Part shown: piece after piece, positions 1 through 64,000 of the stretch
Position numbering within the stretch: position 1 is the stretch's first letter
Layout of the letters: every line of letters begins with the position of its first letter
NCBI GenBank assembly: GCA_964035545.1
Contig: OZ037772.1
Coordinates: 10,042,818-10,106,817, forward strand
Direction of reading: 5' to 3'
Origin: Bugula neritina
Lineage: Eukaryota; Animalia; Bryozoa
DNA length: 64,000 nucleotides
The notes under the pieces: model-generated
What the model was told of the DNA's origin: nothing
The model's database searches: none
The model's input: the letters and a program-made list of their open reading frames with translations, nothing else
Made by a program: the position numbers and the translations under genes

Positions 1-573
1 GCTATATAGCTATAGCTAATAGCTATAACAGCCAATATAAATTATCTGGGATAATATTCCAATTTTCATGATAATATGTGTATAAAAAAAGCAGTAATGC
101 ATTAATAATATATTATTTTTAATGAATACTTATTAACAAAATATCTTTTCAAACGACAAGAAGTATAGAAAATGTAAAATCAAGAAGTTAATGCATATCA
201 AAAGAATTTATTTATGTGCTAAATAGCAAGCGATTGATCCAAGTTTATTTAAATGTACATATATTTCAATAAAATATAAATCAATGAAATCCTCAACCCA
301 TAACATGAATACCCGTATTAACACCTTCAATGCTATAGTTTGCGATTCGAGCATATACCTGCAGGGTTTCCTGTTGCGCACTGTCCGGGAGCTCCGTTCG
401 GGGGGGGGGGGCAGGGGAGAGATAGCGGCGGATTTCTGAGCCTGAATAGATCCGAGGGTCCCACAATTACTCTCTCCGAGAGGTCTTGGGACTTAACCCA
501 ATCAAGATCAAGATCAATAATATTCAAATAAATTGCGCATAGAATATACATGGTACCAAAATAAATAAATAGT

Positions 574-655
574 GTCTAACTGGGAAGCATCCAAGTGGGA
601 AGCGTCTAAGTGGGAAATTTAGTCTAGCGTTTAACTGGGAAGCGTCCATCTGGAA
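574..655. repeat. About 15-bp degenerate tandem repeat (GTCTAASTGGGAAGC), 4-5 copies
   Basis: Read directly from the sequence; four TGGGAA cores. Confidence 0.7.
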
Positions 656-1825
656 TGACGCCTTATTGAATTATTAATAGTAATAGCATGTTTTAATTTA
701 TGATAACGCTAACTCTACATCTTACTCTTAGTCTAATTATTGATGCAATTTGAATAATGAATTACACATTATGGTGCCTATATTTTACCAAGAAATTTTA
801 AGGTCGGATCAATTATTCTGGATGCTAAATTGATGATTACTATTACTATTAGTTCATATTGATATTGTAATTATAAAGATTTAGTTTTGCCACTTTTCTT
901 TAATTGGAGTCTTTCAAACCATTTCGTTTTATTAGTTTTTAGTAAGAAAACAATCATTATGGTTGCCAGAAATGTGACTATGACTACAAGTACAACGTGG
1001 TGACTGAAGCAGTCACAAAATAGCATTTTTAGTTTCAAATGTCAAAGGGTATTACTCATCTGGTTAGTAGTAAACATTACCAGGCCAGAGGTTTAGAAGA
1101 TATACAAAATACTATTAGTGAGAGTGTTTATGCTGAGATTTAGAAACAAGGCAATTTTATTACCGAGTTTAATGAATTTTCATCAAAATTACTTAATGTT
1201 TTGAAATTAATTTTACACTGATTCAGTGTGAAATTTAATGCTCAATCACTTATAGACAATTTTAAAAGTTTATTTGGAAACTTGGTGTTGCCTTTATTGG
1301 ACATGTCAAATTTCTCTTTTTGCAATTTTATTTACAAAAGGCAGTTTAATGTAATTATATATTTTAAATCACTTGCAGTTGTGTACTATATCTTTTTTGT
1401 CACATGTTTAGCTGTTTTCTAATTCTATTGTAAGTAAATTTTATGAAGATGCTTTCAGTCTTTACATAGACATTACAATGTATTCGTAACCTGAAACAAG
1501 GAAATTATAAAGTTGAAAGAACATTTAAGAGATTGTCACACATTACATCCTCAAAACTAATAGTGTAAATTTGTAGTTTTTTACACAATTTGCTAGATAT
1601 TTAATTAGTTAAACAACTTAAGACTGCACAACTTTCCGCACTATTCAAATTGAAACTAATAAATAACCAATGACATTAAATTTTAAAAAGCTTGTGGGTT
1701 TTAGCCTCCCTGATAAGTTTGATTAATTAGCTACAGTACTTACAGTTTATTTCACAGATCACTTGAAGGGGTCATAAGCAGGATACCAAAGTATATTTGA
1801 GGCTTAAGTTTGAGTTTACAAGACG

Positions 1826-4800
1826 ATGGCCCTTACATTTCATGTAGCTGAGCCGTGGTCCGGTACTGGGTGGCCTGTGTCCTTATTTGACGATAAGGTG
1901 AGTTGATGTAACTTGTTACTACTCAACTTTGTGTCTAACAAATGAATATGTAGTGCCAAAACTCCCTTTTCAGCTTGGTCTATTGTCTAAACTATATGTT
2001 GGTTCTAAGATAGACTTTTCTCTTCAAGGAGTATTGATATACCAGAATAATGTTAACTCTGTTTAGCAGAATTCATGTTCATTGATAAATTTATTTATTA
2101 CTAGAACAATATTCAACCAGTATAATTTGCCCGAATTTCAAGAAATTATTTTTCAGTAATTTTGAAGCGGAAATATTTCATTTTATTGTAAAGCGTGGCT
2201 CGTGAAGATGTTTTATGACTAGGTGTGTTTCAGATAGAATTGATGTCAGTCTTTAATTTTGTGTATAATGTTGCGTGATGTAGGTTTCTTTATTGGAAAA
2301 GGGTATATATTTTTGCACCCGAGAAGAGTGCTGTAAAACCGAAAAGAGGATCACCAGGGAACCGTGGCAGTTCAGTTGCGGGCATCGAGTCTGTAGAGCA
2401 TGTCATGATCACATCCGAGATAACTTGTGAGTTGAAGGAATTATGCAATAATTTTTTATCTGTATGTTGACAGCTTAGTGCCGCGTTTATTCATTTAGTT
2501 AGTAATTTAATAATGTAAGTTTTTTGACAACTATGAATATACAACTAGGATATATGCTCCATGTAAGAGAAAAATTAGGTAAAAGCATTGGGCAAAGTTA
2601 CATGATAGCTCTATATAAAACATTAGCCACTTCACAGTATAAAATGCATTTATAATATATAATTTATCATTATAATGATAAAGTCAAGATTATTTGTAGC
2701 TTTAAGAAAATGTTTAAATTAATTTTTGAAACTTGGAAATACAATTCGATTTGTCAGCAACATTTCATCTTTTTACTAAAAACTAAACTTTTCAGCTTTT
2801 GCTGCTTTGGGTTATACATTATCCTACAACCAGATGTAATATTTTATAGACTGGAATCCCAGCAAGTGTGCGATGCGTGTAAAAAGGAGCCTGAAAGCGA
2901 TGATGCAATCCCTTCAGAGCTAAACGCTGGCAATAAAACCTCCAATATTTCAACCAATCAAAACTCAGTTATTAATAAATCATTTGACGGGGCAGCACTA
3001 AACTCTCAACTAACCGCCGCAGCAAATAGTTTGACAGCTCCTAGTCAAGTAATTCAGAAGAAACAGATTGGACAAATTGGTGTGTATTAAGTGATTCTCG
3101 TCAGCACAGTATTGTATTGTTAATCAGTTTATGCGCTATGCTGACTTTAGTGATCTAGTTGGTTTGACACATAGAAGTTAGGATATAATAAACCCTTTTA
3201 GCTATTATATTTCAACTATTAAAAATTTTAATTACGTGCATCTGGTTAGAGTTTCTCAGATTAAAATATTTTTTTACTATACATAGTAGTTAGTATCAAA
3301 GGTAAAGGCCATTGGTGATGTTAGGAAGAACATCCAGTCATAATTGATCCTGTGCCTCATTTAAATAAGTCCTTAGCCTAATTTAAAGAAAAACCCTTTT
3401 TATCAGGGGTTCTCTCACAGGGATAGTGACTATAAACTTGTGTGAGTTTTTATAGTAACTAGTATCAACATCCTGTACTAACATCTACCAACATGCTGAA
3501 TGTAGTATGCTAGCCCACAACTTCTCTGTTTATTGATGCAGACTTTGAAAAAGCTAAGTCCGACTCGGCTGCAAACAGAGAAATTAATAGAATGGTGGTG
3601 ACTTGCCCCTTTGAATGTGGCAAAGATAATCTCACAATCAAAATTTTAGAGGTATGGCCATCAGCTAAAATTTGAATTGTTTTCTGGTGTTCATAGAAGT
3701 TATGAAAGTAGGGGTAGTAGTAATAGTACTTGTAGTAGTGGTGGTAGTAGTGGCGGTGGTGGTGGTGGTAGTGGTAGTACTAGTAGTAGTGGTAGTAGTA
3801 GTAGCGGTGGTAGTAGTGGTAGTGGTAGTAGTCGTAATAGTAGTAGGAATAGTACTTGTAGTAGCGGTGGTAGTAGTGGCGGTGGTAGTGGTGGTAGTGG
3901 TGGTAGTACTAGTAGTAGTAGTAGTAGCAGCAGCAGCAGCAGCAGCAGTAGCTTTGGATGCAATATCTTTGGAATCATTATTGACGCTGTAGCTGATCAC
4001 TCAACTGTGACATGATTTGACTTTTACAGAAACACATGCGCTCGTGTAAGGAGAGGCAAATGCGTTGCGACAATTGTGCAGCCATTATCAAGCCTTCCGA
4101 ACAGGAAACTCACGTCTGCTTTAGTCCTGGAATGGATGTTGCTATGGAAACAGAGTCAGCTGTGAGTCAGCCTGTTATATATATATATATATATATATAT
4201 ATCTGTGCGACTTTGAGTTTTGTAAAAGACGCAAGCACTGAGTGAAATATTCTCCTTTCGTTGGAAATTGTTTAATATATTCAATAATATATATTGGCTC
4301 AGTGTTGTGCTGAGGTTTAGATGTTCTACTAGTCGGTGTCGTATATGTAGGGTGCTTCCGGATCAGGCAATATTATTCCGATGGAATCAGACTCTCTAGA
4401 GAAGTTTATACCGGATCCGACATCGGCAGCATGCCAGAGTGCCGGCAGCGATGTGGCGGCAGCCAGGCCTGACTTGTCACAGACTTACCCTCCTGAGAGT
4501 GGTATATATTACATAATGTATTAGTAACATGTTTGGCCTCGTGGAAATGGTATATGTTATATATATTAGGAAGTAGCAGTTGATATTGAATGTTGTTGAC
4601 ACAACACTAGATTGTGATTGGTTGGCTGTCTGTTATCAAAAGGAGACTAGTTCCAGAATCTTCTGATAAAATAAACTAACTCTACTTTTGTATTAAGCGA
4701 AAATTGCTTGAAGCAGCACAGAGTTAGTGGTCACTGAGTGCATTCATCCAGGGTCTTGAGTTTGAATAGCAGTAGGTATAGGAATAAGGGTCATCAGTCA

Positions 4801-6028
4801 CCCCAACTCAGTGCTTCATCTAGCGATATTTCTATAAAGCGGTGAAGCTAGTTCATAACTCGTCTCCAGCCTTTTTTAACTAATACTGAAGTCATCTTAT
4901 GTTTTTTTGTGTTCTCCTATTTAGTTGGCATCTATTTATGGTGTAGGAGAACCAAAAGAAAACTTCTTTGTTTAAAATTATGTTATCTATTATTTGATTG
5001 GCTAACACAGTTTTAGTTGATTTTCTGTATAGTGTCTGCCATGTTTGTCATACAGTATTTGTTTACATCTCTGTAGGTGACCACCAGATAGACACGGCGT
5101 CTGCACAGATGGTGGTGGACAACTCTCTAGGTAATTCTAATCTCTGGTTGGTTGGTCTTACATTAGCTGTGATTAGTCAATAGCTTGATTTTTATATTAG
5201 TTTATAGTCACTATCCCTGTGAGAAAACCCCTGATTGAAAGAATTTTTGTTAAAGCAGGCTAAGGACTTGTTCAGATGAGGCACAGGGACAATTATGACT
5301 GGATGCTCTTCCTAACATCACCAATGGCCTTTGTCTGGGCTCAAACCCATGACCTTGTGTTTACTAGGCAACCGCTCTAACCCCTAGACCACGGCTGCTC
5401 TCTGAAATGCTAACTTTGTGATATATATTTTATACTTGTATATTTTATACCATGGTTGCAGACATCTTTCATGAGCGACATTCTATAATTGGTTCTATTA
5501 TTATTCAATTAACTAGAAAACGTTTGACATAATCTAAGATTTTCTGTTTTTAATGTTTTAGGAAATGTATTATCTATTAATTATTTAATACTTATTAAGA
5601 TGTTTATATCAAGTGCCACCCCCCCCCCCCCCCCCGTATCTCAAAACCTCAACTCGTGACACGATAGAATACCATATTGAACTCAAGGATATTTTAAATT
5701 CACCCATTTTGTTCCTATACACACATACAAAAGCCACAAAACTTTTGGAATTTCGTGTGGAATGGAGCTGTGAGATATTGAGAGAGCACTCGTACTACAA
5801 TGTGTGAAATTACCTCTAACAAAGGGGTAAACCCTATTTCCAATATTCTAGAAAGATCTTCCACTCTTCCTCTACATACTATTCACCTACCGACTATTTG
5901 CAGGTGCTAACCAACCTAACACCATGTCTATGCAAATGGTGGCAGACGATTCTATAGGCAGCAGTCGTGCTGCCGCTAGCGTTGGCTCCATAAATGATCC
6001 ACCCCAACCTTCCTCACACAGCGGCTAG
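1826..6028 (+). CDS. TRAF-like paralogue A, truncated: RING + about 2 Zn fingers + low-complexity tail, no coiled coil or MATH; 338 aa
   Basis: Exons 1826-1897, 2284-2426, 2850-3079, 3542-3651, 4030-4161, 4351-4501, 5077-5130, 5904-6028; all GT-AG, 1017 nt in frame. Begins MALTFHVAEPWSGTGWPVSLFDDK; RING CTREECC..CGHRVCRAC..CDAC; DSAANREINRMVVTCPFEC; KHMRSC..CDNC. Exons 1-5 match B, C and D in phase and sequence. Exons 6-8 rest on splice sites and frame only. Confidence 0.8.
3301..3447 (+). mobile_element. SINE copy, 5' truncated
   Basis: Core ggccattggtgatgttaggaagaacatccagtcataa and 3' end gactataaacttgtgtgagt. Confidence 0.8.
3705..3951. repeat. Compound trinucleotide microsatellite (GTA/GTG/GCA)n in TRAF-A intron 4
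   Basis: Lies between donor 3652 and acceptor 4029. Confidence 0.95.
5200..5400 (-). mobile_element. SINE copy
   Basis: Reverse complement of the family from gtttatagtcactatccctgtgag to cccctagaccacggctgctc. Confidence 0.85.
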
Positions 6029-7274
6029 CTGGCAGTCTCAGGTTAGATGATGGATAATAATCTTTCAACACAAAACAAAGAAAAAATTTCAATTAATGTT
6101 ACTGATTCGTGCTAGAAGTCTATTTTGATTACAATAAATTTATGGTGCAGAAAAGCTACTGCCATTGCTGCTTTCATATTCTGTAGCCTTTGTTTTAATT
6201 TTTGTGATTTAGTGGGTCATTTATTGTCAGCCTGTGGTAGTTATTTGTGTTGTGTTATTTTTAGAACCACAAGCTAATAACTCAGCTCCCACTATCAGCT
6301 TACAGTATTCTTCCAATGCTTCATTACAGAGTTGTCCTCTCTTAGTTGGAATCGCCATAATTTCATACATTCAGTCCTAACCATTCGTTATGATATAACA
6401 TACTTCTCATACTTATAATGCTCAATTTATATAACCTTTATATATATATATTATTTTATTTACTCCATTTGGAGGCAAAGTATTTTGTAGTATTCATCTA
6501 TTCTTAGATTCTATATTAATAAACATATCAAATTTCTCATTCGTGAAAAGAGATCACTTTAAGAAACAACATAATATTATGTTTATCAGTTATGTTAAAG
6601 TCAGCATATATTAGGCTCATAAATGCTGTTAGTACTTAGGCCTGTTCAAATGAGACTTGACATATTTCATTTATTAAATCTACAGCAACTGAACGCTGCA
6701 AATATTCTCAGCATAATATGCTACAGCAGGCTGATTTTTTCCAACAAAGTAATTAGCTGATCAGTCTTTGGTCAGAAGGTTATCTAAATCAAAGCCTGGT
6801 ATACAGCTGTACAATAATATAAAGCTTTATTTACTGCGACAATATTTAATGCATTCATTCAGCAAAAAAATAACTCGCAATTTGCAATATTATATAATTT
6901 TGTAAAACAGACTAAATAGGTAATTTTTACACAGCATGTGATCAAAATAACTGGGTAACATTGTCAGACTGAATAAGATAGCTTATAAAGTGATGAGAGT
7001 ATCTTATGGCCATCTACTGAAAAACAACCAAAGCAAAAGAGAAATTAGGATACTAAGCAAGATAAGGAATAGGGTAACATGTTGGACTCTATGAATAATC
7101 TAATACATATTCCAATCAGTCTTCTAGAAAATTCATAGAATCACCAAGGAATTATTCAAACTCACCAAAAAATTATTATAAAATTAGAAATGAACTATAT
7201 ACGAAAAGAAATTTCCAAAAAAATTGAAAATCACAAATAATAAATATATTGGAAAGTGTTTAAAAACTTCCGAA

Positions 7275-10200
7275 TTAATTGATAGAGCTAGGTGTAACTT
7301 CCTGAATAGGATAATTCAAGCCGCTGAGAGACTCGTGAGAGCTATTGATTATAATTTCAATGAAAAGTGTGTCGTCCACCAGAAAGCCTGCAACAAGACA
7401 ACTTCTACAAGTCTTTATTATAACGGGTATTTCCTGTTAATTAGTATATATTCTTAGTAGTTATTTTATGAAAGCAAACGATTCATTGAATGGTGAAAAA
7501 AGGTGAAAGCAGCCTTTAAAGATCAAATCGTGATTTTTACAACTCTGAAAAATCGCCATAATTTCAATTTAATAATTAAAAAGGTAATAAAACAATATTG
7601 AGGATTACAATGATTCATTGTGACATCAAAACAAAAACTCTAGTATGAATATGTGACGCGATGTTTTACAAAACTGATCATATTGTGTCATACCCCAAAT
7701 AAGGAGAAAGATTATTGCAAAGTTAGAAGCTAGCTATTATATATTTTAAATAAAATACTTTAAACAATAAAATTCTAACATAAACAAGCTACAGTAAAAA
7801 GTGCTATGTTAATATACTCGATGGCAAAAAAGAAAAAAAGTCTTTTTTTAAATATTGCAGATTAAAAGATAACGGTTAGAATATATAGAATTATCCAGAA
7901 ATACAATTCACAAGACACCTGATAAATCCCATGACACTTAGAGAAGGTACTCTTGTGAAAGAGGGGGACATGAGTCAATATGAAAAGACATACTTATTGC
8001 TACCTGTACATTTGCTTACAAAGAATAAAATTTGAACCACTAACCGTTGTCTGTGTTGAAGACGTAAGATTGCTCTGCAAACTTCGGTACTCCCGAGGCT
8101 ACATTTCGCTCATTTCTCGGCTTTTGGAAAGAAGGCGAATTTGTATCGGGTTGAAACTTCTCCACAATATCTGGTTTTTTCTTAAGAATGTTTCTCAGCT
8201 TGAATGTAACCTGAAGGAAAGTGTATTTAGAGTCTTTATTAGTGATTACATCAGACGGAAATGGAATTATAGATTATCACAAGTAACCATTTTTGAAAGT
8301 TTTACAAGCAGTTTGCAGATCAGAAATCCCAGCTTTGCAACCAATCACATTGAAGCTTACAATCTAATATAACGTATGTGAAGTATGTCATCCAATCATA
8401 AAATACAATATCTCCCGTCACCCTGGTAACCCTTTTTGTTACCATGACACCAGTGCAATATTATTACCTCTTCCAATGCGTGAAACTTGTGTATAATAAT
8501 TCAGTAAGATATAATAAAGAAATGAATGCATACTTTCTGATGGAAAGGCCATGTCAGTAAAGCATCAAACTCTCCCTTCATCAGTACAAAAAAGAGCGAA
8601 ATATGAGAATTTCTTCCATTCCCATCACCTGAAAGCAGTATAAACAGATTAGTATATCACCTACCACTAAGACAACTAAAGTCATAGTAAAGTGGAATAT
8701 TCTAGAATCATCAGTAGAGATGAATGAAATGCCTATCGCACAAAACTCGCAATCTAAACTAATAAATGTCTTGCTTCTTGTTACACGAAAAATTTATTTC
8801 TATCGGAATTGAGCAATTTAGCTCATGGGTATCAATAAATGATGGCTACACAAACCTAAACTCTCAATATTACCACTAAAACCATAGTAAGGTGGAATGT
8901 TCTAGAAAGAGCCAGAGTAATAATCTACAGAGTGTAAGGTAGCCGATGGCGACAGAAGGAGAATTTGACTAACCATTAAGGTAGAGTCTGGCGCACATCT
9001 TGTATCCGTAGACTTCAGTGTAGAATGGGTGACTGAAGATGCTGTGTCTAGTGTAGGCGTCTTCTCTTCGCCTCTGGATATTGTCCACTCTCCACACCAG
9101 ATGTGAATTGAACGACGTCTGCAAGTAAGAACCCAGCCAATTTTAAAACTATGTAAATAGCAACTCAAAGAAAATAAATTCGTCCAAATAAAATTAAAGT
9201 GATTTAAACATTATTTATGGTTGGGTGCAGCTTTTCCCTGGCATGATTGCTCTATGTATTTCTTTAAAACACATGATTATGATATCCCAGTAAACCCACC
9301 ACCTACAGCCCAGTAAACCCACCATTCCTTACAACTTGTTTTAGCATTTTAAAAAGTCAAGCTCTCTTATAACACAACATTATAATACACAAAGTAAACC
9401 AGCCAATAACTCTGGCTAATAAAACAGAGAAAAAAGAGAATCATACCATCTGCAGTTGGTTCAAAGCAGTTTTCTGATCTTCTATCTCTGCTACTCTGAT
9501 GTTTGAGAGAGTTTCCAGTTTGTTGAGCTGCTCCGTAGCGTCATTCTCAGTCTTAGTTGTCTTCTCAGTCAGAGCTCTAAACGTCGAGTCATATGACGTC
9601 AACCTGGTCACAAGGTCAAGGAAATATAATTTTATTGAGTGGAATTATCTCCCTATTGTACATGAGTGAAAAGACTCAAGTGATTCCTAAACTAGTGATT
9701 AAAAAATTGTCTTCTATTTATACCTGAGCCTTCAATAATTGATTATGAATATTTAGGCTGTTTTTAAAATATTACTATGACACGGATAGTAATTATTTGA
9801 AATCCGAAATATACATAAATTAAGGGTAAACGGGCATAAAGACAGATGATAACTTTAACCCTTGAACTCACGGTAAAGTCATTAGAGTCAACAAAGAGTT
9901 GACTGTAACTAAAACAAGTTACAATATTCTTGCTACTAAGTGAATTCCCCCGCACACAAATATCTCTACAGTCTTTATTCACATAAGCTACTTGACCAGA
10001 CATGAATAAGGAAAATTTACTATGTGTACAATCATTTGTCCCTTTGTTTTGGCCGACTTCTGAACTAGGTCATCGAGCAAAAGAAGTTGCCCACCGTGGC
10101 CTAGAAAATTCTTAGTATTGCTTCATTTTGTTAAGCCAAGATCTCTGCTATCATTAGATTCACAGAAACTTCTTGACTATACATGAACCATGACAACTAG

Positions 10201-13200
10201 AATAACTTACATGTGCACGTCCTGGGCCAGCACTTTGAACAAAGAGTCTAAATCATTGAGATCACTTCGGTTTTTCTGCGCCAGACGTGCGTTCTCCATG
10301 AGACTTCCTGCAGACTCCCCGGTCAGGTGATTTACCTTGTCTAACTGTGGGAACATCTCAAGAGTCAACTCTGACACTAACCTTAGCATATGCACACTCT
10401 AACTCACTCACCCAAGTGTATAGTCAACTGTGAGTAACCCTGATGGAAATTACTTTATGTTAAAGCAGACTAAGGACTTATTCAGATAGAGTACAGGAGC
10501 AATTATGACTGAATGTTCTTCCTAACACCACTATTAGTGTTTGACTCGAACCACTACTCAGCTTGTGTTTACTAGGTGAGCACTTTAACTGCTTACTAAG
10601 TTGTTGAAAAGTTGAATTTTCAAGCATAGTTGAAATCCTTGAACTCCATCAAAAGATAAAGAATTCTCAAGTACATTAAATAAGCAAAGTCTAATGGCGC
10701 AATTAAAAGTTATTAATATATCATAGTGAAAGAGAGATGTTGGTTGACTGGTGTGAAGTTGCATCGCAATTACACACTGTGACATTTAAAAAAACAATGA
10801 CATTATAATATATGTTAAGCGAAACTAATTAATTCAATATATTCAAGAACTAGCTATATTTATTAGCAACACTACCCTGTCCATCACTTAGACTATGGAC
10901 TATACTGTGTATATCATTTATACTATGACTCATATTTACTCTGTCCAGCACTTACACCATGAGTCATATACTGTGTCTATCACTTAGACTATGACTCATA
11001 TTTACTCTGTTCAGCACTTAAACTATGAGTCATATACTGTGTATATAACTTGTATTATGAGTCACACCACAGCTACTTACCAACTCTCTATTAGCTCTGT
11101 CTGTTTTACTCTCCAGCTGTATGAGTCTGTCCAGAAAAGAGGAGAGTTGAGTTTTGGATGAACCCGTTCCAGAGGCGCCGGGCTGGCTACTGAGAGCCGT
11201 CTCTGTCTCTCGTAAAAGAACCATCATGGAGTGGAGATGACGACCCATCAGTGCCTTGTCATTTAGATGTTCCACCAGGTTTACCACATCCATCTTAAAA
11301 ACAGAATGTTCAAGGATTACCAAAATATCAACTATAAGCTTTAGCTGCGCTACTTCCATATGGGTGACAAGTTAAAAACTCACGAAGGTTACTCATACAA
11401 GTTTATAGTAACCATCTCTGTGGGAACTCCTGAAAACAAGGTATTTTTAAAAATGGGCCGAGAAGTTATCCATATGTTGCACAGGAGCAATTATGACTGG
11501 ACGATATTTCCAAAAAATCCTCAACGACCTTTGCTGGGGTTTGAACCGATAACTCCGTGTTTACTAAGCCACCACTGTAACCCCCTAGACCCCGAATACT
11601 ATGCTATATGGGTAAAAGTTTAAAGGTATTGTTAAATTTTTGCGGACTGATTGAGCATAGGAGCATAGAATTTCTCCAGAAGTGTAATTAGGATGCTAAA
11701 ATGCAATGCTTAAAATTTACAGTTCAATATTCATATATTATTATTTATGCAAATGAAAATTAACATGATTTGCAGCATAACTGTGCTTCAATTTGAGATT
11801 CATCAGAGAAAATTGTGTGCCAACAGCATATCTCGCAATAATCTCAAATCTGACTTTACAAGCAAATGTAACAAGTGAAGATAACTCAAATATAAAACAG
11901 TATTAATACTTGAAAATCTATGACAGAATTGCAATAAAATGGAAAAAAATGAAAGGAAACTTTTCGTAAACTATTTAGATAATCTAAGACCCTAACAGCA
12001 AAGTCGGGATTTTCCAGATTATTGAGCCGCTCACTTATAAACATTTACTTCCTTGTTCCGCGAATACTATGGTCTACTACATATTATATTATACAAATGA
12101 CAGTGTTCTAAAGCATAGTGTGCATCAGCCAGAGTCCATAGAATTGAGATGGTTTTGTAGAAGAAACATCAAATAAACTAGGCAAACAGACATACAAAAA
12201 AATAGCTTTTCTAACCATCCTAACCTGAGGTTAGAAGACTGAAATAATTGCAGTCTGCGTTTCCAGCACTGCTTGGACAACAATGGGAAAACAACCTGAA
12301 TTGGGTCATTTTATTTAGTTTAGTACACACTGGAAATCTCCAGTTTTTAGCTATTTTTTACAATTTAGCTGAAAAACTGGAGATTTCCAGTCTGTAAGTA
12401 AAATGACACAATTATATTTTCAGAGTTCTCATAGTAAAAAACCCAAAGCTCTTTAGTATAACAAAATAAATAAAAGGTCGCATTAAATCCCAAAATGGCA
12501 GTAAACATTTGATCACAAAACAATTGCCAACTCTCAAGCAAATTTTCTTCTTTACATTCTAAACCTCCAACATGTTTATTTTCTATCCAATAAAACACCT
12601 AAGAATTAGCTCAACAACAAAGTTCTAAGGCATGCAGAGATATTCTACCTTGCCACAGTTGAGAGGGCATTTAGCAACACATCTGGCCAGGTGGGAGTGG
12701 GCGTCTTCACCCAACTCGTACGGATTCTTGCAGACGCTACATATCGGCGGCTTGTTCTCACACTCAGCTAAATGTTGCTATGAAATAACAAGAATACGCT
12801 ACACTGCATGTTGATATATAACAAGGGCCAAGTTCAGAGGTCAGTCAAAACGAAGGGTCACATAATAAATTTTATTATAATAAAGTAATTTGTCACCAAA
12901 CCTATACTGTGCTAATCAGAATGCATATAACACTTTTTTTACATATCTTTAGCATTAAAAGGGCCACTGAAAAATAGGCAAAGGGTCACAGGTGGCACTG
13001 GGGTCCCTCGTTACCCACCCCTACTACACGATAACAAGAATATGTTAGCCGTTGACTGTTAAAAAATTGAGTCACGAGCAAACTGAAACTTACAGTCAAG
13101 TCTTTGCCTCTCAGTCCCCTTTTGCCACATTTATTGGGACAGTCAATGATTCTGAAGGGGCAGGTGTTGGTGTCGTGTTTGGAGCGTGCTGAATAGGCGA

Positions 13201-15890
13201 TGATGTCAGTGCATTTCTCGCACGGCACCAGTCTCTCCGTGCATGTGATCATGTGTTTCTGGAGGAAATAAACAGCAGCACTCATAGTTACTGTACATAA
13301 TCATCCATCACAGTTGAAATAAACAGCAATACTACTATTTAGTCATCAGCCACTAAAACACTGTACGTAATCATCCACTATTACAATATTGTATAATTTA
13401 TTCATTCAGAATAATTTCTATGTATTTCACGTAAAAAACTATTTGGGGAAAAATCTGGAGCGAAAATATTGTGTTGCCAATAAAATTTGTTAACTCATCA
13501 ACTGTTAGACGGCTGGTGCACCCTTAGATAGTTTTTTATACTTTGTAAGCTTCGTTATTTTGAATGCAACCTTACTTCATCTTAAAGAAAAACTATTGCA
13601 TAAATATAGTGCGTGATTAGTCACATGACCTTACTTCAATGTGTTCTGATTCATTCTAAATAAATTTATTTTATGAAGGAAAAAAACCTATATTAGAACA
13701 CTGTAATATTACAATAAAAGATAAATATATATCTTAAGCCCTTGTAACTGTAGATGATTTGTTTATACTAGCGATTCTACTTCCTGGCTTTTAGAGAGTT
13801 CAATATAGCATAAGAATAACTACACAATTAAAATCAATAATTTGGAGTAATTGTCAACTGTAACCAAGTCGTTGGCAGGCAAAACAACAACACTGCTTAT
13901 GTAAGATGTAAAATGGCCCAAAGACAAACCAGAAAGAAGGTTATGAATACTTACCTCTAGGGTTCTGATGATCAGGGGAGTTGGGTCAGAACAGTCAAAC
14001 GGACACTTCACTGACATCCTGTTGATCTCCTTGTTTGTGGCATTATCTTTCATGACTAGCGTGAAGTCTATAGAAAATACAGAGTTCAAAGTTCAAGGCA
14101 AACCGAATAAACCATTTTATTCAAATCTTTCTATAAACAGCTCCGAGTTGGGAGCGACTGAGTTCAGTAGTTTGGGGTTCTCAAACTTTGAGTTGGTGGT
14201 TTCAACATAGAACTACCCCCCCCCCTGTGAACTCGAGATCTCACACTACTGCCCTTAGTCAGCCCCAACTCTGGGCTGCTTATAGACAATTTTGTTTTAT
14301 GCAACCTTAACTAACATGTAAACATTTAGAAAATTTGCTTGTTACTCTAATAATTGAGATGAAGAATTTCATTCTTGTTTAGAATGGCATGTAACAACTG
14401 GAGGATTTGGTCAGTTTATGAAATGAATTTAATTTGTAAACATGTAACAGTGTGAAATTATAATTATGCCCTTTAGATTATATATATGAAGTCATGCAAA
14501 AAGAGGCCTATGCTCTTATTACAAGGTGGTGTTATTGTAGGTTATATGCAATAGGATTGCGGTTAGTATATTTTTGCGATTGAAGTCTTGACCATGTTGA
14601 ATAATGGTTTGACTCAGAGGTTTAGAGGCAGACCTATCCTCGCGAGTCTGTTAGTCTGAGAATCTCCCTCCACATCCATTGGTCGATGCATGCTTGGAGG
14701 AAGTGCATCATAAGTGAGACTATCGTCAATTTCCATACGCGTCTTTCCGGAAACATCCGAGTTACTCATCATTAAACGGTTGCCGTCATCATTTGCCTCC
14801 AGTTGGCAGGCATCACATGTTTGCTGATCCTCAGGTCTACACAGTATCAAACCCCCGTCTCTCAAACAACAATATGCAAAGGAAACCACGCTAATATATC
14901 TGCAGGTAAAATCCAAACTACACAATAGGTTGAGATAATCCGATTAGAGAAAAGGAGTTGTCTCATTCCATGATTACCCACAACCCCTTGCAACAAATCT
15001 ATTTTCGTGTTTCTCTATTTTCGTATCATAAAATATAACGATTCTGTGAACAACAACTTTACATATTCAATCACAATACTTAAATTTAGTAGTATGGCAT
15101 CAGAGTTCATCTCAACAGGTGACAGTTATAAAATTTTAGTTTCTTATTTTGCTGATGCCAAACTAAGAATTTTTCATGAATATAGCAAGAGACCTGCAGA
15201 TGTACAGAGAGTATCAACTGCTGCAGAAGTACAGAGAATATTAACTGCTGCAGATGTACAGAAAATATCAACAGAAAATATTCCACAAGGTTCTACATAC
15301 AGGTTATGGATTATATCCTGACAAGCTTTACACATTCTGTGACCGCAGCTCAACTGCCATGGCTCTCTGGTGATCCGTTCATTCTTTCTCCCACACTCAT
15401 AGCGAGCACAAAAGTAAATCTCCAAAAGAAGTTTCTAGATAAAAACAAAAAGAAACATGTAAATTGTAGTCTGTAAACTAAAGTTACATTCAATAAAGCC
15501 TGAAATGCCTTACACCGGCTATACAATGCAGCAAAACCTTTCACAAGCAAAATTAAAAATAAAATTGAAACCTGTTGACTGCTTGAATTTGTTGACTTTT
15601 TAAAAAATTGATTTTTTTAAAAAAAAACTAAATCGAACGTCTACTGATTTCACTCAACATAGAACTATGTGCACTGGATTTACAGGTACATGTTATTCTA
15701 ATCAACTAAGTAACTGTTGAAACTCAATTTTGAACTGTTGAAAAATTTCTCAACACAACCTGAGAGATGCTACAAATACTCTGTTAGGATAGAACTAGAG
15801 GATATTTACCCGGTCTGTGAACAAGCTTAGCGGCCATCCTGTCCCCGACCAGGGCTCTATTACGCGGGGAGTACTCTTTAATGATGACAT
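7275..15890 (-). CDS. TRAF: TRAF2/3-like paralogue B, full length (RING, 5 Zn fingers, coiled coil, TRAF-C/MATH); 615 aa
   Basis: 13 exons: 15890-15810, 15434-15301, 14836-14634, 14067-13955, 13258-13094, 12777-12649, 11293-11081, 10344-10211, 9603-9447, 9118-8974, 8628-8534, 8210-8045, 7387-7275; 1848 nt in frame. MATH signatures [59 protein letters not shown]. Confidence 0.93.
10396..10590 (-). mobile_element. SINE copy, diverged
   Basis: actcactcac tail and aattatgactgaatgttcttcctaacacca core. Confidence 0.75.
10875..11045. repeat. Minisatellite, about 30-bp units (ctgtccagcacttagactatgactcata..)
   Basis: About 5 degenerate copies. Confidence 0.8.
11391..11593 (-). mobile_element. SINE copy, diverged
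   Basis: gtttatagtaaccatctctgtg .. gcacaggagcaattatgactgg .. cccctagacc. Confidence 0.75.
14131..14285. mobile_element. MITE-like palindromic element (about 155 bp)
   Basis: Imperfect TIRs ctataaacagctccgagttgggagcgactgag / ttagtcagccccaactctgggctgcttatag. Related copy at 51295-51445; fragment near 4790-4840. Confidence 0.7.
15193..15272. repeat. 27-bp tandem repeat x3 (ctgcagatgtacagagagtatcaactg)
   Basis: Read directly; intronic in TRAF-B. Confidence 0.85.
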
Positions 15891-16499
15891 CAAGTTAAAT
15901 AGCAGAGGTTCTTAGTCTACAGAAACCGAAATCTATTACTTCAAATATAATTGTTTGTGATCTTGCAGCAATCACAAAACACAAAGAATCAGACTTTATT
16001 TTTTGTTGAGCCATATCGCTTGACATTTTAGAATTTAGAAAAGAGATATAACATGAAAGCCTGTTTGTCGCAAAAATATTTAACTAAAATAGGTGAATAA
16101 AAGAGTCAATCGTTATGGAAGTCAAATATTGTCATGATAATTTACTCAGCAGTATATAGGAAACACTTAACTTATTAATTAATGCTACAGCTGTGTAGGT
16201 GGTGAGCACAAGAATGCTATTGAAAACAAATAACAAGATATATATTTGTGTGTCATCAATAAACGTATAATTGGAGAACATGAGGCTACGTAATTTCATA
16301 TTATTGACATACTTTTAATTTGACTTGAAGTTAAGTATTCAGAGAACCTAAGCTTATACTTATACCTATAGGCAATAGTATACTATAGTGGTACTCATAG
16401 TCACACTAAGAATGTTGAGAGTAAAATATTGCCTGTAAAGTAAAAGTGAAATTGTAATCCCTAATACTGTAATATTAATAAATGAAATATTTAATAGTA

Positions 16500-17170
16500 A
16501 GACTTATACTAATAATAATACTAATAGTAATACTTAGTACTAACAGTAGACGTAGTCGTGAGTAGGTAGTGGGCGAGTAGTGAGTAGAGTAATGCTAATA
16601 ATTATAATAATAATACTAACACCAATAGTAATACTACAGTATTACTAATAGTACTAATAGTACTAAGAGTAATACTATTAGTATTAGTATTACTATTAGT
16701 ATTAGTATCACTATTACATTTGCTATTAATATTTACTATTATTATTACTATTAAGTATTAGTATTAGTAATACTAATAGTAAAACTAATTGTAAATGTAA
16801 TGGTCATAATTACTGTCAGACTATTAGTGTTATACTTATACCTATAGACTATAGTGATACTCATACGCATACGCCTACGGATACTGATAGTCGTTTTAAT
16901 TTAAATTTAAATTTCAATTTGTTCTGCTTAGAATCATTATCATGAATTTAATATTATAATAATTTAATTAACAATACTAATAACTAATAAATAATAGTCG
17001 TACTAATAACAATGCCAATAGTAATAGTAATAGTAATAGTTTATAAATATCATTGCAATATGATTATCATTATCATTATGATACTTAATATTTGATAGTA
17101 ATACTAATGTCTAATAGTAATACTCATAGTCATAGTGATAGTCATACTCATACTCATACTGACAGTGACA
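16500..17170. repeat. AT-rich (TAATAG/CTATTA)-type low-complexity tract with strand switches
   Basis: Runs of tactaatagtaa followed by tattagtattac. Confidence 0.75.
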
Positions 17171-17478
17171 GCAAATACTAAATACATGAAACTAAAAATT
17201 TATTTATTATCACTATTCAACATACATTTCAACATATACTCACACACATCAACGTGTAAATAAATTACACTGATACTCCAACCGATCCTACTGGTATTTG
17301 TAGAGTAACTACAGTTGCCAGTCTCGCGTATACTGGGGAATTTTTATGGCGTAGTGGAGATGTTTCTAGCCTCAATTCCTTAGCTGAGTTTTTATTTGGG
17401 ACGCTTGATGATTCTCTCTCAATAGCATAATCGCTTTTGCCGTATTTCTATCCGCTTAAAAATAGAATATGTTGTAGT

Positions 17479-17489
17479 GGGGAATCCCC
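17479..17489. promoter_or_regulatory. NF-kB/Rel-type site GGGGAATCCCC upstream of TRAF-B putative non-coding exon 1
   Basis: Palindromic kB consensus, with a second site GGGGAATTTT at 17335-17344. A minus-strand donor GTGAGTAT at about 17243 suggests a 5' UTR exon just downstream. Confidence 0.55.
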
Positions 17490-18744
17490 CAGCAAATTTA
17501 TTTCGCAGTTCTGATAACAAACGTAATTAAATTGGTAAATAGCTTTTCGTAAAGGCTTTATCATAATGCCTGTTTGCTTTTGTGTGATAGGTTGTTTAAT
17601 ATATCGCGGTTGCCATCGCCTTGCAAAATTGACTCTTTTGACCAACATATTAATATAAGTAGTGAACTGACAATAATACATATGGGAACACTTTGAAGAA
17701 TTTTAAACAGTGTAAGCATAACTAACATATTACATATAACATATATATGATTTATTTACAGATTTAATAGGCCTACATAGAGACTATTTAAAATATATCA
17801 CTACACATGAGTAAACGAGAGTCATATTATTACTTTTATGTTTATTTTCTTGCTTGTTATTTTTATGCTAACCATTAAGGCTATCTGGTTTCAAATTTAT
17901 TTGGCTTTTTGATAGTTTTGAAGTCCTGCATTTGAGCAAAACTATAATCATGAAACCAAATGCCTTAGGATGCATATTCCTATGTGAAATGAGAAAATAA
18001 GTGCATGGCTAATGAAGATAAAACAAACACTTTAATGTTTGGCAAAATTAAATATAATAATTTGCTTATTATAAACACAATAGGAATATTACATATTGAA
18101 TCAAAACTATTATAGTTCACGATACATTTTCAATAGAGAAGAATAGTACATTAAGAAATTAGAAAATAGTGACTTGTCATAAAAACTTGTGCAAGAAAAG
18201 TGCCAATCAATAAAATAATTTCGTATTATATTAAAATAAATATATAACAAGGCTAGAGGTAGCATTGCTAGTACTTCATAAAAAAACTAATTGTTAGACT
18301 AATAATAGCGACAGAAAACAAAACATTCAATTTAGATTGTACATGTATATAAGCTAGTTCAATTTATGGATAAAAATAATATCTTTATATTTTTGAAAAA
18401 AGATAATGTATATATTTCAATTGTAAAAAATATGTGGGAAATGAAAGGCAAGATTTAGAAAGTACTAATTTGCATGAGCTAGCAAATCAGTTAAATAGCC
18501 TGTGAGTGATAAATAGCAAGGAGTATCCAGGGATGTCTTAAACCGCTACAACAGAAACAACGTAGACTGAGTTCTATACTTCAAGTATTGCATAGGGTCA
18601 ACTCTTTATACTATAGTAAGTAAGGGTGGGTAGAAAGCCCCTTCATAACTCAACTTGTTGTAGCTACTGCAAAATTCAAACTTTAAACTCCTCAACTTCA
18701 CTTATCAAGCGCTCAGTGATCTCTTCAGTGACATTTAAAACTTA

Positions 18745-19052
18745 GCCATGCGAAAATTGAAATCACAAGTAGCAAAGGTGTCCACTGTGCGCGTTGAGAA
18801 AACGTTGAAAATGCTGAGCGACAAGTGCGAATCGTCTCTGTCATCGTCACCTAATTGGCTGGTAGTTATTCAGCGAGCCCAATTTCTTTAATTTCGTGCT
18901 ACATTCCAGCAAATTGCGTTCTATTGAAAGCGAGTGCGATTTAAAAATGAAAGCTTTATTTATCAGGCATCACTGACGCTACAGTGGACACCTTTACTAA
19001 TTGTGATTTCAATTTTCGCATGCGAAAATACGCACAGTGTGGCCCTAGGCTT
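18745..19052. mobile_element. MITE-like element with about 42-bp inverted repeats
   Basis: catgcgaaaattgaaatcacaagtagcaaaggtgtccactgt (18747-18788) pairs with acagtggacacctttactaattgtgatttcaattttcgcatg (18981-19022), 2 mismatches. Confidence 0.7.
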
Positions 19053-19797
19053 ATTAGCCATTTCATAGAGTAGACATCAATAGAAAATATTGAGATTTCC
19101 ACTGTATTTATCAAGTATTTCACTATTCTTATGCTGTAGGACAGATAACTTCAAACTACTAATCTCACTTTAGTTCACTATTCATAGTACTATTGCACCT
19201 AAAAAACTCAACTATGTAGTTTCAAAACTATTAGAACACACACAGCTGCTATCATAAGACATTTATCAGTCGTTATTTCACACTTCAAAATTATTAAAAT
19301 GAATTTAAAACGTAGAAACTTACAGTTATAAGGAACGATTTCAGCAGAATGCAATTCCTAATCACTGGGTTGGCACTGCACACTTAAATTAACATCTTGG
19401 TTGACCACCTACAAACACAGGCACACGTCTGCGATAAAAGGATGAGGTGTCCCACGACAGTAGACAACTCCTACACATGTCCATTAATAAATGCGAGTCA
19501 GGTGTTTGCAGGAGAAGTTAAATCCCAAACCAAAATGTATATTCAACAGGCAAAAGGCACTAAGAATTGAGTTGACATTGGAGCACACTGCAAATCAGAA
19601 GAAAATGGAGACAACTCTTCCCCTAAAAAGTTAGTGAGGAAAATTAAACAGAATATTACTCTACAGACTGTCCAGATACATTCAAACTATAAAAGTACTA
19701 AGGTACTCAGGATTGAATGGGATTGGCTAAAATCACTTTAGCATCTTTTGGTTATAACATGTTTATTTCACCACAACTGAACACGAAAGTACAATTT

Positions 19798-22700
19798 TCA
19801 GCCATTCCAAAGTGTCACCTACAGAAAAACCTCATTTACCTGGCGATTATTAATTGAAAAGTCAAACCAAACAGTCAAAATCCTAATAAACAACAACATA
19901 CTTCCTGACAATGCACAAACTTGAAAATAACCAACAAGTATAAATCAATTAAATTGAATTATCAGACAAGACATGTGGAAATAGATTCTATTACCTGGCC
20001 ACAGGTATCTGGGCTGTATGCGACACAGTGTAGGAGGTGCGCCTTACGCCCCGTATCAAAGCTGTATACCCCATTACAGAACTCACACTTGATAGGTTTC
20101 TTCAAACACTCCAGAGAGTGATGCTACAGAAGACGCAATGTTCTTCTAATAAAAATATGAAACTGAAATTCCAAAAACTAAAGTTTCGCGTTCGAAGAAA
20201 AGCACCGTTTAGAGTTGCCTTCACTTTGAAGATGGCATAAACTTGCACCGAAAGAAGCGAAACTAGTAAAAACAAGAAGTTAATGTAAATACTGCTAATA
20301 GTCTGAGAAACCTCTTTTGAAAGCATGCTAAAGACTTATTCATATGTGGCACAGGAATAATTATGACTCAATGCTCTTCCTAACATCACCAATGGCATTT
20401 ACTGGAGATTGAACTCCTGACCTCGTGTTTTGTGCTCCCTGTAACACTGCTGCCTACTTACATACAGATCTCTGCCCAACAGTCCGGTTACTCCGCACCC
20501 ATTCGGACAGCTGACTTCACGCAGCAAGCACTCTTCTTCAATGTGTTTCGTCAACTTTGAGAAGGTGACGGGCTGAACACACTTTTCACAAGGCACCAGT
20601 CTCTCCTCACACCGGTGCATGTGTCTCTACAAAAAAACCAACTCTTTCGGGTTTCGAAGCCTTTCAATGTGCCGGGAGCGGAAAGGCGAGGAAAAAAGTG
20701 GCTGAGGCAAAAGAGAATGATGACAACATGAACAAAGGGCAGGCGAGATAGTTTTAATAAGATAACTCCTAAAAACTCAAGAAAAAGATGCGGTAATAAT
20801 ATATAATTGACATGTGACGACGACAATATTACTGGGCGACAGAAGTATCCAGATTTGATTACAGTTACGTAGCAAAAGCAGTACTTCTACAACACAATAG
20901 GATAATTCATTTTGGCTCTAAAAAAAGAAAATAACTCCTAATCATAATACCGTTGATTAAAGGAATACCTTTCTGCATATATTATAAAGTATGAAACTAG
21001 TTAGCAGTTTATGTAAAGCCACTTGTTGATATTGATACTTTCAAACAGAACATCACTGTTGGCTGTAAAATAAACTCACTCACTCACTGACTCACTCACT
21101 CTCTTACTCACTCTCTTACTCACTCACTCACTCGCTGTGAGAAACCCTTGATGGAAAGTGTTTTTATCAAAGTAGGCTAAGGACTGATTCATATGTGGCA
21201 CAGGAGCAATTATGACTAGATGCTCTTCCTAACATCACCAATGGTCTTTGTCGGGGTTCGAACCCATGACTTTGTGTTCACAAAGCAAACAATCTAACCC
21301 CTAGACCACGGCTGCTGATTAGAAGTAACGCAATATCTTATTTTAATTTGTTAACAAATGAAGAGTTTAGTACGAAGTGATATGTAGCTGGGCTTCAACT
21401 GAAGCCGAAAATTATTCAAAAACTGGAAAATCTGTATTTACCTCTAGAGCTCTGACAACCAGCTTCACACTACAATACGGGCACCGAACCGAGATCCGGT
21501 TGATCTGCCTCTTCACAGCGTTGTCCCCAGAGCAGTTATCAAAATCTGCAAGAGAAGCCAAAGTTGTAGAATAAATTACTTGGTAGATTTGAGATATTAT
21601 ACTTATACGACAACAAGAATGCCAGATTTAATGGTTTATATCGCAGAAGTCGAAGAAGCTTTTTGAAAAGCAATATCAATTTCGCTTTAGTGGTTTCCCA
21701 CAGCCAAAGAGTTGGAAAAGCACTTTGATGAAACAGTGAAAAAAGGTTTCTATTCGCTTTTTTAAATAAAAATAAGACATTAAGAAAACACGTTGAAATT
21801 GTAAATAGAAGATTAGAAGAAAATGTGCATAAAATCTAAAACAAAACACAGTAAGCTCAAACTTAAGTATATACCTAGAATAGCCCAAGTAAAAACTTAC
21901 TCAATTATCAGAAGTGTAGGCATATACTATAGTCTTAGTGTAGGTATATATCTAAATGCCAAAGGTAAGTGTATACACTATACATATTAGGTATATAGTG
22001 CCTATAGCCCAAGATTTAGTACATATCTATAGCCGCACCTATAATACAGTAATCAAGATAGCATTTCGGGTAAGTGTCATATCTGCCATACGTATTCCGA
22101 GATGAAGGGACAGCGTCGTAGGAAAATGCACCCATATCCCCGAAAAGTGTTCCGGGGGGCCAAGTATTAGTATACCCATAATCTCCCGGTTCCATCGCAC
22201 ACCGGTCACATATTTGTTCCACTTGCGGCCTGAAACCAACATGGAGACAAATACTCAATAGCTTGGGAATCCCCCAAGAAATAGTACTCAATAGCCTAGG
22301 AATCCCCCAAAAAATAATCCAACTACGTAATACTGGTCCAAGAAAATAACTAAAAAGAACTCTTATACTTACATCGACATAATGTTTGGCTAATTATGAT
22401 ATAATATATTAAAACGTAATGCTACATATGCTATAACATATTAAATAATATTATAATATAGTGCAATAGAATATTAGTAACCAAAGGCATGGCATAGAAA
22501 GTATATACAGTATAGTACACCAAACACAAAAAGCAAATAATCAAAAAGATGTTGACGCGAGATAATATAATATAATAAATTATGTGCAACAATTAACTAC
22601 AATACACTATACTACAATAATAGTAAACTACAATAAGCCATATAATAACATTTCAATGATCCTATACTACATTATAAAATAATGCAATGCATAACAATAT

Positions 22701-23764
22701 ACAGCAATGTACTAAAACTAGATATTATATTATACTATAATATAACATAACATATTAAAATATAATATAAATAAATTATGATAATATGAAAATTACTATT
22801 ATGCAATGAAATACACTATAATAAAAATTACAAGAAAGTAAAATATAATAATTATTAAGTATTATTTTTGACAAAAAGCGTAATAGACAATCGTTAAGCA
22901 TGCAAAGATAAGTATTCGTTGGTGAATAGAGCAGTACTGAGTGCACATTATCTACCATATATTATTATATTCGTGTTGAGTCAAACTTGAACTTTAAATC
23001 AAAAATTTGTTGTGACATTCAAGTCAAGAATTTAAAAAATCTGTTAGTTTGACTTTAGACTAGAAGGCAAACAACACCAAGACCAAATCAATGTTATAAT
23101 CACTACATGTTATATATATTTAATGATATTGAATGTGGCTTTTGGAACATAAAATCAATCAGAAGTTAGATTCCTTACAGAGTTTTGATATGCTCGAGAC
23201 ATGCTTTGCACACACGGTGCCCACAATTCATTTGGAACGGGTTTCTCAAGACCCTCCTCACACATTTCCTAAAACCGCAGAAAAGTTTTTCCTCGTCCTT
23301 AATTTCTTCCTACAAACAAGCGCCATAAAATAAAAGTTTTTTAATGCTTTAAATGCATGTTTGCTTCATAGTGAAAACAATGAAAACAAAATTTATTGAC
23401 ATGTTTACACTTTAAAATTCACTAGATTTATCAGACAGTTATTCAAGCAATAAATAAATTCACCGAAATCATATTTCTGTGAATAGTATAAATTTTAAAT
23501 TTGATTTAGTAACCGCTTTGCTCTAAAGGAAAAGCATGTAAAATAAAAAAGTTACTGAAATTTGTCGTCAATCAGTAAACAAACCAAAAAACATTTACAC
23601 ATTATTATCAACAGTTACATCAACATCTACTCGGTCCTGGCGCAGTGTATAACTTGTATATAACATACAGGGTAAATGAAGAGATCAACGGGCCATCCAT
23701 TCCCAGTCCATGGCTCGACAATATCGCCAGGGTTTATTGTTATCAAATTCATGCGATGCATCAT
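19798..23764 (-). CDS. TRAF-like paralogue C, truncated: RING + 4 Zn fingers, no coiled-coil or MATH exons found; 3' end uncertain
   Basis: Exons 23764-23669, 23309-23179, 22229-22039, 21545-21442, 20626-20462, 20123-19995 are in frame (272 aa) with EPWTGNGWPVDLF, CGFRKC..CGHRVCKAC..CDRC, CEKC..H..C, CEFC..H..C. The first Cys of finger 5 is replaced by Ser. A possible terminal exon is 19818-19798 (VTLWNG*). I saw no homologue of exons 7-13 between 16 and 19.9 kb. Confidence 0.8.
20297..20440 (-). mobile_element. SINE copy, partial
   Basis: gcacaggaataattatgactcaatgctcttcctaacatcaccaatggc core. Confidence 0.75.
21074..21316 (-). mobile_element. SINE copy with expanded (ACTC)n tail
   Basis: Perfect B-box ggggttcgaaccc, core, and head cccctagaccacggctgct. 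Confidence 0.85.
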
Positions 23765-25125
23765 TTTGCAGCAGATCGACTTTTTTGACTGGAGCTACAA
23801 ATAACAGATTGATTCAAAACGAGATAGTTTATAAACTGCTAGTTCAAGAGATAATTTTTTTTTGGTTACTAATTCTTGCAGTAGTTAACAACAATGTTCA
23901 GTCAATGTTATACTTATTATGATAATGAATACAATAATGGCTTTTAAATTCATTAATATAAACATATGATGTCTAATTAATAACAAACAAAAGTATGATG
24001 GCATTGAATGAGCAATGTGAATGTATACTAATAATTAATATATTATAGTTACAACTGCAGTAGTAATTACATGTTATCTTGATGAAAGTTTAATATGCTA
24101 CCTTTAAGTTTATGAACAGAAATTTTTTTAGCTTTACTTAACTATTTTACTACAATTAGTATTACTAATACTATGAACTAACAGCAGAAGTATAAGACCA
24201 GGTATATTTTTTGCTGTTAGTAACAGCAATCTTAATCAAATACTCATGTTTATTGATTATATTTTTTATTTTAATTGTATTTATTAATTTAATTTATGGT
24301 AACACTTACTAGTTACTGGCTAAGATTTAGTGTTACCATAAACTAAATTATTAAATACAATTTGTATTATAAAAATGACTTGTTATGATTATAACGATCA
24401 TCATCATTGCGATGATGATCCCTTGAAGTTTATGGAGATGATCAGTAATACATGAATTTCCCTGAAACACACTTTTTAAAAATGCTATGTTTATGGGTGG
24501 GCAGAGGGCCAGGAGAGAAACTCAAGCTGAAAGCATTAGCAAGTGCCACTGACTTCTAGTATTGAAACGTTGTAGTGTAACATTCGATGTATGTGTATGC
24601 TAATGGCAGTGCCTAGAGTTAATCTCTGTTCAGAAATAAACGAAAGAATAGACTCTGCAGAATGCGGTAAACTGCTAAAGCATTCAGTAGCCAACTGCGG
24701 CTAGTTCTACTCTATAGACTATAACATTAACTATAAGTATAACTATAAGTGGAAGTACAGCATTAAGTTTAACTACAACGCTATAACTAGAAACTTAAAG
24801 TATAATATAAAGATAAAAAAAGATTACCTCATCAATTTTAAGTTTTAGTTCAACAATAAATGTTTAACTTTAAGTTTAAGTGTTTAAGTTTTACCTTTAC
24901 AGTAAAACTTTAGTTTTACTTTTACTTTTAGTTTTACTTTTAGTTTTAGTAAAAATAGCAAATTATTTTTAGTGAAGTTAACATTACTGGCTTTCTTAAA
25001 ATAGCCTTAAATTATTATTGTTAGTTATTTTACCAATTTCGGTGTACTTTCTGAAAAATAAGGTGAACTAAATTCAAAATAATATCACTGAATTTTATCA
25101 TTATCATTACGACTATTAGTATTAT

Positions 25126-25195
25126 CAACATGGCCGCCCAACAAACATTACTACGATAATTCATGGAAATTTGGGTTTTCCCCATTGTGACGTGG
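25126..25195. promoter_or_regulatory. Putative bidirectional promoter core between divergent TRAF-C and TRAF-D
   Basis: Locally GC-richer patch with YY1-like CAACATGGCCGCC (25126), Rel/Dorsal-like GGGTTTTCCCC (25173-25183) and CRE-like TGACGT (25188). Motif matches only. Confidence 0.4.
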
Positions 25196-26503
25196 TTCAA
25201 AGCCTGTTGTCCGCATAATGCTGCGCTATGTGTACATATTATTTTGATTGAAAGAAAATAAATTCATTTGATGGGAATGCATGTACTCCGAGGTTGCGGT
25301 GACTATTTGTATTACTAATCTAGAACGCAGGCTTTTCTCAATTCCTCCATTACTGCGCCTACCTCCTTAGAGCTTTATTAGTTATTACTATTACTAGCAT
25401 TACCAGTACCAGTGTACTATTACATTTACTGTATTACTATTAGTATTAGTAAGCCAATTAAAAGGAATGTAATAGTAATACTAATTCAGTAATTCAAATT
25501 GTGACTGTCGATTGTACTAGAACTATATAGCGATTTATCTTTAAATTGGAATACCCAATTCAATTGCATTGTGATTGTGATTCATGATTGGCAATTGAAT
25601 TGACATTCACATTGTGTAATTATTCATAACTCTAACAGTAACTGATAGTGATATAGTGATAGTGATAACATAATAATAAACTTTTAATTTTAGTTTTATA
25701 CTTGTAGTTGTAGTTATACAGTTAGTGAGTTACTGTTAGTGTTACACTTACTGACTTAGAGTTAGTCTTACTGTTGGTGCGTTACACTTACAGTGAAGTT
25801 ACACTAGTGTTTCAACTCGCATCTAATTTTACAATTAGTGATATTCTAAGACTAATTGTTGGTATAAGTATAAGTGTTAATAATAATTTTATATGGAATT
25901 GAATGGATATACTTATATTTATAGTTATAGTTATACACTTACTCTTAGTCTTACAGTTATAGTATTTTTATTCATATTGTTATTGATATTGACAGTCACA
26001 CTAATGAGTGATGACTGAAATATTAATAACTATTATAGCTATCATCAATATCACCTAATTGTTGAAATATTATGACATGTTATTATTCAGTATTAACTGT
26101 CAGTTTATACTTCATTACAGTTTATGGCGTATCAGTGCGAGTGTAATTTTTTTGTTAACTATTATTAAATATTTCATTATTTGAATAACTACCCCTCAAA
26201 AGTTCAACGTACTTATAATGTTATTTATCGCTATTAGTCTTCATTACTGAGTAATTTATTCCTAATACAAATAGGTATGATATTAGTATTAAGAATAAAT
26301 TACTTAGTAATGACTGATAGTAATAAATATAACTAGCATACTATTAGTGTGAGTTGTATTACTACTATATTAGTATTTACCATTTGCTAATTATTATATT
26401 TCAATACTGCTGATGCAATAGTTACTATTTGCCTTTTGTAATAAATCCTTTTGTTTGTTTCTAGTTTTAACAGTTTTAGTTTATTTATTTTAGCCTACTT
26501 GTT

Positions 26504-29500
26504 ATGACATCGGGGAATGCGAGACGTGGCATCATCGAGCCCTGGCACGGTTCTGGCTGGCCAGTAGACTTGTTTGAGGATAAGGTGAGTTAGCAGTAGT
26601 CAATCTGATACTAATACTCCATGGTTGCCATAGTGATTTGTCATTCGAGTGACTAAATATTTGTATGAATATTATTCTAGGCTTTTCTTGAAGAAAAAGG
26701 AGTCTATTTTTGTTCTCGGTCCGAGTGTGGGATTAATAATCGCAGGATCGTAAGAGAGCCATGGCAGCTGAATTGTGGGCACAGAGTGTGTAAAGAATGT
26801 CATGATATACTCAGAGCTCTGTAAGTTTTCAACTGCTAACTCATTGAATAAACTCACACAATATGTAGTCACCATCTCTGATAGAAAGGTTTTTTGTTAA
26901 ATTGGACTAAGGAATTATTCAGATGTGGCATCGGAGAAATTACCAATGGCCTTTGTCGGGGTTCGAACCCATGACTTTGCGCTTACCAGGCAAACGCTAT
27001 AGCCCCAAGACCACGGCTGCTCCATTGTGATTTCATTAAATCCTTTAGTTTATTGTTACTTTGACTTGTTCTTTAGGTATTGTAGGGCACTCACATCAAC
27101 GTCTTATCTGTGTGTGTTCTAGATTTATTAATTCATATAAGTTTGAATATAAATAAGCATTATGGATTGATGTTGAAATTTGCTGACAATGTGTTTAGAC
27201 CAGAAGACCTGCAGCGATGCGAGGCCTGCAGGAAAGAACTCTTTGATGAAGGAAATTACAACTCAGATAAAAGGTTAAGGTTAGCATCCGGTCATGATTT
27301 TCTCAATAAAGATGGGATGTCCTATGACGCTGTCCCACCTTCTACTTCTCAACAGCCCAGTCTAGCAGATGAGATTCCAACTGAATTACCCTACAAAATA
27401 GGTACAATAGATTTCCTGGTAATTTAGATAGTATTTATATAACAGTTATTGTTTTGCTAGCTTTGATTTATTTTAAAATCATTTAAATTTGTTTCCAATC
27501 ACAGTTGGTTTGGAGTAACTATGTCAGGTTTTACACATTAAGTCTTAGCTCGTGTTCCATCCATTAAGTACACGAGGTTTTGCTGTCATAGATTTCTCAA
27601 TCGCCATGAAAGACAATGCCGCACACAGAGAAATTAGCAGGCTCTTGGTAATCTGTCCGAACGGGTGTGACACGCCAGCAAAGTTGACTCTTAGAACTCT
27701 GGAGGTATGTTTATTATATTCACTAATAGATTATAGGGTTCTTGCAATGCTAATTTATTCTCTTACGCAGTATCATATACTTTATATGATAACTCTCTAT
27801 ATATTATAGTGATATTGTTGCTTTTAAACTCAACAGTATCGTGCATTTGATAGGGAGTAACCGTGGTCTAGGGGTTAGAGCGTTTGCTTTGTGAACACGA
27901 AGTCATGGGCTCAAACCCCGGCAAAGGCTATTGGTGATGTTAGGAAGATTATCCAGTCATAACTGCTCCTGTGCCTCATTTGAACAAGTCCTGTTCTAAT
28001 AAAAACCCTTTCCAACAGGGATAGCGACTATAAACTTGCATGAGTGAGTATCGTGCATTAGATGAAGATTTTTTTATATATTATACTCCTTTCTGTTTAC
28101 AATCTCCATTTCTGTGAAAACTCCAGAGTTTCTTTAAAGAATCGCCAATGGTCCTACTATGCCAGCACTCTAATTATAAACTATAAATCTTTACACATTT
28201 TTAATAAAACTTTCAAGATGACGACAAATATGTCTCCCTTGAAAGCTTGCCTACTATAGAAAGCAACTTCCTCATTCATCACTGTGACTAGTTTAGTAAC
28301 ACACTACACAATCAAAACAATCTGCTGGCCCGAGATGGAATTTTGAGTCAAACGAATAGATACAGAGCAGTTTTAATCATATTTTCTGGAAGCTTCCAGT
28401 GTTTTAAACCTCTACTACCATTTGTTTCGCTGCAAAGCTTGAGTTTACAGACTTTGACCAAACTAAAGTTCGGTGTGTTGCGAGAAGATATTCAAAAACC
28501 ATTGTTTGACTTAGCGTGCTGCGTTTCTAACAAATGTCCTTCTCAATTATAGAGTAAGTTTTCTGTTGCTCATATCTGTATGCCAGACATTCTCAGTAGA
28601 ATAATTAATTGTTCACCTGATGGAGAATTGATGTTCAGACTAATACATCAGTAGTCTAATTGATTACAAGGTTTCTCTACCATTACAGTATATACATTAC
28701 CTATTATTATGTCATTGGGATTGGAATGGCAACGTTTTGGTTGTTTGGCATGTGGTTATTCATATTCATGTGAAAGAATCATGCAGTAAACAAGTTTTTT
28801 GCTAGGCTTTTATTGAAGCGGGCAGCATTTTCTAGTAATTAGTTGCGAAGTTGGTGGAAATAAAAGTTTACTCATTGGAAAAACCCAAAAATTACGCAAT
28901 AAATTTTTTTTTGTAATATGGAGTTGGCAATAATCAATGACAAGTGAAGTGCTGTTGGCACAGATAAAAGCCACTTGTATGGCTGAATAAACATCTATGT
29001 ATAGTGGAAATGTTATGTTAGTGTTTAATGGTTGTTAGGTAGGATGCAGTCTATACTATGCACATTTGTACTGTTTCTAATTGCACTAACAAATATGCAA
29101 TAATATTCTATTCTATATCCGCTTAGTAGCTTTGTCCTGTTCAGTAGCAGGACTCACAAATATACAATAATGTTCTCAAAATGGCGGACACCAAACTAAT
29201 TTTCTTTCTATTATGATGTCATATCCTGACTTGTATGAACTGATGATTTGTAGAGACACATGGAAATGTGTCCAGAAAGACGGGTTCCCTGTGAGAAATG
29301 TGCTGAGGTTATCAAACATTCAGAGAGAGCTGAACACACCACCAAGTTCTGTCCCTTCAGGATTGTGGAATGTCCCAACAAGTGCGGTGTGGCTGGCTTG
29401 AGGGCCAAAGAACTAGCAGTAAGTCAACACTTGATGACAGCTTCCAAAAATTCACATTCTCTTCCTAGAGTTACCGGTTCTGTGTATTAATCAGACCGAG

Positions 29501-29842
29501 TGCCACTGAAATAGAGTATTCTGGTGGTGAGAGCATATAACACACATATACAAATAATAGCAGTACACACGGTAATATATGATACGCAGCTAACAGCGTG
29601 TGAGAGAGATTCCACACGGATAAGATGATGACACACTCGTATCGAGTAAATCAATACCTCGTCAGATGATCAGTGTGGCTTTCCATCTCGGAGACGACCT
29701 TTGGGCCACAGCATCAGTATTTTTGAAAATCGCTTTATTCCAAACTCTCATTTTTCATTGCACAATGAACTTCCTATAACTACTGCAGGCTGCGTTTTTG
29801 TAGCATATGTTTCAATAAAGCATCAGAAAAGGGTTTCTCCTT

Positions 29843-29911
<69 letters not shown>

Positions 29912-32900
29912 ATGATAATTTTTCTTATGCTTTGGGGGGAAGGCCATATTTGGTCCTGGAGCCGCCTGTTACACAGCCCTGTGTTAGAGTGTAACCATTC
30001 TTGTTATTTTACAGCAACACTTGAATGAGTGTGAAAATAAACCACCAGTGTGTAACATCTGTGGAAACTCTTTTGGTGTTGACGAAGACGCAGCCTCCCA
30101 TCTGATGAAATGTGTTGCTTATTGTCCCCTCAACTGTGGAGAGGTAAAATACTATTATATTACACTGTATATATCATATTATATTACACTGTATATATCA
30201 TATTATATTACACTGTATATATCATATTATATTACACTGTATATATCATATTATATTACACTATATATTACTCTGTAGAACAAGAAAGTTCAGGTGGTGA
30301 AACACTTGAATGAAGGAAAGCGTATGGACCAACACCTGAGGTTCATCAAGGCTGAGTTACGCTCCGCAACAGCGCAGAGTAGTAGCGGCCCTGCAACTGT
30401 CATCTCCCAGTCCCAACTCTCCGATCTCCAAAAAAGACTTTTGACACTGGAGAACCAATCAGACCGAGCTGATAGAATGCTGGTGAGTAGTGATTTACAT
30501 TAAAGCTCTGAATACATGAGTCATTAGAAAGTATTAGTAATGGCTGCCATACCATAACTCTGTTCTCTGATACTCGTGGACTCGCGCAAGTTTATAGTCA
30601 CTATCCCTGTGAGAACCCCTGATAAAAAGGGTTTTTTGTTGAAGCAGCTAAGGACTTATTCAGATAAGGCACAGGAACAATTATGACTGGATGATTTTCC
30701 TAACACCACCAATTGCTTTTATTGATATTTGAACCCATAACTTTGTGTTTAGTAGGCACACGCTTTAACCTCTAGACCACGGCTGCTCCCTCATAGTTCT
30801 GATTACTCTTACATAATTATAGTGAGTTCTGTATGTCTGTATAATTTCTCAAACAGAAGGACAAGGTGCATCACATGACCCCTGAAATGGCCAAGGGACT
30901 TCTGGAGAATGTACAGCTGGCCCAGAGAAACCGTCAGGATCTCAATGACTTGAATTCTCTGTTTAAAACCGTAGCTCAGGATGTGCACAAGTAAGTGACT
31001 ATGTGCGGGTGTCTCTATCAGACCTCCCTACTGCTTTAGTCTTCCTATATAGGTCCTCTGTCTAACTGGACTTGATTGACTACAACTCTATTTGAATCAA
31101 TTTCTGTTTGTTAGGAAAGGAAGCAAATTATACGTCGTCTAGCCTCAGTTTTTCAATAGTTTACTAACCTAGCTACTGTCAGTTCTGTTTGAACTAGCCA
31201 ATTTCTCTCTCACAGGCTAACATCGTATGAAGCTGCATTTCGTGCTCTGACGGAGAAGATATCGAAGACTGAGAATGAAACAACAGAACGACTCAACCGT
31301 CTGGAAACTCTTTCAAACATCAGAGTAGCAGAGATAGAAGACCAGAAAACTCTCCTGAGTCAGCTGCAGATGGTATGATTCTCTTTTTTTCGTGTTTTGT
31401 TAACCAGAAATCTCTCACTGGGTCTCTGCTACAGATCTGTTCACTCTACAAGGATCTTTCAACTCAGCTAGGTTTTGTGATGAACAAATATTTACTTCTG
31501 GGAAAAGATCCACACTTATGTTGGTGTTTTAGTGAACGCAATACACTTGTATGTTTTGGCCTGAATATTCCCTTTTGGGCAAAGTGATTTAATTTTCAAA
31601 AGCAAAATATTCAAATATTTTCCTTTCTGTCGACTGCCTAACTGTTTTCGTCTCACACACATATGCATTTCAATTGGCTCCATAAAGGTCAGCCTGATTT
31701 CTTACATTCCAGACCTCGTACAACGGGCACCTCCTCTGGAAGATCACAGACGTACAGAAACACAGAGACGAGGCTGCAACTAGACACAGCATATACAGTC
31801 ACCCTTTCTACACCGAGACCTACGGATACAAGATGTGTGCCAGGGTGTATTTCAATGGTGTGTACTCTAGAGATCCTTGTAGAGGCTGAAACCTTGTCCT
31901 CACTCTAAACTAGACTTTATAGTACTTGTGTGTCTTATTTCTTCTGCTTAAATATTTTAACTGGTTTTTAATGTTTGTTGACTAAGATGCATGTCTTCGT
32001 CTTTCTCGTGTTGCAATATCTAGATTTAGATTGTAAAGATAAGTAAAAAATGCAGTAGTATGGAGAAATTAGATTGTATAGCCATCATTTATCAATACCC
32101 GTGAGCTAAACTGCTCAATTTCGATAGGAATCAATTTTTCATGTAACAAGAAGCAAGACATTTATTTGTTTAGATTGCAAGTTTTGTGCCTTAGGCATTT
32201 CATTCATCTCTACTGATGATTCTAGAATATTCCACCTTACTATGACTTTAGTTGTCTTAGTGGTAGGTGATGTATTACTAATATCTGTGTACTGCTTTCA
32301 GGTGATGGGAATGGAAAGAACACCCACATTTCGCTCTTTTTTGTTGTGATGAAAGGAGAATATGATGCTTTACTGACATGGCCTTTCCAGCAAAAGGTAA
32401 ATACGTTGTGTCTGTTACTCAACTTTTTCGTCTGGGTGTACATCTAATTTCTTACGATTTTGCTTCACCAGCTGATAGAGTTCGTCTAGAATGCTCTGCT
32501 CCCAAAATAGACTCACCACTCAGCTGCTGTAGAGTGTAGAGTATATGTCATCCCACCTTAAATCAACTGTCTTATAAGTCAAGTCCTAGTTGTACCAGAC
32601 GTATAGAAAAGTAAGTTGATTTTCATTGTGGGCCGAGACATATTAGTATTTCTAATTTGGTTGTTCAGCCTATTGGCACATGATAGGAGGTGATTGACAC
32701 TTGATATGGGGTGATTGACACTTGACATGAGGTGATTGACACATACTAGGAGGTGATTGACACTTGACATAGGGTGATTGACACTTGACATGAGGTGATT
32801 GACACATACTAGGAGGTGATTGACACTTGACATGGGGTGATTGACACTTGACATGGGGTGATTGACACATGATAGAAGGTGATTGTCATGTGATAGGGGG

Positions 32901-33712
32901 TGATTGACACATACTAAGGGGTAATTGTCATGTGATATGTGATTGGCACATGTTGATAGAAAAATCATTTAAACTTATCTGAGTGTCCATTTACTTCCTC
33001 TCCGCAGGTTACCATGAAGCTGAGAAATGTCACCAAGAACCGACCAGATATAGTGGAGAAGTTCAGACCAGAGCCGAGTTCTTCTTCTTTCCAGAGACCC
33101 AAGAATGAGATGAACATAGCGTCTGGTTGTCCCCAGTTTGCTGAACAAGCTCACGTCTTCAACCCAGACAATGGTGAGCTCACACTCAATTGTTATCTAT
33201 ATTTTACGCTGCTAAATCGATCATTTAAGAGCAGTAGTGGAGAAATTGAGATAGCCTCAGTTTCTTTGAATTTTGGTTTGGTGCGCGCGTTGAAATTTTT
33301 CGAGAACATAACTTCTTTTGCTACATTTCTAATCTAGAGCTCAGGTTTTTTTCCATTGCTGTACCTGTCTCAACCCTATTGTCTCACTATTCTATGATTC
33401 GTTTTCTGCCAGTTTGAAATTATATTTAACTCTGTGTTTGCACTTCCATTTTATGTAAAGAATCTTATTAATTCCTTGCCTGTGAAGTATTTTAAGACAG
33501 TATTTATTGTCACAACTCTGAAGACGTACTAATGCTCTATTTATCTCTTCTTGGGTGCGGTGAGTTGCATCATGCTGTTTCTTGTAGGTTTTGTTGTTGA
33601 CGACACGATGTACATAGAGATCATGGTGGACAACTCCTACGAAGCTCTTCACGGTTTGAATATATCCGTTCAGGAAATGACTCGTGGGTATTCCAATAAT
33701 GGCGCAAAGTAA
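26504..33712 (+). CDS. TRAF: TRAF2/3-like paralogue D, full length; 618 aa
   Basis: 13 exons: 26504-26584, 26681-26820, 27199-27401, 27592-27704, 29254-29418, 30015-30143, 30279-30482, 30857-30990, 31216-31372, 31713-31857, 32302-32396, 33008-33173, 33588-33712; 1857 nt in frame. Canonical TRAF2/3 MATH motifs [49 protein letters not shown]. Confidence 0.95.
26866..27023 (-). mobile_element. SINE copy with internal deletion
   Basis: accaatggcctttgtcggggttcgaacccatgac .. ccacggctgctcc. Confidence 0.8.
27851..28050 (+). mobile_element. tRNA-derived SINE, near full-length reference copy (about 200-230 bp)
   Basis: A-box TGGTCTAGGGG and B-box-like GGCTCAAACCC. Core GGCYATTGGTGATGTTAGGAAGA..ATCCAGTCATAA; 3' end GACTATAAACTTGC followed by a (GAGT)n tail. 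About 13 copies in the window. Confidence 0.85.
29847..29906. repeat. (AT)n microsatellite
   Basis: About 30 units. Confidence 0.95.
30150..30272. repeat. 24-bp minisatellite x5 (tattatattacactgtatatatca) filling TRAF-D intron 6
   Basis: Occupies nearly all of the 135-nt intron. Confidence 0.9.
30580..30791 (-). mobile_element. SINE copy
   Basis: gcaagtttatagtcactatccctgtgag .. ctagaccacggctgctccct. Confidence 0.85.
32675..32958. repeat. 21-bp minisatellite (ggtgattgacacttgacatgg), about 13 copies
   Basis: Read directly; TRAF-D intron 11. Confidence 0.9.
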
Positions 33713-35342
33713 AAGTGAAAATAACTCCATCTTGAGCAAGCCCGGTGGTTGAGCTACTTGTGAAAGCACTCCGGATAAAACATGAAAAAGTTGAAATTCA
33801 ACTCATGACTTCATACAACTATATATATTTACTATGTTATACAAATATATATATTTACTATGTTAGGTGTTGAGTGCATTACTGTTACTTTATTAAGCAT
33901 TGCCAATACAGTCAAATAATGATAAAAAGTTCAGTTTAATATCACTTGCGATTGATAACCTATTCGAGGATTTTTTGTTTCTTTAACCAAATCAAACAGT
34001 AAAGTTGTATGAATATGATTAATTTATTAATTTTTATTAATTACTTGACCCTAATAATAAACATATAGTTGAATCTAGACAAACACTCTGTGCAACTAAA
34101 GACTACCTTCATAACTATACTAGCTCCAACAGATGACCTGCAATTGGTTGCTTGTGTTGAAAGTAATTTTACTAGAATCAGCATAAAACTTACATTTTGC
34201 AGCAAATTAAAACATTGATTATTTTCTGCTTTTTATGTTCTTTGGCAGAAAAAGCTTAACTGATTATTTATCAGCTACCAGAAACGGATTTAAAATATAT
34301 AATCATCATAATTTCACTGATGTATGAACATTTTGTGATGCATGAAATAAATGCTTAATGGCATTTATTTTCATTCAGTTTACGATGTTTCATTTTTAGT
34401 ATTTATGTAAATTTAACTACTTTTGTGTAGTATAATAGTAAACCCAAAAATATTGAAAGTTTCAAATTCAACAAAAGCTATTATCTAACATTTTATTATT
34501 TTATTAGCCATAAATCAGTGAAGATGCACTACAGTGTTTAACTTGCATATTTTTCTTCATATTCTTATTTTATTTATTTTTATATTACAAATTTTCACAA
34601 TAAAACACAAATTTTTTGATTAGTTTGTAGTTATTTTTATCGTATCATGATTCCATATATTTTATTCTAAAATACTGGATTTTATTTCAGTGCTATGTGT
34701 GCTTTTGTGCGCTTTCATACTGTGTATGCTCTATATTGTATGAGATGTCAAATTGGTTTATCTGTTGAACTTTACGTGTTTGAAATGACGTAATTATTAC
34801 TGATGGAATATGACACGTGTTGAATCAACAGAAATAGCTCGCTGTCTTTCCATGATGTCTGCCAATTACTGGTGTATGGAAAGACAGCGAATATAGCCAA
34901 TTTTTCATTCAAAATTCTTCCAAAATTTAAAAAAAATCAACTGATAAAATGGTTTTAAAACATTCAATTAATGCATATTTTTATTATTTGACAATAAAAT
35001 TATATAATTCTGTAAATAAAAATCTACTTTGTCCCCAACTGTTAGCAAAATTGAATAATGTAAGCTAGCCTAACATTATTTCATAAATATAAACAACAGT
35101 CTAAATAATTAATATAAATTTTAATCTATGATAAATTATAGAAAATACATAGAACAGTAAGAAACAACATACTAATGAAGAAACCAAGAGATGGTTGCAT
35201 AACTAAAACTGACAAAACTCTTGTCATAAATAAAAAATAAATTAACATTAGACACAATTAATAAAGTCACCGCTCAACAAATGCGTATCTGTCGCCGTAA
35301 TGCTCCTTTAAAATCTTGTTGGTATTTCTGGCTGAGCTTTCA

Positions 35343-38300
35343 CTATGGAGTTCCTTGTTTGGAAAACTCAGTTGAACTCCTTCTAAGAGAGCACAACTCT
35401 TTACTGTTTGTATAAAACTACAATGGATTTGATGTGCTAGCCAATCATGTCTCTGACATTCTTCACTGCAGTATCTGCCAAGAAATACAGAGCTGGATTA
35501 GAATCTATTCCATCAATAATACGAGCCACTGGTGAAGGTCAAATAATTTATAAGTATTTGATTATGGCAATAAATTTGTTAATTTAAATGATTGCATAGC
35601 AAAAAACATGGATTAAGCAGTTGAAGTATGAATTCATAGAGTTTGTTTGTTTGTTTTTATTTTGTCGTAGTCGGGAAAAAATTAATTGAGAAGAAATAAA
35701 CAAAATGACAGGGCCTATGGCGCATTAGCACTGTAGCTAGTCGAGGCACCGAGCCATGAATAGTTGACAGTTATATAAGATTTTTGTTTAGGTTTTTGGA
35801 AGTTTTAGCAACTCAAAAAGTATTATTTTTTTATCTAAATCAAACTATCTAGAAACCAATATCCAGGAAATTAAACTAACGCCACATATAGTGGAATTGC
35901 AAAAGCAGAAAACTGGACTCTTTCATGGGGTAAAACTGCTGAATGAACAGTGTGAACGGTTTATACCCAACAAAGGTCATTGGTGATGTTAGGAAGAGCA
36001 TCCAGTCATAATTGCTCCTGTGCCCTATCTGAGTAAGTCCTCAGCCCAATTTAACAAAAACCCGTTCCAGCAGAGGTGTTCTTACAAAGATGTCAACTAA
36101 AAACTATAAATTTTTTAATTCCGAAAAATATTGCAAAATTCCGCTCAACGTGGCTCTAGCTCAATGAATGAAAAATAGCATCAGATTAAATGCTCAGATG
36201 GTACAAGACCGACCAATCACCTGACAGATCTGCAGCCTCCACATGAATTGTACTGCAGGGAACACCTTTCTATGTTGTTACAAGGGAGGTAGTGACATTC
36301 ATAGATTCGTGGCTCCTGATTGGCTAATGTGTCGCAAGTTAATTTGATAGAGTCATTTTGATTGGCTAGCAGCAGTGCTTTGCACTGACTGATGATTGTC
36401 TCCTCCAATGAGGTTGGCAAATACAGAGCTTCTGGAACATTCTGGAAATCAATAAAGTTAAAAATAGACTCAGGCTAGTGGGAGTTATGGTCTCTCCACA
36501 CCTACTAATTTACTGTGTCATAAAGTGTGTCTAAATGATATGCATTGTAGTGAAAAAATAAGTCGGAAAAGCCCACTTTGAAATTACACCACAAAAAAGA
36601 GAAAGGGAATATCAAATACAATAATTGAAAAAAGTTTATTATAAACCTACAGAAATTTTCTGATTGAAACTTCTAAAAGTTTTCATCAAACTAAAATAAA
36701 TTCTTCTAATCAAATTAATTTCTGGCTCATAATTTTAGCAGCAGACGTAAGCAATTAAAGATCCAACAAGGTAAATCTGCTCAACCTGCTCAACTATAAT
36801 AACAAAAGTTGCCAACTTGTAAAAACGATATGTAACTTAATGAAACTACCTACCAGCTGTGATAGATACGGAAGTAGCTCGCTGATACAAAGGTTGTACG
36901 TAGAGGAAGTGACATCATAACACGTCCTGCCTGAGCAACGTTCAACTGCTGTGAGATTGTCTAGCCTGTTGTCCATAGGATTTCCATTTCTATGTGTAAC
37001 TATCTGTGTGGACGGAAGTTTTCTGGAGTGGTGGAGGCCCCTGCAACAGGAACTCTGGCTAGGTGTATAACGCAGAGTAAACTTGTGGTTATATAAACCC
37101 AAAACTGAATGATAGTGCCTTAACTTTTTAGCTAATTTATTCCAAATGCAAATATTCGAAACACTTGAGAAAAAATTCAATTTGAAGAGACATTTAAAAA
37201 CTGTAATTTCATTTAAAAATGTTTTTATTTAATGAAATGAATTCATAACTTTTAACAAAATTTAAACAAAGCAAGCAGCATTTAGATTTTAGAGTAACAA
37301 AGATGGTTTACATCACAGTGATAAAATAATCCATCTATTCTCACAATCAAACAATGAAGAATTGAAAGATTAGCCGACATACAGTCTAACACTGAATTAA
37401 GGTTTCCATACCATATGATGTCTTGGACAGGGGTGATAGAGCACCTGTCAACACTAGACTCGGTGTCAGCTTTGGGAAATGCAAGCACCTGCATATGTGG
37501 GTCACCACCATCTCCACCAAACGTCATAACAGCCTGAATAAGTCAAAACAGTTACAGCTTACACTAACCTGGGACATATTATTCACAAGTCAAAATCTAG
37601 CAGTTTCAGAATCTGACCACACTTTGTATGAACTCCACAAATGATAGAATGATTTAATTTATAACAACAGTTTGAAGGGCACATTTTTGTGGTATGACAA
37701 CTCCGATTAAATTCTGAATAAAAAATAATTCCAACTTCAAATAAATACAACATTATCTACTAAAATGCTGATCAACATATTTTTCACAGGATTTCACTCT
37801 AAAAAGCTAATGAGTGGATTGAATTACTTCTCAGTAGTGATTAAATTATATTTATAGTCAAACTGGATATTTACAATAAGTTTTGGTGGAAATAAACTTA
37901 ATACAGCACCAGTTATTAACTTATTTTGAGTCTAATTCACTGGTAACAGACATTCACACATGTTTATAGTCACTATCCCTGTGAGAAGGACTTATCCAGA
38001 TGAGGCACAGGAACAATTATGACTGGATGCTCTTCCTAACATCACCAATGGCCTTTGTCTGGTTCCAACTCATGACTCAGTGGTTGCTAAGCCAATCTAC
38101 CCCCTAGACCACGGCTGCTCCCTGCTCACTGATATAAAATACTACCAACTATTCACCAATACGAAATACTACTAACTATTCACTGATATGAAATACTAGT
38201 AACTATTCACTGGTAACAAATACTAGTAACTATTCACTGATAGGTGGGAATGGAACTCACCTTCAAGTGATAATTGTCAGCAATAAAATTCTTATCTTTG

Positions 38301-41300
38301 TCAAGCAGGCACAGCTTCAGCTACAAAACCAACACTTCACACTATCACAGCTGATAAGACATGATAAACTGTACACAATATACTACACAGATATAAACAC
38401 AGTGAGATATCATATATGTATTATATACTATGTATGGCAATAGATACAATAGTTACAGCAATGAGTAGTTACTACAGTGTATTCTCTCACTGCTAAGTTA
38501 GAATACAGGCTGATAGGATTATTGTGGTATTTATGAAAAAAATTGGTAAAAATAGTTGTACACTTGTATTATTTTTCATTGAAAATTTGTGTGTTAAATC
38601 AATTGGCAAATGTTTAAATAACTTAATTTGATTTTTTAAAGAAACTTTATGAGACAAAAGGCCCCTAAAGTACACTTTGAAACAGCCCTAGAGCTCAAAA
38701 ACAAATGACTGCAGAGTGGAAACTCATCCAAGGTCATCGCTGGATTACGCCTACAAATGTGGTGGAGCCCCAACTATTTTCACGCCTAAGGCTAATAATG
38801 GGCATACACTATATATTGTTTGTATTTAGAAACAGTAAATAAATACAGAAGAAATGACCTAGAAAATAATAATTTATATTTGCTGTTGCGAGCAAGAGCC
38901 TATAGAAGTTCAAATAAATAATGAAAGATAATAAATATATAATATTTTGAATAACCAGTATTTATGTACGGTGTCAATAGGAAAATAAAAGAAAAAATGC
39001 TAAATTAGCTGACAAAGTATCAGCAAGAAGCTTTAAATGTTTCATATTTGGGTTCAAAGTTTAGCCTAAGCATGTGACAGAGTTATTTATAGATGTTGGT
39101 ATAAAACCCAACATTTATGGAATATATAGATCCATCAACCAACTTATACCAGCATATTATCCACAGTATTCACTAGTAACTGAATACAGCAGATGATGCA
39201 GTGCATTACTGATGGTAAACAGCTGCTTATGTGACCATTCAGTGACTATTATATATCAACATTTCAGCTCCCTATAACATGAATCTGCTAGATGAATACA
39301 TGTAATGATAAGCTATCTGAAACTTTATACTTTACATATCTGAAACTGGTCAAAGATCAAAACAAAGAATTTTTAACCCCAACTTGTTTTTTATATTCCA
39401 ATGTGTAAACAAATAAACATAATGTATGATTTGTATTGTAATGCTGATACACAAAAGGAAATTGTTGTAATGTCAATTCAATTTGAGAAAAATAATGTCC
39501 ATTAAAGTAAACAAATCTTCACAGAAATGGTTCAGTGGAACAGTGAATAAGAGTTATTGAATTAGATGGGTCATTTTTTGGTTTGGTAAAACACAATAAT
39601 GACGCCTGGGTTTTTTAGAATTGTACATTAGTTGCACTTGGTTTCCTGCTCCAGCTTGTAGAGCCAATATTCAATAGACTCACTCACGTTATAGTCACCA
39701 TCTCTGTGAGAAAACCCCTGATGGAAAGGCTTTTTGTTAAGGCTTGCTAAGGACTTATTTAAATGAGGCACAGGAGCAGTTTTGGCTAGATGCTCTTCCT
39801 AATATCACCAATGGCCTTTGTGGGGGAGGGGGGTGGTTTGAACCCCTTACTACTAGGCAAACGCTCTAACCCCTAGACCGGCTGTAAAGCCATTATTCAA
39901 TAGAATTTAGTAAAACGCAAATGTTATCAGAATTTTCCAGAATAATAAAACATTTGTCAGTGCTATAGCTGTTTCAGTTTGCTAGAAGAACCTTGTCGAT
40001 AGCACAAGTAGGTTTGGAGTGCGCATCACCAGTTGAAACAATAAGATGGGTGGCCACATTAATATTGATGAGCGTTAGAGTTAATAACCAGCATAGAAAT
40101 TATTGAAGTTTGGTTGCGAGATCAATATTTGAATAGAATATGCTGTGTGTGGTACTAGTTATCAGCTGTGACCATATGACAGGTTTCCCAAAGTGTGCAA
40201 GCACCTTGCTTGGCATCTGACAACAAGCAGCATGTGCTTGCAGGTATTGTCTCAAGAACAGGTTATAGTTGCACATTAGAAGCAGTCCACAGCCACTTTT
40301 CACCAATTGATATCTTACTCCAACGGTAATGCTGATTGCTAGCTAGCTATAGTAGTTCTCATGGACGCGGTTAATTATACCAGCAGTAAATCATATATGT
40401 GATAAAATTACTATTTGAGTCTATAACTTGATACTAATTTATATTTAAGTGAGGTGTTAATTTGCAAAAACAATGATGCAAGATTTTTTTGTAATTATAT
40501 TTGAATCAGCACAGGTAAAGCGTTAATAGAAATGCTTTGGCAATTACAGCTGGCAGTTCTGCCTAGGGATAGGTCTAGTTAACCATTTATAACAGTTTAA
40601 CATTTACATAGCAGCTTGATGCAAGGAATAATGTCAGCTTGGTAAATGTCCTAGCATTCAGAATAACATTTACAGTTATACTTAAGTGAGCTAGCAGCAG
40701 TGATAGCCTGGGGAGAATACAAACAGACTGACACCTAAACACGCCTACAGTGTTTAACTTGAACAGAAAGAACATGGGCTATGCTAAACTTCTGCATTAT
40801 TTGTAAAGATTTCAGTGAAGTTTGAACCACATCGACTAGATTATTTCAAAAGAGCTCCAACTGAAATTTTTAAGAGTTTGAGTTAATTGATTAAAATGAT
40901 ATAAAATGCGCATACAGTTAATATTTTATATGAGAACCTGCATTGCTGCATTTAAACCTGCACTTTGGGGATTTGGAAGCTATTATAGAAAGATCATTGT
41001 GTTTATTAGGCATAAAAAGATCAATAGAGGGTATTAGTTAAATATGCTAATAGTGGATGTTTAGTTTGTGTGTTCAGGAGATGATCTACCCCATAATGAT
41101 ATGTCAATAGCTGTAGCATACAGTATAATGCTTTCACAAACACTCAATGTTGCATATTTGCTTTAGCAAAGTGTAACTCAGGGTGCCTGTGAACAACCAG
41201 CGGAATATTTGCACACTTGTTATACGGTGTCAGCAAATGTCAAGCCTCTCCCAAGCTTCTTTTTTGGCAATAAAAGTGACAATAAATTTTCAAACTCGTG

Positions 41301-42725
41301 TAATTTTTTATTTGAATACAGCACAACTTTTATCAAAGATCAGTCTATGAATAAAAGAAACTGCGGCTGCCAAGTTTACAACCATGTGCTTTTCAACGAG
41401 GGTTGAAATTAAGGCTCCCCTCAAAACACAAAAGATTTCCATCTCTGGAATTTACAAAGAAATTTTTCTTCAAAGCGGAGAATGAAAATGCATTAATTCC
41501 AGTTTAAATCACTCCATCTAGGGAAAACAACTAGGAACATTCATTTAAATACTTTATAAGAAAAATAAGGAGTGACCAAAGCAACCCAAACCCGAGATTT
41601 GTTTACTGTAAACCAGGTAGGTGACCCGTTTGCGTGCCTTTTGTTTTAATATATTTAAAACTATGCTAACAAAGCTTGTAAAAATGCTATGTAAAGCAAA
41701 CAGTCGGTCAACTTCTGGGATATCATACGATATACACTACTCTATAGAGCCGAGCCCAAACACACTCTCTGATACTTAGCTCACTGGTGATAACTTGTAA
41801 ACAAAACTTTGTAATTGAATAAATTCCATTAATTAACATTATTTACAAGCCATGCTGTGTTTGAAAAAAACTAGTAACTCAAGTCACTGGAAAACATATA
41901 TTTGCTCGCTTACTGTGGTCCATGAAAATTCATACAACTGCTTGGGTAGTGAAAGTAATGGAGGTGATAAGAAAGTTGACTTAACATGCTGTTGCTATGA
42001 CTACAGATAATCTTGTTTGAGTATATGGAGATATCAGCATTTCAGAGTAACAGTTTCCAAATGCCAGCACATTATAGGCGCCCAGCAAATTTATAAATTG
42101 TACGTGAACTTTTATCGAAAATCTACCAGCAAAATACTAGCAGGAATTAAATATTTTATGCAAAAGTTTGTAATTTACTGAAATATCTATAATAATATAT
42201 CTATATGCATTTAGACAAAATATATAGTAGTACCCAAACCTACTGTAATTAATTTAAGAAAAATATTGTCAATAGAACACAAATTTTCAAAACTTTTGAA
42301 AACATACAAACAAAACTAGGAGGTTTTTACTGATTTGAATGGAGTAGATAAATGTAGTGAGATGCAGTAAGCTAATTAGGACCATATTAGACAACTTAGT
42401 TAGTATTGATTCTAATCGTCAACTAACAAATGGAGTATAGCTCAAAAATTAGTTAATAAACTTTGATCATAGCTGAGTAATGACACAGCGTCTTGTGACC
42501 TCAAACTCTACTGACAATTTGATTTGGGGAAATTTTGATAAGATATTTTATTCACAAGCATAGTGCATTATTGTGTGTCATACTAGATTAGGGTTGCAGT
42601 GAATACATTGGTTGAGTCAGAAGTTGTATCGGGAGTTGCATTACCTTGCCACCAGCTCTCCCAACATTAATCAGACAATATTGCTTGGGTACATCTGACA
42701 GACCAGAAGCTGGAATTCCATGCAT
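35343..42725 (-). CDS. ZMYND19: Zinc finger MYND domain-containing protein 19-like (HNH-like motif + C-terminal MYND finger)
   Basis: Exons 42725-42645 (..INVGRAGGK), 38320-38261 (LKLCLLDKDK..), 37533-37412, 37040-36854 (VTHRNGNPMDNRLDNL), 36441-36221 (YECHYLPCNNIE..CGGCRSV), 35474-35343 (RYCSEECQRHDWLAHQIHC). Phases are consistent and the motif order matches ZMYND19. A probable 5' UTR exon donor lies near 43433. Confidence 0.85.
35955..36110 (+). mobile_element. SINE copy, partial
   Basis: aaaggtcattggtgatgttaggaagagcatccagtcataattgctcctgtgcc. Confidence 0.8.
37960..38123 (-). mobile_element. SINE copy with internal deletion
   Basis: gtttatagtcactatccctgtgag .. ggatgctcttcctaacatcaccaatggcc .. 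ccacggctgctccct. Confidence 0.85.
38145..38242. repeat. 27-bp tandem repeat (tactagtaactattcactgatatgaaa), about 4 copies
   Basis: Read directly. Confidence 0.8.
39679..39882 (-). mobile_element. SINE copy
   Basis: actcactcacgttatagtcacc .. gatgctcttcctaatatcaccaatggcc .. cccctagacc. Confidence 0.8.
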
Positions 42726-43124
42726 TTCGGTGTTGAGACCTGAGAATAAAAATATGATTTTTCAAACTAAAAGTATTCAATAAGGTTTACAAAACATAAC
42801 AGCATAGCATAGGAAGAAATATTTATTAAATAATTTCTAAACCTGGAGTGAATATGGAGAATTTTCAATCTTCATGAAATAAAAAAGTAAACGAAAAATG
42901 CATGGGAAGTCTGTTTGTAGCAAACCATAACATGATAAATGTTATTGTTACTCCAGGCAAAATTATGAGTCAACACTCAACAGGTAATTATATTTACAAT
43001 AACTATTGTTATTAGTATTAATATTATGATTATCTAAAATGAAAAAGTTAATAATTTTATTTCAATTTTAGAGACTATTTTTAAAATGATTTTGACTTAG
43101 ACTTAGAGTTACTGTTATTTTTAT

Positions 43125-43380
43125 AATTATTATTAGTATTACTATTAGTATTGATATTACTATTAGTATTACTAATACTAATAGTAATAGTATTACTATT
43201 AGTAATACTAATAGTATAAGTATTAGTATTACTAATACTAATAGTAATACTAATACTAATAGTAATAGACTAATAGTATTACTATTAGTATTAGTATTAC
43301 TATTAGTACTACTATTACTATTAATATTACTACTAGTATTACTATTAGTAATACTGTATTACTATTACTATTAGTATCAC
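43125..43380. repeat. (TATTAC/TATTAG)-type low-complexity foldback tract
   Basis: Alternating tattactattag and tactaatagtaa blocks. Confidence 0.8.
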
Positions 43381-46300
43381 TCCAACATTAAATTTTAAGC
43401 TTACTCGTCACTTTCATTTTGATATTTCTTTACCTTAATAACTTTTGCGGAGTAAGATTAATACAGAATAAAACGGTCTTTCTTTTGCTGGTGGTGTATA
43501 GTTGAAACTTTACCGGATAATAATAATGGTCACACGAAAATTATCAAACTAGATAGCGTACATAATGATAATCATAATGACAATAATCATAATGACCATA
43601 CATGTGGGAGATCGAATTTTTAGCATGTTCAAAACAAGTACATGTGACTGGACTCAACTTTGCCCACTTGTAGTAAACTTATATTATGATTGGTTCGTTA
43701 GCTGTTTTCGAATAAGCACCGGTTTTATTAGAGAAAACAACTTCGCAAGTTCCAATAATTAGCAGAGGGGACAACTCTATTATAACAGCAACGCTTCTTC
43801 TATGCTTCATAAATATCGGACTCAATAATATCTTTTCCAGCTCAGTGTTCATAGATGCCAAAGATAGCCAAAAATGAGAAAAATAATATAAAGATTATAT
43901 AGAAAGATTGTGTTTTTATCTATTAATTGCAATGCATGTGGTTACTTTGAAACTGGTCAACCATACTTTCTGTACATTTCAAAATGTTATATAATAATAC
44001 ATTATATTCTGTAAAAAATGTACCACAATCATGTGTTAATTAGTATAATTATACCTAACTCAAAAACCACTTGTTATAAGGTTATTTTTGCCAAATTACT
44101 AATAATAATCAAAGTTTAAAATAACATTGATCTACTTTAAAGATTTATGTACAAAAATAGTCAGATTGGGAGAAAATCCTGTGCTTTAAAAAATTTATAT
44201 ACTCAATATATATTTAATGGCTGCCCTAAATCAGACAATCCTATTGAAAAATCTATGAAATCAGAAAACCAAAAAATCTATATAAATCTATAATATGTTA
44301 ATGTAATATCATGTGGGTCTGCTGTGATTAGAGCTATGACATCATGGCCTTTGATACAAATGGAAAGCTTTGCGACAGCTGTAAACTAAATGCACATGAG
44401 AAAAGCTTTGAAACTAGGATTCTAGTGTGAACCTGGTAATGTTTTGCCAGTATTACACCTATATACAATAATTATTAGGACTTTTGAAGTTTGTCCACCA
44501 CTGCACATATAATATACATGGCTATAATCTTGAAATTGTTTGAATTATAATAGAATACAAATTTACCCGCTTCTACTTCAAGCTATAATATTAATAATAT
44601 TTGAATGGACTACAATCTGGGACATTATTCTTCTTGGAATTTGGATTATAGATAAGTACTATCAAGGACACGCAAGCACACACTGATCACAATATACAAC
44701 ATTGTAATCTTAATTTTAGTAAGCTGTGATAACTTTTTACTGAAATCTTCTAAATCACATTAATTCACTGCGCAATTGCTATGACTTTATCCAGTCATGA
44801 ATACCGTTCATAAATAAGGAGTTATCTTCCCACTTATATACATTTAGCATTATGTTTTTATAATATTATATTAGCTGATATAAATAGGTCACATAATTGA
44901 AGGATTCCTTTTACAATGGAAACAGATACTGCAGGTTTCTAGAAGCAGCACCATGTTGGGGGTAGAGTGCAGAGTTTTTATAGACATCATTGTCCGCGTC
45001 CCAACTGAGACAAGAACCAATGCACTCACAGTTAGTTTAAGGTCACACTTTTCATTTTCTGGCTCTTTGCCAGGTGCTTTATGTTCTATATGAACAATGT
45101 TCCACTGATAGCTCGAACAGGTTGAATGTCACAGGAACAAAAAAAATATGAAAAGATAAAGAAACTTATGTTCTCCAATATACTTTTTTATTTTTTTCAA
45201 AAACCAATTCATGTTTAAGTTATAGCTTGTTGAAAAACATAGTCCCCCTTCCACATTCATTTCAATTTATACGCTCCTGACTTGTTATTGCGTCTCAATA
45301 TGCCTTGTATTTGAGTGCTAGTTAGTCTCGCTTCACTAACTTTGCCTATACTTCACAAGTGCCAGTGCTGCTGGCTCAAAAGCTAAATGTTATAAACTGT
45401 CAGCTAAAACCCAATCTTGTATTCCTAGGTTGGTTGGCCTAAATAAAACAATAGTCAAATCATGATTTCATGTTTTAAAAATTTACTCTATTCTAACCTG
45501 CTGCCTAGCTATAGTTCTATTTTTGATGTATAATTACAAAATTTGTGATAAATTTTTTTGGCAACCATGTGATTTATAAAATGCAGTAATGGTACTTATA
45601 ATATTATATTATTATCATTATAATATATTATATAGTATTATGCGTGTTTTTATTATACTGCATAATATCTATTTTATTATTGTTGTTGTGCAAACAAGTG
45701 CAATTAACCTAGTTTTCAAAATGTACCTCTAAATTATCAGAATATCAGTTTAGATATGTTCATGCTTTGTAAGGTAAACCTAAAAAAAGAGGCTGTATTC
45801 CCAAAGTAAAGGGTGTTGAACTATGAACTATATTAGATTAGCCACTCTGCTACCGAGTGCATCAGTATAATATTATATGAATAGCTCTGATGCTTTGTCT
45901 CCGGTGGCTGGCTGCGATATGATAACTTGGCCAACTTCCAAGAGTTTAAAATTGGCGCAATTATTCAAGAGGTTACATACTGCACAGAGCTAGCAGTGAT
46001 AGTAACCTTGCTATTGACAGTACTTATTACAACTGCCAGCATATAAGCTGCATTGTAGAATGCCGTTGGGGTAGGCTAGTAAAACCAAATTCTGCTCTCT
46101 AATATACCTTAGACACAATGCAGCAACACAATTTTTAGTTTCAAATTACATTTGCCACCCTTACATGAGCTGTGGGCTTCATAAAGATTCATATGATTAG
46201 AGATTTATGCTATAGGCCCTATCTGTGCTAGTGTATGATGAAAATAACACACCATTGTCAAAGTTAACTTCAAGTATGTTGTTTTCCAGAAACTCAGTAA

Positions 46301-48460
46301 TGTCCATTTATCTCTCGCATACAAATACTTATGTAATACCATACAGTTTAAGTTTTATTTTAGAGCACATCTGCAAACTCTACAATAAGAGCTTGCTTTA
46401 CCAGTCTATTTCAGACCTGTTTTTGTAGCTAGTAATACGCAAGCTACTTATTTTTAAACTTTTGGGTTATTTGTTCAAAACCATTAGCTTTGCTAGTAAC
46501 CCGAGACTATTGCAACAGTTGACTGCTATCAACATGAATTGACAGCCTAATAATTATAACCCTTTTGCGCGCGAAATATTTATGTAATGATAGTTACTCA
46601 TATAGTGCGCATTTTATTAACGATGACTGCATGGTCTAGAGGTTAGAGGCGTCAGCGAGGAGTTAGTTGGTTATGGTTCAACCCTGTTTTGTTGCAATTT
46701 TTTTTGTCAACTTATGCAAATCCTACGCATGTATAATAAATATGGCTATAATTGTAAAGTTTTTTTTAACTTTTGTTCAACAGTAAGACAACATACATGC
46801 ATAATAATTAGATACTGAACACTGGACTAAACCTTAAATTGATCTTATAGAATACAATGTACTTAAAATAATCATATGTGAATTAGAGAAACTGAAAGTA
46901 CACCTGCTGCTCTATAGACAGACCTTTACTGACAAGACTGCAAAGTGAAGTGATTTAGCTGAAATTAACTCTGCCAAACAAACAAAGAATTATGTTGTGC
47001 TGAGGCATTTTCAATATATTATTGTAACATAGTGAGATGATTCAGCTAAGTGCTAATGTAAAACAGGGAACATTATATTGGCAGAAATCCAATAGACTGC
47101 CAATTTGTGCGAGAGGGTACTATATGTTATTGTGATAGCGCAGAGCGGCAAACGTACTAGGAATGTTATAATTAGTCACAGGAGCGTAGCTAGAACCACC
47201 ATATGAAGAATTTAGAAAATTGCAGTGAAACTTGCAAAATGGTGTATGTTTTTACCAAATTGTGAAGAGCATAAACAGAATTTTAAAAAACAAAGAAAGT
47301 ATATTAGAGAAAACATATCAAGGAATGTCAAGTTTAACTTTTATACTTTATAAAATGAATCCCCTGTGCTACAGCAGTGGAACATGGAGGGTGTAAAATT
47401 TTACTTATTATGCAACAACTTTCTCAAAAAAAATTTTATTGAAAAATTAAAAAAGTATATGAAAGAGGAATGCAAGAGCTATCTTTTCATGTAAAATTTG
47501 TTAATGTGAGACAAAAACTGTTCGAGCTATCCCCTGGAAACCGTTTATATATAACATAAAGCAGTGCCTGAATCTGGAAAGTAATGACCTTAAACCAACT
47601 GTGCTCGTGACCACCAACCTGCTGCTGCTTCTAGCTATTTTTTGTCCTTATTAAAGCTTGTGCCCTGACCTGCTCTCTTACAATAGAAGGAGGTAACTTA
47701 GGCCTGTTTAGTCTCTGATTACAGAAAAAACCTCTCATTACAGGAGCTTCTATACACTTTATAAGCATAAAGACGAGGAATTCCTCATCACTGAACCAGA
47801 TCCAAACTGCTTACACATTAATTTATTACCAGATTTGATCCGAAATATTGTTGTGAGCAGGGAAGTTGCCTTTCTGATATACTAGAATTCTCTACAATAT
47901 CACAAGAGAACTCTTCAAAGTTGCAACACTATGTTGTGATTCTTATTCTAACACAGCAAACTCATTTTGATAACTAGCTGCTACACAGCGACTACCATTC
48001 CATGCACTAGTATTACACAATTAGTACTGGTTGGGTGCTGTTGGTGTCTACTTTAATTTATCTGATCTATTTTTGATTTATTGCACTTTTTATAAACGTC
48101 TACTTCGTCTATTTCCAACTTTATAAGCTCTGATGCTGTCACGTGATCAATAACAGTCAACAGGACCCAGGGTATGTTATACGTATAGTTGATGATCCTA
48201 ATAAGCTCCACCCATTTTATTAATAACCTAGAATCCTGGAAAGGACTTGATGTACGCAGTGTTTGGGATCACAGAACGCATCGATACTTGCTTTGGTACC
48301 TATTATAACTAATCTAACTTGAAAGCAGCCACGAATTAACTGCTCCAGTTTTTAGTATTGAAAAGTAGTGAAGTGTGCAAAGTTGCTACTTCATTATTAT
48401 TTAATAGCTGTGGAATTTATTCAAACTGATTTCCATTTGAATGTGTAACTGAGTTAGAGC

Positions 48461-64000
<15,540 letters not shown>

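Follow-up and report, generated by a model that had tools for sequence, protein, structure and literature searches.

Signalling by TRAF adaptors is thought to need receptor-driven clustering, single motif-groove contacts being weak. Receptor tails such as those of OX40 and CD27 carry the sequence PIQE, and in TRAF2 complexes ligands enter from the membrane side, while the MATH C-terminus exits on the coiled-coil side. The major TRAF motif, Px(Q/E)E, has P/S/A/T at -2, Q/E at 0 and E at +1, these being the contacting positions; an acidic or polar residue is favoured at +2, which is a preference and no absolute requirement (PMC6125299). On the groove side, TRAF1 tolerates Ala at one serine of the triad (PMC6125299). 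[quoted passage not shown] Both receptor and membrane are needed for this lattice, whose contacts are weak (PMC12216653).

We analyzed a window of 64,000 nucleotides from the bryozoan Bugula neritina, which holds the gene of an immune-signalling adaptor, TRAF-B. Judged from its sequence, the locus encodes an otherwise ordinary TRAF2/3-like adaptor with a bryozoan-clade extension, a conserved receptor-like tail with a putative ligand role. Our literature search on TRAF autoinhibition, self-carried TRAF motifs or bryozoan TRAFs found nothing relevant, though its coverage was incomplete and it is weak evidence for novelty. The features on which the analysis draws are:

7275-15890, minus strand: whole TRAF-B coding sequence with RING-like, zinc-finger, coiled-coil and MATH exons (exon-by-exon tblastn)
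8974-9118, minus strand: first MATH exon, with the equivalents of R393 and Y395
8534-8628, minus strand: MATH exon with the equivalents of D399, G400 and F410, and WPF
8045-8210, minus strand: penultimate exon with the serine-triad region S-P-S (S454P) and beta7 (C469V)
7275-7387, minus strand: terminal coding exon with the last MATH strand, the 22-residue tail and TAA at 7277-7275 (translation)
7311-7343, minus strand: linker of 11 residues, SSHESLSGLNY, a conserved block with the consensus xSYExLHGLN (alignment, structure comparison)
7293-7310, minus strand: PIQEVT, in which PIQE at 7310-7299 matches Px(Q/E)E (translation; motif definition from PMC6125299)
33590-33712, plus strand: terminal exon of the paralogue TRAF-D, with a homologous tail and SVQEMT (matches KAF6020551.1)

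TRAF-B and its terminal exon

Exon-by-exon tblastn placed the ATG of TRAF-B at 15890 and found its exons colinear with Watersipora subatra XP_067940751.1. This colinearity and a zf-TRAF match at 12986-13285 (E 2.9e-4) identify an N-terminal RING-like region, TRAF zinc fingers and a coiled-coil. The MATH domain is of TRAF type according to PF21355 (TRAF-mep_MATH) and to the orthologue model (Z 27 to TRAF2/3). PF21355 reached 48.8 and 33.4 bits on TRAF-B exons in the genome search, above the cut-off, and E 3.7e-5 on the upstream exon, a 56-residue piece that falls under the curated cut-off. On sequence grounds TRAF-B is a full-length TRAF2/3-like (TRAF1/2/3/5-type) adaptor, ordinary apart from its extension. 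Two stretches inside introns of the gene, at ~10470-10530 and 11466-11560, are copies of a short repeat that is of very high copy number by contig depth.

Translation of 7385-7275 on the minus strand reads through the last MATH strand into a 22-residue tail and a TAA stop. A CAG acceptor precedes 7387, a GTTAGT donor follows exon 8210-8045, and the phases are compatible. Translation and splice signals thus bear out the initial annotation, which had described an extra tail with PIQEVT at 7310-7293 beyond the last MATH strand; it was also right that vertebrate TRAF2 ends soon after this strand (4 residues, against 22 in TRAF-B). The exon junction at 7387 is spliced likewise in L060, a transcript of a relative that includes a tail, and in the Watersipora RefSeq model. 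An unspliced contig assembled from run X1 equals 6000-7935 without difference and probably derives from the window's own sample, so that it is not independent. That the tail is an artefact, left untranslated by use of another last exon or splice form, would fit with the finding that no database protein for TRAF-B was retrieved, but is very improbable given the canonical splice signals and phase, the tail in the relative's transcript and the RefSeq model, and purifying selection with a conserved stop (see below).

PIQE (7310-7299) satisfies positions -2, 0 and +1 of Px(Q/E)E. The proposal of a TRAF-binding motif therefore holds for the pattern P/S/A/T-x-Q/E-E but fails for a CD40-type PxQxT: the minor motifs PxQxT and PxQxxD require Thr at +2 or Asp at +3, and in TRAF-B these two positions are Val and Thr. 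The +2 preference of the major motif is not followed by TRAF-B and a distant metagenomic homologue, L056 (both Val), nor by D (Met); Thr occurs there only in Watersipora. The degenerate motif has a frequency of ~0.2% per residue in TRAF proteins. A chance match is expected in 3.6-4.0% of 22-residue tails with background frequencies and in 7.7% with the shuffled TRAF-B tail, falling to 0.3% for the strict PxQE. Because chance amounts to 4-8% per tail, a lone match in one tail is weak and can do no more than suggest a motif; the argument depends on conservation. By inspection, the tail was ruled out as a TRAF6 PxE motif (Q at that position), as a class I PDZ ligand (wrong terminal residues) and as an Hsp70-type EEVD (not terminal, no Asp).

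Retention and loss of the tail in bryozoan TRAFs

The initial annotation attributed the tail to TRAF-B, where it is indeed present but not unique: TRAF-D, also a complete TRAF by exon-by-exon tblastn, has a homologous tail with SVQEMT. The last two exons of D match Bugula neritina KAF6020551.1 almost exactly. This type of terminal exon is present in four genes of the genome, B, D, Z, which lies ~17 kb before the window, and Y, at a distance of 1.6 Mb; the remaining TRAFs of the genome stop 5-17 residues past the last strand and lack the motif. Watersipora has a single such gene, flanked by a TADA1 and a MYND gene, and D too is followed by a MYND gene, for which reasons the cluster looks like a tandem expansion in Bugula. 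A tree of the penultimate exon is compatible with expansion but poorly resolved, grouping Bugula B, D, Z and Y at 80/80 only, so that L056 cannot be called a TRAF-B orthologue. KAF6020551.1 (annotated as TRAF3), KAF6020546.1 (Bugula) and XP_067940751.1 (Watersipora, TRAF1-like) belong to the same bryozoan clade, and two of these three automatically annotated proteins have the motif-bearing tail.

There are further TRAF sequences in the window and outside it. At 1844-4113 (plus strand) and 23722-19998 (minus strand) the window holds TRAF copies with RING-like and zinc-finger exons, each adjoining a full-length TRAF; tblastn found no coiled-coil or MATH exons in either. Similar N-terminal TRAF copies occur in L011. 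Contig C9 carries, at 5.07-5.43 Mb (L005-L009), another cluster of TRAF2/3-like genes, five or more in number and nearly identical; their serine triad is intact, their introns sit at other positions and their tails are short.

A sister-lineage copy of TRAF-B (L044) reads PLQEVT. Its intron and 3' flank are 13-14% diverged from TRAF-B, and the tails differ by 3 nonsynonymous and 5 synonymous changes (pN/pS 0.17), the stop changing from TAA to TGA. By this measure the TRAF-B tail is under purifying selection. SVQEMT of D stands in the same register as PIQEVT of TRAF-B, and the Watersipora subatra tail has SVQET in register, with synonymous sites saturated. Between D and Watersipora, linker plus SVQE give pS 0.98 and pN 0.06, and SVQE alone shows no nonsynonymous and three synonymous differences; in the ungapped comparison the residues past E are without constraint. 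L056 is 54% identical to TRAF-B in the preceding exon and its tail reads SIQEVT, followed at once by the stop.

Among five sequences picked for an ungapped tail (Y and Z left out), position -2 is P/S in 5/5, position 0 is Q in 4/5 and position +1 is E in 5/5; no two of the five share the residue before -2, and four different residues occur at +2. The spacing from strand to motif is 11 residues in all motif-bearing genes. Neither a tail above 16 residues nor a tail motif was found in the ~108 non-bryozoan TRAFs of alignment A2. Since the tail sequences share ancestry, they represent one origin with several retentions and no independent gains. The terminal exon alone as query gave no homologues, an uninformative result because the query is limited by its length; a metagenome scan with a single protein led to four loci. 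On one JGI contig (P0128), D's last exons recur in degraded form, apparently without introns and with SVQEMT still readable; this copy may be a processed pseudogene or an artefact of assembly.

The motif has also been lost. L060 and L063, a similar genomic copy, read STMES, in which the central Gln is gone, with a linker core identical to D in 8/8 positions and a canonical groove. Paralogue Z has a groove nearly identical to that of D and a tail that reads SPQH; in paralogue Y groove and motif are both gone. More distant TRAFs that share the intron (L047, L053, L058) have short tails, and no terminal exon was seen in contigs L055, L057, L059 and L064. The orthologue comparison suggested by the initial annotation came out largely in its favour: the core is in register in B, sister-lineage B, D, Watersipora subatra and the distant homologue, but lost in Z, Y and L060/L063, and the linker is equally conserved, its Glu and Leu being as invariant as the motif Glu. 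For this reason the selection seen on the tail is no specific sign of TRAF binding.

The same data bear on the idea of a structural extension, in which linker and next residues would pack on the MATH domain or on the junction of trimer and coiled-coil, the likeness to a QE motif being coincidental. A linker that is conserved even where the motif is lost (L060/L063) is what this idea would lead one to expect, one ancestral match with a chance of 4-8% per tail could have been inherited clade-wide, and bdelloid rotifer-type TRAFs have a long conserved extension without the motif. Constraint, however, extends through E but passes over the residue before -2, and the L056 linker is diverged (4/11 identical to TRAF-B) yet IQEVT is intact. 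We consider a purely structural role somewhat unlikely.

The tail might instead hold a different linear motif or bind a non-TRAF partner. S-x-x-E is an acidophilic (CK2-type) phosphorylation consensus; it is found in D, Watersipora, L056 and L060/L063, the last of which have lost Gln but retain S at -2 and E at +1. The C-terminal Lys common to D, Watersipora and L060/L063 hints that the tail has other functions too. TRAF-B and its sister copy nevertheless have Pro for Ser at -2 and keep QE, which suits a TRAF motif but no phospho-site, and we regard a phospho-site or a non-TRAF partner as quite unlikely.

Several observations on these sequences stand on their own. The serine triad and ASGCP of Y (contig C8 ~8397777-8398571, L013; also L065) are replaced in two Bugula lineages, and its tail is a conserved stretch of 26 residues without the motif, possibly marking a non-binding TRAF variant. 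Z (contig C8 ~10025604-10026181, L010) differs from D by one residue through the penultimate exon and strongly in the terminal exon, a pattern that suggests recent duplication or gene conversion halted at the last intron. D, Watersipora and the L060/L063 lineage (window 33698-33709; L060, L063, L066) have in common a C-terminal Lys, as GAK or NK, that follows a stretch rich in Gly and Ser; TRAF-B does not have it. In the L061-L063 lineage an extra intron, absent from Bugula, lies within the penultimate exon (ASG-CP stretch). The extension past the MATH domain of bdelloid rotifer-type TRAFs (P0012, which is Didymodactylos carnosus, P0028, P0041 and similar) is their own and lacks a QE motif.

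Predicted tail structure and the receptor groove

An AlphaFold2 monomer of the Watersipora orthologue stood in for TRAF-B, with L060 as motif-less control. The Watersipora domain was predicted with a mean pLDDT of 90.9 and superimposes on TRAF2 with Z 27.3 and an rmsd of 1.1 A over 166 residues. Within its tail the linker forms one short helix; the rest is coil, and the motif adopts no strand. Tail pLDDT was 54-64 with the motif (Watersipora) and 52-63 without it (L060). The linker helix is present in both models, which is compatible with a structural role. The motif segment is coil with pLDDT ~54 in the orthologue model, a low value that may reflect the shallow tail alignment. The first linker residues overlap the TRAF2 C-terminus, and in the alignment the linker Glu is paired with the last TRAF2 residue (501); that the linker lies where TRAF2 itself ends likewise suits a structural extension.

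Using TRAF2 numbering, the TRAF-B groove retains R393, Y395, D399, F410, F447 and F456, and the hot spot 3 pocket (R393, Y395, D399) is recognizable from CARLYLNG and GDG in the exons. Changed are S454P, C469V and L432F; 12 of the 117 aligned rows have Pro at 454. In D, positions 453-455 (SSS) and C469 are canonical, and D as well as five C9 TRAFs keep SSS and ASGCP. Because TRAF-B's own groove is altered and those of D and C9 are intact, a TRAF-B tail ligand would find better grooves on other TRAFs.

Could the tail instead fold back to occupy its own protomer's groove, or that of a neighbouring protomer within the trimer, and so raise the threshold for receptor binding? The fixed spacing of 11 residues between strand and motif is what a geometric constraint would need, and Y lost groove and motif together. 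From the end of TRAF2 to P-2, however, there are only ~8 free residues, and docking in cis looks strained because the C-terminus and the ligand entry lie on opposite sides. The AlphaFold2 monomer of the Watersipora orthologue showed no cis docking of the tail, a run that says nothing on binding in trans, and the TRAF-B groove carries S454P and C469V. With this short reach, altered groove and undocked tail, autoinhibition in cis became the weakest of the options offered by the initial annotation, and we judge it unlikely.

A putative ligand in trans and its relation to known systems

Our tentatively preferred reading is that the tail might be a lineage-specific, low-affinity TRAF ligand that acts in trans on other TRAF molecules. 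The clade gained a C-terminal extension consisting of a conserved linker and then [PS]-[IVL]-Q-E, and we infer that its flexible end may serve as a low-affinity ligand of TRAF2/3 type. With three tails, a trimer could gain avidity for the grooves of other TRAF molecules; the most plausible partners would have an intact serine triad, as in D or the chromosome-9 TRAFs. By competing with receptor tails or cross-linking trimers, the tail would tune TNFR-type signalling; paralogues Y and Z and one lineage later lost the motif. Besides the conservation of the tail and its absence from the non-bryozoan TRAFs of A2, we counted in favour of the trans ligand that Y lost both groove and motif and that D and the five C9 TRAFs keep SSS and ASGCP. 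Counted against it were the loss of the motif in L060/L063 though linker (8/8) and groove are unchanged, the SPQH tail of Z with its groove almost equal to that of D, the hydrophobic Val at +2 in TRAF-B, the equal invariance of linker Glu and Leu, and the undocked tail in the AlphaFold2 monomer.

Possibly, then, and with similar reserve, bryozoans have a TRAF clade with its own ligand, in which three receptor-mimic tails per trimer bind the grooves of other trimers or their own; this could provide built-in receptor competition or receptor-independent TRAF-TRAF networks that are switched off in some paralogues by loss of the motif. If true, joining ligand and TRAF in one protein would be a natural way for the adaptor to set the clustering threshold itself. 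Some genes kept the motif (B, D, Watersipora) and others lost it (Z, Y, L060), and with short peptides from this natural series the ligand idea can be put to the test. Should its role be purely structural, the tail would amount to a small addition, specific to the lineage, to an ordinary TRAF.

Compared with vertebrate TRAF1/2/3/5 (PDB 1CZY, 1CZZ, 4GHU, 4GJH), TRAF-B is alike in fold (as judged from the Watersipora model), hot spot 3 and domain order. It differs from vertebrate TRAF2 in its 22 instead of 4 residues past the last strand and in S454P, C469V and L432F. PIQE of TRAF-B and SVQET of Watersipora fit the Px(Q/E)E of TNFR tails (CD40 PVQET) at -2, 0 and +1, but TNFR tails carry the motif on the receptor, whereas the bryozoan motif sits on the TRAF itself. 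The BAFF-BAFFR-TRAF3 lattice is receptor-dependent, whereas a receptor-free lattice mediated by bryozoan tails is hypothetical and, at this stage, speculation; as the contacts of the known TRAF3 lattice are weak, extra links between tail and groove could matter. Soluble competitors of the TANK/I-TRAF type (PDB 1KZZ, 5H10), non-receptor proteins that offer the motif and fill the receptor groove, provide the working analogy. TANK is a separate protein, whereas TRAF-B would carry its putative ligand as part of its own chain.

Follow-up and report, generated by a model that had tools for sequence, protein, structure and literature searches.

Whether a TRAF can carry its own receptor-like peptide is the question raised by the locus described here. 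As adaptors, TRAFs are hubs of signalling by TNF receptors and in innate immunity, and the peptides of receptors and of adaptors are believed to compete for, and thereby to regulate, the groove in their MATH domain that receives receptor tails. The motifs in TNF-receptor tails that occupy it, with binding in the range of 10-500 micromolar, include PVQET in CD40, PIQEE in OX40 and PIQED in CD27. Two neighbouring TRAF3-like genes of the bryozoan Bugula neritina, TRAF-B and TRAF-D, share a C-terminal tail that is under selection and resembles such a TRAF-bound receptor peptide; the binding of this tail to a TRAF is plausible but putative. If binding does occur, the pair would be a natural and simple case of built-in competition or of TRAF-to-TRAF networking. 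Should the match be coincidental, the tail is a lineage-specific conserved segment in an expanded invertebrate immune-gene family, and of modest interest. To our knowledge, control by a tethered self-ligand is undescribed for TRAFs, and our literature search returned no report on TRAFs of Bugula or on a TRAF with a self-binding tail.

The window analysed, by which we mean the whole stretch of 64,000 nucleotides, is AT-rich animal DNA with four TRAF-like genes. TRAF-A lies on the plus strand (1814-6000, starting at about 1.8 kb), TRAF-B on the minus strand (from 15.9 kb to 7.3 kb), the TRAF-C gene, hereafter paralogue C, also on the minus strand (23794-19965, from 23.8 kb to about 20 kb), and TRAF-D on the plus strand (26.5 kb-33.7 kb). 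In this window, MATH exons are recognisable only in B and D. Paralogues A and C have N-terminal exons in common with B and D, and neither a MATH exon nor a tail could be detected for them within the window.

The last five exons of D are confirmed by spliced RNA contigs (Logan, three runs), in which the joints 31372>31713, 31857>32302, 32396>33008 and 33173>33588 are all of the GT..AG type. The first of these exons (31211-31372, plus strand, as are all exons of D) has a heptad-like sequence and is a candidate coiled coil (TRAF-N). It is followed by MATH exon 1 (31713-31857), by MATH exon 2 (32302-32396; Pfam MATH, 49.3 bits), whose closest PDB match is TRAF3, with GYKMCARVY in common, and by the penultimate exon (33008-33173; Pfam TRAF-mep_MATH, 31.3 bits), which aligns to TRAF2 and TRAF5 and holds the groove elements SSSFQRP and NIASGCP. 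Each of the latter two, as a single exon, passes the cut-off of Pfam PF21355 (27.4 bits). The last coding exon (33588-33712), preceded by an acceptor AG at 33586-33587, encodes the last MATH strand (14 residues) and the 26-residue tail and ends with the stop codon at 33710-33712; RNA contigs span this tail exon and extend into the 3' UTR as far as 33900 or further. Towards the N-terminus, the exon at 29254-29487 scores 29.4 bits with zf-TRAF (cut-off 27), and the RING exon gave only sub-threshold matches of 17-18 bits, TRAF3_RING among them. The best database match to D is a protein annotated as "TRAF3 [Bugula neritina]" (P0002, assembly GCA_010799875.2), 94 aa long and covering half a domain, in which the last two exons are spliced as in our model of D. 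On the minus strand, the penultimate exon of B (8045-8210) contains altered groove elements, NSPSFQKP and NVASGVP, and its last coding exon (7275-7387) reads FLVDDTLFIEIIIN, then the tail SSHESLSGLNYPIQEVTPSSIN, with the stop codon at 7277-7275. Judged by their sequences, both genes encode TRAF3-like adaptors of B. neritina, with a predicted RING-like finger, TRAF zinc fingers, a putative coiled coil and a MATH domain.

The MATH exons find their best PDB matches in TRAF3, TRAF5 and TRAF2, and they align to the TRAF-C domains of vertebrate TRAF3, TRAF2 and TRAF5 (PDB 1KZZ, 1CA9 and 4GJH) with E-values of 1e-10 to 1e-15. Like vertebrate TRAF2, TRAF3 and TRAF5, D has a TRAF zinc finger, a putative coiled coil and the groove signatures, its residues at CARVY-NGDG, SSSFQRP and NIASGCP being those of TRAF2/3. 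B departs from the vertebrate proteins in the groove, where the Ser triad has become S-P-S and the Cys has become Val. At the C-terminus, vertebrate TRAFs stop 4-8 residues past the last strand, with endings of the LTGL or TSDLPDP type, whereas B and D continue for 22-26 residues. The PDB alignments of D to TRAF2, TRAF3 and TRAF5 end at IEIMVD; thus, the tail of D lies beyond the canonical TRAF-C domain.

The D tail comprises 26 codons past the end of TRAF-C homology (33632-33709, plus strand), and the B tail 22 residues (7343-7278, minus strand). Codon-by-codon comparison and a pattern scan delimit a shared block, E-x-L-x-G-L-N-x-[PS]-[IV]-Q-E-x-T, which aligns without gaps and occupies 33641-33682 in D and 7334-7293 in B. 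Within it lie the core SVQE of D (33665-33676, or 33665-33682 as SVQEMT) and the core PIQE of B (7310-7299, or 7310-7293 as PIQEVT). The two tails are identical at 10 of 22 residues, a level reached by none of 200,000 shuffles, and after the final T of the block they have one of five residues in common. When back-translated, the block pattern occurs in the window at these two sites only, with 0 expected. A first-pass annotation of this DNA had placed SVQEMT at the end of D with the correct sequence and coordinates; its gap-free alignment of the D tail to B and the divergence that it described after the T are likewise confirmed. It had also remarked that the P/S swap stays inside the TRAF2 consensus, which is so, P and S both being permitted at -2, and that the motif is kept between diverged paralogues, which is true of the two genes B and D in the window.

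Both cores were compared with the known classes of TRAF-binding peptide. The short TRAF2-type MATH-binding consensus, [PSAT]x[QE]E, corresponds to ELM class LIG_TRAF2like_MATH_shPxQ_1 (PMC10767929). SVQE of D and PIQE of B both match this consensus, which is loose enough to turn up in TRAF proteins at 0.0016 per residue and so has a 3-4% chance of occurring in a tail this long. The matching site follows the point at which every solved TRAF-C domain stops, and it falls in no matched domain. The TRAF3-type motif, PxQx[TS], fits neither P-I-Q-E-V-T of B nor S-V-Q-E-M-T of D, because the Thr is at +3, not +2. Nor does either sequence fit the TRAF6 motif, PxExx[aromatic/acidic], with Gln at 0 and Thr at +3 in both and Ser at -2 in D. 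Searches of PDB and Pfam with the tails alone gave no match and no domain, and no other motif class was found in them. PIQE and SVQE are like the TNF-receptor tail motifs in fitting [PSAT]x[QE]E and in belonging to an end segment that is part of no domain; they are unlike them in that the candidate motif is on a TRAF itself, right behind its own MATH domain, and in having the Thr at +3.

Selection on the tails was assessed with orthologues from a second source. In assembly GCA_010799875.2, the counterpart of window positions 30153-35611 (L002) has introns that are 12-17% different, with many indels, and exons that are 97-100% identical in protein. Divergent introns and near-identical exons make L002 usable as the D orthologue from a second B. 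neritina lineage, and the window and this assembly would represent either two cryptic lineages or very divergent haplotypes at an immune-gene cluster. DNA contigs from a second sample of the study that likely supplied the window are also about 10% different. Over the C-terminal half of D, comparison of the window with L002 gives a dS of 0.21 and a dN of 0.007. One of the 26 tail residues has changed between the lineages (N to G, downstream of the motif), and nucleotide identity is 96% in the tail, 91% in the 3' UTR and 84.5% in the intron. For B, the orthologue lies on a Logan contig (L003). Its tail, SSHESLNGLNFPLQEVTPSSIN, departs from that of the window in three conservatively replaced residues and has five synonymous changes (pS 0.345, pN 0.058). 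Pooled over the B and D orthologue pairs, pN/pS in the tails is 0.24 (one-sided Fisher p = 0.016), a value that rests on small counts of 5 nonsynonymous and 6 synonymous differences. The motif is kept in the second-lineage orthologues of both genes: Q and E do not vary among the four sequences, and the residue at -2 is always P or S. The PSSIN that follows the motif is also unchanged between the B orthologues, despite two synonymous changes. Because residues behind the motif are kept as well, the constraint extends past the motif itself. Tail dN between B and D is 0.42, against 0.07-0.23 for the MATH exons, so the tail changes at about double their rate, yet its dN stays well under the saturated dS. 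These comparisons support purifying selection on the tail, less strong than on the MATH domain.

The tail has a narrow distribution. Among the best 150 of 523 significant TRAF relatives, from a search of 1.84 billion representative proteins, it is present only in P0002; the number of residues after the last strand in these 150 has a median of 7, and they are typically TSDL or LTGL. Bryozoan-type relatives on metagenome contigs end 4-8 residues past the domain (with KGIEPPTT in L001 and AHHQ in L006), and a word search with P0002 matched only Bugula-type fragments. A first scan of JGI metagenome contigs with the back-translated DNA pattern, in a form without Leu at -1, gave 0 matches, and a second gave two chance matches in bacterial ribosomal protein L5, at its C-terminus; short Bugula contigs seem to be absent from that collection, and the two scans therefore carry little weight. 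An intronless D-like copy on a contig of JGI metagenome 3300002729 (L010, 1314-1726) contains frameshifts and stops and is most likely a processed pseudogene; it has 6 changes in the 26 tail residues, in which a stretch of 12 residues can still be read.

A third long-tailed paralogue, whose copy in this genome is outside the window, was recovered from a Logan contig of SRR4020084 (L012, 407-1220). Its tail of 26 residues has NSH-x-SL-x-x-L in common with B and D and then continues with PNIPINAEAE; alignment of the DNA suggests that the motif was destroyed by a 10-nt insertion with a frameshift after N-I-P-I. The groove of L012 is degenerate, with PASCDRP and YTAMCP in place of the signatures and with the Ser triad and the beta-7 signature gone, and the copy may be either decaying or changed in function. 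A tree built from the final 70 residues of MATH, too few to resolve it well, hints that L012 is nearer to D than to B. Even L012, which lacks the motif, has the conserved tail start NS-[YH]-x-[AS]-L, and the first six or so residues of the tail resemble an elaborated form of the TSDL/LTGL cap common in other TRAFs. On weak evidence, the motif looks ancestral to the small B/D/L012 clade, probably as P-I-Q-E, and lost once. By the sequences compared, it is no general TRAF feature and belongs to one small bryozoan clade only. The first-pass annotation had described the conservation as the pattern left by selection on the motif. Selection is borne out by the pN/pS of 0.24, but its restriction to the motif is not, the tail start and PSSIN being conserved too. 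Loss of the motif in other species, which the annotation had named as telling against its reading, holds in part: the motif is destroyed in paralogue L012 and the tail is absent from the other TRAFs examined, whereas the orthologues of B and D keep the motif.

How might such a tail act? We tentatively suggest, at distinctly less than an even chance, that it is a built-in pseudo-ligand for the TRAF MATH groove, engaged in self- or cross-binding. The [PS]-[IV]-Q-E core would then sit where receptor peptides lie, in the groove of a MATH domain of TRAF2/3 type. The likely targets would be D bound by its own tail or D bound by the tail of B, since the groove is canonical in D and altered in B. Binding could be intrachain, or could join chains of the same trimer or of different trimers, and its outcome would be either competition with receptor tails, that is autoinhibition, or the cross-linking of paralogues into larger assemblies. 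In TRAF2 structures, the C-terminus would be close to the lower edge of the cap, at the exit of the receptor peptides; the distance from the domain end to the core is presumably about 5-10 residues, as judged by TRAF2 geometry, and reach into the groove of the same chain is uncertain. With only 5-10 residues for looping back, binding to another chain may perhaps be favoured over binding to the same one. Known pseudo-ligand tails include the C-terminal tail of Src on its own SH2 domain and the IBB segment of importin-alpha; the likeness to these would be one of logic only, a ligand-like peptide tethered beside the domain that recognises it, and is an analogy without homology. The fuller picture, of a TRAF with its own receptor-like peptide, in which D is autoinhibited or the B tail occupies the groove of D and the paralogues regulate or cross-link one another without a receptor, we consider unlikely, though not fanciful. 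For a pseudo-ligand we count that the tail starts where the TRAF2, TRAF3 and TRAF5 structures end, that Q-E is invariant, that the groove of D is canonical, that L012 has lost both motif and groove, and that the tail exon is present in spliced RNA. Against it we count the 3-4% chance of a match to a motif that was spotted after the fact, the constraint beyond the motif, the faster evolution of the tail than of the MATH domain, the confinement to one small clade, the Thr at +3, and the losses in L012, which also fit a general decay of that copy. Our estimate weighs the prior for a pseudo-ligand in a conserved tail beside a peptide-binding domain against this chance rate and against the several motif classes that might have been noticed.

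A tail under selection may also have a function without being a ligand of TRAFs, and to this we give a serious chance, if one a little short of even. It could be an extension of the TSDL-type cap, packed on the MATH sandwich or on the trimer, or it could be where some other partner docks or adds a modification, for example a kinase, a deubiquitinase or a further adaptor; the [PS]xQE match would then be a coincidence, which a rate of 3-4% per tail allows. Such a function would suit a constraint that spans the whole tail, from an NS-[YH]-x-[AS]-L shared with L012, where many TRAFs end in VD-TSDL or LTGL, to the invariant PSSIN with its synonymous changes. It would suit equally the tail of B, which is at least as constrained as that of D although the groove of B is altered. 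What it leaves unaccounted for is the retention of Q-E and of a permitted residue at -2 in both paralogues across saturated dS, and the tail, in which no other motif class or domain was found, gives it no nameable partner.

Two further explanations were weighed. A shift of the stop codon in the ancestor of B and D could have left a weakly constrained leftover that has no specific function and whose likeness is due to ancestry alone. That no part of the C-terminal half evolves faster than the tail (dN 0.42), that it is missing from the other TRAFs among the best 150 of 523 and dispensable in L012, and that the pN/pS rests on so few differences would all be in keeping with this. A neutral tail, however, would not hold 45% identity at a dS of about 1.9, the orthologue pN/pS is below 1 (p = 0.016), the tail of D has diverged less than the intron and UTR on either side of it, and the pseudogene L010 has gathered its six changes over the same 26 residues. 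Disfavoured by the pN/pS of 0.24 and by the comparison with L010, a neutral leftover is improbable. Recent gene conversion could likewise have made the B and D tails alike, and conversion or concerted evolution does appear active in this pair: a 346-nt stretch of MATH exon 2 and its upstream intron is 88% identical between B and D, which carry common lineage-specific variants there. This tract, however, stops at the donor site of MATH exon 2, short of the tail. Over the last exon, blastn finds no match between B and D, nucleotide identity is 62-64%, and dS is about 1.9, nearly every synonymous third position able to differ being different; the tail of each paralogue is nearer to its own orthologue than to the other paralogue. 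By exon (Nei-Gojobori), dS between B and D is about 1.9 in the last, 1.8-2.0 in MATH exons 1 and 3, 0.9 in the coiled-coil exon and 0.7 in MATH exon 2. Recent conversion with high synonymous identity, which the first-pass annotation had named as what would undo its reading, is thus excluded for the tail by the missing blastn match, the low identity and the saturated dS, and we give it next to no probability. As far as these comparisons go, the extension of 22-26 residues is an inheritance of B and D from their common ancestor, kept by purifying selection and not by gene conversion.

Within the intron just upstream of MATH exon 2, about 245 nt (D, 32055-32301; B, 8873-8627, minus strand) are 88-93% identical between B and D, more than the synonymous sites of any exon. 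The same stretch is kept in both second-lineage orthologues, and the paralogues share lineage-specific variants in it. It has no Rfam match, and its RNA structure is without covariation support. These observations point to concerted evolution or to a conserved non-coding element.

The window also contains an interspersed repeat of about 200 nt, in at least 12 copies with identities of 65-88%, many of them in TRAF introns. Copies lie at 5195-5400, 21130-21320, 27850-28050, 30580-30780, 35950-36130, 37980-38120, 39680-39880 and 50120-50330, among others; tblastn with the last exons of B and D found no match in the stretch of the window that contains one of the copies. Repeats also lie in the introns of D (30153-30268, 32672-32910 and 33174-33357): a 24-nt minisatellite, present in 4.8 copies in the window and in more in GCA_010799875.2, and a 21/63-nt tandem array. 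Within the last D intron, the stretch 33174-33357 has very high depth in the contigs of the sequencing runs and is therefore probably a high-copy repeat.
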